This document shows positions 1 to 64,000 of a stretch of DNA of 64,000 nucleotides, one piece after another. The DNA is from Marmoricola sp. (GTDB taxonomy: Bacteria > Actinomycetota > Actinomycetes > Propionibacteriales > Nocardioidaceae): contig DASSOK010000042.1 in assembly GCA_035700665.1 (NCBI GenBank), forward strand, positions 6,115 through 70,114. The letters are read 5' to 3'. The translations under genes and the position numbers were made by a program. The notes under the pieces are model-generated. The model did not search any database. It was not told the DNA's origin and worked only from the letters and a program-made list of their open reading frames with translations. Position 1 is the stretch's first letter, and each line of letters begins with the position of its first letter.

Positions 1-1037
1 AGCCACCCGTCGTCGTAGTAGGTGTGTGCGTAGCGCTCGCCGCCGTCGCACAGCAGGGTCACCACGGACCCCGTCTCGCCGCGGGCTCGCATCGCAGCCA
101 CCAGCCGAAGGGCGCCCCACATCGCCGTGCCGGTCGAGCCGCCGACCTTGCGGCCGGTGACGTCGGAGGTCCAGCGCATCGCCGCGATCGACGCGGCATC
201 CGGCACGGAGACCATGCAGTCGACGACCGACGGCAGGAACGACGGCTCGACGCGTGGCCGGCCGATGCCCTCGATCCGCGACGCCTTCCCCGTGGAGTAC
301 GACGGGTCGGTGCGGGTCCAGCCCTCGAAGAACGCCGAGTTCTCCGGGTCGACGACGCAGAGCCGGGTGTCGTGGCGTTGGTAGCGCAGGTAGCGCCCGA
401 TCGTGGCCGAGGTCCCGCCGGTGCCGGCGCCCACCACGATCCAGGCGGGCACGGGGTGCCGCTCGAGCTCGAGCTGGCTGAAGATGGACTCGGCGATGTT
501 GTTGTTGCCGCGCCAGTCGGTGGCCCGCTCGGCGTAGGTGAACTGGTCGAGGTAGTGGCCGCCGGTCTCCTCGGCGAGCCGGCGCGCCTCGTCGTAGATT
601 GTCGACGGGTCCTCGACCAGGTGGCAGCGGCCACCCTGGAACTCGATGAGCGCGATCTTCTCCGTCGACGTCGAGGACGGCATCACGGCCACGAACGGCA
701 ACCCGAGCAGCCGGGCGAAGTAGGCCTCGGAGACGGCGGTGCTCCCGGAGGAGGCCTCGATGATGGTCGACGACTGGTGGATCCAGCCGTTGCAGAGCCC
801 GTAGAGGAACAGCGAGCGCGCCAACCGGTGCTTCAGGGAGCCGGTCGGATGCACCGACTCGTCCTTGAGGTAGAGGTCGATCCCCCACTCCGGCGGCAAC
901 GGGAAGACGTGCAGGTGGGTGTCGGCCGACCTGTTGGCGTCCGCCTCCACCAGGCGGATCGCCTCGTGCACCCAGGCCCGGTCGCCGTCGTCGCGGACCG
1001 CCGCCGTCCGGCAACAGCCATCGCGTTCCTCGTGCAT
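1..1037 (-). CDS. cds1: PLP-dependent cysteine synthase-family protein, Cds1-type L-cysteine desulfhydrase (3' end runs off window)
   Basis: Not in the ORF track (no stop in window). Manual translation from ATG at 1037: MHEERDG...[56 protein letters not shown]...[15 protein letters not shown]...[17 protein letters not shown]. The PLP-lysine motif TGSLKHR is typical of Cds1; GGGAGG RBS upstream. Confidence 0.85.
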
Positions 1038-1068
1038 CTCGCCTCCCACACGCACCGCCGGCCGGCTC

Positions 1069-1335
1069 CTAGTCGACGTCTTCCTTCGAGCGGGCTCGCT
1101 CCACGGCGGCGCTGGCCCGCTCGGCACGACGCTGCACCGACTGGGCAAGCCGCTCGCGCGGCCCCTCGAGGAGCTTGAGGGACAGCACCGAGGACAGCAC
1201 CGCCGCACCCACGATCGTCCAGATCCAGACGGTCGAGGTGTTGTCGAAGACGTTCACCGCGATCGTCGAGACGACCGCGAAGCAGGCCACGAACAGCGCG
1301 ATCCGCAGCGTGGTGTAGACGAGGAAGTGCTTCAC
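1069..1335 (-). CDS. DUF4229-like small membrane protein
   Basis: [15 protein letters not shown]..., two TM segments and a basic C-terminus ending EDVD. GTG lies 6 nt after a TACCCT -10 (leaderless). Confidence 0.7.
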
Positions 1336-1408
1336 CAGCACAGGGTATCCGCCGGTCCGTCGCCGAGATGCCGCGCCAACTTTCGGCACGGCGTCCTAGT
1401 CTGGAACG

Positions 1409-1726
1409 GTGCTCCGGTTCATCGTCTGGATCCTGCTGCTTGCGGCAGTCGTCTACGCCCTGTTCTGGATCATGGATCGTCGTACCCGCGGTGGGTCCGG
1501 ACGCGGCGGCGGCTTCGGCGGCGGCTCCCGGCCGGTCCGTCCGCCGGCACCCAAGGGACCGGACGACGACGAGGACTTCCTGCGCGACCTCGACTGGCAA
1601 CGTCGCCGCAACGCCCGGCGCAAGCCGTCGGGAGACCAGCCGGCGACCGACCCCGATCCCGACCCCGCCTCGGACGAGCACGACCAATCCGGGGCGGACG
1701 ACAGCGCCGAACCACCGCACAAATGA
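1409..1726 (+). CDS. Small single-TM membrane protein with GPDDDEDFLR motif
   Basis: N-terminal hydrophobic helix, Gly-rich linker and PKGPDDDEDFLRDL, a motif typical of actinobacterial PLDc_N-associated proteins. TAGTCT -10 lies 6 nt before the GTG. Confidence 0.65.
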   Translation: MLRFIVWILLLAAVVYALFWIMDRRTRGGSGRGGGFGGGSRPVRPPAPKGPDDDEDFLRDLDWQRRRNARRKPSGDQPATDPDPDPASDEHDQSGADDSAEPPHK

Positions 1727-1776
1727 CCGCCGGGCGGCGCACCCGCGTGCTCCCCTCCCCACCCAGAAGGAAATCC

Positions 1777-2271
1777 ATGGCCTCCAGTGAGCAGACCCTG
1801 TCCGACTTCTCCGCCACCACCATCGACGGCCGCGACCAGTCGCTGTCGGAGTACGACGGCAAGGTGGCGCTCGTGGTTAACACCGCCTCGAAGTGCGGCT
1901 TCACCCCTCAGTACGAGGGCCTGGAGGCGCTCTACGAGAAGTACGCCGACGAGGGGCTGGTCGTGCTCGGCTTCCCCTGCAACCAGTTCGGCGCCCAGGA
2001 GCCCGGCAGCGAGGACGAGATCAGCGGCTTCTGCGAGAAGAACTACGGCGTGACGTTCCCGATGTTCGCCAAGGTCGATGTCAACGGCCCGGACGCGCAC
2101 CCGCTCTACGACTGGCTGCGCAGCGAGCAGGGTGGACTGCTCGGGGAGAAGATCAAGTGGAACTTCACCAAGTTCCTGATCGGTCGGGACGGCAAGGTCG
2201 TCAAGCGCTACGCCCCCACGACGGCTCCGGAGAAGCTCACCGGCGACATCGAGAAGGCGCTCGGCTCCTAG
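1777..2271 (+). CDS. Glutathione peroxidase family (Cys-type)
   Basis: NTASKCGFTPQY, LGFPCNQFG and KWNFTKFL motifs; AGAAGG RBS before ATG 1777. Confidence 0.95.
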   Translation: MASSEQTLSDFSATTIDGRDQSLSEYDGKVALVVNTASKCGFTPQYEGLEALYEKYADEGLVVLGFPCNQFGAQEPGSEDEISGFCEKNYGVTFPMFAKVDVNGPDAHPLYDWLRSEQGGLLGEKIKWNFTKFLIGRDGKVVKRYAPTTAPEKLTGDIEKALGS

Positions 2272-3260
2272 CCCCCGAGCGTGCGCGCGACCAGCTCCGC
2301 TGCATAGGAGTGCTGGCTGCCGGACCCGAAGAAGAAGTTGATCCCGACGAAGTTGAACCACAGCGTCGCGAGCCCGACCAGGGCGATCACCGCGGCCTGA
2401 CGACCCTTCCACCCGGCGGTGGCGCGGGCGTGCAGGTAGGCGGCGTAGACGACCCAGGTGATGAACGCCCAGATCTCCTTGGGGTCCCAGCCCCAGTAGC
2501 GACCCCAGGCGTGCTGCGCCCAGATCGGCCCGGCGATCAGCGCTGCGAACGTCCACAGGGGGAAGGCGAACGCGTGCGTGCGGTAGGCGAGCCGGTCGAG
2601 CTGCTCGAGGCCGGGGACCCGGGCGAGGTAGCCCGCCGGACGGTCGGCCGCGACATCGCGGCGCTCGAGCCAGCGCGCCTTCACGAGGTAGAGCACCGAG
2701 CACATCCCGCCGAGGGTGAAGGCGCCGGTCGCGATGATCGCCGCGATCACGTGGATCACCAGCCACGGCGACTGCAGCGCGTCGCGCAGCGGCACGACGG
2801 GCGTGTAGAGCAGCAGCACGTCGACCATCAGGGTGACCAGCACGAACCCGGTCACGATCGGGGAGAGCCAGCTCGCCTCGAGGCGGCGCTGCAGGAACAG
2901 GTAGCCGATCACCACCACGAGCGTCGCGGTCAGGGTGAACTCGTACATGTTGCCCCAAGGCACCCGCACGGGGTCCGCCGCGAGGCCGCGGGCGACCACG
3001 GCCACGAGGTGCACGCCGGCCGCGACCACGGTGGCGACGTACCCCCAGCGCGCCATCTGCGCGGTCCTGCCGGTTGCGTCCGCGGCTTGGTGCGCGGCGT
3101 CGACCAGCGGTTCGCCATCCGGTCCGACGGCGACTCGGGCCGGGGCGACGGAGCGCGCGAACGCCCACTCCGCCACGTGGAGCATGACGGCGACGAAGTA
3201 GAACACCGCGCAGACGGCGACGGCCTGGTTGCTGAGCACCTCGAACTGGTCGTGACTCAT
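2268..3260 (-). CDS. ccsB: Cytochrome c biogenesis protein CcsB/ResC
   Basis: PWGNMYEF, WLVIHV and the WWD-domain motif WGRYWGWDPKEIW. Confidence 0.95.
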   Translation of the reverse strand: MSHDQFEVLSNQAVAVCAVFYFVAVMLHVAEWAFARSVAPARVAVGPDGEPLVDAAHQAADATGRTAQMARWGYVATVVAAGVHLVAVVARGLAADPVRVPWGNMYEFTLTATLVVVIGYLFLQRRLEASWLSPIVTGFVLVTLMVDVLLLYTPVVPLRDALQSPWLVIHVIAAIIATGAFTLGGMCSVLYLVKARWLERRDVAADRPAGYLARVPGLEQLDRLAYRTHAFAFPLWTFAALIAGPIWAQHAWGRYWGWDPKEIWAFITWVVYAAYLHARATAGWKGRQAAVIALVGLATLWFNFVGINFFFGSGSQHSYAAELVARTLGG

Positions 3261-4858
3261 GGTTCTTCTCTCCCGGCGCCCTTGATCTGCGCCGCCATCG
3301 TGTCGATCCGGGTGCTGAGGTCCCCGCCCGAGGACCGGTCGAGGCCGGCCACCTCCACGAGGGTACGTCCCGGCCCGCCGGCGTCCCCGTCAGTACGACG
3401 GACGCGGACCCACACCCGCCGGGGCCGGATGAACAGTGACCCGAGGAGGCCCAGCAGCGCGAGGCTCACGCCGAGCAGGGCCAGCCAGTCCGCGGGCGTC
3501 CGGCTGATCTGCAGCTTCACGAAGGGGCTGATCCCGTCGAAGGTGACCGAGCCGAGCCCGTCGGGCAACCGTTGCGTCGCGCCGAGCGGGAGGTCGAGGC
3601 GCACCGGCTTGCCGTCGTCGTTCTTCAGCTGCGTGAGCCCGCTCTTGTCGAGGTCGTACACCGACTGCGGCACGCCGTCGTCGAGGCCGAGATCACCGCG
3701 CCACGCGGTCATCGAGATCAGCGGGTCCTTGTCGTCGGGGAAGGCGCTGAACGGGCCGGTCCTCATCGTGAAGCCGTAGGTCGGGTAGAGCTCGCCCTCG
3801 AGGCCGAGCTGGAGCGGCTGCCCCGAGCGGGTCCGGGCATCGGGCACCTTGACCACGCCGAAGGACCGGAACGTCGCGTCCTCGGGGAGGAACACCACCG
3901 GGCCGGAGAAGGCGACGTGGCCGGCGCCGTCGCGCACGGTGATGTGCGGCGCGTAGCCGTGGCTGATGAGGTAGACCTTGGTGCCGTCGACCTCGAGCGG
4001 GTGGTTCACCGCGATCTGCTGGCGCTGCGGCTCGCCGTCGAGGCCGCGACGGTAGGTCAGGTCGGCGGTGAACTCGTGCGCCATCCCGGCCTCGCGGCCC
4101 TCGGTGATGAAGGTGACGTCGAAGTCGTCGACGGTGAAGGAGAACGGCTCGAGCGACTTCTCGTCGAACAGCTTGCCGGCCACGAAGTCGTCGTACTGGC
4201 TCAGCGTGTTGGCGAAGCCGTTGCCCTTCACCACGATCACACCGCCCTTGAAGCCGAGCAGCGACCCGAGCGCGAAGCCGACCAGGACCACGATCACCGA
4301 GACGTGGAACAGCAGGTTGCCTGCCTCACGCAGGTAGCCGCGCTCCGCGGACAGCGTGCCCGGCTCGTGCGAGACCGCGCGGTAACCGGGAAGCGCACCG
4401 CGCGCCCGTTCCAGCACGGTCTCCGGCGCCTCGTCGGTGGCGAAGGAGCGGTGCTCGGGCAGCCGCTCCAGGTTGCGCGGTGCCCGGGGCGGTGCAGCGC
4501 GCAGCGCGTCGAGGTAGACCTTGCAACGGGGGACGATGCAGCCCACCAGCGACAGCATCAGCAGGAGGTAGATCGCCGAGAACCACACCGACCCGTAGAC
4601 GTCGAACAGCCCTAGCCGGTCGTAGACCGGGGCGAGGTCGGGATGCTGCTCGCGCCACTGGGAGGCGGCGAACGCATCCACGCCGTCCTGCGGAACCACG
4701 GAGCCGGGCACGGAGGCCAGCGCAAGGAGGAAGAGCAGCACCAGGGCGGTGCGCATGGAGGTGAACTGGCGCCAGGCCCATCGGCCGAACTCGCGAGGCG
4801 CCAGCGGCATCGCGTCGGGCTGCCGCTGCTCACGTTCCTGCTGCGTGGTGGTGCTCAT
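3257..4858 (-). CDS. resB: Cytochrome c biogenesis protein ResB/Ccs1
   Basis: TSMRTALVLLFLLALASVPGSVVPQ, GNLLFH and VNHPL motifs; operon context. Confidence 0.92.
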   Translation of the reverse strand: MSTTTQQEREQRQPDAMPLAPREFGRWAWRQFTSMRTALVLLFLLALASVPGSVVPQDGVDAFAASQWREQHPDLAPVYDRLGLFDVYGSVWFSAIYLLLMLSLVGCIVPRCKVYLDALRAAPPRAPRNLERLPEHRSFATDEAPETVLERARGALPGYRAVSHEPGTLSAERGYLREAGNLLFHVSVIVVLVGFALGSLLGFKGGVIVVKGNGFANTLSQYDDFVAGKLFDEKSLEPFSFTVDDFDVTFITEGREAGMAHEFTADLTYRRGLDGEPQRQQIAVNHPLEVDGTKVYLISHGYAPHITVRDGAGHVAFSGPVVFLPEDATFRSFGVVKVPDARTRSGQPLQLGLEGELYPTYGFTMRTGPFSAFPDDKDPLISMTAWRGDLGLDDGVPQSVYDLDKSGLTQLKNDDGKPVRLDLPLGATQRLPDGLGSVTFDGISPFVKLQISRTPADWLALLGVSLALLGLLGSLFIRPRRVWVRVRRTDGDAGGPGRTLVEVAGLDRSSGGDLSTRIDTMAAQIKGAGREEP

Positions 4859-4859
4859 G

Positions 4860-5645
4860 TCACACGCCTGCGGTGAAGTCGGGGAAGAACCAGGCGCGGA
4901 TGTCGTCGACGAGGGCGTCCCACCAGCCGGTGACGAGCAGGAGACCGACGAGCACGAGCATCAGGCCGCCGGCACGGGTGACCCAGGCCTGGTGGCGCCG
5001 CACCCAACCGATCGCCCCGAGCATCCGCCGGTAGGCGAGCGCCGCCACGATGAACGGCACCCCCAGGCCCAGGCAGTAGGCCAGGCCCAGCAGGGCGCCT
5101 CGTCCGGCGGACGCCTCGTTGGTGGACAGGCTGAACACCGCGGACAGGGTCGGGCCGATGCACGGCGTCCAGCCGAGCCCGAAGAGCACGCCGAGCAGCG
5201 GCGCGGCGGCGAGCCCGACGGCCGGCACCCGGTGCACCCGCCAGTCGCGCTGCAGCCAGGGCACCAGGCCGAGGAACGCCAGCCCCAGGAGGATCACCAG
5301 CACGCCCAGCCCCAGCGTGAGTTGGCGCTGGTAGGCGAACAGCCAGTCCCCCACCGCGCCGAAGAGGGCGCCGAAGGAGACGAAGACGAACGAGAAACCG
5401 AGGATGAACAACATCGAGCCGGCGAGCATCCGGCCCCTGCTGCCCCGGCCGCCGGTGTCCTGCAGGTCGGCCCCGGAGAGGCCGGTCGTGTAGGCGAGGT
5501 AGCCGGGCAGCAGCGGCACCACGCACGGGGAGAAGAACGAGACCAGGCCGGCGACCAGCGCCACCGGCACCGCGAGCAGCAGGGTGCCGTCGAGGGCGGT
5601 GTCGCGGAACCAGTCACCGAGGGCGAGAACGGCGAGCCCGGTCAC
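4860..5645 (-). CDS. ccdA: Cytochrome c biogenesis CcdA (DsbD transmembrane domain)
   Basis: SFFSPCVVPLLPGY and GWTPCIGPTL Cys-Pro motifs. Confidence 0.93.
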   Translation of the reverse strand: MTGLAVLALGDWFRDTALDGTLLLAVPVALVAGLVSFFSPCVVPLLPGYLAYTTGLSGADLQDTGGRGSRGRMLAGSMLFILGFSFVFVSFGALFGAVGDWLFAYQRQLTLGLGVLVILLGLAFLGLVPWLQRDWRVHRVPAVGLAAAPLLGVLFGLGWTPCIGPTLSAVFSLSTNEASAGRGALLGLAYCLGLGVPFIVAALAYRRMLGAIGWVRRHQAWVTRAGGLMLVLVGLLLVTGWWDALVDDIRAWFFPDFTAGV

Positions 5646-6235
5646 GACGACCCCGTCCTGCCCCGGCGCACGTCTTCCACCAGGTCCACCAGCGTGCGGG
5701 CGCTGGTCAGCTCCCCGAGGATGCTCGCCGCGACCCGGCCCTGCTCGTCGATGACCACCGTGCTCGGGATCGAGTTGGGTCGCAGGGTGCCGCGGAAGGC
5801 CAACAGGGTGCGGCCGGACGGGTCGTAGAGCGAGGGGTAGGGCACGTCATGGGTGCGCTGGAAGGACAGCGCGTTGTCGCGGCTGCTGTCGCGGGTGTTG
5901 ATCCCGACGAAGGCGACGTCCTGCCGGGCCAGCTCCCGGGCGGCCGTGGCGAGGTCATCCGCCTCGGCGCGGCACGGCGGGCACCAGGCGCCCCAGACGT
6001 TCACGACGACCACCTGACCGTCGTACGACGCCAGGGACAGCCGGTCGCCCTCCAGCGTCTCGCCGGCCACCTCGCCGGGGGGCCTGCGCTCGTCCTCGGG
6101 AAGCACCGTGATGACGCCGTTGCCGGAGACGTAGCCCTTGCTGCCCGCGGAGTCCAGGTCGTTGCCGCAGCCGGCAAGGACGGCGACGCAACCGAGGGCA
6201 CACAGGAGGGCGGCCAGGGCCCGGGAACGCGTCAT
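5642..6235 (-). CDS. TlpA/ResA-like thiol-disulfide oxidoreductase lipoprotein
   Basis: Lipobox LAGC, WGAWCPPC active site, cis-Pro IPST. Confidence 0.9.
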   Translation of the reverse strand: MTRSRALAALLCALGCVAVLAGCGNDLDSAGSKGYVSGNGVITVLPEDERRPPGEVAGETLEGDRLSLASYDGQVVVVNVWGAWCPPCRAEADDLATAARELARQDVAFVGINTRDSSRDNALSFQRTHDVPYPSLYDPSGRTLLAFRGTLRPNSIPSTVVIDEQGRVAASILGELTSARTLVDLVEDVRRGRTGSS

Positions 6236-6953
6236 GCCGACCGGTCTGCTCCTCGGCTGGTGGCGACGACGCCCTGCACCGGCTCGTCGGTGAACCCGCT
6301 GCCGGCCGAGAAGGTCGCGCGCTTGTCCGCCTCCGGGATCAGGTCACCGGCGGGCTCGGAGTAGTCGATGCCGGTGAGCCGGTCGCCGGCGAAGGTGAAC
6401 GAGGTCAGCGAGCACAGCGTGCACTCCCGCTGCCGCGGGTCGTGCAGGAACGGCCTGCCCTCGGCGTAGAGCCGGGTGACCCAGATCGGCAGCTGGTGGG
6501 ACACGATCACGCCCTCGTGCCCGTCAGCGGCCTTGCGGACGTCCTGCACGGCCGACCACATCCGCGCGGCCACGTCGACGTAGGGCTCCCCCCACGACGG
6601 CCGGAACGGGTTGAGGAGGTGCGGCCACATGGCCGGGTTCTTCAGGATGCTGTCCTCGAGGGAGAACCGCTTGCCCTCGAAGAGGTTCGTCGACTCGATC
6701 ACCCGCTGGTCCAGGGTGATGTCGAGCCCCCGCGCAGCGGCCAGCGGCGCTGCGGTCTGCTGGGCGCGCTCGAGGGGCGAGGACACGATGTGGGTGATGT
6801 CCCGGTCGCCGATCCGCTCCGCGACCCGCTCGGCCATGGCGACGCCGCGGTCGGAGAGGAAGAAGCCGGTCGAGCGGCCGTAGAGGATGCCCTCGGGGTT
6901 GTAGACCTCACCGTGCCGGAGCAGGTGAACCGTCGTGCGGGAGCTGGCTGGGC

Positions 6954-6957
<4 letters not shown>
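6232..6957 (-). CDS. Histidine phosphatase (phosphoglycerate mutase-like)
   Basis: [17 protein letters not shown] and VSHQLPI motifs; ATG at 6957 overlaps the hemL stop. Confidence 0.9.
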
Positions 6958-8276
<1,319 letters not shown>

Positions 8277-8470
8277 GGGCGCATTCTCCCCGACGGCCGC
8301 AACCGGCGCCCACCCGCGTCCAGCGGTGCAGCCGCGTGCCGGCCTGAGATTTGGGTAATGAATTCATCCGGACGGGACCTGGCACCTCGTATCGGCGTCA
8401 TGCCCGTCCGGTGGACACGTCCTGCTGATGAGCGGTGCGCTCGGGGTCGGGTTCCGGATCCCGTCTGGAA

Positions 8471-8498
8471 ATTTCGGGCGGAATATTTCGGGCGGAAT
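8471..8498. repeat. Perfect 14-bp tandem direct repeat ATTTCGGGCGGAAT x2
   Basis: Read directly in the hemL / lytic transglycosylase divergent intergenic region. Confidence 0.9.
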
Positions 8499-8505
8499 TG
8501 GGACC

Positions 8506-8533
8506 CGTGACCTCCACCGGACATACTCGTTGG
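8506..8533 (+). promoter_or_regulatory. Putative BldN-type ECF promoter CGTGAC-N16-CGTTGG
   Basis: Matches the recalled Streptomyces sigma-BldN consensus CGTAAC-N16-CGTTGA at 10 of 12 positions; lies about 60 nt before the transglycosylase ATG. Confidence 0.5.
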
Positions 8534-8591
8534 TAAGCGTGTCGCTCGGGAAGAGGGACCCGGCGCCAGCACGTAGGGAGTAATCAGGGAC

Positions 8592-9911
8592 ATGGCAGGC
8601 AAGGCACTCACGCGCAAGAGCAAGGCGGCGACGCTCGTCCCGCTCGCGGCGCTGTCCGCAGTCTGGACCGCGAGCATCGTGACCGTCGGCACCAGCGCGA
8701 CCGCCGCGAAGCCGGCGAGCGACCACAACCTCCCCGACGGCACCACGGTGCCGGCGCAGGCCATCCAGGCCCCGGCGAGCGTGCCGGTGCCCGGCGCGAT
8801 CGCGCCCGCCGTCCCGGACGGCGCCACCGACCAGGTCGTCGCGTCGGCCTCCACCAGCGGCATCCCGGCGCCGGCCCTGGCCGCCTACCAGCGCGGCGCC
8901 CAGATCATGGACTCCGCCGACGCGTCCTGCCACATCCCCTGGGAGCTGATCGCGGCGATCGGCCGGGTGGAGTCCGACCACGGCCGCTACGGCGGCAACA
9001 CGCTGACCGCCGAGGGCGTCGCCGAGCCCGGCATCTACGGCCCCCAGCTCAACGGCAAGAACGGCACCCAGGCGATCGACGACACCGACGGCGGCGAGCT
9101 GGACAACGACCCAGTCTTCGACCGCGCGGTCGGCCCGATGCAGTTCATCCCGTCCACGTGGTCGGTGGTGAAGGTCGACGCCGACGGTGACACCAAGCGC
9201 AACCCGCAGGACATCGACGACGCGGCGCTCGCCACCGGCGTCTACCTGTGCTCCGGCACGGAGAACCTCGGCACCCGTCAGGGCCAGGAGACCGCGGTCT
9301 ACCGCTACAACCACTCGCACAGCTACGTGAACCTCGTGCTGCGGATCATGGAGGCCTACAGCCAGGGCGAGTACACCGCGATCCCGTCCGGCACCTACGG
9401 CGGCACGCTCTTCACGCCCAGCTACACCGCTGCGATCGACAACCAGCAGCGTGCGAACACCGTGGCCGGCGAGCGTCCGGGCGCCCAGGCCCCGCGCGGC
9501 GGGAGCGGCGGCTCCGGCGGCAGCGGCTCCACCCCGGGTGGCGACAACGGCGGTACGCCGGGCACCGGCGGCGACGACGGCACCGACAGCGGCCTTCCCG
9601 GCACGCCGGGCACGGAGGACCCGGGCACCCCGGACAACCCGGTGACCAAGCCGCTGACCGACGCGCTCGACGACGTGACCACCACCGTCACCGAGGCCGC
9701 CAGCCCGGTCGCCAAGCCGGTGGTCGACGTGCTGACCGCGACCGAGGCGCTGAACCTGTGCAGCAGCCAGTTCGCGGCCATCCCGGACCCGTTGGGCCTG
9801 CTCAAGCCGCTGAAGGACAACTGTGCCGCGAAGGTCGAGGGCAAGACCGAGGCCGACGCGCTGGCGCTGATCCCGAACACCCTCGACGGGATCCTGGCCT
9901 GGCTCACCTGA
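8592..9911 (+). CDS. Secreted lytic transglycosylase (SLT/MltB-like) with Gly/Thr/Pro-rich C-terminal region
   Basis: Signal-peptide-like N-terminus; AAIGRVESDHG (catalytic Glu), AVGPMQFIPSTW and YNHSHSYV motifs. Confidence 0.88.
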   Translation: MAGKALTRKSKAATLVPLAALSAVWTASIVTVGTSATAAKPASDHNLPDGTTVPAQAIQAPASVPVPGAIAPAVPDGATDQVVASASTSGIPAPALAAYQRGAQIMDSADASCHIPWELIAAIGRVESDHGRYGGNTLTAEGVAEPGIYGPQLNGKNGTQAIDDTDGGELDNDPVFDRAVGPMQFIPSTWSVVKVDADGDTKRNPQDIDDAALATGVYLCSGTENLGTRQGQETAVYRYNHSHSYVNLVLRIMEAYSQGEYTAIPSGTYGGTLFTPSYTAAIDNQQRANTVAGERPGAQAPRGGSGGSGGSGSTPGGDNGGTPGTGGDDGTDSGLPGTPGTEDPGTPDNPVTKPLTDALDDVTTTVTEAASPVAKPVVDVLTATEALNLCSSQFAAIPDPLGLLKPLKDNCAAKVEGKTEADALALIPNTLDGILAWLT

Positions 9912-9920
9912 CCCAAACAC

Positions 9921-9954
9921 ACGAACGCCCCGGTCGGCCGACCGGGGCGTTCGT
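9921..9954. terminator. Perfect 34-bp palindrome, probable bidirectional terminator
   Basis: ACGAACGCCCCGGTCGG|CCGACCGGGGCGTTCGT between the convergent transglycosylase and hemB genes. Confidence 0.75.
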
Positions 9955-9974
9955 CGTTCCGGGCGAGGGGTGGT

Positions 9975-10952
9975 TCAGGCCCGCAGCATCCGCGCGGCGT
10001 CCAGCGCCCAGTAGGTGAGGACCACGTCGGCGCCGGCACGGCGGATCGAGACGAGCGTCTCGAGCACGGCGGCGTCCCGGTCGATCCAGCCGTTGGCGGC
10101 GGCGGCCTCGACCATGGAGTACTCACCGGAGATGTTGTAGGCCGCCACCGGCACGTCGACGGCCTCGGCGACGGCGCGGACCACGTCGAGGTAGCCCAGG
10201 GCCGGCTTGACCATCACCAGGTCGGCGCCCTCCTCGACGTCGAGCAGGGCCTCGCGGACGCCCTCACGGCGGTTGGCGGGGTTCTGCTGGTAGGTGCGGC
10301 GGTCGCCTTCCAGGGCGGAGTCGACGGCCTCGCGGAACGGGCCGTAGAACGCCGAGGCGTACTTCGCCGAGTAGGCCAGGATGCCGACCCGCTTGTGCTC
10401 CTCGGCATCGAGCGCCTCGCGGATCATCCCGACCTGCCCGTCCATCATCCCGCTGGGCGCGACGAGGTCCACCCCGGCCGCGGCCTGGGCGACCGCCATC
10501 TCGGCGTAGACCTGCAGGGTGCGGTCGTTGTCGACGTTGCCGTCCGGGTCGAGCACGCCGCAGTGGCCATGGTCGGTGAACTCGTCCAGGCACAGGTCGG
10601 ACATCACCGTCAGCTGGTCACCCGCCTCGCCCACCACGTCGGTGATCGCGAGGTTCAGGATGCCGTCGGCGTCGACCGCCCCGGTCCCGGTCGCGTCCTT
10701 GTGCTCCGGGATGCCGAAGAGCATCACCCCACCGATCCCGGCCTGCAACGCGTCCTGGACCGCCTGCTTGAGGGTGTCACGGGTGTGCTGAACGACCCCG
10801 GGCATCGACGAGATCAGCACCGGCTCGCTGATGCCCTCGCGGACGAACAGCGGCAGCACCAGCTGGCGCGGCGCCAGCTCGGTCTCCGCGACGAGCCGGC
10901 GCAGCGCCGGAGTACGACGCAGGCGCCGGGGACGGTGCGTCGGGAAGCTCAC
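9975..10952 (-). CDS. hemB: Porphobilinogen synthase
   Basis: RPRRLR, DLCLDEFTDHGHCG (Zn site), APSGMMDG, SAKYASAFYGPFREA, MVKPA. The GTG start overlaps the upstream stop. Confidence 0.97.
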   Translation of the reverse strand: MSFPTHRPRRLRRTPALRRLVAETELAPRQLVLPLFVREGISEPVLISSMPGVVQHTRDTLKQAVQDALQAGIGGVMLFGIPEHKDATGTGAVDADGILNLAITDVVGEAGDQLTVMSDLCLDEFTDHGHCGVLDPDGNVDNDRTLQVYAEMAVAQAAAGVDLVAPSGMMDGQVGMIREALDAEEHKRVGILAYSAKYASAFYGPFREAVDSALEGDRRTYQQNPANRREGVREALLDVEEGADLVMVKPALGYLDVVRAVAEAVDVPVAAYNISGEYSMVEAAAANGWIDRDAAVLETLVSIRRAGADVVLTYWALDAARMLRA

Positions 10953-12613
10953 TTCCCGGAGGCCTTCCGCCGCGACGACGGTCGCCGCTCGGACGGCCGG
11001 GTCACCGGCTCGCCGCCCTCCAGCAGCGCGGCCCGGCGCGCCGCCCCGAAGTCGGCGAGCGCGTCGGCGAGCTCCTCCACCGACGGGTTCGGCGCCATCA
11101 CGTCGACCCGCAGGCCGTGCTCCTCGGCGGTCTTGGCCGTGGCCGGCCCGATGCAGGCGATGATCGTCGAGGCGTGCGGCTTGCCGGCGATGCCGACCAG
11201 GTTGCGCACGGTCGACGACGAGGTGAAGACCACCGCGTCGAACTTGCCGGTCTTGATCGCCTCGCGGGTCGGCGCCGGCGGCGGGGCGGCCCGCACCGTG
11301 CGGTAGGCGGTGACGTCGTCGACCTCCCACCCGAGCTCGACCAGCCCGGCCACCAGGGTCTCGGTGGCGATGTCGGCACGCGGCAGGAACACCCGGTTGA
11401 TCGGGTCCAGCAGCTCGTCGTACGGCGGCCAGTCCTCGACGAGCCCACGGGCGGACTGCTCACCGGATGGCGTCAGGTCGGCGCGCAGCCCCCAGTCGAG
11501 AAGCGCTGCAGCCGTCTTCTCGCCGACCGCAGCGATCTTCAGGCCGGAGAAGGCACGAGCGTCCAGGCCGTACTCCTCGAAGCGCTCGCGGACCGCCCGG
11601 ACGGCGTTCACCGAGGTGAACGCGATCCACTCGTAGCGGCCCTCGACGAGCCCGCGGACGGCCTTCTCCATCTGCTGCGGGTTCCGCGGCGGCTCCACCG
11701 AGATGGTGGGCACCTCCTCCGGCTCGGAACCGTAGCCGCGGAGCCGGACGGACAGCGACGCTGCCTGCTCCTTGGTGCGCGGCACCAGCACCCGCCAGCC
11801 GAACAGCGGCTTGGTCTCGAACCACGACAGCGGCTCCCGCAGGTCCACGACGGGGCCCACGACGATCACCGCGGGGTCGCAGATCTTCTCCGCCTTCACC
11901 CGGGCGGCGATGTCGGCCAGGGTGCCGATGACGGTGCGCTGGGTGGTGACCGTGCCGGTGCAGGTGACCGCGACCGGGGTGTCGGCGGCCCGACCGGCGC
12001 CGACGAGCTCGGCGGCGATCGTGGCGAGCGGGCCGAGCGCCGAGAGCAGCACGAGGGTCTCGCGGTCGGCGTACTGCCCCCAGTCGAGGCCGGAGCCGGC
12101 GCACGAGAGCACCGTGAACTCGCGGTGGTTCTTCGACGTCAGCGGGATGCCGGCGTAGGCGGGCACCGCGTTCACCGAGGACACACCGGGGACCAGCTCG
12201 AAGCCGATGCCCGCCTTGGCACAGGCCTGCGCCTCCTCCGGACCGGAGGCGTAGAGGAACGGGTCGCCGGCCATCAGCCGGACGACGCGCTTGCCGGTGC
12301 GCGCCTGCTTGAGCACCACCTTGGCCCGGTTGGCGTGGGTCAGCGGCTGGCCGTCCTCGCCGAAGCCGCCGTCGACGAACACCGGGCCGTCGGTCGGCTC
12401 GGCGCCCTCGACCGGCGCCGGCAGCCCCAGCAGCGTCCGCACGAGGCGCTCGTGCTCGGGGAGCTCGGTGACCACCACCTCGGCGCTCCGCAGGAGCTCG
12501 ACGGCCCGGACCGTCAGCAGGTCGGGGTCGCCCGGCCCGGCGCCCACGAACGACACCCAGCGTGCGGTGCGTGCGGTCTCGCGGGTCAGGTTCCCAGGAA
12601 CAGTCTTCGTCAC
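10949..12613 (-). CDS. hemD: Bifunctional uroporphyrinogen-III C-methyltransferase/synthase
   Basis: FVGAGPGDPDLLT and GDPFLY methyltransferase motifs, then a HemD domain (WFETKPLFGWRVLVPR, FTSVNAV, FTSSSTV). Confidence 0.92.
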   Translation of the reverse strand: MTKTVPGNLTRETARTARWVSFVGAGPGDPDLLTVRAVELLRSAEVVVTELPEHERLVRTLLGLPAPVEGAEPTDGPVFVDGGFGEDGQPLTHANRAKVVLKQARTGKRVVRLMAGDPFLYASGPEEAQACAKAGIGFELVPGVSSVNAVPAYAGIPLTSKNHREFTVLSCAGSGLDWGQYADRETLVLLSALGPLATIAAELVGAGRAADTPVAVTCTGTVTTQRTVIGTLADIAARVKAEKICDPAVIVVGPVVDLREPLSWFETKPLFGWRVLVPRTKEQAASLSVRLRGYGSEPEEVPTISVEPPRNPQQMEKAVRGLVEGRYEWIAFTSVNAVRAVRERFEEYGLDARAFSGLKIAAVGEKTAAALLDWGLRADLTPSGEQSARGLVEDWPPYDELLDPINRVFLPRADIATETLVAGLVELGWEVDDVTAYRTVRAAPPPAPTREAIKTGKFDAVVFTSSSTVRNLVGIAGKPHASTIIACIGPATAKTAEEHGLRVDVMAPNPSVEELADALADFGAARRAALLEGGEPVTRPSERRPSSRRKASGK

Positions 12614-12620
12614 AGTTGCC

Positions 12621-13685
12621 CTACTTCTCTGTGTCGACGTGTGCGTCGGTCTGTGTGTCAGTCGGTGCGTCGGTTGCGTTCGTCGGTGCGTTCTCTGGCG
12701 CTTTCTCTGCTGCCTTCTCCGGTGCGGTTCCTGCTGATTTCCCTGGCCCGTCGAGCAGGTCGGCAGCACCGTCGGCCACCATCTCGGCAGCCAGCAGACG
12801 ACCCACCCCGACCGGGTCCGCCGGGTCTCCCGAGGCGGACCGGCGGACGCTGAGCCCGCCGTCCGGCGAGAGCGCGACCGCCCGGATCCAGAGCTCCTCG
12901 TCGTCCTCGCCCTCCACCACCTCGGCCAGCGCGCCGACCGGCGCGGCGCACCCGGCTTCGAGCTCGGCGAGCACGGTGCGCTCGCACTCCACGGCCGCGC
13001 GCGTGTGCGGGTCGTCGAGGGCCCCCTCGAGGAGCTTGACCAGGTCGGCGTCCTGGGTGCGGCACTCGACGGCGAGCGCTCCCTGGCCCGGGGCCGGCAG
13101 CATCTGCAGCGGGTCGAGCACCTCGGTCGCCTCGTCGACACGGCCGAGCCGGGACAGGCCGGCGCGGGCCAGCACGATGGCGTCGTACTCCCCGGCGGCC
13201 AGCTTGCCGATGCGCGTGTCGACGTTGCCACGGATGCCCACCACGGTGACGCCCAGGCCGAGAGCTTCGAGCTGGGCTGCACGCCGGGGTGAGCCGGTGC
13301 CGACCCTGCTGCCCTGCGGAAGCTCGCCCAGCGTGAGCCCGTCCCGGGCGATCACCACGTCGCGGGGGTCCTCCCGCAGGGGTACGGCGGCCAGGGTGAT
13401 GCCCTCGGCAGGATCGGTCGGGAGGTCCTTGAGGGAGTGCACGGCCAGGTCGACCTCGCCGGCCAGCAGGGCGTCGCGCAGGGCGCTGACGAAGACGCCG
13501 GTGCCACCGAGCTCGGCGAGCGCGGCGCGCGAGGTGTCCCCCACCGTGGTGACCGTGACCAGCTCGACCGGCCGGCCGGTGGCCTCGGTGAGCAGCTCGG
13601 CGACGAGCCGGCTCTGGGTGGTGGCCAGCTCGGAGCGGCGGGTGCCCAGGCGCAGCGGGCGGTCCGGGTCGTCGAGGACGCTCAT
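12621..13685 (-). CDS. hemC: Hydroxymethylbilane synthase
   Basis: LGTRRSELATTQ, AVHSLKD, GTGSPRR, IRGNVDTR, cofactor Cys in EAGCAAPVG; low-complexity C-terminal tail. Confidence 0.97.
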   Translation of the reverse strand: MSVLDDPDRPLRLGTRRSELATTQSRLVAELLTEATGRPVELVTVTTVGDTSRAALAELGGTGVFVSALRDALLAGEVDLAVHSLKDLPTDPAEGITLAAVPLREDPRDVVIARDGLTLGELPQGSRVGTGSPRRAAQLEALGLGVTVVGIRGNVDTRIGKLAAGEYDAIVLARAGLSRLGRVDEATEVLDPLQMLPAPGQGALAVECRTQDADLVKLLEGALDDPHTRAAVECERTVLAELEAGCAAPVGALAEVVEGEDDEELWIRAVALSPDGGLSVRRSASGDPADPVGVGRLLAAEMVADGAADLLDGPGKSAGTAPEKAAEKAPENAPTNATDAPTDTQTDAHVDTEK

Positions 13686-14977
13686 CGGCCACCTCCTTCC
13701 ACGCGGGTCACGGCGTCGACCGCGTCGGGGTCGAGCGAGAACAGCTCGGCGAGCGCCGCGGCGTAGGAGATCGCCCCGGCGTCGTTGGCCAGCTCCTTGA
13801 CCCGCACCGTCGGCTGGTGCAGCAGCTTGTCGGCGACCCGGCGCACCGCCAGCTCGATCTCCCCGCGGGCGGCGTCGTCGAGGTGCGGCAACCGGCCGGC
13901 GAGCCGCTCCAGCTCCGCCTCCACCACGCCTGTCGCCATGGTGCGCAGCGCCACCACCGTGGGTGTCACGCTGGCGGAGCGGCGAGCGGCGAGGAAGGCG
14001 GCGAGCTCCTCGGAGACGATCTCGCGGACCGCTTCGACGCCGGAGACCTCGTCAGCCTCAGCGAGGTCGCCGGCCAGCGCCTCGAGGTCGACCAGGCGCA
14101 CGCCGCGGAGGTCGGCGACCGCCGGGTCGACGTCGTGGGGCAGGGCGAGGTCGATGACCGCGAGCGGCCGGTCCGCCGCTGCCCGCGGCGCCACCGCGGC
14201 ACCGTCCACGACGACCCCGGTGGCACCGGTGCAGGAGATCAGCAGGTCGGCCTGCGCGAGCTCTGCCGGCAGCGCAGCCAGCTCGACCGCCCGGACGCCG
14301 TACGCGGTGGCGAGCCGCTGGCCGTGCGCGTCTGTGCGGTTCGCGACCACGACGTCGTCGACGCCGAGGCGCTGCAGCGTCGCGAGGGACAGGCCGGCCA
14401 TCGAGCCGGCGCCCACCACGATCGCACGTCGCCCGGCCAGCGGGCCGATGTGCTCCGCGGCCCGCTCGAGCGCGGCGGCCACGAGCGACGGGCCGGCCCG
14501 GTCGATGTCGGTCTCGGCATGGGCGCGCTTGCCCACCCGGAGCGCCTGCTGGAAGAGGGAGTTGAGCGAGGAGCCGACCGTGCCGACCTCCTGGCCGACC
14601 CGCAGGGCCTCCCGGGCCTGTCCGAGGATCTGGCTCTCGCCGACCACCATCGAGTCCAGCCCCGAGGCGACGTGGAAGAGGTGGCTCACCGCAGCGTCGT
14701 CGTAGTGGACGTAGAGGTGGCCGAGCAGCTCCTCGACCGGCTCGTCCGCCTTCTCCAGGATCATCCGCGAGACGTCCTCGACGCTGCCGTGGAACCGGTC
14801 CACGTCGGCGTAGACCTCCACCCGGTTGCAGGTGGAGAGCACCGTCGCCTCGGTGACGTGCTCGCTCTCGACGACGTCGTGGACCAGCTTGACGACCGCT
14901 TCACTGTCGAGCGCGACCTTCTCCAGCACCGACACGGGGGCGGACCGGTGCGAGACGCCGACGACCAGGACGCTCAT
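13682..14977 (-). CDS. hemA: Glutamyl-tRNA reductase
   Basis: GVSHRSAP, STCNRVE, GLDSMVVGESQILGQ, GAGSMA, DLALPHDVD. Confidence 0.97.
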   Translation of the reverse strand: MSVLVVGVSHRSAPVSVLEKVALDSEAVVKLVHDVVESEHVTEATVLSTCNRVEVYADVDRFHGSVEDVSRMILEKADEPVEELLGHLYVHYDDAAVSHLFHVASGLDSMVVGESQILGQAREALRVGQEVGTVGSSLNSLFQQALRVGKRAHAETDIDRAGPSLVAAALERAAEHIGPLAGRRAIVVGAGSMAGLSLATLQRLGVDDVVVANRTDAHGQRLATAYGVRAVELAALPAELAQADLLISCTGATGVVVDGAAVAPRAAADRPLAVIDLALPHDVDPAVADLRGVRLVDLEALAGDLAEADEVSGVEAVREIVSEELAAFLAARRSASVTPTVVALRTMATGVVEAELERLAGRLPHLDDAARGEIELAVRRVADKLLHQPTVRVKELANDAGAISYAAALAELFSLDPDAVDAVTRVEGGGR

Positions 14978-15023
14978 GCCGGGTCCCCGACGAGGAGCGG
15001 AGGGAGCAGCTCGGTGGGGTGCT

Positions 15024-15695
15024 TCATGCTGGAACCACGCCGCCGGGAGGGACCGTCGCGTCCGCTGCGGCCTTGCGCTGCTCGTGGTAGGCGAGGATCT
15101 GCAGCTCGCTGGAGAGGTCGACCATGCGGATGTCGACACCCGCCGGGACGCTGAGCACCGTCGGTGCGAAGTTGAGGATGCTGCGGATCCCTGCTCCGAC
15201 CATCGCGTCACAGACCGACTGCGCGGCCGAGGCCGGCGTGGCGATGACCCCGATGGCGACCCGGTGCTCGGCGACGATCGCGTCGAGCTCGTCGAAGCTG
15301 CGCACCTTCAGGCCGGCGACGAGGGTGCCCTGCTGGGCCGGGTCGGCGTCGAGCAGGGCCACGGTGCGGAAGCCACGGGAGGAGAAGCCGGAGTAGTTCG
15401 CCAGCGCGTGGCCCAGGTTGCCGATCCCGACGATGACCACCGGCCAGTCCTGGGTCAGGCCGATCTCGCGGGAGATCTGGTAGCGGAGGTACTCCACGTC
15501 ATAGCCCACCCCGCGGGTGCCGTAGGAGCCCAGATGCGAGAGATCCTTGCGCAGCTTGGCGCTGTTCACCCCGGCCGCGGAGGCGAGCTCCTCGCTGGAG
15601 CAGGTCCCGGCACCGGCCTCGTGCAGGCCGTTGAGGGCCCGCAGATAGACCGGCAGTCGCGCCACCGTCGCCTCAGGGATGCGGGAAGTGCTCAC
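15024..15695 (-). CDS. rex: Redox-sensing transcriptional repressor Rex
   Basis: IPEATVARLPVYLRAL, LRKDLSHLGSYGTRGVGY, GIGNLG, ILNFAP. Confidence 0.97.
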   Translation of the reverse strand: MSTSRIPEATVARLPVYLRALNGLHEAGAGTCSSEELASAAGVNSAKLRKDLSHLGSYGTRGVGYDVEYLRYQISREIGLTQDWPVVIVGIGNLGHALANYSGFSSRGFRTVALLDADPAQQGTLVAGLKVRSFDELDAIVAEHRVAIGVIATPASAAQSVCDAMVGAGIRSILNFAPTVLSVPAGVDIRMVDLSSELQILAYHEQRKAAADATVPPGGVVPA

Positions 15696-15762
15696 TCTTG
15701 ACTCTCCAGCAGGCCCGCCGGAGCCCGACTCTCGGGGCGTCCTCGAACAGGCCTGCCCACTC

Positions 15763-15791
15763 ACTGTAGGAGTTTGTGAACGTGGGAACAA
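15763..15791 (-). promoter_or_regulatory. rex promoter with Rex operator (ROP)-like site over the -35 region
   Basis: TTGTGAA-CGTG-GGAACAA at 15774-15791 (consensus TTGTGAA-N4-TTCACAA, one perfect half-site). Minus-strand -10 TACAGT at 15763-15768, with TTGTTC 17 nt upstream. Confidence 0.65.
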
Positions 15792-15847
15792 ACCGAGTCC
15801 ACCAGCCGACTAGCACAGGGGTGACCTGCGCCACGGACCGGGGTGGG

Positions 15848-16117
15848 TCAGGCCCGGGGTCCGGCCTGCAGGGCGCCTCGGAGCCGCTCGGGGTCGACCC
15901 GCCAGAAGTCGTGCTGAAGGCCGTCGACGAAGGTGACCGGGACCTGATCGCCGAAGCGCTCCACGAGCTCGGGGTCCGTGGTGATGTCGACCTCGTCGTA
16001 CGACGTGCCGACCTCGGCGCAGACAGCCTCGATCACCGCACGCGCGTCGTCGCACAGGTGGCAGCCCGGCCTGGCGTAGAGCAGGACCCGGGCAGGCGGC
16101 TCGCCGGGACCGGTCAT
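15848..16117 (-). CDS. Glutaredoxin-like protein (DUF836)
   Basis: YARPGCHLCDDA and QVPVTFVDG...HDFWRVD motifs. Confidence 0.9.
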   Translation of the reverse strand: MTGPGEPPARVLLYARPGCHLCDDARAVIEAVCAEVGTSYDEVDITTDPELVERFGDQVPVTFVDGLQHDFWRVDPERLRGALQAGPRA

Positions 16118-17703
16118 TCGAGCAGCCCCAGCGCCCGTCGGCGCTCGGTCGCCCGGAGCCGGCCCTTCTGGACCTTGCCGGTGTAGGTGTAGGGCAGGTC
16201 GTCGACGACGTGCACCACGGCAGGCTGCTTGAACCGGGCCAGGCGGGCGTCGCAGTGCGCGCGGACCCGGTCGGCGAGGCCGTCCGGGTCGACGTCGGAG
16301 CGCGGCTTGACGTAGGCCACCACCGCCTCCCCGGTCGCCTCGTCGTCGACACCGATGACCGCGACCGCCGCCACGTCGGGCAGCTCGGCGATCACGTCCT
16401 CGACCTCGCTGGGGTAGACGTTGAACCCGGACACGATGACGAGCTCCTTGAGCCGGTCGACGAGGAAGAGGTTGCGGTCCTCGTCGAGGTAGCCGACGTC
16501 CCCGGTCGCCCACCAGCCGTCGGCGTCCGGGCCGTCCGTGCCGTCCGGCCAGTAGCCGGAGAACAGGTTGTCACCCCGCACGTGGATCTCCCCGCCGTCC
16601 TCGACCCCGGGCTCGTGACCGGCCTCGTCGACGAGCCGGAGCTCGATGCCCGGGAGTGCGGCGCCAACGGACCCCGGCACGACCGTGCGACTGCACTGGG
16701 TGGAGGTGACGACCGGCGCGGCCTCGGTGAGCCCGTAGCCCTGGTGCACCTGCACACCGGTGCGCTCGGTAAAGGCGGCGGTCAGCTCCGGCGAGAGCGG
16801 TGCCGATCCGCTCAGCGCCAGCCGAACGGGTCCGAGGCGGTCCTCCAGGCTCGGAACCTGCATCCAGTAAGCGAACACCGCCGGTGCGACCGGGACGACG
16901 GAGATCGCCTCGTCCTCGATGATGTCGAGCGACCCCTCCGGGTCGAAGCCGTCCACGAGCACCATGCGCGCGTGCTGGCGGAGCACCTGTCCGAGCACGG
17001 CGTTCAGCCCATAGACGTGGAAGAGGGGCAGCACCCCGAAGACGACGTCCTGACCGGTGATCAGCCGTGGCTCGACGGCGGCCGCCTGCTCGATGTTGGC
17101 CAGCAGCGCCCGGTGCGAGAGCATCGCCGCGCGCGGGCGGCCGGAGGTGCCGCTGGTGTAGAGGAGGACGGCGAGGCCCTCGTCGTCGGCCCGGGAGGGG
17201 ATCGGCTCGCTCGGCGGCAGCGCGACCAGGTCGTCCCAGGCGAGCTCCCCCTCGGCCGCCGGCGCCCCGACGGTCACCACGCGGGGCCGCACCGCTCCTG
17301 GGACCTCCTCTGGAGACGCCTCGATGGCGCCGACCAGGCCGCCCACGGCGTCGCGGACGAGGTCGATGGTGCTCCCGTCGGCCACGACCATGCGGGCGCC
17401 GGAGTCAGCGAGGATCCGGATCACCTCGCCGGTCGCGCTCCGCGGGTTCACCGGGACCACGACGAGGTGGGCGCGCAGGGCGCCGAGATAGGTCGCGACG
17501 AACTCGATCCGGTTCGTGGTGATGACAACGACGCGGTAGCCGGTCACCATGCCGGCCCGGGTGAGCCCGCCGGCCAACCGGTCGGCGAGGTCGTCGAGGC
17601 CGGCCCACGTCACCGAGCGGCCTGTCGAGGCTTCGCTCAGGGCCGTCTTCTCCGGCTCCACCTGGGCAGCGGTCGCCAGCAGGTCGGCGACGTTCGTCTC
17701 CAT
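16114..17703 (-). CDS. AMP-binding long-chain acyl-CoA synthetase
   Basis: LYTSGTSGRPR, GYGLTE, TGDVG, SGFNVYPSEVE, TGKVQK. Confidence 0.9.
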   Translation of the reverse strand: METNVADLLATAAQVEPEKTALSEASTGRSVTWAGLDDLADRLAGGLTRAGMVTGYRVVVITTNRIEFVATYLGALRAHLVVVPVNPRSATGEVIRILADSGARMVVADGSTIDLVRDAVGGLVGAIEASPEEVPGAVRPRVVTVGAPAAEGELAWDDLVALPPSEPIPSRADDEGLAVLLYTSGTSGRPRAAMLSHRALLANIEQAAAVEPRLITGQDVVFGVLPLFHVYGLNAVLGQVLRQHARMVLVDGFDPEGSLDIIEDEAISVVPVAPAVFAYWMQVPSLEDRLGPVRLALSGSAPLSPELTAAFTERTGVQVHQGYGLTEAAPVVTSTQCSRTVVPGSVGAALPGIELRLVDEAGHEPGVEDGGEIHVRGDNLFSGYWPDGTDGPDADGWWATGDVGYLDEDRNLFLVDRLKELVIVSGFNVYPSEVEDVIAELPDVAAVAVIGVDDEATGEAVVAYVKPRSDVDPDGLADRVRAHCDARLARFKQPAVVHVVDDLPYTYTGKVQKGRLRATERRRALGLLE

Positions 17704-17772
17704 CCGGGGAGTTTCCCACAACGGCCCGACGACGACAGGACCATCCCCCACGGGCGCCACTAGTCTGGCGGC

Positions 17773-18669
17773 GTGACCGACGAAGTGTTCCAGCCGGAGT
17801 CGGCCCGCCGGCGGCGCAACCTGACCCGGCGCTCGCAGCTGGCCGGCGAGGCGGCCGCCGCGGCTGCCGAGGTGGAGGACTCACTCGTCGTGTCGGGTGA
17901 CCGGGCCGTCGCGGCGTTCTTCGACGTCGACAACACCGTCATGCAGGGCGCCTCCATCTTCCACCTGGCGAAGGGGCTCTACCGCCGCAAGTTCTTCAGC
18001 ACCCGCGACATCGTCGGCGCCACCTGGAAGCAGCTGTACTTCCGGGTCGCCGGCGTGGAGGACCCCGAGCACATCGCCGAGACCCGGGCGGCGGCACTGT
18101 CGTTCATCGCCGGGCACACCGTGGAGGAGCTCGAGGCGGTCGGCAGCGAGATCTTCGACGAGCTGATGGCCGAGCGGATCTGGCCGGGAACCCGGGCGCT
18201 GGCCCAGCTCCACCTCGACGAGGGGCACCGCGTCTGGCTCGTCACGGCGGCACCGATCGAGATCGCCACGATCATCGCCCGACGACTGGGGCTGACCGGT
18301 GCGCTGGGCACGGTCGCGGAGCACCTCAACGGCGTCTACACCGGCCGCCTGGTCGGCGACATGCTGCACGGGCAGGCCAAGGCGTACGCGATCGAGGCGC
18401 TCGCCGACCGGGAGGGCCTCGACCTGGCCCGGTGCTCGGCCTACTCCGACTCCTACAACGACCTGCCGATGCTCTCGCTCGTCGGCCATCCGTGCGCGGT
18501 CAACCCCGACACGAAGCTGCGTGAGCACGCCCGCCGACACGGTTGGCAGATCCGCGACTACCGCACCGGCCGCAAGGTCGCGCGCGCCGGCCTCCTCGCG
18601 GGCGCGCTGGCCGGCGCAGCGGCCGGCACCATGGCAGCCGGTCAGGCGATCCGGCGCCGCCTCGGCTGA
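17773..18669 (+). CDS. HAD-IB family hydrolase
   Basis: AFFDVDNT motif I and AYSDSYNDLPML motif IV; TAGTCT -10 lies 6 nt before the GTG. Confidence 0.9.
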   Translation: MTDEVFQPESARRRRNLTRRSQLAGEAAAAAAEVEDSLVVSGDRAVAAFFDVDNTVMQGASIFHLAKGLYRRKFFSTRDIVGATWKQLYFRVAGVEDPEHIAETRAAALSFIAGHTVEELEAVGSEIFDELMAERIWPGTRALAQLHLDEGHRVWLVTAAPIEIATIIARRLGLTGALGTVAEHLNGVYTGRLVGDMLHGQAKAYAIEALADREGLDLARCSAYSDSYNDLPMLSLVGHPCAVNPDTKLREHARRHGWQIRDYRTGRKVARAGLLAGALAGAAAGTMAAGQAIRRRLG

Positions 18670-18690
18670 TCCCCCCACCCGCCTGTCCCG

Positions 18691-18746
18691 CCGAGTTGCG
18701 CCCGCGGGTACACCGAGTTGCGCCTCCCGGTCGGCCGAGTTGCGCC
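18691..18746. repeat. Three CCGAGTTGCGCC copies at an exact 22-bp period
   Basis: Copies start at 18691, 18713 and 18735 with different 10-nt spacers. Confidence 0.85.
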
Positions 18747-18851
18747 TCCGGGCCGAATGTCCGCGATGAGGATCCTCTCCCCAAATGCGCACAACTCACC
18801 TATCCTACTGAGGTGTAGCGCCTGGCTGGAGGGCCAGGGAGGGAGCGCAAT

Positions 18852-19652
18852 TTGTCCGCCGATCCACTCACGCGTGGTCTGACCTCGCTGAGGCGCGCCC
18901 TGGCGGAGCTGCTGGACGGTCCCCCGCCCGCCCTCGCGACCGTCGGTGCCGCCGACCCGTGGTGGCTCACGCACGACGACCTCCGCGAGGCGCCCGGGAT
19001 CCTGTGGACCAAGGCGGCCGGCGCGGCGGGCACGCTGCCGCTGCACAGCAACCTCCACGGCGACGCCGACCTGGCCACCTCCTCGGCCGAGGATGCCGCC
19101 GAGGGCACCCGCCTCATCGCACTGGTGGAGCTGGCCCGCAACGGCGACAAGGACGCCTTCGGACTGCTCTACGACCATTACCACGTGTCGGTCTACCGGT
19201 TCCTCTACTACCGCGTGGGAGCGGCCCAGCTGGCGGAGGACCTGACCTCGGAGACGTTCTTCCGGGCACTGCGGAGCATGAACTCCTTCCGGTGGCAGGG
19301 CAAGGACTTCGGCGCCTGGCTGATGACCATCGCCCGCAACCTCGCCGCCGACCACTTCAAGGCGGGGCGCACCCGGCTCGAGTTCGCCACCGAGGACGAG
19401 CACACGCTGGACGGCTCGACGGAGGGCCCCGAGGGCGCCGTACTGGCGTCCCTCACCAACGAGAGCCTGTTGAAGGCGCTCGGCGAGCTCCCCACGGAGC
19501 AGCGCGAGTGCCTGATCATGCGGTTCCTGCAGGGCCTGTCCATCGCCGAGACGGCCGAGGTGCTCGGCCGCAGCACCGGTGCCGTCAAGCAGCTCCAGCT
19601 GCGCGGCGTGCGCAACCTCGCCAAGCTGCTCCCCGAGGGGGCACGGCCATGA
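18852..19652 (+). CDS. bldN: ECF sigma factor, BldN/AdsA-like, with N-terminal extension
   Basis: LVELARNGDKDAFGLLYDHY, AEDLTSETFFRALR, WQGKDFGAWLMTIARNL, GLSIAETA...GAVKQLQLRGVRNLA; same neighbourhood as Streptomyces bldN (rex, HAD, anti-sigma). Exact start uncertain. Confidence 0.8.
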   Translation: MSADPLTRGLTSLRRALAELLDGPPPALATVGAADPWWLTHDDLREAPGILWTKAAGAAGTLPLHSNLHGDADLATSSAEDAAEGTRLIALVELARNGDKDAFGLLYDHYHVSVYRFLYYRVGAAQLAEDLTSETFFRALRSMNSFRWQGKDFGAWLMTIARNLAADHFKAGRTRLEFATEDEHTLDGSTEGPEGAVLASLTNESLLKALGELPTEQRECLIMRFLQGLSIAETAEVLGRSTGAVKQLQLRGVRNLAKLLPEGARP

Positions 19653-19686
19653 CCGTCGACCTGTGCGGCAGCACACCCGCGGTGTC

Positions 19687-19715
19687 CATAACCTTCCGGC
19701 GGTGCGGTTCGTTGC
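19687..19715 (+). promoter_or_regulatory. Putative BldN-type promoter for the anti-sigma gene, CATAAC-N17-CGTTGC
   Basis: Resembles CGTAAC-N16-CGTTGA; spacer one base longer. Confidence 0.45.
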
Positions 19716-19797
19716 CACTGGTGTACGACCGCCAGGCGGGTGGCGTCATCCCTGCCGTCCTGACTGGTGGTCCCTCCCACAGCACAGGAGCCCGCTC

Positions 19798-21021
19798 ATG
19801 ACCTCCCTCTTCGCCGCGCGACGCGCTGCCGAGGAGTTCGCCGACACCGTCGACCGATCCGTCGACGGGCACGGCGCAGCGACCCCCCGCTCCGGCCACC
19901 ACGCCGAGCTCCTCCAGACGGTCGCGCTGCTGCGTCAGCAGACCTCCGTGACCCCCCGCGCGGAGTTCGTCGCGGACCTGCGGGCCCGCCTGCTGGCGGC
20001 CGCCGACACCGTGCTCGAGCCGGCCGCTGCCCGGGACCGCTCCGCCGACCTGGTCGCGCTGCCGACGCGCTCCGCCTCCAGCCGTATCGGCGCCGCCGCG
20101 GCCGCCGCACTCGTGGTCATCGGCGGTACGACGGGCCTCGCCGCCGCGGCCCAGGGGTCGGTGCCCGGCGACACCCTCTACCCGGTCAAGCGCGGCATCG
20201 AGAATGCCGTGTCCGCCTTCAACACCAGCGACGCCGGTCGCGGCACCGACCTGCTCGGTGAGGCCGGCAACCGCCTCGAGGAGGCGCAGGCGCTCACCGA
20301 CAAGGACGCCTCGGCCGCCGCCATCGCGGACACGCTGGCCGACTTCGAGGACGCGGCCAACGAGGGCGCCGAGCTGCTGTTCACCTCCTACCGGACCGAC
20401 GCGGACGGCGACGACATCGCGACGGTGCGCCAGTTCACCGCCCAGAGCAGGGGCGACCTGGACGCGCTCGCGTTGACCGCGCCGGCCGGGGCCCAGCCCT
20501 CGATCGACTCCGCGCGGGCCACCCTGGGCGACCTCGACACGCAGGCCCGGACTCTGTGCGCGGCCTGCGGTGACGACTTCGCGCTCGCCGGGCTCGACTC
20601 ACTGCCGGCTGCCGCCACGTTCCGGACGCTGATCACCCAGCCGGTCCGCGAGGCCGGTGCTCGCGACCAGGCGCTCCTGGCCGAGCAGCAGCAGTCGGCG
20701 CTGGCCGAGGCGGCCGAGCAGGCCAGCCACGAAACGCCGCCGAGCGTCGCCCCCGGCCCGCAGACCGGGCCGTCGAGCGGCGACCAGCAGGGCACGGCCG
20801 GTCCGGCGCTTCCGGGCGTGGGGACCGCTGACGTCCCGGTCGACAGCACTGCGCTCAACGCGGTGACCGCGCCGGTCAAGAGCACGCTCACCGGAACGAC
20901 TGCCGGCGTGAAGGGCCTGATCAGCGAGGTCACGGGCACCACCCCGCTGGCACCCGTGACCGACCCGCTGGCCGACACCCTCCAGGACACCGTCGACGGG
21001 GTCACCGGCCTGCTGCCCTGA
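19798..21021 (+). CDS. DUF5667 membrane protein, RsbN-like anti-sigma factor
   Basis: PRAEFVADLRARL, TM helix, SVPGDTLYPVKRGIE motif; lies directly after the BldN-like sigma; AGGAG RBS. Confidence 0.75.
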   Translation: MTSLFAARRAAEEFADTVDRSVDGHGAATPRSGHHAELLQTVALLRQQTSVTPRAEFVADLRARLLAAADTVLEPAAARDRSADLVALPTRSASSRIGAAAAAALVVIGGTTGLAAAAQGSVPGDTLYPVKRGIENAVSAFNTSDAGRGTDLLGEAGNRLEEAQALTDKDASAAAIADTLADFEDAANEGAELLFTSYRTDADGDDIATVRQFTAQSRGDLDALALTAPAGAQPSIDSARATLGDLDTQARTLCAACGDDFALAGLDSLPAAATFRTLITQPVREAGARDQALLAEQQQSALAEAAEQASHETPPSVAPGPQTGPSSGDQQGTAGPALPGVGTADVPVDSTALNAVTAPVKSTLTGTTAGVKGLISEVTGTTPLAPVTDPLADTLQDTVDGVTGLLP

Positions 21022-21089
21022 GGCTACTGCGACCTCGCCGCCCCCGGTGGGCGGATCCGTGCTGTCCGGACCCGGGGCCGGCCTCCGGC

Positions 21090-22257
<1,168 letters not shown>

Positions 22258-22265
<8 letters not shown>

Positions 22266-23289
22266 GACCGGACCCTCCCGCCGAGCTGAGGGCGCTCGCC
22301 AGGGCCAGCTCGGCACCCTGGATCCGCTCGGCGGAGAGCGGGCCGGGACCGCGCGCGGCGGCGAACTCGGCGAACGCCTGGGCAGTGGTCCGCGACGGGG
22401 TGAAGCCGAGCACCTTCCGCATCCGGGTGGTGTCCACGCCGCGACCGTAGGTCAGGAAGCCGACCCGCTCCGGGCTGAAGTCGGCGAGCCGGGTCGGCCG
22501 GATGGCGCTGCCGAACTGCGTGAGCGCGAACCCCGGCACCGGCACCGAGGGCCGGCCCAGCCTGCGCACGGCCTGCGACAGCATCAGGACACCGTCGCCG
22601 GCGACGTTGAAGGTGCCGGCGACGTCGGCCAGCACGGCGTGCTCCATCGCGTCGAGGAGGTCGGTCTCGTGCAGGAACTGCAGACGCGCGTCGAAGCCGA
22701 GCACCGTCGGGATGACCGGGAGCCGGAAGTACGCCGTCAGCGAGGTGCTCACCCGGGGGCCGATGGCGGGAGCCGTCCGCAGCGTGGTGACGCGCACGTC
22801 GGGGCGGCGGCGGGCGAAGCCGCGCACATAGGACTCCACCTCGGTGACGTCCTTGGAGAAGCCTCCGCGCGGCAGCCGCTTGGCCCCCATGTCCTCGGAG
22901 AACATCGCCGGGTCGCGGTTGGAGGCGCCGTAGACCGCCGTACTCGACTTGACCACCAGGTGGCGGAGGTCGGGCGCCTGCTGGCAACCGGCGAGGAGCT
23001 GCATCGTGCCGATGACGTTGAGCTCCTTGGCCGAGGTGCGGCCGCTCGCCTCGCCGTCGCCGAGCACGCTCATGTGCACGACCGTGTCGACGTGCTCCCG
23101 GACGATCACCTTGGCGATGACGGGGTTGCGGATGTCGGCACGCACGAACTGGACCGTGCCGAGGTCGCCCCGCGGAGGCTGCACGTCCACGCCGATCACT
23201 CGTGCCACGTCGGGCGACGCGGCGATCTGCCGGGCGAAGCGACGACCGAGGTCGCGGGCGACCCCGGTCACGAGGACGGTTCGGCTCAT
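22258..23289 (-). CDS. NAD-dependent epimerase/dehydratase
   Basis: VLVTGVARDLG, KELNVIGTMQLL, KSSTAVYG. Confidence 0.9.
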
Positions 23290-23381
23290 CGGTGGCTCAG
23301 GCACCTCTGGGGCAGCTCTCGGCGCGATTCTGGGGCAGTTCTCGGGACAGTCCGCAGGCAGGCACAGTCAGCCGTGCGCGC

Positions 23382-23483
23382 TCACTTGCCGAGCTTGCGG
23401 CGCTGGACGCGCGTCTTCTTCAGCAGCTTGCGGTGCTTCTTCTTCGCCATGCGCTTGCGGCGCTTCTTGATGACAGAACCCAC
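23382..23483 (-). CDS. 30S ribosomal protein bS22 (33 aa)
   Basis: Below the ORF-track cutoff. Manual translation [33 protein letters not shown]; GAAAGG RBS. Confidence 0.95.
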
Positions 23484-23622
23484 GGATGCCCTTTCGCATG
23501 CCTGACGGAGCCGGCGGGCCCCTGGTTTTCAGCAGACGCCCAGCCTAACCGCCACGCCGCCGACAACCGAATTCGCCCTTCTCCCGCGAGACGCAGGCCT
23601 GCCTCGTCAAGCCGCCGGCCGG

Positions 23623-23829
23623 TCAGCCGGTCTGGTAGAAGGAGCTCTTGAGGTACTCGTTCACGTCCTTCTCGCTCACCCGGAAGGAGCGGCCGACCCG
23701 CACGGCGGGGAGCTCACCGCTGTGCACCAGACGGTAAACCGTCATCTTGGAGACACGCATCACCGAGGCGACCTCGGCGACGGTCAGGAACTTGACCTCG
23801 GAGATGTCCCCCGACAGGTTCGAACCCAT
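23623..23829 (-). CDS. Small excisionase-like HTH DNA-binding protein (BdtA/Rv0500A-like)
   Basis: FLTVAEVASVMRVSKMTVYRLVHSGELPAVRVGRSFRV. Confidence 0.92.
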   Translation of the reverse strand: MGSNLSGDISEVKFLTVAEVASVMRVSKMTVYRLVHSGELPAVRVGRSFRVSEKDVNEYLKSSFYQTG

Positions 23830-23847
23830 GGTTCACCGCACTTTCTG

Positions 23848-23891
23848 GTGCGAACGGTCCCCGGCTTCCCCACCGGAGATCTCGCGTTCAC
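23848..23891 (-). promoter_or_regulatory. Stem-loop in the 5' leader of the HTH gene
   Basis: Minus strand GTGAACG-CGAGATC-TCCGG-TGGGGAAG-CCGGG-GAC-CGTTCGCAC, lying between a TATCCT -10 (23901-23906) and the RBS. Confidence 0.5.
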
Positions 23892-24008
23892 GCTGGACAG
23901 AGGATAGAGCCTGAAGTGACGGATGGGGAAGGGTTCTATGAATGAGACATTCCGACACTCCGGGCACCCCTAATCCGGACACATCGGGCGCCCTTCACCC
24001 TGCCCGGA

Positions 24009-25205
24009 TCAGGGCATCGGATCAAGCCCGTTGAGGGGGAACACCGCCTCCCGGGTGGCCTGGACCGCGCGGTCCAGCCAGGTGTCGGGGTTGTAGCCCT
24101 CGGACCAGTCGCGATAGGCGGGTTCGCGCCCGTCGGTCATCCGCACCGGCGCGCGCCGGCCCAGCCGCGAGGCAGCCTCCGCGCGCCACTCCAAGGGGGT
24201 GTCGAGGCCCGGCTCGAGTGGTTGGCCCGAGAGGATCGCGAGCAGGTGCGTCCACGCCCGGGGCACCACCTCCACGACCGCGTAGCCGCCACCGCCGAAG
24301 GCCACCCAGCGGCCGCCGGCGACCTCGTGGGCCAGGTCGTGCAGCGCCAGATAGCTCGCCCGCTGGCCGTCCACGCTCAACATCAGGTGCGCGAGCGGGT
24401 CGTCCCGGTGCGAGTCGCAGCCCTGCTGGGTGACCAGGATGTCCGGCGCGAATTCGCGGACCAGCGGGGGTACGACGGCGTGGAAGGCGCGCAGCCACCC
24501 CGCGTCCGAGGTGCCCGGGGGCAGCGCCACGTTGACTGCGGTGCCCTCGGCGCCGGGGCCGCCGAGCTCGTTCGGGAAGCCGGTGCCTGGGAAGAGCATC
24601 TGCCCGGTCTCGTGCAGGGAGATGGTCAGCACCCGCGGGTCGTCGTAGAACACCTGCTGCACGCCGTCGCCGTGGTGCACGTCGACGTCGACGTAGGCGA
24701 CCCGCTCGGCGCCGTTGTCGAGCAGCCACCTGATCGCCACCGCGACGTCGTTGTAGACGCAGAAGCCGCTCGCCTTCGTGGGCAGCGCGTGGTGTAGACC
24801 ACCGGCGATGTTGGCGGCGTGGACGGCCTCTCCCTGCCACACCCGTCGGGCGGCCTCGATGCTGGCGCCGACGACGTGCCGGGCCGCCCGGTGCATGTTC
24901 GGGAACGTCGGGTTGTCCTCCGTGCCGAGCCCGTGCGCCGGGTCGGTCAGCGCCGGATCCATGCTGCTGCGCTCCACCGCGTCCAGCAGATCCTGCTCGT
25001 GGACGGTGAGCAGGTCGGCGTCGCCGGCGTCCGGCGCCGGTACGGCGACCAGTCGGTCGGCCGCCACCACGCCCAGGGACTCCGCGAGCTTCATGGTGAG
25101 GTCCACGCGCAGCGGGTTCATCGGGTGGTCCGGGCCGAAGTCGTAGGCGGTCAGCGAGCTGTCGTAGACCACGCAGCACGGACCCCCACAGCCCCCTCCC
25201 GGCAC
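24009..25205 (-). CDS. acuC: Acetoin utilization protein AcuC (histone deacetylase family)
   Basis: HPMNPLR, GGLHHA, ASGFCVYND, DVDVHHGDG, GCDSHRDDPL, GGGGY. Confidence 0.93.
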   Translation of the reverse strand: MPGGGCGGPCCVVYDSSLTAYDFGPDHPMNPLRVDLTMKLAESLGVVAADRLVAVPAPDAGDADLLTVHEQDLLDAVERSSMDPALTDPAHGLGTEDNPTFPNMHRAARHVVGASIEAARRVWQGEAVHAANIAGGLHHALPTKASGFCVYNDVAVAIRWLLDNGAERVAYVDVDVHHGDGVQQVFYDDPRVLTISLHETGQMLFPGTGFPNELGGPGAEGTAVNVALPPGTSDAGWLRAFHAVVPPLVREFAPDILVTQQGCDSHRDDPLAHLMLSVDGQRASYLALHDLAHEVAGGRWVAFGGGGYAVVEVVPRAWTHLLAILSGQPLEPGLDTPLEWRAEAASRLGRRAPVRMTDGREPAYRDWSEGYNPDTWLDRAVQATREAVFPLNGLDPMP

Positions 25206-25208
25206 GGG

Positions 25209-26012
25209 TCAGTCCGTCCCGGCGGCGAGCTCGCTCGAGCGGTTCCGGGCAGCCTCCATCGCGGTGATGAACGCGGCGCGCACCTTGTGGTCCTCCAGCT
25301 GCCGGATCGCCGCTGCGGTGGTGCCGCCGGGCGAGGTGACCCGCTCGCGCAGCACCGTGGGGTGGTCGCCGGTCTCCCGCAGCAGCTTGGCCGAGCCGAC
25401 CACGGTCTGCACGACCAGCTCGGTGGCGGTCGTGCGGGGCAGCCCGAGGTGCACCCCTGCCTCGATCATCGCCTCGACGACGAAGAACAGGTAGGCCGGG
25501 CCGGAGCCGGAGATCGCCGTGACGGCGTCCTGCTGCTTCTCGGGCACCCGCAGCACCCGCCCGGTGGAGGAGAGAAGCTTCTCGGCCAGGTCGAGGTGCT
25601 CGTCGTCGCAGTGGGTCCCGGCGGAGATGGCGGCCATGCCCTCGTCGACGAGGGCGGGTGTGTTCGGCATGACCCGCACCACCGCGAGGCCGTCGGGGAG
25701 GTGCTGCTCGATGAACGCGGTCGTGATCCCCGCGGCCAGCGAGACCAGCAGCTGGTCAGGCCGCAGCACCGGCGCGATCTCGCCGAGCACGTCACTCATG
25801 TCCTGCGGCTTGACCACCAGCACCACCGTGTCCGCCGCCCCGGCCGCCTCGGTGTTGGCGACCACCTGGACGTCGTACCGCTGGCGCAGCTCGTCGGCGC
25901 GCTCCGGCCGCTTCTCCCCGATCACCAGCGCGGCCGGGTCGTGGCCGGCACGCAACAGCCCCGAGAGCAGGGTCTCCCCCATCACTCCGGCACCGATGAT
26001 GGCCACGGTCAT
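25209..26012 (-). CDS. proC: Pyrroline-5-carboxylate reductase
   Basis: GAGVMG, RVMPNTP, SGSGPAY, VTSPGGTT. Confidence 0.97.
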   Translation of the reverse strand: MTVAIIGAGVMGETLLSGLLRAGHDPAALVIGEKRPERADELRQRYDVQVVANTEAAGAADTVVLVVKPQDMSDVLGEIAPVLRPDQLLVSLAAGITTAFIEQHLPDGLAVVRVMPNTPALVDEGMAAISAGTHCDDEHLDLAEKLLSSTGRVLRVPEKQQDAVTAISGSGPAYLFFVVEAMIEAGVHLGLPRTTATELVVQTVVGSAKLLRETGDHPTVLRERVTSPGGTTAAAIRQLEDHKVRAAFITAMEAARNRSSELAAGTD

Positions 26013-26021
26013 GGCAGCCTC

Positions 26022-26951
26022 TTACTTCTTCGAGGTCAGGGACTTGAGGAAGAATGACAGGTTCGCCGGGCGCTCGGCGAGCCTTCTCATCAGGTAGCCG
26101 TACCACTCCTGCCCGTAGGGGACGTAGACACGGACCTGGTTGCCACGCTCGGCAAGGCGTCGCTGCTCGTCGGGCCTGATGCCGTAGAGCATCTGGAACT
26201 CGAAGGTGCCCGGGGCGCGGTCGAAGCGGGTCGCGAGCGCCTCGGCGATGCGGACCATCCGCGGGTCGTGGCTCGCGACCATGGGGTAGCCCTGGCCGGC
26301 CATCAGCACCTTGAGGCAGCGCACGTAGGCCTCCGCGACCTCCTGCCGCGACTGGTAGGCCACCGAGTCGGGCTCGTTGTAGGCGCCCTTGCACAGCCGC
26401 ACCCGCGAGCCCTCGAAGGCCAGGGCGCGGCAGTCGTCCTCGGTGCGGTGCAGGTAGGCCTGGAGGACCGCGCCGGTCTCGGGGAAGTCCTTCCGCAGCT
26501 CGCGCAGGGTGCCCAGCGTCTGGTCCGTGGTGGTGTGGTCCTCCATGTCGAGGGTGACGGTGGTGCCGGCGTTGCGCGCCGCGCGGCAGATCCGCCGGGC
26601 GTTCTCGAGGCTCAGCTTCGCGCCGACGTCGGGCAGCGCCTGACCGATCGCCGACAGCTTGACGCTCACCTCGGCGCTCCTGGCGAGCCCGTGGTCGCCG
26701 AGCTGCCCGAGGACGTCGAGGTACGCCGCCACGGTGGTCTCCGCCTGCTCCTGGTCGAGCGTGTCCTCGCCCAGGAAGTCGAGGGTGACGGTGAGCCCGT
26801 CGGCCACGAGGCTCTTGGTCGCCGCCACCGCGTCGGCGGTCGTCTCGCCCGGCACGTAGCGCGACACGATCCCGTTGCTGACGGGCATCGTGGTGACCAG
26901 ATCCTTCACACGCCGGCTCCGGGCGAGCATCAGCAGGGTTTGGCGCAGCAT
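26022..26951 (-). CDS. Monofunctional proline dehydrogenase
   Basis: TLDFLGE, LDMED, RLCKGAY, ASHD, FQMLYGIR, YVPYG, YLMRRLAERP; GGAG RBS before ATG 26951. Confidence 0.93.
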   Translation of the reverse strand: MLRQTLLMLARSRRVKDLVTTMPVSNGIVSRYVPGETTADAVAATKSLVADGLTVTLDFLGEDTLDQEQAETTVAAYLDVLGQLGDHGLARSAEVSVKLSAIGQALPDVGAKLSLENARRICRAARNAGTTVTLDMEDHTTTDQTLGTLRELRKDFPETGAVLQAYLHRTEDDCRALAFEGSRVRLCKGAYNEPDSVAYQSRQEVAEAYVRCLKVLMAGQGYPMVASHDPRMVRIAEALATRFDRAPGTFEFQMLYGIRPDEQRRLAERGNQVRVYVPYGQEWYGYLMRRLAERPANLSFFLKSLTSKK

Positions 26952-27015
26952 CTCTCTCCAGTACGACGTGACGCGCGGCACATTTACGTGCCCGCCGACA
27001 ACGTTACGCGGCGGC

Positions 27016-27750
27016 TCAGTCCGTCTGTCGGCGGAGGGTCAGCGCGCCCAGCACCAGGCCACCCACGACGTAGAGGGCCACGACGGCCAGGTCACCCCAC
27101 AGCGGAGGGTCGGCATCGGTGGAGACCTTGCTCATCGCGTCCACGGCGTAGGAGAGCGGCAGGACGTCCGACACCACCTCCAGCACCCGGGGCAGCGCGT
27201 CTCGGGCCACGAACAGTCCGCACAGCAGGATCTGCGGGATGAGCAGGGCGGGCATGAACTGCACGGCCTGGAACTCGGTGCGGGCGAAGGCCGAGACGAA
27301 CAGTCCCAGCGCCGTGCCGAGCAGCGCGTCCATCACGGCGACCAGCAGCAACAGCCAGACCGGTCCGCTGACCCGGAGGTCGAGGAACCAGATGCAGACG
27401 GCGACGGCGAGCGCCGACTGCAGCACGGCGACGAGGCCGAACGCCATGGCGTAGCCGAGCAGGAAGTCACCCTTCCCCATCGGCATGGCCAGGAGTCGCT
27501 CCAGCGTCCCGGAGGTGCGCTCACGCAGGGTGGTGACCGACGTGACCAGGAACATCACGATGGTGGGGATCAGCGCGAGCAGGGCCGGCGCGAGCTCACC
27601 GAAGCCGGGCCCGGGCAGGTCCTGGAACATCCACCACAGCAGGGTCATCAGCAGGCAGGGCAGGACCAGCAGCATCGCCAGGGTGCGGTGGTCGCGGCGC
27701 AGCTGCACCAGCACGCGGCGAGCGACCGCCAGGGTGATCCTGGGCGTCAT
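27016..27750 (-). CDS. ABC-2 type exporter permease
   Basis: LRERTSGTLERLL, six TM segments, PLSYAVD. Confidence 0.9.
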   Translation of the reverse strand: MTPRITLAVARRVLVQLRRDHRTLAMLLVLPCLLMTLLWWMFQDLPGPGFGELAPALLALIPTIVMFLVTSVTTLRERTSGTLERLLAMPMGKGDFLLGYAMAFGLVAVLQSALAVAVCIWFLDLRVSGPVWLLLLVAVMDALLGTALGLFVSAFARTEFQAVQFMPALLIPQILLCGLFVARDALPRVLEVVSDVLPLSYAVDAMSKVSTDADPPLWGDLAVVALYVVGGLVLGALTLRRQTD

Positions 27751-28496
27751 CGGCGGTCCTCCTCCACCAGCTGGAGGAAGGCCTGCTCGATGTCCTCCGC
27801 ACCCGTCTGCGCCAGCAGCCCCGACGGACTGTCATCGGCGATGATCCGGCCCTCGCGCATCAACAACAGGCGGTCGCAGCGCATCGCCTCGTCCATCACG
27901 TGACTGGAGACGAACACCGCCGCCCCGTCGTCGGCGAGCTCGTGGAACGTCTGCCACAGCTGCATCCGCAGCACCGGGTCCAGCCCGACGGTCGGCTCGT
28001 CGAGGACGATCAGCTCCGGTTGCCCGAGCAGGGCGACCGCGAGGGACACCCGCGAGCGCTGCCCGCCGGACAGCTCGTCCACCACACTGTCACGGCGGTC
28101 CGCGAGCGCGACCAGCTCCAGGCACTCGTCCACGCGGCGCTCGCCCACGCCGAGGACACTGCCGAAGAAGCGGAGGTTCTCGCCGACGCTGAGGTCGCCG
28201 TACACACTGGGCGCCTGGGTGACGTAGCCGATCCGGGAGCGCAGCGCCGGCGAGCCGGCCGGGCGGCCCAGCACCGTCACCTCGCCTGCGGTGATGCGCT
28301 GCACCCCGACGATCGCCCGCATCAGGGTCGACTTGCCGCACCCGGAGGGGCCGAGCAGCCCGGTGACCTGACCGGCCGGAACGCCAAAACCCAGTTCGTG
28401 CAGCACCTGCCGGCCTCGGCGAGCGACGCTGAGGCCGGCGACCTCGACGGCGCGGCCCACTGGGCCCGTCACTGGACCGTTCACCGGGCCGGTCAC
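27747..28496 (-). CDS. ABC transporter ATP-binding protein
   Basis: [25 protein letters not shown]; the N-terminus carries a TGPV-type 12-bp repeat. Confidence 0.93.
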
Positions 28497-29287
28497 TGGG
28501 CCTCCTGGGTGGTCGCGAAGTGCAACCGGCTGAACGCCAGGGACTCCAGCAGGTCGTTCTCCCGAGCGGCCCGGTTAGCCGACCGGCGGGTGTTGATCTC
28601 CACGACGATGTGCCCGTCGAAGCCCCCGGTCGCGAGGTGCTCCAGGAGCTCCCCGCACGGCATCGCCCCGCGGCCCGGAACCAGGTGCTCATCCTTGGCG
28701 GAGCCGCTGCCGTCGGTCATGTGGACGTGCCGCAGCCGATCACCGAGCCGCACCGCCATATCGACCGGATCGCTGTGCGCCGTCGCAGCGTGGGACAGGT
28801 CGAGAGTGGTGTTGGCGTAGTCCTCGCCGGACGGGTCCCAGTGCGGCTGGTAGACCTCCATCTCCCGACGCGACGTCGCCCGCCACGGATACATGTTCTC
28901 CACCGCGAAGGCGATGCCGGTCTGCTGCTCCAGCCGCGCGATGCCCTCGACGAACTCCTTGGCGTAGTCGCGCTGCCAGCGAAACGGCGGGTGTACGACG
29001 ACCACGTCGGCCTCGAGCTCGTGCGCCATCTCGGCGCTCATCTCGAGCTTCACCCACGGGTCGCTCCCCCACACGCGCTGGGTGATCAGCAGGCACGGCG
29101 AGTGCACTGCGCAGACCGGGACCTCGTGGTAGTCGCGCAGTCTCCGCACCTTGCCGATGTCCTGGCTGACGGCGTCGATGCCGACCATGACCTCGACCGC
29201 GTCGTACCCCAGCCGGGCGGCGTACTCGAAGGCGTGCGAGGTGGACTCGGGGTAGACCGAGGCGCTCGACAGGCCGAAGAGGGGCAC
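28493..29287 (-). CDS. Sugar phosphate isomerase/epimerase family TIM-barrel protein (Rv0498-like)
   Basis: [40 protein letters not shown]; start uncertain (29287 or 29335). Confidence 0.85.
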
Positions 29288-29376
29288 GGGGTCAGCCCAG
29301 CCCTCGGGGGGACCCGGTGCCGCACAGCCCTGCACGCATGGGAATCAGCCTAGCGATCAGCGGCTATCGTGCCCGG

Positions 29377-30138
29377 GTGCCCGAAGTCGACCTGGTGTTC
29401 CCCCGTGCGTGGGTGGAGTTCGAGGACCCCGCGGACCCGGGCCAGGTCTTCCGCTGCGACCTGACCTGGCTGGCGTCGCGGTGGACCTGCATCTTCGGTG
29501 GTGGCTGCCAGGGGATCTACCGCTCCGCCCCGGACGCCGGGTGCTGCACGCTGGGGGCACACTTCTCCGACCGGGACGACGAGCGCCGGGTCGCTGGCTG
29601 GGTCGCCCGCCTGGACGACTCGCTGTGGGAGAAGCGCGCCGAGGCGGTCAACCCGCGCGGCCGGCTGACCCGGGCGGGCTGGACGGAGGTGGAGGACGGC
29701 GAGCGCAAGACCCGCGTCGTGGGTGGCGCCTGCATCTTCCACAACAGCCGTGGCTTCGAGGGCGGCTACGGGTGCGCGCTGCACGCGCTGGCACTTCGCG
29801 AGGGCGTGCACTTCGTCGAGACCAAGCCGGACGTCTGCTGGCAGCTCCCGATCCGACGCACCTACCGGACGGTCGAGCGGCCCGACGACACGTCGTACCT
29901 CGAGATCAGCATCGCTGAGTACGACCGGCGCGGCTGGGGGCCGGGCGGGCACGACCTCGACTGGTACTGCTCCGGCAACACCGATGCCCACGTCGGCGCC
30001 GAGCCCGTCTACCTCTCCAGCGCCACCGAGCTGATCGCCCTGATGGGGCAACCCGCCTACGACGTCCTGGCCGCGAAGTGCGAGGCGCACCTGCGGTCGG
30101 GCTCGCGACTGGCGCCGCACCCGGCGGATCCGGCCTGA
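29377..30138 (+). CDS. Conserved Cys-rich putative metal/Fe-S protein (Rv0495c-like)
   Basis: [38 protein letters not shown]; TATCGT -10 lies 6 nt before the GTG. Confidence 0.75.
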
Positions 30139-30186
30139 CTCCACCCCCGGTGTCCCGAGCCGATCCCTCGCGGGTCAGAATCAGGC

Positions 30187-30825
30187 ATGCGCCTCGACCA
30201 CATCGTCTTCGCAGCCGGGCCCGACGGACTGGACGCAACGGCAGCGCGTCTCTCTGCACAGCTGGGTGAGGACTTCCAGGACGGCGGGGTGCACCCGCGG
30301 TTCGGCACCCGCAACCGGATCCTGCCCCTCACCGACCAGCACTACCTCGAGCTCGTCGAGGTCCTCGACCACCCCGCCTCCGACAAGGCGCCGTTCGGCC
30401 AGGCCGTGCGGGCGCGCTCCGAGCTCGGCGGCGGCTGGATGGGCTGGGTCGTCGGCGTCGACGACATCCGCCCGCACGAGCAGCGCCTGGGACGTGAGTC
30501 GGTCAAGGGCAACCGGCACCGTCCCGACGGCACCGAGCTCCTCTGGAAGCAGCTGGGCGTCAAGGGCCTGCAGGCCGACCCTCAGCTCCCGTTCTTCGTG
30601 CAGTGGGAGATCGACTCCGCCGAGCACCCGTCGACCGGGGCCTCCGGCCGGATCGGTCTCGAACGACTCGACATCGCCGGTGACCCGCTGCGGGTCTCGG
30701 AGTGGCTCGGCCAGCCGGTCGAGGAGTTCCTCACCGACCTGAAGGTCGAGTGGGTCGCCCCGAACGGCACCCCGGGCATCGTGGCCGCGTCGTTCCACAC
30801 ACCGGCCGGGGTCGTCCGGATCTGA
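30187..30825 (+). CDS. VOC/glyoxalase-like protein
   Basis: MRLDHI, GGVHPRFGTRN, YLELV, LPFFVQW. Confidence 0.85.
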   Translation: MRLDHIVFAAGPDGLDATAARLSAQLGEDFQDGGVHPRFGTRNRILPLTDQHYLELVEVLDHPASDKAPFGQAVRARSELGGGWMGWVVGVDDIRPHEQRLGRESVKGNRHRPDGTELLWKQLGVKGLQADPQLPFFVQWEIDSAEHPSTGASGRIGLERLDIAGDPLRVSEWLGQPVEEFLTDLKVEWVAPNGTPGIVAASFHTPAGVVRI

Positions 30826-31526
30826 GCGACCCGATCAGCCCGGGCGCCCGGCCCAGCCCCAACATCTGGAACAGCCCGGAGACCTACGAGATCGAGAACC
30901 GCGCCGTCGACCGCGCGGGCCGGCTCGCCGCTCTGCTTCGGTCGCTGGCGTCGTGGGAGGGCCGCCACGTGCTCGACGTCGGCTGCGGCACCGGCTTCCA
31001 CCTTCCCTGGTTCGCCGAGACCGCGGCGACGGTGACCGGGGTCGAGCCGCACCCGGCCCTGGCGGACATCGCCCGTCGGCGGACGCGCCGGCTGCCGAAC
31101 GTCACGGTGCTGCAGGGGACCGCCGAGGAGCTGCCGGTCCGCTCCGGCTCGGTGGACGTTGCCCACGCCCGCTGGGCCTACTTCTTCGGGCCGGGCTGCG
31201 AGCCCGGGCTGGCCGAGCTGGACCGGGTGGTACGACGCGGAGGGACCGCTCTGGTCGTGGACAACGACGCCTCGCGGTCCACCTTCGGGTCCTGGTTCCG
31301 CCGCGGCTTCCCCTCCGTCGACCCCGACGAGGTGGACCGGTTCTGGTCGGTGCAGGGCTGGTCCACCGAGCGGCTCGAGATCGCCTGGACCTTCGACCGG
31401 CGCGAGGACCTCGAGGCCGTCGTACGGATCGAGCTGCCGACGCAGGTCGCCGACCAGGTGCTCGCGGAGCACCCGGGGATCACGGAGGTCGACTACGCGG
31501 TCAACGTCCGGTGGCGCCGGTTCTGA
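30822..31526 (+). CDS. Class I SAM-dependent methyltransferase (start codon uncertain, possibly CTG)
   Basis: VLDVGCGTG motif I, AEELP, ARWAYFFG; N-terminal PSPNIW segment. Confidence 0.85.
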   Translation: MSDPISPGARPSPNIWNSPETYEIENRAVDRAGRLAALLRSLASWEGRHVLDVGCGTGFHLPWFAETAATVTGVEPHPALADIARRRTRRLPNVTVLQGTAEELPVRSGSVDVAHARWAYFFGPGCEPGLAELDRVVRRGGTALVVDNDASRSTFGSWFRRGFPSVDPDEVDRFWSVQGWSTERLEIAWTFDRREDLEAVVRIELPTQVADQVLAEHPGITEVDYAVNVRWRRF

Positions 31527-31550
31527 CCCGCTCGGCAGTGGGGCCGGTGC

Positions 31551-32615
31551 TCACTCCCACCGGCGGCTGGAGCGGCGGACCTCCAGGGTGGGCTGCAGCA
31601 TCCGGCCCTTCTCCTCGACCGGCCGGAGCGACAGCACCTGCTGGAGGATGTCCACGATCTCGCGGGCGACCTGCTCGAGCGGCTGCCGAACCGAGGTCAG
31701 TCCCGGCCAGGTGACGTGCGCGGCGACAGAGTCGTCGAAGCCGGTGACACCGATGTCCCGGCCCGGCGTCAGGCCACGCTCGGCGCAGGCATGCAGCACG
31801 CCGAGGGCCATCGTGTCGCTGACGCAGGTGAACGCGGTGACGGTCGGGTCCTCGAGGACCTCGTGGGCGGCCAGCCGTGCGGCGTCGACGTTGTCGGTCG
31901 TCCGGCTGCCGAGGCCGCGTGGGTCGACGCCGGCCTTCTCCAGGGCCTGCCGCCAGCCGGCCCGCCGGTCCTGGCCGATGCGTGAGGTCTTCTCCCAGCC
32001 GAGCCAGGCCACCCGCTCGTGACCCTGCTCGAGCAGGTGCGCCGTCGCCAGCTCGGCGCCGTGCCGGCCGTCGACGTCGACCCACGCCCAGTCGACCTCG
32101 CTCCCGGCGGCGGCACCCAGCTCGGGGTCCTCCCACGGCCGACCGAAGGTGACGAACGGCGCCCCGACGAGCTTGAGGAAGTCCGCCTGCGGGGTGCCTG
32201 CGTAGGTGTCGGTGATGACGAAGGCGTCCACGGCGGTGGAGCGCAACAGCTCGTCGTAGCCGTCGAGCGGGTCGGCCGGGTCGCCGGAGAACAGCAGGAT
32301 GTGGTGGCCGGTCTCGTCGCTGGCCTCCACCAGCGAGTGCACGAAGCGGTCCATCAGCGCCTCGCTGGTGCCCTCCTGGGCGGGTTCGAAGCGCAGTCCG
32401 ATGAGGTGCGAGGACCGGGTGCGCAGCTGGCGCGCCGCACGGTTGGGGGTGTAGCCGAGCTCGTCGATCACCGCCCGGACGCGCTCGAGCGTGTCCGGCC
32501 GGAGCAGGTGGGGGTTGTTCAGGGCGTTCGAGACCGTCTGGCGGGAGACGCCCGCCTGCTCGGCGACGGTCGACAACGTCGGCTTCGACCCGGCAAGCCG
32601 CCGCATCGGACTCAT
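31551..32615 (-). CDS. LacI family transcriptional regulator
   Basis: TLSTVAEQAGVSRQTVSNALN HTH, LGYTPNRAARQL, GFDDS, LTSVRQP. Confidence 0.93.
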   Translation of the reverse strand: MSPMRRLAGSKPTLSTVAEQAGVSRQTVSNALNNPHLLRPDTLERVRAVIDELGYTPNRAARQLRTRSSHLIGLRFEPAQEGTSEALMDRFVHSLVEASDETGHHILLFSGDPADPLDGYDELLRSTAVDAFVITDTYAGTPQADFLKLVGAPFVTFGRPWEDPELGAAAGSEVDWAWVDVDGRHGAELATAHLLEQGHERVAWLGWEKTSRIGQDRRAGWRQALEKAGVDPRGLGSRTTDNVDAARLAAHEVLEDPTVTAFTCVSDTMALGVLHACAERGLTPGRDIGVTGFDDSVAAHVTWPGLTSVRQPLEQVAREIVDILQQVLSLRPVEEKGRMLQPTLEVRRSSRRWE

Positions 32616-32761
32616 CCGCACCTCCGGCAGCGACAGGGACACTCGGACGCGCTGCTTGCGTCGTACTTGAACGATCCAATGGTAGGCACACCACCCGCCC
32701 GGGGCACGAGGGGCGCGCGTCGTGGACGCCCCCTGTCGGCGGTAGCACGTATGTTCGATGC

Positions 32762-34201
32762 ATGTCGAGAAGCACGGGCAAGAGCTCAAGCCGGTCCGCC
32801 TCCTACCAGTGCACCGAGTGCGGCTGGGAGACCGCCAAGTGGGTCGGCCGCTGCGCCGAGTGCCAGGCCTGGGGCTCGGTGGTGGAGAAGGCGGCCCCGA
32901 AGAGTCGGGTCCAGGCAGGTCCCGTCACCGAGAAGGCCCGGCCGATCGCGGAGGTGTCCGCGGAGTCCTCCCAGGCGCGGACCAGCGGGGTGCCGGAGCT
33001 CGACCGCGTCCTCGGCGGCGGCCTGGTGCCCGGGGCGGCGATCCTGCTGGCCGGGGAGCCGGGCGTCGGCAAGTCCACGCTGCTGCTCGAGGTGGCGGCG
33101 CAGACGGCTCGCTACCGGCGCCGGACGCTCTACGTCACCGGCGAGGAGTCCGCCTCGCAGGTGCGGATCCGGGCGGACCGCACCGGCGCCATCCAGGACG
33201 AGCTCTACCTCGCCGCCGAGACGGACCTGGCCGCGGTGCTGGGCCACGTCGAGGAGGTGCGCCCGACGCTGCTGGTGATCGACTCCGTCCAGACGATCAG
33301 CGCCGGCGACATCGATGGCGTGCCCGGCGGCGTGACACAGGTCAAGGAGGTGGCCGCCGCCCTGATCCGGATGGCGAAGCTGCGCAACATCACCGTGGTC
33401 CTCGTCGGTCACGTCACCAAGGACGGCAGCATCGCCGGGCCCCGGGTCCTCGAGCACCTGGTCGACGTCGTCCTGCACTTCGAGGGCGAGCGCACCTCGC
33501 GGCTGCGGCTGGTGCGTGCGGTGAAGAACCGGTTCGGGCCCGTCGACGAGGTTGGCTGCTTCGACCTGTCCGCCGAGGGCATCGTCGCGATCACCGACCC
33601 CACCGGCTTGTTCCTCGACGTCCGGCACGGTTCCGTCCCGGGCACCTGCGTGGCCGTCGCGATGGAGGGCCGCCGGCCCCTCCTGGGCGAGATCCAGGCA
33701 CTGGTGACGCCGTCCGCCAGCGAGCGCCCCCGTCGTACGACGGCCGGCGTGGACTCCGCCCGGGTCGCGATGATCCTGGCGGTGCTCGCCCAGCACGGCG
33801 GGATCCGCCTGCACAGCCACGACGTCTTCGTCTCGACGGTCGGCGGCGCCCGGCTGACCGAGCCGAGCAACGACCTCGCCATCGCCCTGGCGATTGCCTC
33901 CGCCTGGCACAACCGGCCCGTCGGCCGACAGCTGGTCGCGATCGGGGAGCTCGGGCTGTCCGGTGAGCTGCGGCGGGTGCGCGACCTCGACCAGCGGACG
34001 GCGGAGGCCAACCGGATGGGCTTCCTCTCCGCCGCCGTCCCGGCGGCCCACCCCCAGGAGGTCGGTCGCAGCAAGGTCGTGGACGGCATGCGCGTGATCC
34101 CGGTCGATCACCTGCGCCAGGCGCTGGTGCAGCTCGACATGGACGCGTCCAGCAGGGCCCGGCACGGGGAGGACGGCTTCGGCGTGCCCGGTGCCTTCTG
34201 A
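32762..34201 (+). CDS. radA: DNA repair protein RadA/Sms
   Basis: C4 zinc finger (CTECG...CAEC), GEPGVGKS, KNRFG, GELGLSGE. Confidence 0.97.
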   Translation: MSRSTGKSSSRSASYQCTECGWETAKWVGRCAECQAWGSVVEKAAPKSRVQAGPVTEKARPIAEVSAESSQARTSGVPELDRVLGGGLVPGAAILLAGEPGVGKSTLLLEVAAQTARYRRRTLYVTGEESASQVRIRADRTGAIQDELYLAAETDLAAVLGHVEEVRPTLLVIDSVQTISAGDIDGVPGGVTQVKEVAAALIRMAKLRNITVVLVGHVTKDGSIAGPRVLEHLVDVVLHFEGERTSRLRLVRAVKNRFGPVDEVGCFDLSAEGIVAITDPTGLFLDVRHGSVPGTCVAVAMEGRRPLLGEIQALVTPSASERPRRTTAGVDSARVAMILAVLAQHGGIRLHSHDVFVSTVGGARLTEPSNDLAIALAIASAWHNRPVGRQLVAIGELGLSGELRRVRDLDQRTAEANRMGFLSAAVPAAHPQEVGRSKVVDGMRVIPVDHLRQALVQLDMDASSRARHGEDGFGVPGAF

Positions 34202-34302
34202 GCGACGCCGTGCGGACAGCACCTTGCGAGCGGCGCCTTCCCTGAGGCGGGTTCCCGCCGCGCGCTGAGCGAATCCGGTGCTGCCGCCCTACACTTCCAC
34301 GC

Positions 34303-35388
34303 GTGCCACCTCCCGACCGACCCGACGACGTCGAGCGCCTGCGCGAGACGCTCGCTCGCATCGCGCCCGGGACGCCCCTGCGCGACGGGCTGGAGCGCAT
34401 CCTGCGCGGACGCACCGGGGCGTTGCTCGTCCTGGGCAACGACCGCGTCGTGGACGGCCTCTCCTCCGGCGGCTTCGAGCTCAACGTGCCGTTCTCGGCG
34501 ACCGGCCTGCGCGAGCTCGCCAAGATGGACGGCGCCATCGTGCTGGACAGTGACATCAGCACGATCCACCGGGCCAACGTGCACCTGATGCCCGATCCGA
34601 CGATCCCCAGCGAGGAGACCGGCACCCGGCACCGCACCGCAGACCGGGTCGCGAAGCAGACCGGCCACCCGGTCATCTCGGTCTCGCAGTCGATGCAGAT
34701 CATCGCCGTCTACGTGGGCGAGATCCGCTACGTCCTCGAGGATTCAGGACAGATCCTGTCGCGCGCCAACCAGGCGCTCGCGACCCTGGAGCGCTACAAG
34801 CTGCGCCTCGACGAGGTGTCCAGCACACTGTCCGCTCTGGAGATCGAGGACCTGGTCACGGTCCGCGACGTCGCCGTGGTGGCCCAGCGGCTGGAGATGG
34901 TCAGCCGGATCGCCCGCGAGATCGAGGGCTACGTCCTCGAGCTCGGCACCGACGGGCGACTGTTGGCGCTCCAGCTCGAGGAGCTCGTCACCGGGGTCGA
35001 CGCCGAGCGCGAGCTCGTCGTACGCGACTACCAGCCGGCGCGGAAGCGCGCCCGCAAGCCCGAGGCCGTGCTGCGGGAGCTCGAGGAGCTCTCGCCGGCC
35101 GAGCTGGTGGACGTGGCAGCGGTGTCCAAGGCGCTCGGACTCGGCCAGGGCGAGCACCTGGACAACGCGGTCACGCCGCGCGGTTACCGCCTGCTCGCGA
35201 AGGTGCCGCGCCTGCCTGGAGCCGTCGTCGACCGCCTCGTCGAGCGGTTCGACACCCTCCAGAAGCTGCTGTCGGCCGGCGTCGAGGACCTGCAGACGGT
35301 CGACGGCGTCGGTGAGCTGCGGGCACGCAGCGTCCGAGAGGGACTCTCGCGCCTGGCCGAGTCGAGCATCCTCGAGCGCTACGTCTGA
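34303..35388 (+). CDS. disA: DNA integrity scanning diadenylate cyclase DisA
   Basis: KMDGA and [10 protein letters not shown] motifs, C-terminal HhH. Confidence 0.97.
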
Positions 35389-35471
35389 GCGAGCGAGAGA
35401 AGCCGAGCTTGCTCGAGCTTCCGAGCGAGCGAGAGACGTTGAGGGCGCAGCCCGATCACGTCTGAGCGAGC
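35381..35471. repeat. 77-bp interspersed unit bounded by a 14-bp direct repeat, with internal hairpins
   Basis: ACGTCTGAGCGAGC at 35381 and 35458; internal GAGCTTGCTC and GGGCGCAGCCC stem-loops. Confidence 0.6.
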
Positions 35472-35476
35472 AGAGG

Positions 35477-36208
35477 TCAGCGCTCCTGCTGCTCGTCCTG
35501 CTTCTTCTCCGGTCTGGGGCTGGCGGTCTTCGTGATCACCGGCCGGTTCGGCAGGGTGAGCTGGAACTGGGTGTCGCTCGGCTCCGAACCGATCGCGGCG
35601 GTGACGGCGTGGTACCAGCCGGGCATCGCCCAGCGGGTGCCCCCCGGACAGCCGTCCTCGGACCGCCGGCCGTTCCAGGTCATCTCGACCGTGGTTGGCC
35701 GGGCGCTGCGGACGACCACGTCCTGCGGCTTGATCGCGCGACCGCAGTCCTGCGAGGACCAGATCCGGTCGGAGCCCGAGACGATCTTCACCACCACGGT
35801 GCTGGGGCTCACCCGGAACCGGCACGCGGCCTGGGTTCCGGTCAGCTCGAGCGGGATGCGCACGTCGCCGCCGGCATGGCCGACGTCCAGCGCCGCCCGC
35901 ACGGTGATCTCGTCGACGTCGCAGTCGCCGCTGGGCTGGGCGAGCGGTGCGGTGGCGGCCGCCTTGTGCTTGCCCTTCTTCTTCGCCCTGCTCAGCGGCA
36001 TCGGCCCGATCGGCTGCGTCGGCGCTGCAGTGCTGGGATGAGCGGCTGCGGGTGCCGCCGCCTGAGGCGCCTCGTCGGCCTCGGCCCCGCCTCCGAGCAG
36101 CCGGGCGAACCCGAAGACGAGCGCGAACGCGGTGAACAGCACCAGGCCCCGGCGGAACCAGTAGACGCGAGCGGGCAGCCTGCCGGGTCGCCGCGCCGGG
36201 GAAGTCAT
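35477..36208 (-). CDS. Membrane-anchored hypothetical protein (Rv3587c-like)
   Basis: GRLPARVYWFRR followed by a TM helix, IWSSQDC motif; conserved position convergent on disA. Confidence 0.75.
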   Translation of the reverse strand: MTSPARRPGRLPARVYWFRRGLVLFTAFALVFGFARLLGGGAEADEAPQAAAPAAAHPSTAAPTQPIGPMPLSRAKKKGKHKAAATAPLAQPSGDCDVDEITVRAALDVGHAGGDVRIPLELTGTQAACRFRVSPSTVVVKIVSGSDRIWSSQDCGRAIKPQDVVVRSARPTTVEMTWNGRRSEDGCPGGTRWAMPGWYHAVTAAIGSEPSDTQFQLTLPNRPVITKTASPRPEKKQDEQQER

Positions 36209-36292
36209 GCCACGAACGGTAGGAGAACTCCGGCGCCGATGGCGGGTGCCACTCCGCAGGAAGACCCGGTGGACTCCACATAGGGTGTGCGC

Positions 36293-37159
36293 GTGGCCAA
36301 CCCGCTGCTCGAGCCGGTGCTCGACTGGTACTCCGTGAATGCCCGGGACCTGCCCTGGCGCCGGCCGGGAACCAGTCCGTGGGGCGTCCTGGTGAGCGAG
36401 TTCATGCTGCAGCAGACGCCGGTGAGCAGGGTGCTCCCCGCGTACCACGCCTGGCTGGAGCGCTGGCCGACGCCGGCGGCACTTGCGGCCGAGCCGAGCG
36501 GAGAGGCGGTGCGCGCGTGGGGCCGGCTCGGCTACCCACGGCGCGCGCTCCGCCTGCACGCCGCCGCCGTCGCGATCACCGAGCGGCACGGCGGGGAGGT
36601 CCCCGACTCCTACGCCGCGCTGCGGCAGCTACCCGGGGTGGGCGACTACACCGCGGCGGCGGTGGCGTCCTTCGCCTACGGACGCAGCCACGCCGTGCTG
36701 GACACCAACGTCCGCCGCGTGCTGGCCCGCGCGGTGCAGGGCACCGAGTTCGCGGCCCGATCGGTGAACCGGCCCGAGCGGGAGCTGGCCGAGTCCCTGC
36801 TCCCGGAGGAGGACGCGGCGCTCTGGGCGGTCGCCGTCATGGAGCTCGGCGCGCTCGTCTGCACCTCGGCGAACCCGCGGTGCGGTGAGTGCCCGGTGGC
36901 CGACGTGTGCGCATGGGGTGCGGCCGGGCGGCCGCCGTACGACGGTCCACCGCGACCGGTGCAGTCCTGGGCCGGCACCGATCGCCAGGTCCGCGGACTC
37001 ATCCTGGCCGTCCTCCGGGACTCCGACGCACCGGTGCGCGCGACCAGGATCGACGCCGTGTGGCCCGACGCCCCACAACGGGCCCGGGCGATCGACGGCC
37101 TGCTCGCCGACGGCCTGATGGTGCGCCGCGCCGGCCCGTCGTACTCCCTCCCGGACTGA
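36293..37159 (+). CDS. mutY: A/G-specific adenine glycosylase
   Basis: RDLPWR, SEFMLQQT, LGYPRRA, LPGVGDYTA, DTNVRR, and the 4Fe-4S motif CX6CX2CX5C. Confidence 0.95.
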   Translation: MANPLLEPVLDWYSVNARDLPWRRPGTSPWGVLVSEFMLQQTPVSRVLPAYHAWLERWPTPAALAAEPSGEAVRAWGRLGYPRRALRLHAAAVAITERHGGEVPDSYAALRQLPGVGDYTAAAVASFAYGRSHAVLDTNVRRVLARAVQGTEFAARSVNRPERELAESLLPEEDAALWAVAVMELGALVCTSANPRCGECPVADVCAWGAAGRPPYDGPPRPVQSWAGTDRQVRGLILAVLRDSDAPVRATRIDAVWPDAPQRARAIDGLLADGLMVRRAGPSYSLPD

Positions 37160-37167
37160 CCCAACTG

Positions 37168-37231
37168 GATACTCCGACGCGAAATGCCGCCCCCCGCGGT
37201 GCGAGGAAGCGGCATTTCGCGTCGGACTATC
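37168..37231. terminator. Long inverted repeat, probable bidirectional terminator (mutY/clpC)
   Basis: TCCGACGCGAAATGCCGC (37173-37190) is perfectly complementary to 37209-37226. Confidence 0.75.
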
Positions 37232-37286
37232 TGTCCCTGGGGACCATCTGTCCCGGAGGACCAGCTGCCCTCCGGCCCGGCTCAGG

Positions 37287-39827
<2,541 letters not shown>

Positions 39828-39885
39828 GGGCATCTCCCCTCAAGACTTCAGCGGGCCGCCAGACGAGCGATCCGCACGCCTGTTG

Positions 39886-39911
39886 AACCCTGGCACCACC
39901 CTACGTGTTCC
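39886..39911 (-). promoter_or_regulatory. SigR/SigH-type promoter of clpC (GGAAC-N18-GTT)
   Basis: Minus strand GGAAC-ACGTAGGGTGGTGCCAGG-GTT, with the exact 18-nt spacer. Confidence 0.6.
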
Positions 39912-39925
39912 GGGGAAGCCGCGAC

Positions 39926-39942
39926 TTCGCTGACAGCGAACA
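39926..39942 (-). promoter_or_regulatory. ClgR operator upstream of clpC
   Basis: Minus strand GTTCGC-TGTCA-GCGAA matches the actinobacterial ClgR motif GTTCGC-N5-GCG. Confidence 0.7.
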
Positions 39943-39975
39943 TGACATCGCTGTACCCGTTCCGTCGCGCTGCGC

Positions 39976-40632
39976 TCAGCCGCCCGGCTGGACCAGGCCC
40001 CGCTCATAGGCATAGACCACCGCCTGGATCCGGTCCCGCAGCGCCAGCTTGCGGAGCACCTCGGCGACGTGCGACTTGACCGTCTCCACACCGATCACCA
40101 GCTCCTCGGCGATCTCGACGTTGGAGCGGCCACGGGCCAGGTGGAGCAGGATCTCCCGTTCCCTGGGGCTGAGCTGCGCCAGCTCCACCGGCTCCGGCCG
40201 CGACGACCCGGGCCGGCCGGCGAAGTCCGCGACCAGCCGGCGGCTGACGGCCGGCCCCAGGAGCATCGAGCCCTCGGCGACCAACCGGACGCCCTCGACG
40301 AGGCGCTCGGCGGTGACGTCCTTGAGCAGGAACCCGCTGGCACCGGCGCAGATCGCGTCGTAGACGTAGGCATCGAGGTCGAAGGTGGTCAGGATCAGCA
40401 CCCTGGTGTCCCCGTCACAGGTGATCAGCCGGGTCGCCTCGATGCCGTCCAGCTCCGGCATCCGGATGTCGACGAGCGCGACGTCGGGGCGCCGCTCCTC
40501 GACCAGGCGGACCAGCTCACGGCCGTCGGCTGCGGTGCCGACGACGTCGAGGTCCGGTTGGGCCGCGAGGAGGGCCGCGAAGCCCGCGCAGATCACGGGC
40601 TGGTCGTCGGCGACCACCACCGTCGTACTCAT
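39976..40632 (-). CDS. NarL/LuxR-family response regulator
   Basis: ADDQ, DIRMP, LTTFD, GFLLKD, LSPREREIL HTH. Confidence 0.95.
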   Translation of the reverse strand: MSTTVVVADDQPVICAGFAALLAAQPDLDVVGTAADGRELVRLVEERRPDVALVDIRMPELDGIEATRLITCDGDTRVLILTTFDLDAYVYDAICAGASGFLLKDVTAERLVEGVRLVAEGSMLLGPAVSRRLVADFAGRPGSSRPEPVELAQLSPREREILLHLARGRSNVEIAEELVIGVETVKSHVAEVLRKLALRDRIQAVVYAYERGLVQPGG

Positions 40633-41712
40633 CCCCGGTCCACCTGGCCGCGCGGCAGCACGGCCTCCACGACGAAGCCCTCCGCCGTCGGACCGGCGTT
40701 GAGACGGCCGCCGATGGCGTCGACCCGCTCGCGCATGCCGACGAGCCCCTGGCCCGAGCCAGTGGCGCCGCCCGACGTCAGCGGCGTGCTGACCCGGACG
40801 GTGAGCAGCTGAGACGTGGCGCCCAGCTCGAGGGTGACCGGGGCCCCGGGCGCGTGCCGGCGCGCGTTCGTGAGCGCCTCCTGGACGACCCGGTAGCCGA
40901 CATAGCCGACCGAGGGCGGCACGTCGAGGTCCACCGGACCGGCGAGGCGCACGTCCGCCCCCGCCGCCTGGGTCCGGTCCACGAGCGACGCGATGTCGCG
41001 CCAGGTCGGCTGCGGCGCGCGCGACGCATCCTCCCCGGCCCGGCCCAGGATGCCGAGCACGCCGCGCAGCTCGTCGAGGGCCAGCCGGGCGTCGGCGGCG
41101 ATGTCGGTAAGCACGGTGCGGGCGCTGTCGGAGAGGCCGGGATGGGTGTACGGCGCCGTCTCGGCGCGCACAGCGATGAGGGAGACGTGGTGCGCGACGA
41201 CGTCGTGCAGGTCACGCGCCAACCGGGACCGCCCCGTACCGCAGGTCGATAGTGGCTCCGAAGGGAGCAGCCATGGAGGTCCCGGAGAGGACCCAGGCCC
41301 AGACCACGAGCAGCGCCGTTCCGACCGCCGCGACGGCGAAGGCGGGACGGCGCCAGGCTGAGGTGACCGCAACGGCCCCGAGCGCTGCGAGGACCCCGAA
41401 GTGGACGCCGGTCTCGTGCGGGTCGAGGACGGTGACGACGATCGGCAGCAGCGCCACCACGATCGCGAACAACGGCCAGCGGAAGGCGAGCCACGGCGTC
41501 GTCAGCATCGCCAGTCCGAGGACCGCCCCGAGAAGGAGCAGGGCGAAGCCGCCGGTGACACCGGGGCCAGGCAGCAGCCAGTACATGTCGGCCACGAACC
41601 ACGGCCACGACGCCGTCGCGAAGCAGACGAAGATGACCAGGCTGGCCACGACACCGGCAACGCGGTAGCCGGCGGCGATCGGGCGGTCGTGCGGCGCCAT
41701 CAGCTTGTCCAT
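40629..41712 (-). pseudogene. HisKA_3 sensor histidine kinase split by a frame disruption near 41212-41235
   Basis: The TM sensor part (MDKLM...LRYGAVPVGA*) and the kinase part (RLARDLHDVVAHH...QEALTNARRHA...GLVGMRER) are in different frames. Confidence 0.75.
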
Positions 41713-41788
41713 GCCCTGGATCCTTCTCGCTGCGGACGCCGGGGACCACCCGCTGCGGTGCGAACTGTCCGCTCCCCCGGGAGAGGGA

Positions 41789-42121
41789 TCAGTGCGCGGC
41801 GGCGTACGCCTGCCGGACCTCCTCGGAGACGCGGCCGCGATCAGGGACGTCCATGCCGTTCTCGCGCGCCCAGGCCCGGATGTCGGCCGGCGAGGGCCCG
41901 CCCGAGGACGTCGCCGCGCCGGCGGCACGGCCACGCCGGCCCCGTCCGGCGGCCTTGCGCGCGTGCGCGACGTAGGGCGCGAGGGCGTCGCGGAGCTTCT
42001 GGGCGTTCTGTGCGGTCAGGTCGATCTCGTAGTCCTTGCCGTCGAGGGCAAAGGAAACGGTTTCGTCGGCGTCTCCGCCGTCGATGTCGTCGACAAGAAT
42101 GATGTTCACCTTCTGCGCCAT
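41789..42121 (-). CDS. lsr2: Nucleoid-associated protein Lsr2
   Basis: MAQKVNIILVDDIDG, YEIDL, IRAWARENG, RGR AT-hook. Confidence 0.97.
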   Translation of the reverse strand: MAQKVNIILVDDIDGGDADETVSFALDGKDYEIDLTAQNAQKLRDALAPYVAHARKAAGRGRRGRAAGAATSSGGPSPADIRAWARENGMDVPDRGRVSEEVRQAYAAAH

Positions 42122-42218
42122 GGGAAAAGCATGACACAGCCGCGCCACGCTTTTTCGCCGTACGCACGGCGACGCCGGAAATGTGTTTGGGAAATGAGGG
42201 CGCGCACGTGCCCGGACG

Positions 42219-43766
42219 TCATTCCGGCCGCAGCAACGGAAACAGGATCGTCTCGCGAATTCCGGCCCCGGTCAGCAGCATGATCAGACGGTCAACGCCC
42301 ATGCCCATGCCGCCCGCGGGCGGCATGCCGTACTCCATCGCCTTGAGGAAGACCTCGTCGAGCTCCATGGCCTCCGGATCGCCCGCGGCCGCGAGCATGG
42401 ACTGCTCAGTGAGCCGCTCGCGCTGCAGGACCGGGTCGTTCAGCTCGGAGTAGGCCGGGGCCAGCTCCACGCCGTTGACGATCAGGTCCCAGGCCTCGTT
42501 GAGACCAGGCTTCGAGCGGTGCGGCTTTGCCAACGGCTTCACCGCAGCGGGATAGTCCATGACGAAAGTCGGTGTTATCAGGGAATCCTCGACGAGCTGC
42601 TCGTAGAGCTCGACGACGATTTCGGCCGAGCCCCATTTCTCCCGCAGCTCGACATCGTGCGTCGCGGCGTACTTCCGCAGCGTTTCCGCGGTCGTTTCCA
42701 CGGTCACTTCCTCGCCGACGGCCTCGGAGACCAGCTCGAGGATCGGCGCCTGTCGCCACGGCGCCTCCAGGTCGATCTCCGTGCCGTCCCGGCCCGGCAC
42801 GACGGTGCGGCCGACGGCGCGCGCGGCGTCGAGGACGAGGTCGCGGGTCAGCTCCATCATGGTGAACTGGTCGCCGTAGGCCTGGTAGGCCTCCAGCATC
42901 GAGAACTCGGCAGCGTGCGTGGAGTCCAGGCCCTCGTTGCGGAAGGTCCGGCCGATCTCGTAGACCTTGTCGACGCCGCCGATCATGGCGCGCTTGAGGT
43001 CGAGCTCCAGGGCGATCCGGAGCAGCATGTCCTGGTCGAGCGCGTTCAGGTGCGTGCGGAAGGGCCGGGCCGCCGCGCCGCCGTTGGTCAGCTGCAGGAT
43101 CGGCGTCTCGACCTCGAGGAACCCCTTGGCGTCGAGGGTGCTGCGCAGGCTGCGGAGCACGGTCGCCTTGGTCCGCACCAGCTCGCGAGGCTCCGGGCGG
43201 ATCATCATGTCGACGTAGCGCAGCCGGATCCTGGCCTCGTCGGAGAGCGGCTTGTGCTCGTTGGGCAGCGGCCGCAACGTCTTGGCGGCCATCACCCAGT
43301 CCGCCACCTGCACGGAGAGCTCGCCGCGCCGGCTGGTGACCACCTCGCCGGTGACGCCGAGCAGGTCGCCGATGTCGACGAGCGCCTTGAACTCGGACAG
43401 CCGTTCCTCGCCGACCTCCGCGAGCGAGAGCATCGCCTGGATCTCGGCTCCGGCGCCCTCGCGCAGCCGCACGAAGCAGAGCTTGCCGGTGTTGCGCAGG
43501 AAGATCACCCGACCGACCAGGGAGACGGTCTCGCCCGTGCGGGTGTCCGGCGCGAGGTCGCCGCGCTCGAGGGGGCCGTCGTACTCCTCCCGGACCTGCG
43601 CGATCGAGTGCGTCACCGGCACGGTGAGGGGGTACGGCGAGACGCCGTCGTCGATCAGCCGCTGCCGCTTGGCCCGACGGACCTGCATCTGCTCGGGCAG
43701 GTCGTCGGCAGCGTCGCCCTGGTGGCCTGCCGCGTCGTCCGTCGGATGCGCGGGCTGGTCGGTCAT
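42219..43766 (-). CDS. lysS: Lysine--tRNA ligase (class II)
   Basis: GKLCF, GGAAARPF, FRNEG, YSELNDP, YGMPPAGGMGMGVDRL, ILFPLLRPE. Confidence 0.97.
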   Translation of the reverse strand: MTDQPAHPTDDAAGHQGDAADDLPEQMQVRRAKRQRLIDDGVSPYPLTVPVTHSIAQVREEYDGPLERGDLAPDTRTGETVSLVGRVIFLRNTGKLCFVRLREGAGAEIQAMLSLAEVGEERLSEFKALVDIGDLLGVTGEVVTSRRGELSVQVADWVMAAKTLRPLPNEHKPLSDEARIRLRYVDMMIRPEPRELVRTKATVLRSLRSTLDAKGFLEVETPILQLTNGGAAARPFRTHLNALDQDMLLRIALELDLKRAMIGGVDKVYEIGRTFRNEGLDSTHAAEFSMLEAYQAYGDQFTMMELTRDLVLDAARAVGRTVVPGRDGTEIDLEAPWRQAPILELVSEAVGEEVTVETTAETLRKYAATHDVELREKWGSAEIVVELYEQLVEDSLITPTFVMDYPAAVKPLAKPHRSKPGLNEAWDLIVNGVELAPAYSELNDPVLQRERLTEQSMLAAAGDPEAMELDEVFLKAMEYGMPPAGGMGMGVDRLIMLLTGAGIRETILFPLLRPE

Positions 43767-43846
43767 GCTGCACAGGCTATCGAGCCGCCCGGTCACCCCC
43801 ACGGGCGGTGCACCTGCGTCGCGATCGCCTCTGCCACCATGGCGCG

Positions 43847-45193
43847 GTGGCGGAAGCAGACCGAGACCTCCGGCAGGTGCACCTGGCGCTGGACCTGTGC
43901 CTGCGGGTCGGCGAGCTGTTGCTGTCGAACGGCGCGGGTGCCGCCGACGTGACGGCGACCATGCGGCTGCTCGCGGAGCACTTCGGCCTGCGCCGTGCCG
44001 AGGTCGACGTGACGTTCACGTCGCTCTCGATGAGCTGGCAGCGCGAGGCCGGCGACCCGCCCGCGGTGATGATCCGCCAGGTCAAGCTGCGCGAGATCGA
44101 CTATGAGGACCTCACCCGGGTGGACCACCTGGTCCGCGACGTGCTCGAGGACCGGCTCGGCCTCGTGGAGGCGCGCGCCCAGATGGCCCGCATCGTCTCC
44201 AGCGGTCACCACCGCGCGCGGTGGTCGGTCACCGTCGGGTGGGGCGTCATGTGCGCCGCGGTGTCGGTGTTCCTCGGCGGTGGCCTGGTGATCTCGTCCA
44301 TCGCCTTCGTGGCGGCTGCCTGCATCGACCGGATGCAGCTGACCATGTCGCGGCGACGGCTGCCGTTCTTCTACCAGCAGGTCGCCGGTGGCGCGGTGGC
44401 GACGTTCTTCGCAGTTGCGGCCACCTATCTCGACCTGGACATCGACCCGTCGCTGGTGGTCACCTCGAACGTGATCATGCTGCTCGCCGGCATCGGCTTC
44501 ATGGGCGGACTGCAGGACGCGCTGTCCGGCTTCTACATCACCGCCGGCGCCCGGCTCACCGAGTCGCTGCTGGCGACGGCCGGGATCATCGCCGGGGTGA
44601 GCGGCGGACTCGGCGTCGGCGAGCTCCTCGAGGCGGGGATCAGCCGGCTCGAGCCGGGCTCGGCCAGCCTGGAGACGCTGCCCGTGGTGATGGCCGGCTC
44701 GGCGGTCTGTGCGGCGGCGTTCGCCTTCTCGACGTATGCCCCCAAGCGGTCGCTGCTGCCGATCGCGGCGATCGGCGGCATCGCGACCGCCTTCTCGCAG
44801 CTGGTGGTGACCGCCCAGCTGGGCCTGACCTGGGGCGCCGGCATCGCGGCGTTCTTCATCGGCCTGGTCGCCTACGCGGTGGCGGGCCGGTTCCGGATCC
44901 CGCCGCTGGTGGTCGTGGTGCCGGCGATCGTGCCGATGCTCCCCGGGCTGGCGATCTTCCGCGGCCTGTCCCTGCTGTCCTCACCGCTGCCGGGGTCGAC
45001 GAGCGAGGGGCTGCTCGCGCTGGTCACCGCGGCGGCGACCGCGCTGGCGCTCGCCTCCGGTGTGATCCTCGGCGAGTACGTCGCCCAGCCGCTCAAGCGC
45101 GAGGCGCGGCGACTGGAGAACCGGCTCGCCGGGCCGCGACTGGTCGGCCCGCTCCGCGGGAGAGCCCGGCGGTCCCGCCGCCCGGTCGTCTGA
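43847..45193 (+). CDS. Threonine/serine exporter family (ThrE) membrane protein
   Basis: RVGELLLSNGAGAADV, about ten TM segments, PMLPG motif. Confidence 0.85.
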   Translation: MAEADRDLRQVHLALDLCLRVGELLLSNGAGAADVTATMRLLAEHFGLRRAEVDVTFTSLSMSWQREAGDPPAVMIRQVKLREIDYEDLTRVDHLVRDVLEDRLGLVEARAQMARIVSSGHHRARWSVTVGWGVMCAAVSVFLGGGLVISSIAFVAAACIDRMQLTMSRRRLPFFYQQVAGGAVATFFAVAATYLDLDIDPSLVVTSNVIMLLAGIGFMGGLQDALSGFYITAGARLTESLLATAGIIAGVSGGLGVGELLEAGISRLEPGSASLETLPVVMAGSAVCAAAFAFSTYAPKRSLLPIAAIGGIATAFSQLVVTAQLGLTWGAGIAAFFIGLVAYAVAGRFRIPPLVVVVPAIVPMLPGLAIFRGLSLLSSPLPGSTSEGLLALVTAAATALALASGVILGEYVAQPLKREARRLENRLAGPRLVGPLRGRARRSRRPVV

Positions 45194-45205
45194 CGCCCCG
45201 ACGGG

Positions 45206-45997
45206 TCAGGCGTTGCGCTCGAAGACGAGCTCGAGGCCGAGGAGCGTGAGCCACGGCTCGTGGTGGGTGACCGAGGCGCACTCCTCCACGACGACCGGTG
45301 CCACCGAGCCGGTCGCGATCACCTTGACGTCCTCGGGCGGCACGCCGAGCTCGGCGATCATCCGCTCCACCAGGCCGTCGACCTGGCCGGCGAAGCCGTA
45401 GACCATCCCCGACTGGAGCGCCTCGACCGTGTTCTTCGCGATCACCGACCGCGGCTTGAGCACCTCGATCTTGCGCAGCTGGGCGCCCCTGCGGCCGAGG
45501 GCCTCCAGGGAGATCTCCATGCCGGGCGCGATCGCCCCTCCGACGTACTCCCCGCGCTCGCTGACCACGTCGAACGTCGTGCCGGTGCCGAAGTCGACGA
45601 CGATCGCCGGGCCCCCGTAGAGCGTCGCCGCGGCGAGCGCGTTCATCACCCGGTCGGCGCCCACCTCGCGGGGGTTGTCCATCAGGACCGGCACGCCCGT
45701 GCGCACGCCCGGCCCGACGACCACGGTGGGCAGGCCCGACAGGTGCCGCGGCATCATGTCCCGCCACTCGTGCAGCACGCCCGGGACCGTGGAGCACACG
45801 GCGATGCCGCGCAGCCGCTCGACGAGGTGGCCGGGGACCAGCGCGTTGAAGAGCGCGAACCACTCGTCGGCAGTACGACGCTCGTCGGTGGCCACCCGCC
45901 AGTGGTGCGGCACCTGGCCGTCCTGGACGAGGCCGAGGACGGTGTGCGCGTTGCCGATGTCCGCACACAGCAGCAGGTCCTTCTCCCCACCGGTCAT
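45206..45997 (-). CDS. coaX: Type III pantothenate kinase
   Basis: DIGNAHT, EVGADR, VDFGTGTTFD, GGAIAPG, LTLLGL. Confidence 0.95.
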   Translation of the reverse strand: MTGGEKDLLLCADIGNAHTVLGLVQDGQVPHHWRVATDERRTADEWFALFNALVPGHLVERLRGIAVCSTVPGVLHEWRDMMPRHLSGLPTVVVGPGVRTGVPVLMDNPREVGADRVMNALAAATLYGGPAIVVDFGTGTTFDVVSERGEYVGGAIAPGMEISLEALGRRGAQLRKIEVLKPRSVIAKNTVEALQSGMVYGFAGQVDGLVERMIAELGVPPEDVKVIATGSVAPVVVEECASVTHHEPWLTLLGLELVFERNA

Positions 45998-46893
45998 CGC
46001 AGGTCCATCCCCAGGTCGAACACCTTCACCGAGTGCGTCAGCGCCCCGACGGAGATGTAGTCGACGCCGGTCTCCGCGACCTCGCGCGCACGCTCGATGG
46101 TCAGCCCACCGGACGCCTCCAGGACAGCGCGCCCGGCCGTGAGCTCGACCGCCTTGCGCATGGTGGCGACATCCATGTTGTCCAGCAGGATCCGCTCGCA
46201 GCCGACCTCGAGGAGCTCCTCGAGCTGGTGCAGGTCGGTGACCTCGACCTCGACCGGTACGCCGGGATGCGCGCGCCGGACCGCCTCGAAGGCCGGGACC
46301 ACACCACCCGCGGCGAGGACGTGGTTGTCCTTGACCATCGCCATGTCGACCAGCGAGAACCGGTGGTTGACCCCACCGCCGCACCGCACTGCGTACTTCT
46401 GCAGTGCGCGATGGCCCGGCAGCGTCTTGCGGGTGTCGAGCACGCGGGAGCCGGTGCCCTGCAGTGCGGCCACCCAGGCAGCGGTCGCCGTGGCGATGCC
46501 CGAGAGGTGCGAGGCGAAGTTGAGGGCCGTGCGCTCGGCGGTGAGCAGCCCACGCGTCGGGCCGGCCACTCGCATCACCACGTCGCCCGGGTGGACCGGC
46601 GTGCCGTCCGGCACCCGGTCGCTCACGACCGCGTCGTCGCCCAGCACGCAGTGGAACACCAGCGCAGCGACGGCCAGGCCGGCCACGACGCCTCGCTCCC
46701 TCGCGGCGAAGTCGGCCTCACCGTGCTGGTCCGCAGGGATGGTCGCCGCGCTCGTCACGTCCTCTCCGCCGTCGGGCAGGTCCTCGACGAGGGCGCCGAC
46801 CACGGCGGCGTGGACCGCTCGCGGGTCGAGGCCGGCCCGCTCGAGCTCGGCCAGCAGGTCGGCCGGCAGGTCGTCGTACGGCGTGGGCGTCAT
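45994..46893 (-). CDS. nadC: Nicotinate-nucleotide diphosphorylase (carboxylating)
   Basis: ERTALN, DTRKT, KDNH, LLDNM, EASGG, SVGALTHS. Confidence 0.96.
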   Translation of the reverse strand: MTPTPYDDLPADLLAELERAGLDPRAVHAAVVGALVEDLPDGGEDVTSAATIPADQHGEADFAARERGVVAGLAVAALVFHCVLGDDAVVSDRVPDGTPVHPGDVVMRVAGPTRGLLTAERTALNFASHLSGIATATAAWVAALQGTGSRVLDTRKTLPGHRALQKYAVRCGGGVNHRFSLVDMAMVKDNHVLAAGGVVPAFEAVRRAHPGVPVEVEVTDLHQLEELLEVGCERILLDNMDVATMRKAVELTAGRAVLEASGGLTIERAREVAETGVDYISVGALTHSVKVFDLGMDLR

Positions 46894-48593
46894 GCCGGAA
46901 CCTCCGTCTCGGCGGGCCATGCGGCGCCGGCCGGCATGGGGTCGAACGACAGCTGCAGACCCGATTCGCGCAGGGACACGTCGACGTGGCCGGCGAAGCG
47001 CCCGTCGTCACGTTGCGCGAAGTCCTCGCGCCAGTGCGAGCCACGGGTCTCCTCGCGGAAGCGGGCCGCCCGCGCGAGGGCAGCACTGACCGTGACCAGG
47101 TTGGTCGTCTCCCACGCGTCGGTGCCCGTGGGCGAGCCGGTCACGGCACGGCGTCCGGCCAGGTGCTCGAGCTCCTTGACCGCCACATCGAGCCCGTCGG
47201 CGGAGCGCAGCACGCCCACCCGGTCGGTCATCACGCGCTGCAGCTCGGGGCGGACGGCCGGGTCTACGGCGCCCGGTGTCCGGGCGTCAAGGCTCGGAGA
47301 ACCCTGCTCGCCGAGCTCTCGCGGAAGCACCTGGGCGATGCGGCGGGAGAAGACCAGTCCCTCGAGGAGTGAGTTCGAGGCGAGCCGGTTGGCGCCGTGG
47401 ACGCCGGAGCAGGCGACCTCGCCGGTGGCGTACAGGCCCCGGAGAGTCGAGCGCCCCCAGAGGTCGGTCCGGACGCCCCCGGAGGCGTAGTGGCAGGCAG
47501 GCGCCACCGGGACCAGGTCCTGGGTCGGGTCGATCCCGTGGGCGCGGCAGGTGGCCAGGATGGTCGGGAACCGGTGCTCCCAGAACGCCCTGCGTCCCGC
47601 CCGGTCCTCCCCGCCGAGCTGCCGGGCGTCGAGCCACACGTGCGCCTTGCCCTCCTCGAGCATCCGACGGGTGATCGCCTTGGCCACCACGTCGCGCGGG
47701 GCCAGATCGGCCAGCTCGTGCACGCCCTGCAGGAACCGGTTGCCGGCGAAGTCCACCAGGAAAGCGCCCTCGCCGCGCACCGCCTCGGAGATCAGCGGCT
47801 GCTGGCCCTGGCTGTCGGGACCGAGGTACATCACCGTGGGGTGGAACTGCACGAACTCCAGGTCTCGCAGCACCGCGCCGGCCCGGAGCGCGAGCGCCAT
47901 GCCGTCACCAGTCGAGACCGCGGGGTTGGTGGTCTGGCCGAACACCTGGCCCAGACCGCCCGAGGCGAGGACGACGGCCCGGCAGTGGACTGCGCCGACG
48001 CCGTCGCGCTCGCCCTCCCCCATGACGTGCAGCGTGATCCCGCAGACGCGGCGGTCATCGTCCGTGCCGGTGGTGAGCAGGTCGACCGCCACGGCGTGCT
48101 CGATCACCTCGATGCCCGGGGCGCTCCGGAGGGCCGCCACCAGCGCACGCTGGACCTCCGCGCCGGTCGCGTCGCCGCCGGCGTGCGCGATCCGGTCGCG
48201 GTGGTGGCCACCCTCCCGCGTGAGGGAGAGCTCTCCGTCGTCGGTCTGGTCGAACCTGGTGCCCAGTGCGATCAGCTCCCGGACCGCGTCGGGGCCCTCG
48301 TTGACGAGCACGCGGACGGCGGCGGGATCACAAGCGCCGGCGCCCGCGACCAGCGTGTCCTCCTCGTGCTGGCCGGGGGTGTCGCCGGGCCCGAGGGCCG
48401 CCGCGATGCCGCCCTGCGCCCACCGCGTCGAGCCCGCGGAGAGCACGTCCTTGGTGACGACCAGCACCCTGCCGACGGCGGCCTGGAGCCGCAGGGCGGC
48501 GGTCAGCCCGGCGATGCCGGAGCCGACCACGACGACGTCCGCCGTGGTCGACCAGCCGGGTTCGCCGGCACTCAACCGGCGGGGGATCGTCAC
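46890..48593 (-). CDS. nadB: L-aspartate oxidase
   Basis: GSGIAG, AQGGIAA, REGGH, QFHPT, SEAVRGEG, GVHGANRLASNSLLE. Confidence 0.96.
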   Translation of the reverse strand: MTIPRRLSAGEPGWSTTADVVVVGSGIAGLTAALRLQAAVGRVLVVTKDVLSAGSTRWAQGGIAAALGPGDTPGQHEEDTLVAGAGACDPAAVRVLVNEGPDAVRELIALGTRFDQTDDGELSLTREGGHHRDRIAHAGGDATGAEVQRALVAALRSAPGIEVIEHAVAVDLLTTGTDDDRRVCGITLHVMGEGERDGVGAVHCRAVVLASGGLGQVFGQTTNPAVSTGDGMALALRAGAVLRDLEFVQFHPTVMYLGPDSQGQQPLISEAVRGEGAFLVDFAGNRFLQGVHELADLAPRDVVAKAITRRMLEEGKAHVWLDARQLGGEDRAGRRAFWEHRFPTILATCRAHGIDPTQDLVPVAPACHYASGGVRTDLWGRSTLRGLYATGEVACSGVHGANRLASNSLLEGLVFSRRIAQVLPRELGEQGSPSLDARTPGAVDPAVRPELQRVMTDRVGVLRSADGLDVAVKELEHLAGRRAVTGSPTGTDAWETTNLVTVSAALARAARFREETRGSHWREDFAQRDDGRFAGHVDVSLRESGLQLSFDPMPAGAAWPAETEVPA

Positions 48594-48602
48594 CCGGTCA
48601 CC

Positions 48603-49031
48603 TCATCGGGCGGCGACGAGGTCACCGCGCATGAGTCCGCTGCCGGGGAGCACCTCGGCGGGGTCCGAGCCGGTGGTCAGGATCCGGTTGTCGGCATCGA
48701 CGAACACCACGTGCGGCTCGAAGGTGCGCGCCTCGGCGGTGTCCATCTGGCCGTAGCCGATCAGGATCACGACGTCACCGGGGTGCACGAGCCGTGCAGC
48801 GGCCCCGTTGATCCCGATCACGCCACTGCCCCGCTCCCCCGCGATGGTGTAGGTCTCCAGGCGGGCGCCGTTGGTGACGTCGACGATGTGCACCAGCTCG
48901 CCGGGCAGCAGGTCGGCCGCCTCGAGCAGGTCCTCGTCGACCGTGACCGAGCCGACGTAGTGCAGGTCGGCCTGCGTCACCGTCGCGCGGTGGATCTTGC
49001 TCTTCATCATCGTGCGGAGCATGTCAGTCAT
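48603..49031 (-). CDS. panD: Aspartate 1-decarboxylase
   Basis: [19 protein letters not shown] (Gly-Ser cleavage site), [13 protein letters not shown]. Confidence 0.97.
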
Positions 49032-49911
49032 TCCTCTCGGTCGCGCCCAGGTCGACGGCGACGTTGTCGATGAGTCGGGTCTTGCCCACGCGGGCCGCGA
49101 TGAGCAGCCGCGCGGAACCGTGCTGAGGGGCGGGGCCGAGGTCCGGACCGGTCAGCTCGAGGTAGTCGAGGTCCACGCCGGTGCTGCGCCGCAGCTCTGC
49201 GCGGGCACTGGCCAGGACGCCCTCGGCGCCCTGCGGGGCAGCGCCCCGGCCGGCCAGCAGCGTGTGCACCAGTCCGAGCGCGTGCTGGCGCTCCTCCGCG
49301 TCGAGGTAGCGGTTGCGGCTCGACAGGGCCAGGCCGTCGGGATCGCGGACGATCCCGGCGCCGACGACCTCGGTGCCCAGGCAGAGGTCGGCCACCATCC
49401 GACGGATCAGCACGAGCTGCTGGTAGTCCTTCTCGCCGAAGACCGCCACGTCGGGCCGGACCAGCCCGAAGAGCTTGGCGACCACCGTGAGCACGCCACG
49501 GAAGTGCGTCGGCCGGGAGGCTCCTTCGAGGACCTCCCCGAGCGGTCCCGGATCGACCGTCACCTGCGGCTCGCCGCCCGGATAGACGTCGTCCACCGTC
49601 GGGGCGAAGACCACGTCGACGCCCTGCCCGGCGCACAGCTCGAGGTCGGCGGGAAGGGTCCGGGGGTAGCGGTCGAGGTCCTCGCCCGCCCCGAACTGCA
49701 TCGGGTTGACGAAGACCGACACCACCACCAGGCCCCCGGGGCCGATCGCCCGGCGGGCCTGCGCCATCAGCGCGGCGTGACCGGCGTGGAGGGCCCCCAT
49801 GGTGGGGACCAGCGCGAGTCGGCGTCGGGCCCCAGGACCGGACGCCGACCGCTCGTCGAGCACGCGCTGGAGCTCCTCGCGGGTGCGCGCGAGGTCGGGT
49901 GCCGTGGTCAC
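49024..49911 (-). CDS. panC: Pantoate--beta-alanine ligase
   Basis: [35 protein letters not shown]. Confidence 0.97.
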
Positions 49912-50819
49912 CGCAGGCCGGTCCGGTGGGTCGCGGACCCGGCCGGGGCCTCGGCGGCGTCGAGGAGGGAGAGGATCCGGGCGGCCCGGATCGGCAGCAA
50001 CCGACCGTCGAGCACGGCGCGGTCGGCGGTGGCCCGCGCCATCGAGACGTACGACGCCAGGGTGTCCGGCGCGTTGCGGGCGATGTCGGCCAGGTGCGCC
50101 CGGACGGTGTTCACGTCACCCCTCACGATCGGTCCGGTGAGCGCCGCGTCACCGTGTGCGAGCGCGTTGTCCAGAGCCGCCGTCAGCAGCGGCCGGAGCG
50201 TGGCGGCGGGGTCCTCGGCCCCGGAGGCGGCCAACAGCTCCATCGCCTGGGTGACCAGGGTGACGAGGTGGTTGGCGCCGTGGGCCAGACCTGCGTGGTA
50301 GAGGGTGCGCCGGTCCTCCGGCACGAACATCGGGACTCCGGCGAGGTCGTCGACCAGCGCCTCGGCGTACTCCCGGTCCTCGTCGGCTGCGGTGACGCCG
50401 AAGACACAGCCCGCGAGCCGGGCGAGGTCGAGCGCCGTCCCGGTGAAGGTCATCGCGGGATGCATCGCCAGTGGCCGGGCGCCCACGGCCGTGGCGCTGG
50501 CCAGGACGCCGAGCCCGTGCCGGCCGGAGGTGTGGCACACGTGCTGCCCGCGGCGGATCGCGCCGGCGCCCACCAAGGTGTCGACGACGTTGCCGAGCAT
50601 GTCGTCGGGGACGGTGAGCAGCAGCAGGTCGCACGACCGCGCCACGTCGGTCGGCTTGGCGATCGGCACACCCGGAAGCAGCGCCTCGGCGCGGCCACGG
50701 GACGCCGCGGACTCCCCGGCCACCGACACGATCTCGTGACCGGCTGCGCGGAGCGCGGAGGCCAGGACGGCACCGACCTTGCCGGCACCGACAACCCCGA
50801 TTCGGGTCATCGCTCTCAT
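49908..50819 (-). CDS. Rossmann-like + DUF2520 protein (PanG-type ketopantoate reductase)
   Basis: GAGKVG, HTSG, HPAMTF, YHAGL...NHLV, LTGPIVRGD; first gene of the pan operon. Confidence 0.85.
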   Translation of the reverse strand: MRAMTRIGVVGAGKVGAVLASALRAAGHEIVSVAGESAASRGRAEALLPGVPIAKPTDVARSCDLLLLTVPDDMLGNVVDTLVGAGAIRRGQHVCHTSGRHGLGVLASATAVGARPLAMHPAMTFTGTALDLARLAGCVFGVTAADEDREYAEALVDDLAGVPMFVPEDRRTLYHAGLAHGANHLVTLVTQAMELLAASGAEDPAATLRPLLTAALDNALAHGDAALTGPIVRGDVNTVRAHLADIARNAPDTLASYVSMARATADRAVLDGRLLPIRAARILSLLDAAEAPAGSATHRTGLR

Positions 50820-50827
50820 CGCCTTTC

Positions 50828-50853
50828 GTTCCAGTCCCTCGCGGGTACCGGAC
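50828..50853 (-). promoter_or_regulatory. Candidate cis-regulatory hairpin with bulged A and GCGA tetraloop in the pan operon leader
   Basis: Minus strand GTCCGGT-A-CCC-GCGA-GGG-ACTGGAAC, directly followed by the GAAAGG RBS; TAGGCT -10 at 50876-50881. Confidence 0.6.
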
Positions 50854-50951
50854 TACTCACTCAATGACAACCACGAGCCTACGACGCCGCTTCCCGCCGG
50901 GTAACCCGTCGGGCCGGTGGCATGGGTCACAGGCGCTCGGCCCGCTCGCAG

Positions 50952-50987
50952 GCTGCCCGTCTCGCTGCCCGTCTTGCTGCCCGTCTC
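50952..50987. repeat. 12-bp tandem repeat GCTGCCCGTCTY x3
   Basis: Read directly in the panG/serA divergent intergenic region. Confidence 0.85.
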
Positions 50988-51039
50988 GCCGCACCCGGGC
51001 GGTAACAGGTCGCCTCCTCCCGGGATCTAGGGTTGGCCC

Positions 51040-52242
51040 GTGCGTGCCCTGCTGCTGGAGAACATCCACCCCGGAGCTGTCGAGCGCCTCGAGGAGGCCG
51101 GCTACGACGTCGAGCTGCGCAAGTCCTCCATGTCGGCCGAGGAGCTCACGGCGGCCCTGCCCGGGGTGCACCTGCTCGGCATCCGGTCCAACACCCACCT
51201 CACCGCCGAGGTCCTCGACGACGCGCCGGACCTGGTCGCGGTCGGCTGCTTCTGCATCGGAACCAACCAGGTCGACCTCGACGCCGCCACGCGGCGCAAC
51301 ATCGCGGTGTTCAACGCACCGCACTCCAACACCCGCAGCGTGGTGGAGCTGGTCATCGGCGAGATCATCATGCTGGCGCGCCGGCTGGCCGAGAAGAACG
51401 AGCGGATGCACGCCGGCATCTGGGACAAGTCCGCAGCGGGCAGTCACGAGATCCGCGGCCGGACGCTGGGCATCATCGGCTACGGCAACATCGGCTCGCA
51501 GCTGTCCGTGGTCGCCGAGGCCGTCGGACTGCGAGTGATCTTCTACGACGTCGCCGACCGGCTCGCGCACGGCAACGCCCGCCGGATGCCCTCCATGGAG
51601 GCGTTGCTCGCCGAGGCCGACGTGGTCTCGCTGCACGTCGACGGGCGCCCCGGGAACGCCGGCCTCTTCGGGGCCTCGTACTTCGACCTGATGAAGCCGC
51701 GCTCGCTGTTCATCAACGCTTCCCGCGGCATGACGGTGGACACCGAGGTGCTCCGCGAGCGGATCCTGTCGGGACACATCGCCGGGGCGGCGCTGGACGT
51801 CTTCCCGATCGAGCCGAAGGCGCAGGGTGACCCCTTCGAGTCACCCCTCCGGGGGCTGGACAACGTGATCCTGACCCCGCACGTGGGCGGCTCGACGCAG
51901 GAGGCCCAGGCCGAGATCGGGCACTTCGTGTCCGGCAAGCTGATCGACTACCTGCGCTACGGCCGCACGTCCCTGTCGGTGAACTTCCCGCACGCCGGCG
52001 CCGAGCAGCCGGCCGGTGACGGACGGGTGGCGCACCTGCACGACAACGTCCCGGGCGTGCTGGCCGCCATCAACCAGGTGCTGGCCGACTGCGGCGAGAA
52101 CATGCTCGGACAGTCGCTGGCCACGCGCGCCGACGTCGGCTACGTCGTGACGGACCTGTCCGCGCCGCTCCCGGAGCACGTGCTGGAACAGCTGCGGGCC
52201 GTCGAGCACACCCGGCTGGTGCGCTCGCTGACCCGGTCCTGA
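51040..52242 (+). CDS. serA: D-3-phosphoglycerate dehydrogenase (short type with ACT domain)
   Basis: LLLENIH, GIRS, CFCIGTNQ, SNTRSVVE, GYGNIG, LTPHVGGSTQEAQ, C-terminal HDNVPGVL ACT; TAGGGT -10 lies 6 nt before the GTG. Confidence 0.93.
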   Translation: MRALLLENIHPGAVERLEEAGYDVELRKSSMSAEELTAALPGVHLLGIRSNTHLTAEVLDDAPDLVAVGCFCIGTNQVDLDAATRRNIAVFNAPHSNTRSVVELVIGEIIMLARRLAEKNERMHAGIWDKSAAGSHEIRGRTLGIIGYGNIGSQLSVVAEAVGLRVIFYDVADRLAHGNARRMPSMEALLAEADVVSLHVDGRPGNAGLFGASYFDLMKPRSLFINASRGMTVDTEVLRERILSGHIAGAALDVFPIEPKAQGDPFESPLRGLDNVILTPHVGGSTQEAQAEIGHFVSGKLIDYLRYGRTSLSVNFPHAGAEQPAGDGRVAHLHDNVPGVLAAINQVLADCGENMLGQSLATRADVGYVVTDLSAPLPEHVLEQLRAVEHTRLVRSLTRS

Positions 52243-52252
52243 GCGGGGCCCG

Positions 52253-53173
52253 TCAGACCAGGCCCTTCTCCTCGAGGTAGTCCTGCGCCACCTGCTCGGG
52301 CTTCTGGCGCTCGTTGACGACCTTGCTGAGCATCGTCTGCAGGTCCTCGGTCGTCAGCACGTCCGCGAGCTCGTTGAGGGCGTCGGCCGCCTTCTGGTTG
52401 TCCTTGAGCCACTCGGAGTTCACGATCGGGATCAGGTTCTCCGCGTTCTGCAGCTGCTGGTCGTCCTCGAGGATCACCAGGTCGTTGGCCGCGACGTTCG
52501 GGCTGGTCGTCCCGACCTGGCCGAGCTGGGTGCGGCCCTTGACCAGGTCCTGGATGGTCGACTGGCTGTCGAACCCGGTGGGCTCGAACCCCACGATGTT
52601 GATGCCGTAGACCTCCTCGAGGCCCACCTGGCAGTCACGCCGCTCCGGGCAGTCGGAGTTGGCGCCCAGCTTGACCGGGATGCCGGCGTCGCCCAGGTCG
52701 CTCAGCGTCGTCAGGTCGTGCTTCTCGGCGAACTCCTTCGTCACCGCGTAGGCGTTGGCGTCCTCGGCCTCGGCCGGCTCCAGCGGGGTCAGCCCGTACT
52801 TGCCGGCGAGCTTCTCCAGCTCCTTCACCGTCGCCTCGGTGTCGGCGGAGGCCACCTTCTCGGCGTCGTCGCCGTTCGCCTTCCGGTTCAGCGCCTCGGT
52901 CATCGAGGAGAGGTAGTCGGCCGAGATCTGCACCTCGTTGTCGATGAGCGGCTGGAGGTAGACGTCACGGGCCCCGAGGGTCTTGACCGACGTCTCGTAG
53001 CCGGCGTCGTCGAGGATCGCCTTGTAGAGCTGGGTCATCACGTCTGCCTCGGGGAACTTCTGCCCGACGATCGTGACCTTCTCGTCGCCACCGCCGCCGA
53101 AGCCGCACGAGGTCGTGAGAAGGAGCGGGAGCGCCACGAGGGCAACGGCGAGCCTGCGAGGGAGGGTGGTCAT
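52253..53173 (-). CDS. Osmoprotectant (glycine betaine/choline) ABC substrate-binding lipoprotein
   Basis: Lipobox TTSC, GQKFPE, LEEVYG, ILEDD. Confidence 0.88.
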   Translation of the reverse strand: MTTLPRRLAVALVALPLLLTTSCGFGGGGDEKVTIVGQKFPEADVMTQLYKAILDDAGYETSVKTLGARDVYLQPLIDNEVQISADYLSSMTEALNRKANGDDAEKVASADTEATVKELEKLAGKYGLTPLEPAEAEDANAYAVTKEFAEKHDLTTLSDLGDAGIPVKLGANSDCPERRDCQVGLEEVYGINIVGFEPTGFDSQSTIQDLVKGRTQLGQVGTTSPNVAANDLVILEDDQQLQNAENLIPIVNSEWLKDNQKAADALNELADVLTTEDLQTMLSKVVNERQKPEQVAQDYLEEKGLV

Positions 53174-53316
53174 CTGTCTCCGCCTTCTGTGTCCCGCGGC
53201 AGGGTGCCGCGCGTGTCCGGCGGGCCGGACAGCCCGCGGCACGACTCTAGGGCACGGGCGGCCGGAGGCCGAGAGCATTTCTCGGGCGACTTTCCGGTGA
53301 CTTTCCCGTGACCGGC

Positions 53317-54000
53317 TCAGCGCGCGCTGGCGGGCACCGGGTCGGCGGCGCGCTGGGCCAGCGCCATCCCGAGCTCCAGGACCAGGGCCGTGGAGGCCAC
53401 GAGGAGCGCACCGGCGACCTGCTCGGCGGTGTCGAAGCTGTCGTAGCCGTGCACGATGATCCGGCCGAGCCCAGGCCCGGCCAGCATCGCGGCGATGGTG
53501 GCGGTCGCCCAGACCTGGACCACTGCGATGCGGAGCCCCGACACGATCAGCGGCAGCGCGAGCGGCAGCTCCACCCGACGCAGCAGCCCGGCCTCGGACA
53601 TGCCCATGCCGCGCGCGGCCTCCTTGACGTCGGGGTCGACCTCGGCCATGCCGACGTAGGTGTTCGTCACGATGGGCGGGAGGGCGAACAGGGCGAGCGC
53701 GACGAGCGTCGCCAGGCCCGACCGGCCGAAGGCGCCGAAGTCACCGGTGCCGAAGACGCCCAGCGCGAGCAAGGAGACCAGCGCCAGGATCGGCACGGCT
53801 CGTCCGACGTTCGTCAGGTTCACGGCGAGGGTGCCGCCCTTGCCCCGGTGACCGAGCCAGACCGCCAGGGGCAGCCCGACCGCGGCGGCGACGAGGAGTG
53901 ACACCACGGTCAGCAGCACGTGCTGGAGCAGCAGGGTCGGGATCCCGTTGGAGCCCTCCCAGTGCGCCGGGTCGGTGAACCACTCGACGACGCCGCCCAT
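53317..54000 (-). CDS. Osmoprotectant ABC permease
   Basis: GRAVPILA, EAARGMGMS (EAA loop), GPGLG. Confidence 0.9.
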   Translation of the reverse strand: MGGVVEWFTDPAHWEGSNGIPTLLLQHVLLTVVSLLVAAAVGLPLAVWLGHRGKGGTLAVNLTNVGRAVPILALVSLLALGVFGTGDFGAFGRSGLATLVALALFALPPIVTNTYVGMAEVDPDVKEAARGMGMSEAGLLRRVELPLALPLIVSGLRIAVVQVWATATIAAMLAGPGLGRIIVHGYDSFDTAEQVAGALLVASTALVLELGMALAQRAADPVPASAR

Positions 54001-54722
54001 CAGGCCGACCTCGCCCGGGTCCACGGCGTGAGCAACCGCTGCACGCCGACGAGGAGCAGGTCCAGGGCCACCGCCAGCAGCACGCAGAGCACGCTCGCGG
54101 CGAGCACCTCGGCGTGGAAGTCGGTCACCGTGGCCGCCTCCAGCAACATGTCGCCCAGCCCGCCGTAGTCGAGGATGGCGCCGACCGTGGTCAGCGCGAC
54201 CGCCGAGACCGTGGCGACCCGCAGGGACGCCATCATCGTCGGCAGCGCCAGCGGCACCTCGACCCGCCAGAGCAACCGGCGGGCGCCGTACCCCATCCCC
54301 AGCGCCGCCTCCCGCACCTCCGTGGGTACGGCGCGCAGGCCGTCGAGGATCCCGCGGACGAGGATCGTGAGGGAGTAGATGCCGAGGCCGAGCACGACGG
54401 TGTTGCCGGTCAGACCGGTGAGCGGCACGAGCAGGGAGAACAGCGCCAGGGACGGAATCGTGTAGAGCGCGGTCGTCGTGCCGACGACCAGGCCTTCGAG
54501 TCTTCGGTAGCGTCGGGCCAGCAGGGCCAGGGGGATCGCGAGCACCAGGCCGAGCACCACCGAGGCGGCGACGACCACCAGGTGCTGGACGGTCGCGTCG
54601 GCGAGCTCACCGGCCCGTGAGGTGTAGTACTCGCCGCAGATCCAGTCGTTGCGGTAGAGGCAGTCGTCCGCAGAGGTGGGAGCCGCCAGTGGAAGCACGA
54701 ACGGGAGCGCCGAGGGGTGCAC
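54000..54722 (-). CDS. Osmoprotectant ABC permease
   Basis: YTIPSLAL, EAALGMGY, GGLG. Confidence 0.9.
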   Translation of the reverse strand: MHPSALPFVLPLAAPTSADDCLYRNDWICGEYYTSRAGELADATVQHLVVVAASVVLGLVLAIPLALLARRYRRLEGLVVGTTTALYTIPSLALFSLLVPLTGLTGNTVVLGLGIYSLTILVRGILDGLRAVPTEVREAALGMGYGARRLLWRVEVPLALPTMMASLRVATVSAVALTTVGAILDYGGLGDMLLEAATVTDFHAEVLAASVLCVLLAVALDLLLVGVQRLLTPWTRARSA

Positions 54723-54745
54723 AGGGCGACGGTAGCGCGACGCCG

Positions 54746-55732
54746 ATGATCCGCCTGGAAGGCGTGGGCAAGACGTACGACGACGGCACGGTCGCCGTGC
54801 ACGACCTCGACCTCGACGTGCCCCGCGGCGCCTTCGTGTGCCTGGTCGGACCGTCCGGATGCGGCAAGTCCACCACCCTGAAGATGGTGAACCGGCTGAT
54901 CGAGCCCACCTGCGGCCGGATCGTGCTCGACGGGGACGACGTCACCCACGCCGACCCGGTTCGGCTGCGCCGCGGGATCGGCTACGTGATCCAGCAGGTG
55001 GGGCTCTTCCCGCACCAGGACGTGCTCACCAACGTCGCCACGGTCCCGAGCCTCCTGGGCTGGGACCGCGAGCGGGCCACCGGACGGGCCCGTGAGCTGC
55101 TCTCCCTCGTCGGGCTGGACCCGGACACCTACGCCGGCCGTTACCCGAGCCAGCTCTCGGGCGGGCAACGCCAGCGCGTCGGCGTGGCGCGCGCGTTGGC
55201 CGCGGACCCGCCGGTGCTGCTGATGGACGAGCCCTTCGGGGCCGTGGACCCCATCGCTCGCGGCCGGCTGCAGGACGACGTGCGCCGGCTCCAGCAGGAG
55301 CTCGGCAAGACGGTGGTGATGGTGACCCACGACATCGAGGAGGCGGTGAAGCTGGGCGATCGGGTCGCGGTGTTCGCCACCGGTGGCCGGCTCGCCCAGT
55401 ACGACGTCCCGGCGGCCGTCCTCGGCGCTCCGGCCGACGACTTCGTGACCGAGTTCGTCGGCCGCGCGCGGGGACTGCGCCGGCTGGCCGTGACGCCGAT
55501 CGACCCGGCGCACCTGGAGCCGATGGACGGGGTGGCTGCCGGCCAGCTCGGCGGCACCGTGGACGTCTCGGCGACGCTCGAGGAGGCGATGTCGCTGATG
55601 ATGCGCGAGGACCGGCCGATCGTCGGCGTCACCGACGGGGCCCGCTTCCTCGGCGTCCTCACGCCCAACGGCGTGCACGCCATGCTCCGCGCGGACGTGA
55701 ACCGGCCGGCGGACGGGTCAGGCGGTGCGTGA
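54746..55732 (+). CDS. Osmoprotectant ABC ATP-binding protein (OpuCA-like)
   Basis: [34 protein letters not shown]; CBS-like C-terminus. Confidence 0.93.
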   Translation: MIRLEGVGKTYDDGTVAVHDLDLDVPRGAFVCLVGPSGCGKSTTLKMVNRLIEPTCGRIVLDGDDVTHADPVRLRRGIGYVIQQVGLFPHQDVLTNVATVPSLLGWDRERATGRARELLSLVGLDPDTYAGRYPSQLSGGQRQRVGVARALAADPPVLLMDEPFGAVDPIARGRLQDDVRRLQQELGKTVVMVTHDIEEAVKLGDRVAVFATGGRLAQYDVPAAVLGAPADDFVTEFVGRARGLRRLAVTPIDPAHLEPMDGVAAGQLGGTVDVSATLEEAMSLMMREDRPIVGVTDGARFLGVLTPNGVHAMLRADVNRPADGSGGA

Positions 55733-56344
55733 CCCCTTGGTCGACGCAGCCTTGACCGCGTCGTTCTCCGCGCTGCGGTGGGCTGCCTGCTCGGCCCAGG
55801 CGACCAGCTCCTGGACGCTCTCGCCGCCCTCTCCCTCCCACGCGGCCAGGGCGGCCTCGTGCTCCGCGGCCTCGCGGCGCTGCAGGGCGTCCTGCAGCTC
55901 CGCCACCCGGCCGATGGCGTCGACCAGCCCCGACTCCGCGGTCTCGGCGCGCAAACGCGCCTCGGCGGCCTGCTGCTGTGCCTGGACCAGCTCTCCCTGG
56001 AGCTCGCGCTGGGAGAGGTTCGCCTCGGCCAGCCGCTCGGTCATCGCGGTGGTGAACTCGGCGTGCTCGGCGGCGCGCACCGAGAACAGCTCCTTGTAGG
56101 CGGTCGCGGCAGCGGCCCGGTCGAGGGCGTTCTCGCGGCGCGACTGGAGCACTTCGGTCCAGACGATCCGCAGCGCGGCCCAGCCGAGCACGATCGCGGT
56201 GACGGAGCTGACGCTGAGCAGCAGCGGTGACTGGGTCGGGAGGGCGAGGAGGACGGCGGCGGTGGCCACCGACAGGAGGGAGACCGCGACGGTGACGCGG
56301 ACGCTGCGCTGCCGGCGGCGCGCGGGGGTGCGGGAAGCAGCCAT
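55718..56344 (-). CDS. Hypothetical membrane protein with coiled coil
   Basis: Two N-terminal TM helices, then an Ala/Glu/Arg-rich helix; TAGCCT -10 just before the ATG. Confidence 0.65.
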   Translation of the reverse strand: MAASRTPARRRQRSVRVTVAVSLLSVATAAVLLALPTQSPLLLSVSSVTAIVLGWAALRIVWTEVLQSRRENALDRAAAATAYKELFSVRAAEHAEFTTAMTERLAEANLSQRELQGELVQAQQQAAEARLRAETAESGLVDAIGRVAELQDALQRREAAEHEAALAAWEGEGGESVQELVAWAEQAAHRSAENDAVKAASTKGSRTA

Positions 56345-56361
56345 ACCCGAAGGCTAGGCGC

Positions 56362-56874
56362 TCACGGCTCCCGCGTCGGCACGCGACACGCACGCTCCAG
56401 GAGCAGCCCGGCCACCATCAGCGCGACCCCTCCGGCTGCCGCGCCGAGCGACCACCAGACCTGGCTGCGCGCATGCGCCTCCCCGACGCCTAGGTGCGCG
56501 ATCGCGTTCCCGGCGTATCCCCCGAGCACGGCCGCCCCGACCAGGGCGCACGCCCGGGCCAGCAGCAGCCGGTTGACCGCCTGGTGCGTGGGCAGGCGGC
56601 GGCCGTCCCGGTGCACGGTGCGCCAGGTGAAGTACGCCGCCATCGCGACGATCGCGGCGGCGAAGAAGATCAGCGCGACCGAGACCGGGGGCACCGACGG
56701 CGCCACCCTGCCCGCGCGGATGCTCAGCGGGCGCACCAGCCAGCCGCCGACGAGGCCGAGCAGCCCGAGGACCACGAGCGGACCCGGGCCCAGCGGCCGC
56801 ATCCGGCCCTGGGGCTCCTCGTCGTCCGGCCCGGAGGACTCCGACCCGGGAGCACCCGCCCCCGGCCGGGTCAC
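56362..56874 (-). CDS. DUF3180 membrane protein
   Basis: Four TM segments, LERACRVP C-terminus; follows folK. Confidence 0.85.
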   Translation of the reverse strand: MTRPGAGAPGSESSGPDDEEPQGRMRPLGPGPLVVLGLLGLVGGWLVRPLSIRAGRVAPSVPPVSVALIFFAAAIVAMAAYFTWRTVHRDGRRLPTHQAVNRLLLARACALVGAAVLGGYAGNAIAHLGVGEAHARSQVWWSLGAAAGGVALMVAGLLLERACRVPTREP

Positions 56875-57446
56875 TGCAGCACGAGCTCGATGTCGTCGCG
56901 GAGGGTGACGCCCTCGCGCCCGGTCTGCTCCAGCAGCTCGGCGATCGGACCGGCACCGGGGATCTCCGCCTCGGGCTCGAGGTCGTGCCAGGGCACCAGC
57001 ACGAACGCCCGGTGGGCAGCGCGCGGGTGCGGCAGCTTGAGGGTGTCGTCGTCGGCACGGCGGTCGCCGAGCACGATCAGGTCGACGTCGAGCGTGCGCG
57101 GCGCGTTGTGCTGGGCCTGCACCTCCCGCTCCCGGCCGTAGGCGGACTCGATCGCCAGGGCGCGGTCGAGCAGCGTCGCCGCGGACAGCGTGGTGTCGAG
57201 CAGCACCACCGCGTTGAGGTAGTCCTTGGCGTCCTCCGGTGAGTCGACCGGGCTGGTCTCGTAGACCGGCGACACGCCGGTCACCCAGACCTCCGGGGTG
57301 TCGACGAGAGAGTCGACAGCGCCCTGCAGGTTGAGCCGGCGGTCACCCAGGTTCGACCCGATGGAGACCACCGCCCGACGGATCGGGTGCATCTCGCCGG
57401 TCAGGGTGTCGGCATCGATGACGGCAGGGTTCGGGGACTCGGTCAC
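56871..57446 (-). CDS. folK: 2-amino-4-hydroxy-6-hydroxymethyldihydropteridine diphosphokinase
   Basis: SIGSNLGDR, YLNAV, PRTLDVD, LPHPRA...RAFVLVP. Confidence 0.96.
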   Translation of the reverse strand: MTESPNPAVIDADTLTGEMHPIRRAVVSIGSNLGDRRLNLQGAVDSLVDTPEVWVTGVSPVYETSPVDSPEDAKDYLNAVVLLDTTLSAATLLDRALAIESAYGREREVQAQHNAPRTLDVDLIVLGDRRADDDTLKLPHPRAAHRAFVLVPWHDLEPEAEIPGAGPIAELLEQTGREGVTLRDDIELVLQ

Positions 57447-57805
57447 TTGCGACTCCGGTTGATCGTCAGGGCCACGTCCGAGAACGTCGCCTCGATGGGG
57501 GCTTGCGGCTTGTGCACGGTCACTTCCGCCCATTCCACCTGCTCACGGGACAGGCACACGTCGGCGATCCGCTGCGCCACCGTCTCGATCAGGTCGACGG
57601 GGTCCTGCTCGACCGCAGTGGTCACGTCCTGGACGAGGCTCCCGTAGTCGACGGTCCGGGACAAGTCGTCCGCAGCAGCCGCCTCTCCGGTGTCCACGCC
57701 GAGGCACAGGTCGATGACGAACTTCTGCCCGTCACGGCGTTCGAAGTCGAACACTCCGTGGTGGGCGAAGACCTCGATCCCGCGCACCGCCAGCTGGTCA
57801 GTCAT
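57443..57805 (-). CDS. folB: Dihydroneopterin aldolase
   Basis: HHGVFDFER, TVDYG, LIETVA, VHKPQAP. Confidence 0.96.
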   Translation of the reverse strand: MTDQLAVRGIEVFAHHGVFDFERRDGQKFVIDLCLGVDTGEAAAADDLSRTVDYGSLVQDVTTAVEQDPVDLIETVAQRIADVCLSREQVEWAEVTVHKPQAPIEATFSDVALTINRSRK

Positions 57806-57859
57806 CGCCTCGACACTACCGGCGGCGCGGTCGGGGCGGAAAGCTGGCCCGGGAGCCGC

Positions 57860-58750
57860 TCAGGCGTCCCCGGTCGTCCGCTGCCAGCGCGAGACGACCT
57901 TGAGGGCGTCCACACTCGCTCGCGCCTCGTGCACGCGCACGCCCCACACCCCGGCGAGCCCGGCGAGCGTGGTGAGCGCCACGTTGGCGTCCTCGCGGTC
58001 GAGGACCGGTCGGGGCCGGCCGGCGTCGTCGGCGAGCAGGCTGCCGAGGAAGGACTTCCGGCTCGAGCCCACGAGGATGGGCAGCCCGAGCTCGTCGATG
58101 ACGTCGAGCCGTTGGAGCAGCTGCCAGTTGTGCTCCGCGGTCTTCGCGAAGCCCAGGCCCGGGTCCACGGCGAGCCGGTCCGCGCCGATCCCGGACGCGA
58201 GCGCCGCCTCGACCCGCTCGGCGAGCTCGTAGCGCACCGCTCGCGCCACACCGCCCGTCGTCGCGTCGTACGACGCCCGCTGCTGCATCACGTCGGAGTG
58301 GCCACGCCAGTGCATCGCGACGTAGGCAGCACCCGCGTCCGCCGTCGTCCGCAGGATGTCGGGGTCCGCGAGGCCACCGGACACGTCGTTGACCAGGGCG
58401 GCACCGGCCGCGAGCGCGGCGGCTGCGACCTCGCTCCGCATCGTGTCAACGCTGACCAGCGCGCCGTGGCCGGCGAGCTCGGAGATCACCGGGATGACCC
58501 GGTCGAGCTCCTCCTGCACGAGCGGACGCGTCGCACCGGGGCGGGTGGACTCCCCGCCGATGTCGACCAGGTCGGCCCCGTCGGCCACCATCGCCAGCCC
58601 GTGTGCGACCGCGGCGTCCACGTCGGCGAACCGGCCACCGTCGGAGAAGGAGTCGGGGGTGACGTTGACGACGCCCATGACGAGGGTCCGGTCGCGCTCC
58701 GGCAGACCGGCCACGTGTCGGACCGGCAGTCTCCCGGAGAAGAGCGTCAT
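57860..58750 (-). CDS. folP: Dihydropteroate synthase
   Basis: MGVVNVTPDSFSDGG, GGESTRPG, DPGLGFAK, SRKSF, RVHE. Confidence 0.97.
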   Translation of the reverse strand: MTLFSGRLPVRHVAGLPERDRTLVMGVVNVTPDSFSDGGRFADVDAAVAHGLAMVADGADLVDIGGESTRPGATRPLVQEELDRVIPVISELAGHGALVSVDTMRSEVAAAALAAGAALVNDVSGGLADPDILRTTADAGAAYVAMHWRGHSDVMQQRASYDATTGGVARAVRYELAERVEAALASGIGADRLAVDPGLGFAKTAEHNWQLLQRLDVIDELGLPILVGSSRKSFLGSLLADDAGRPRPVLDREDANVALTTLAGLAGVWGVRVHEARASVDALKVVSRWQRTTGDA

Positions 58751-58760
58751 GGCGCAGTGT

Positions 58761-59378
58761 CTACCGGTGTGCGTTGATGAGCGCCATGGCCTCCGACCGG
58801 GTGGCCGCGTTGTGCATCATGCCCCGCACCGCGGAGGTGATCGTGCGGGCGCCGGCCTTGCGGACGCCCCGCATCGTCATGCAGAGGTGCTCGGCCTCGA
58901 TCACCACGATGGCGCCACGAGCCTCGAGGATCTCCATCAGCGAGTCGGCGACCTGCGTGGTGAGCCGTTCCTGGACCTGCGGCCGTCTCGCGTAGACGTC
59001 GACCAGCCGGGCCAGCTTCGAGAGCCCGGTGATCTTCCCCGACTCCGCGGGGATGTAGCCGACGTGCGCGACGCCGGTGAACGGCACCAGGTGGTGCTCG
59101 CACATCGACCACAGCTCGATGTCGCGGACCAGCACCATCTCGTCGTGCCCGAGGTCGAAGGTGGTGGTGAGGACGTCCTCCGGACGCTGGCGCAGGCCCG
59201 CGGTCATCTCGGCGTACGCCCGGGCCACCCGGGCAGGGGTGTCCCGGAGCCCCTCGCGCTCGGGGTCCTCCCCGATCGCGTAGAGCAGCTCCCGCACGGC
59301 CGCTTCGGCGCGCGCCGCGTCGAACGGCCCGACCGGCCGGTCCGGCTCGCTGACCGGGCCGATGGCCCCGGTGCTCAT
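58761..59378 (-). CDS. folE: GTP cyclohydrolase I
   Basis: [36 protein letters not shown]. Confidence 0.97.
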
Positions 59379-61441
59379 GAGGGCAGGTTCCCCGGCCCCG
59401 GCGTCGGCGGCTGCGGCGTCTCCGCCCCCGGGGTGGGGGTTCCGCCGTGGGTGTCGCCGTCGGCACCGGGCGGGGTCAGGATGACCGCGCCCGACTGGTC
59501 GTCGGCCACGGCTCCCTCGGCGGCTGCCTGCCGGATCTTCTCCGGGATCTCCACCGGCGGGATCTCCGAGGGCACCCGGTCCGGTGAGCCGGTCCACGCG
59601 GGGCGCATCGGCCGGCGACGCAGCGGCTCGAACACCCGGGCCACCGCCTCCTTGTCGAGCGTCTCGTGCTCCACGAGGGCGAGCACCAGCGCGTCGAGGA
59701 CGTCGCGGTTCTCCTCGAGGATGTCGAAGGCCTCCTGGTGCGCGGCGGAGAGCAGCTTCTTGGTCTCCTCGTCGACGATCGCGGCGACGTCCTCGGAGTA
59801 GTTGCGCGAGTGCCCCATGTCGCGGCCCAGGAACGGCTCGCCCTGGGTCTCGCCCAGCTTGATCGCGCCCAGCCGCTCGGTCATGCCGTACTGGGTGACC
59901 ATCGCCCGGGCCAGGCTGGTGGCCTTCTCGATGTCGTTGCCGGCCCCGGTGGTCGGGTCGTGGAAGATCATCTCCTCCGCCGCCCGGCCGCCCAGCATGT
60001 AGGCGAGCTTGTCGAGCATCTCCGAGCGCGTCTGGGAGTACTTGTCCTCGTCGGGCAGGACCATGGTGTAGCCCAGCGCCCGGCCGCGCGGCAGGATGGT
60101 GATCTTGTGCACCGGGTCGGTGCCGGGCAGGGCAGCGGCGACCAGGGCGTGGCCGCCCTCGTGGTAGGCGGTGATGAGCTTCTCCTTCTCGCTCATCAGG
60201 CGGGTGCGCTTCTGCGGGCCGGCGATGACGCGGTCGATCGCCTCGTCGAGAGCGGCGTTGTCGATCAGCTTGGCGTTGTTGCGCGCCGTCAGCAGCGCCG
60301 CCTCGTTGAGCACGTTCGCCAGGTCGGCACCGGTGAAGCCGGGAGTACGACGGGCAACCGAGAGCAGGTCGACGTCGGTCGCCATCGGCTTGCCGCGCGC
60401 GTGCACCCGCAGGATCTGCTCGCGGCCCTTGAGGTCCGGGGCGTCCACGCTGATCTGGCGGTCGAACCGGCCCGGCCGCAGCAGCGCCGGGTCGAGGATG
60501 TCGGGCCGGTTGGTGGCCGCGATGAGGATGACACCACCGCGGACGTCGAACCCGTCCATCTCCACCAGCAGCTGGTTGAGGGTCTGCTCGCGCTCGTCGT
60601 GGCCGCCGCCCATGCCGGCGCCGCGGTGTCGGCCGACGGCGTCGATCTCGTCGATGAAGACGATCGCCGGGGCGTTCTCCTTGGCCTGCTCGAACAGGTC
60701 CCGCACCCGGGAAGCGCCGACGCCGACGAACATCTCCACGAAGTCCGAGCCGGAGATGGAGTAGAACGGCACGCCGGCCTCGCCCGCGACGGCGCGCGCC
60801 AGCAGCGTCTTGCCGGTGCCGGGCTGGCCGTAGAGGAGCACGCCCTTGGGGATCTTCGCCCCCACCGCCTGGAACTTCGCCGGCTCCTGCAGGAACTCCT
60901 TGATCTCGCCGAGCTCCTCGATCGCCTCCTCGCAGCCGGCCACGTCGGCGAAGGTGGTCTTCGGCATGTCCTTGCTGATCAGCTTCGCCTTGGACTTGGC
61001 GAACTGCATCACCCGGCCGCCGCCACCCTGCATCTGGTTCATCAGGAACAGGAAGATGACCACGATCAGGATGAACGGCAGCAGCGTCGCGGCGATCGTG
61101 CCGAGCAGGCTCGGCTTGGGGTTCTTGACGTTGAACTTCTCGATCTCGCCGGCCTCGACCTGCTTCTGGACCTGCTCGACCAGGCCGACCTGCTGGCCGT
61201 CGACCCAGGTGGCCATCACCTTCTTGCCGTCGTCGAGCTTCGCGCGGATCTCCTGGTCGCCACCGTCGACGAAGGTGATCTCCTCGATGTCGCCCTTCTC
61301 GATGTGCTGGACCATCTTCGAGGTCTCGATCTCGGTGTAGCCGCCGTTGGGCACGGCGTACTGCAGGGTGAGGATCACGGCCACGACGGCGAGGGTGATC
61401 CACAACCAGGGACCCCGGACTATGCGCTTCACGCCGGACAT
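59375..61441 (-). CDS. ftsH: ATP-dependent zinc metalloprotease FtsH
   Basis: Two TM helices, [19 protein letters not shown] zinc motif; start may be the GTG at 61432. Confidence 0.98.
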
Positions 61442-61487
61442 CCTCTCAGGTGACGCAACGCCTCAGGAATCGCGTGGCGCTCCGGCC

Positions 61488-62039
61488 TCAGGAGTAGACG
61501 TGCGGCGCCAGCGTGCCGATGTCGCGCAGGTTGCGGTAGCGCTCCTTGTAGTCCAGGCCGTAGCCGACGACGAATTCATTGGGGATGTCCCAGCCGACGT
61601 ACTTGACGTCGACGTCCATCCGCTGCGCCTCCGGCTTGCGCAGCAGGGTGCAGATCTCGACGCTGGCGGGGTTGCGACTGGCGAGGTTGGACGTCAGCCA
61701 GGACAGCGTGAGCCCGGTGTCGATGATCTCGTCGACGATGATGACGTCGCGGTTGGTGATGTCGGTGTCGAGGTCCTTGAGGATCCGCACCACGCCGGAC
61801 GACTTCGTGCCGGAGCCGTAGGAGGAGATCGCCATCCAGTCCATCTCGAGGTGCCGGTGGAAGGCCCGGGCCAGGTCGGCCATCACCATCACGGCACCGC
61901 GGAGGATGCCGACGATCAGGACGTCCTTGCCCTCGTAGTCGACCTCGATGCGCTGCGCCAGCTCACCGAGCTTGTCCTGGATCTGCTGCTCGGTGAAGAG
62001 CACGTTGACGAGGTCGCCCTCGATGTCCGACGCGTCCAT
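61488..62039 (-). CDS. hpt: Hypoxanthine phosphoribosyltransferase
   Basis: IVDEIIDTGLTL PRPP motif, FVVGYGLDY. Confidence 0.97.
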   Translation of the reverse strand: MDASDIEGDLVNVLFTEQQIQDKLGELAQRIEVDYEGKDVLIVGILRGAVMVMADLARAFHRHLEMDWMAISSYGSGTKSSGVVRILKDLDTDITNRDVIIVDEIIDTGLTLSWLTSNLASRNPASVEICTLLRKPEAQRMDVDVKYVGWDIPNEFVVGYGLDYKERYRNLRDIGTLAPHVYS

Positions 62040-62069
62040 GCCGAACAGGGTAAGGGTCGCCGCCGGCCG

Positions 62070-62096
62070 GGAAGATCCCGGCCCGGCCGGGCGTTG
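62070..62096 (+). promoter_or_regulatory. Putative SigR/SigH-type promoter GGAAG-N18-GTTG for the LLM gene
   Basis: Exact 18-nt spacer, ending about 9 nt before ATG 62105; no obvious RBS. Confidence 0.45.
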
Positions 62097-62104
62097 TGCC
62101 GGGC

Positions 62105-63145
62105 ATGCGCCTGTCCGTCCTCGACCTCGTCCCCGTCCGCAGCGACCAGTCCACCGGCGAGGCGCTGGCCGCCACCAGGGCCTTGGCGCGGGTCGCCGAT
62201 GACGCCGGCTACCACCGCTACTGGCTGGCCGAGCACCACAACATGCCGGCGGTCGCGGCGACCAACCCGCCGCTGCTGATCGCCATGGTCGCCGCAGCCA
62301 CCTCGCGACTGCGGGTCGGCTCCGGTGGGGTGATGCTGCCCAACCACGCGCCGCTGGTCGTCGCGGAGCAGTTCGCCCTGCTCGAGGCCGCCCACCCGGG
62401 CCGCATCGACCTCGGCATCGGCCGGGCGCCCGGCACCGACCCGGTCACCCGCTACGTCCTCCGCAACGGCGCGGTCTCGGCCGAGGAGGACCCGGTCGCG
62501 CACTTCCCCGCATACGTCGACCAGGTGATCGCCCTGATGAGCCCCGGTGGCGCCGGGATCTCCGTCGCCGGCCGGACCCACGCCCTCAACGCGACCCCCC
62601 ATGCCACCTCGGTGCCGCCGGTCTGGCTCCTCGGCTCCTCGGACTACTCCGCGACGCTGGCGGCCGCCCGCGGGCTGCCCTACGTCTTCGCCCACCACTT
62701 CTCCGGGAAGGGCACGGCCGAGGCGCTGGCCCTCTACCGCTCGCAGTTCCAGCCGTCGGAGCGGCAGCCCGAGCCGGCGACGTTCCTCACGGTGAACGCG
62801 GTGGTCGCGCGCACCCAGGAGGATGCGGAGCGGCTGGCACTTCCGCAGGTCCACGCGATGGTGGCGCTGCGCACCGGTGCCCCGCTCACCGCCCAGCAGC
62901 TGGTGGAGGAGGCCGAGAGCGCCCCGCTGCCGGCGGCGCACCAGCCGCTCGTCGACGGCATGCGGTCGCGCTGGGTGATCGGCACTCCGGCCAGTGCGGC
63001 GGCCCGGATCCGTGACCTCGCCGAGCAGTTCGGCGTCGACGAGGTGATGGTGCACCCGGTCGCCGGCGCACTGTCCGGCACCCCGGCCGACGCGTCGCCG
63101 GCGCGCGAGGGGACCTTGCGACTGCTGGCCGACCAGCTGCTCTGA
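62105..63145 (+). CDS. LLM-class flavin-dependent oxidoreductase (luciferase-like, YhbW-type)
   Basis: LSVLDLVP, WLAEHHN, GSGGVMLPNH, GRIDLGIGRAPG, WLLGSS. Confidence 0.92.
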   Translation: MRLSVLDLVPVRSDQSTGEALAATRALARVADDAGYHRYWLAEHHNMPAVAATNPPLLIAMVAAATSRLRVGSGGVMLPNHAPLVVAEQFALLEAAHPGRIDLGIGRAPGTDPVTRYVLRNGAVSAEEDPVAHFPAYVDQVIALMSPGGAGISVAGRTHALNATPHATSVPPVWLLGSSDYSATLAAARGLPYVFAHHFSGKGTAEALALYRSQFQPSERQPEPATFLTVNAVVARTQEDAERLALPQVHAMVALRTGAPLTAQQLVEEAESAPLPAAHQPLVDGMRSRWVIGTPASAAARIRDLAEQFGVDEVMVHPVAGALSGTPADASPAREGTLRLLADQLL

Positions 63146-63169
63146 TCCCGGTCCGGTCGCGCTCGCGGG

Positions 63170-63189
63170 TTCACAGGTGAACCTGTGAA
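63170..63189. repeat. Inverted repeat TTCACAGGT-GA-ACCTGTGAA
   Basis: Perfect 9-bp arms between the convergent LLM and tilS genes. Confidence 0.6.
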
Positions 63190-63273
63190 GCGCGCACTGC
63201 GCATACGTTGCAACGGCAGGTGAGTGACAGCATCTGCCGCGAGCTCACGGGCGTCGCGTCGTGCCGCCGACTC

Positions 63274-64000
63274 TCACCAGGCGTCGCCGGGCCGGTCGTG
63301 GCAGGCGATCGGCTGGGTCCGGTCCAGCTCCTCGGCGACCGGCAGGACCATCACGCCGTCGTCCTCCTCCGGCGTGCGCACCCGCGTCCCGGCCCTGATC
63401 ACGTACGACGGTCCCCGCCAGCGTTCCCACCCGAGGCGTTCGTAGAAGCCGTGCGCCGAGGTGGACAGCGCGCCGAGCTCGTAGTGCTCGCGCACGACCT
63501 CGGCGATCGCCGCCATGACCCTGCTGCCCAGGCCGCGTCGCTGGTGTCCCGGCCTGGTCGCGACCGCCTCGACGTAGCCGCCACGCAGTGACCTGTCGCC
63601 GACCACCAGCTCCCGGGGCACCACACTGGCGTGCGCCAGCAGCTCACCTGCCGGAGTGCGCACGATCGCGTGCGTGCCGCCGAACGCGTGCCCGGCGTCC
63701 TCGTCGGTGAAGCCGCCGGCGAACGCCGCGTCCCAGAGCTCCCGCAGCGCGGCCCGGGCGGAGGGGTCGAGCACGGTGGAGGCGACGAGGAGCAGCTCCG
63801 CGGAGGGCTCGAACCCGATCCGCCCGTCGCGCCGCACCGCGCGGAGGTGGCCCGGCAGGTCGATCCACTTCTGGCCGCGCCACGCGGTGACGAGCTCGTC
63901 GACCGCGACGACGTGCTCGTGGAACAGCTCGGCGGCGGGCGACCCCGCGGCGACCGCCGCCAGTCGCAGCACGCGCCGCCGGATCGCCTCGGGCAGCGCG
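63274..64000 (-). CDS. tilS: C-terminal part of tRNA(Ile)-lysidine synthetase TilS fused in frame to an AAC(2')-I-like GNAT acetyltransferase (5' end outside window)
   Basis: The frame is open to the window edge: ALPEAIRRRVLRLAA...HVVAVDELVTAWRGQKWIDLPG (TilS C-terminus, in the usual position upstream of hpt-ftsH). It then continues without a stop into AFAGGFTDEDAGHAFGG...GYVEAVAT...YELGALS...RTPEEDDGV...DRPGDAW. Confidence 0.8.
   Translation of the reverse strand, partial: ALPEAIRRRVLRLAAVAAGSPAAELFHEHVVAVDELVTAWRGQKWIDLPGHLRAVRRDGRIGFEPSAELLLVASTVLDPSARAALRELWDAAFAGGFTDEDAGHAFGGTHAIVRTPAGELLAHASVVPRELVVGDRSLRGGYVEAVATRPGHQRRGLGSRVMAAIAEVVREHYELGALSTSAHGFYERLGWERWRGPSYVIRAGTRVRTPEEDDGVMVLPVAEELDRTQPIACHDRPGDAW

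What the first reader, a model, noticed from the sequence alone, without database searches (positions are those of the whole stretch)
63274..64000. TilS fused in frame to a complete aminoglycoside 2'-N-acetyltransferase-like domain
Seen in sequence: one minus-strand frame runs from the window edge through a typical actinobacterial TilS C-terminus (LPEAIRRRVLR...WRGQKWIDLPG...RRDGRIGF) directly into about 175 further residues (about 63800-63274). There is no stop, and no ATG/GTG with an RBS, at the junction. Established knowledge: the added part follows mycobacterial AAC(2')-Ic motif by motif (AFAG-FT--D--H--GG-HA, RxGYVE-VA, Y-LGALS, GW--W-GP, RTP--D, D-R-GD-W). TilS normally ends at this point, next to hpt; the fusion I know of is TilS-HprT, not TilS-GNAT. 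Inference: an essential tRNA-modifying enzyme may be tethered to an acetyltransferase. This could guarantee expression of an intrinsic aminoglycoside-modifying activity, or point to a physiological substrate for AAC(2') enzymes linked to translation or lysine. It could also be a recent accidental fusion, formed when the aac and LLM genes entered between tilS and hpt.
Basis: partly seen in the sequence, partly recalled or inferred. Interest (0 to 1): 0.85.

Follow-up and report, generated by a model that had tools for sequence, protein, structure and literature searches.

The report
TilS fused to aminoglycoside acetyltransferase domain
In two sister lineages of Nocardioidaceae bacteria, the gene for the tRNA-modifying enzyme TilS runs without a stop into an aminoglycoside-acetyltransferase-like domain, likely an accidental joining of neighbouring genes whose two halves probably still work independently.

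Summary
The fusion is real. The frame stays open to the contig end. Full-length 498-aa copies with the PP-loop exist. Contigs from five soil DNA studies and one RNA library cross the junction without a stop or indel. A second lineage carries the same fusion (89% identical). The added domain folds like AAC(2') (TM 0.93) and keeps nearly all family-invariant residues. Substitutions between the two lineages avoid conserved columns (p about 1e-5), so it is under purifying selection. But it is rare. It is absent from 102 other genus genomes, 400 sampled family genomes and the top 150 hits among 1.84 billion cluster representatives, and it arose once on a short branch. The same domain hangs at the C-terminus of 12 unrelated partner families. 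The LLM gene sat beside tilS before aac arrived. Best reading: a passive fusion in which an inserted aac(2')-like gene borrowed tilS's expression signals; the halves likely act independently. A tRNA- or lysine-linked role is not excluded but has no support. No such fusion turned up in my paper searches or the scan's earlier notes. New variant, modest interest.

The parts
63274..64000 (-). In-window part of the fused tilS-aac ORF (frame 63999-63274, residues 258-498 of the 498-aa protein plus TGA). The ORF continues 476 nt past the window to the contig end, and the first 98 residues lie beyond it.
63805..63999 (-). C-terminal (CTD1, substrate-binding) part of TilS, residues 258-322; unfused relatives stop within a few residues of here
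   Evidence: PF09179; tails of unfused relatives
63799..63810 (-). Junction, residues 321-324 (E-P-S-A); resembles the tails of unfused TilS relatives (FEPIS, LEPAS); no stop and no aac start codon
63277..63798 (-). AAC(2')-like GNAT domain, residues 325-498, ending in the invariant Trp
63167..63226 (.). REP-like palindromic element (core hairpin 63170-63189) between the aac stop and the convergent LLM stop; also present in unfused G026 and on 8 other contigs of this genome
62105..63145 (+). Luciferase-like monooxygenase (LLM) gene, convergent; older at this site than aac
   Evidence: PF00296; present without aac in 11 of 19 relatives
61488..62039 (-). hpt (hypoxanthine phosphoribosyltransferase), a separate gene
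   Evidence: PF00156
59375..61441 (-). ftsH, followed by folE-folP-folB-folK: the usual context of tilS-hpt

Best explanation
A single 498-codon open frame joins a complete Type II TilS to an AAC(2')-like acetyltransferase domain in two sister lineages; it likely arose once by passive gene fusion, and the two halves likely work independently. Shown: the frame, its two domains, its presence in two lineages and absence from their relatives. Inferred history: a free-standing aac(2')-like gene, of a kind scattered through about 1 in 7 sampled Nocardioidaceae genomes, landed between tilS and the convergent LLM gene; the tilS stop and the aac start were then lost. Inferred function: the N-terminal part makes lysidine on tRNA-Ile2 as any TilS does. 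The C-terminal part uses acetyl-CoA to acetylate the 2'-amino group of aminoglycosides or a related amino-sugar, as free AAC(2') enzymes do, and is now expressed at tilS's housekeeping level. An N-terminal partner is tolerated because the domain's C-terminal Trp, part of the substrate site, stays free.
For: Single origin: the two fused TilS sequences form one clade (100/99), nested among unfused TilS at about 80% identity. Rarity: only G000 matches across both domains among 103 genus genomes. Of 401 sampled family genomes 55 have the domain, and G000 is the only one seen with it joined to TilS. Apart from G000's own two loci, none of 194 aac-bearing loci held tilS, hpt or ftsH in the DNA fetched. 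None of the top 150 representatives spans both domains. 2 of 52 long GNAT hits and 2 of 120 listed junction hits are TilS fusions. Promiscuous passenger: 14 of 20 long homologues scanned carry one of 12 unrelated N-terminal partner families, and 43 of 52 end in the AAC C-terminal motif. Both halves intact: TIGR02432 145.5 bits against a cut-off of 93.6; model pLDDT 87, matching AAC(2')-Ic at TM 0.93, rmsd 1.6 A, and Aquifex TilS at TM 0.83. GNAT under purifying selection: 1 of 37 columns at least 90% conserved differs between the lineages, against 21 of 72 columns under 50% (p about 1e-5). It is the only PF01171 match in the 85%-complete genome. No gain of basic charge: net -6 and -9 against a mean of -8.9 for 117 free homologues.
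Against: No activity was measured. The fused GNAT diverges 2.8 times as fast as its TilS, against 1.1-1.6 in seven comparably diverged pairs of one unfused clade (its three closest pairs gave 0.5, 0.6 and 3.5). That could mean relaxed constraint or adaptation to a new role. The acidic residue equivalent to AAC(2')-Id Asp54 is Gly and the adjacent conserved Trp is Ala, although the eight nearest free homologues also lack both. No precursor with a separate aac next to tilS was found, so the insertion-then-fusion order is inferred. The second lineage rests on one protein record without DNA. Protein-level evidence for a full-length product is absent.
Confidence: 0.66

Rival explanations
1. The GNAT domain is a slowly decaying passenger: folded and tolerated on TilS, with little remaining function.
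For: GNAT-to-TilS divergence ratio 2.8 against 1.1-1.6 in an unfused clade. Six family-conserved positions differ from consensus in each fused copy. The domain is dispensable in most relatives (54 of 400 family genomes have it).
Against: Substitutions avoid conserved columns (p 1e-4 and 1e-5). All 11 fused records (10 in one cluster, 1 in another) end in the full C-terminal motif, although an early stop would leave a normal-length TilS. Most of the deviations from consensus that were checked are shared with the nearest free homologues.
Confidence: 0.15
2. One frame, two products: an internal start or proteolysis at the junction gives separate TilS and AAC proteins, so the fusion exists mainly in the DNA.
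For: In-frame GTG and CTG codons lie near the junction. Mycobacterial aac(2')-Id is made from a leaderless GTG transcript (PMC6363676, passage read), so a missing Shine-Dalgarno sequence does not exclude an internal start.
Against: Neither GTG position is Val in the second lineage. A start at residue 333 would cut off the first predicted strand (325-330). The linker is about 3 residues between two predicted strands. TilS has no stop of its own, so the full-length chain must be made first.
Confidence: 0.1
3. Functional coupling: the GNAT sits where Type I TilS enzymes carry their acceptor-stem-binding CTD2, and acts on or with the TilS reaction (acetylating tRNA, lysine or TilS, or shielding the tRNA-enzyme complex from aminoglycosides).
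For: The domain follows CTD1 directly, as CTD2 does in Type I enzymes (PMC11947777, passages read). It is kept in two lineages under selection. Five TilS positions are shared by both fused copies and absent from 22 unfused ones. TmcA is a precedent for an acetyltransferase acting on the tRNA wobble base (PMC2500205, abstract in listing only).
Against: Single recent origin, with no recurrence and no aac found near tilS elsewhere. The domain keeps the acidic aminoglycoside pocket and a negative net charge. It fuses to 12 unrelated partner families. The five TilS positions are of the kind expected on a 0.15-substitution stem (inference).
Confidence: 0.08
4. Assembly or sequencing artefact joining two genes.
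For: The source is a fragmented metagenome-assembled genome and the gene lies at a contig end.
Against: Independent assemblies from five soil DNA studies carry the junction unchanged. Ten records form the cluster, and a second lineage at 89% identity has the same register.
Confidence: 0.01

Closest known systems
Type II TilS (tRNA-Ile2 lysidine synthetase; TIGR02432, PF01171 + PF09179; Aquifex aeolicus TilS, PDB 2e89/1wy5)
   Same: PP-loop, catalytic domain, CTD1 and no CTD2; predicted fold (TM 0.83); context upstream of hpt-ftsH-folE.
   Different: Carries an extra 174-residue acetyltransferase domain where relatives stop.
Aminoglycoside 2'-N-acetyltransferases AAC(2')-Ia to -Ie (PDB 1m44, 7crm, 6vr2)
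   Same: Predicted fold (TM 0.85-0.95), 39-41% identity to the mycobacterial enzymes, and the substrate-site Asp, Glu, Ser, Tyr, Asp and terminal Trp.
   Different: Fused to TilS rather than free. Lacks the Asp equivalent to AAC(2')-Id Asp54. Far below every named allele's cut-off (80-129 bits against 350-400). It belongs to the broad untested environmental family, whose nearest free members are 62-67% identical.
TilS-HprT fusion and TilS-HprT complex
   Same: TilS joined at its C-terminus to the product of a downstream gene. Two actinobacterial-type examples turned up here (P0269, P0213). In Bacillus subtilis the two proteins form a complex (PMC8152036, passages read).
   Different: The partner here is a GNAT, hpt stays separate, and the partner is a newcomer to the locus, not a conserved neighbour.
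TmcA (tRNA-Met cytidine acetyltransferase)
   Same: An acetyltransferase acting on the wobble base of a CAU-anticodon tRNA (abstract in listing; that this base is the position TilS modifies is recalled).
   Different: Its ATP-driven helicase-plus-GNAT build (recalled) is absent here. The domain matches AAC(2') by sequence and fold; no TmcA-type family hit it in Pfam or NCBIfam.

Membership tests
TilS (TIGR02432) | PP-loop SGGxDS in the same frame | tested here: met
   SGGADS at 32-37 of P0001 and P0002; beyond the contig end in G000 itself
TilS (TIGR02432) | Score above the curated cut-off | tested here: met
   145.5 and 147.5 bits against 93.6
TilS (TIGR02432) | CTD1 substrate-binding domain (PF09179) and TilS fold | tested here: met
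   42.3 bits against 21; TM 0.83 to 2e89
TilS Type I (PRK10660) | Second C-terminal domain CTD2 and the full-length model cut-off | tested here: not met
   109.9 bits against 606, match ends at residue 278; no CTD2 family in Pfam; hence Type II
TilS (TIGR02432) | Forms lysidine on tRNA-Ile2 C34 | not testable with these tools
   Needs an assay. Two CAU-anticodon tRNAs and 65 ATA codons in 62 of 1609 long ORFs are present
AAC(2')-I | AAC(2') GNAT fold | tested here: met
   Top Foldseek hit 1m44, TM 0.93, rmsd 1.6 A
AAC(2')-I | Substrate-site and catalytic residues (AAC(2')-Id Asp59, Ser141, Ser143, Tyr150, Asp177, Asp208, Trp210; AAC(2')-Ic Glu82) | tested here: met
   D358, S436, S438, Y443, E469 (conservative), D496, W498, E401 in both lineages (mapped, counted; residues named in PMC7725843 and PMC9571707)
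AAC(2')-I | Acidic residue equal to AAC(2')-Id Asp54 (binds the ring I 6'-amine) | tested here: not met
   G353 in both lineages; Asp in only 87 of 296 free homologues and 0 of the 8 nearest
AAC(2')-Ia/Ib/Ic/Id/Ie alleles | NCBIfam allele cut-off | tested here: not met
   80-129 bits against 350-400; not a named allele
AAC(2')-I | [quoted passage not shown] | not testable with these tools
   Needs an assay
AAC(2')-I | Homodimer involving the first strand | not tested
   Described for AAC(2')-Id (PMC7725843, parts 1-2 read); the first strand here abuts the junction
TilS-HprT fusion | C-terminal phosphoribosyltransferase domain in the TilS chain | tested here: not met
   No PF00156 in P0001; hpt is separate at 61488-62039
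TmcA | Helicase plus TmcA-type GNAT domain (recalled) | tested here: not met
   No such family among the Pfam or NCBIfam hits

The most novel reading that the evidence does not exclude
The AAC(2')-like domain has replaced the missing CTD2 of a Type II TilS and been recruited into tRNA-Ile2 maturation, acetylating the tRNA, lysine or TilS itself, or clearing aminoglycosides from the tRNA-enzyme complex. That would give the AAC(2') family a translation-linked physiological substrate.
Probability: 0.07. Interest if true: 0.8.

Novelty: new variant of a known kind. Interest (0 to 1): 0.33.

Why it matters
If the best reading holds, it is a clean, datable case of an accessory resistance-type gene being absorbed into a housekeeping protein whose orthologues are essential in E. 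coli and M. tuberculosis (PMC10531406, passages read). Annotation then hides it: the second lineage's record is named only 'tRNA(Ile)-lysidine synthase', so name-based resistome surveys would miss it. It also shows that Type II TilS likely tolerates a folded domain where Type I enzymes carry CTD2. It does not reveal a new pathway. It would matter much more if the acetyltransferase acted on tRNA, lysine or TilS, because the natural role of AAC(2') enzymes is still debated (peptidoglycan and mycothiol have been proposed; PMC6363676, passages read).

Tried and rejected
Looked for the missing N-terminus in G000's other contigs: none. Scanned metagenome and genome contigs with the junction and GNAT: 160 loci, none with tilS; the tool may leave out records very near the window's genome, so DNA for the second lineage was not obtained and dN/dS could not be computed. 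Searched for a free, closely similar aac: best 67% identity. Looked for a decayed aac downstream of tilS in 28 loci of relatives with a profile: best score 3.7 bits, nothing. Codon usage and GC3 of the GNAT part are typical of the genome (42nd and 50th percentile), so they do not date the insertion. A first alignment for folding (A3) misplaced the GNAT rows and was dropped in favour of A4. Complex prediction of the TilS part with the GNAT part returned no verdict (score 0.00). Two of three RNA-library runs had no listed piece across the junction, and a run with only contigs cannot show strand or level. A contig in run X4 joins 63066 to 63807, skipping aac; it has 13 differences in 125 bases and probably comes from an unfused relative. 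Paper searches for a TilS-acetyltransferase fusion ('TilS, fusion, acetyltransferase'; 'lysidine synthetase, fused, acetyltransferase'; 'lysidine, tRNA, GNAT'; 'lysidine, HprT, fusion') listed none by title or abstract; the first was swamped by the tumour-immunology term TILs, and the library lacks most subscription papers. The scan's earlier notes had nothing by sequence and nothing on TilS by words. The primary Providencia paper PMC179228 was not held.

Full report
Observation. The minus-strand frame 63999-63274 is open for 241 codons. Pfam places the TilS substrate-binding domain at its start and GNAT domains behind it. The window is part of contig C42 of an 85%-complete, 71% G+C assembly. 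The contig ends 476 nt past the window, and the frame is open to that end: 400 residues with typical TilS motifs. The PP-loop is not in this assembly. A search with the GNAT part among proteins of 220-700 residues returned P0001, a 498-residue protein identical to the window's product over the shared part, and P0002, also 498 residues. Both begin with a full TilS carrying SGGADS. P0001's cluster has 10 members: five 498-aa JGI records, four 472-aa Logan records and the window's own 400-aa fragment; P0002 stands alone. P0002 is 89% identical overall, 299 of 321 in TilS and 144 of 174 in the GNAT, with the same junction register.

Not an artefact. Twenty of 24 listed runs, from 8 studies, hold the stretch or part of it. 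I laid 8 of them, leaving out the run marked as a possible source. All four runs (four soil studies) have a contig across the junction with 1-2 substitutions and no gap. In one search one more DNA run and 1 of 3 RNA-library runs bridge it with no mismatch; the RNA contig is short and shallow and DNA can be in such a library, so it is only a hint of one transcript. The two in-frame GTG codons near the junction lack an upstream Shine-Dalgarno-like sequence and are not Val in P0002.

The two halves. The N-terminal part passes the TilS cut-off (TIGR02432, 145.5 against 93.6 bits) and is the only PF01171 match in the genome. It has CTD1 and no CTD2, which makes it Type II as defined in PMC11947777 (passages read). 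It lies upstream of hpt, ftsH and the fol genes. The genome has two CAU-anticodon tRNAs and uses ATA rarely: 65 codons in 62 of 1609 long ORFs. tilS is reported essential in M. tuberculosis and E. coli (PMC10531406 and PMC4721953, passages read); essentiality here is inferred. The C-terminal part matches all 7 solved AAC(2') sequences found, best AAC(2')-Ic at E 4.7e-33, but scores 80-129 bits against allele cut-offs of 350-400. The predicted model has pLDDT 87 and pTM 0.51; it matches 1m44 at TM 0.93, rmsd 1.6 A, and Aquifex TilS at TM 0.83. Mapping the substrate-site residues named for AAC(2')-Id (PMC7725843, parts 1-2 of 5 read) and AAC(2')-Ic (PMC9571707, passages read) gives D358, E401, S436, S438, Y443, E469, D496 and W498 kept in both lineages. 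The Asp54 equivalent is G353 and the neighbouring Trp is A359, but the eight nearest free homologues also lack both.

Distribution and history. Among 103 genomes of the genus, only G000 matches across both domains; 99 have some match. Among 401 sampled family genomes, 55 have the AAC(2')-like domain at E up to 1e-15; I read the loci of the best 30. Named relatives place the family as Nocardioidaceae (the family name is my inference from those labels). Of 196 aac-bearing loci held, only G000's own two contain tilS, hpt or ftsH, within flanks of 1.5-5 kb where available. Of the top 150 hits among 1.84 billion cluster representatives none spans both domains; the two among the 12 long ones scanned that carry an extra domain are TilS-HprT fusions. 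A junction search listed 120 of 188 hits, and only P0001 and P0002 are fused. In a TilS tree of 23 rows the two fused sequences form one clade (100/99) with a 0.15 stem and short tips (0.027, 0.049), beside unfused proteins at about 80% identity. Unfused relatives stop 19-31 residues after the start of the LPG motif, several with tails like the fusion's junction. The LLM gene lies convergent to tilS without aac in 11 of 19 close relatives (one of the 19 has too little flank to tell). G026 has tilS, a 516-nt gap, LLM and hpt, shares about 100 nt of the intergenic DNA next to LLM, and shows no aac remnant. So aac is the newcomer, and the fusion arose once. No free aac closer than 67% was found.

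Is the added domain selected? The 30 differences between the lineages fall on poorly conserved columns: mean conservation 0.42 against 0.60, p about 1e-5 over 296 free homologues. One of 37 columns at least 90% conserved differs, against 21 of 72 columns under 50% (the same result on 177 homologues). All 11 fused records end in the full C-terminal motif, although a stop after residue 322 would leave a normal-length TilS. Against this, the GNAT diverges 2.8 times as fast as TilS in the fused pair, compared with 1.1-1.6 in seven comparably diverged pairs of one unfused clade; its three closest pairs gave 0.5, 0.6 and 3.5, and the pairs are not independent. Constraint may be somewhat relaxed.

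Is there a link to TilS chemistry? I found none. The domain keeps its acidic pocket, and its net charge (-6, -9) is like that of 117 free homologues (mean -8.9), so it has not become a basic RNA-binding module. The aac gene was not found near tilS elsewhere. The same domain sits behind 12 unrelated partner families in 14 of 20 long homologues scanned, chosen from 50: TetR, dephospho-CoA kinase, FAD-binding, pentapeptide repeat, hydrolase and others. Many are single records and some may be errors. 43 of 52 long hits end in the AAC C-terminal motif, which fits a domain whose terminal Trp binds substrate (PMC7725843) and which therefore accepts partners at its N-terminus. Five TilS positions are specific to the fused pair, no more than a 0.15 stem would give (inference).

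Mechanism. Shown: one frame, two intact domains, two lineages, a single origin, purifying selection on the GNAT. Inferred: a free aac(2')-like gene inserted between tilS and LLM, next to a REP-like palindrome, and lost its start together with the tilS stop. The chain makes lysidine with its N-terminal part and acetylates aminoglycosides or a related amino-sugar with its C-terminal part, independently, at tilS's expression level. Mycobacterial AAC(2') enzymes give low-level resistance and have proposed roles in peptidoglycan and mycothiol metabolism (PMC6363676, passages read); the natural substrate here is unknown. I put this at 0.66, a decaying passenger at 0.15, two products from one frame at 0.10, functional coupling at 0.08 and artefact at 0.01.

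Novelty. Four paper searches (listings and abstracts only) showed no TilS-acetyltransferase fusion; PMC11947777 mentions TilS fusions above 600 residues in one passage. I did not open any supplements. The scan's earlier notes held nothing on this. The architecture appears undescribed, but both parts are known, the fusion is confined to two sister lineages, and the passenger domain fuses widely. Verdict: new variant of a known kind, interest 0.33.

Noticed in passing
window 63167-63226: A REP-like element of about 60 nt with a perfect core hairpin and a GTTGCAAC palindrome. Similar copies lie on 8 other contigs of this genome, often as inverted pairs, and in G026 at the same site with changes that keep most of the stem.
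   Followed up: partly
loci L003-L021, L182-L186 (downstream of tilS): The stretch between tilS and hpt is an insertion hot spot in this genus: the gap to hpt ranges from 38 to over 1300 nt, with LLM or other genes inserted.
   Followed up: partly
proteins P0005, P0012, P0013, P0023, P0024, P0033: A RimJ-type GNAT fused in front of an AAC(2')-like GNAT recurs in six clusters, more often than any other partner; this may be a conserved double acetyltransferase.
   Followed up: no
proteins P0269, P0213: TilS-HprT fusions whose TilS part is 53-54% identical to this actinobacterial-type TilS.
   Followed up: partly
window 63100-64000 in sequencing runs: Near-identical sequence occurs in both gill and soil metagenome runs of several studies, so the organism is either widespread or partly a carried-over contaminant.
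   Followed up: no
L221 (G088) and L222 (G069): The free aac(2')-like genes of two genus relatives lose the normal C-terminal motif in frame, probably by frameshift, while close relatives keep it.
   Followed up: no
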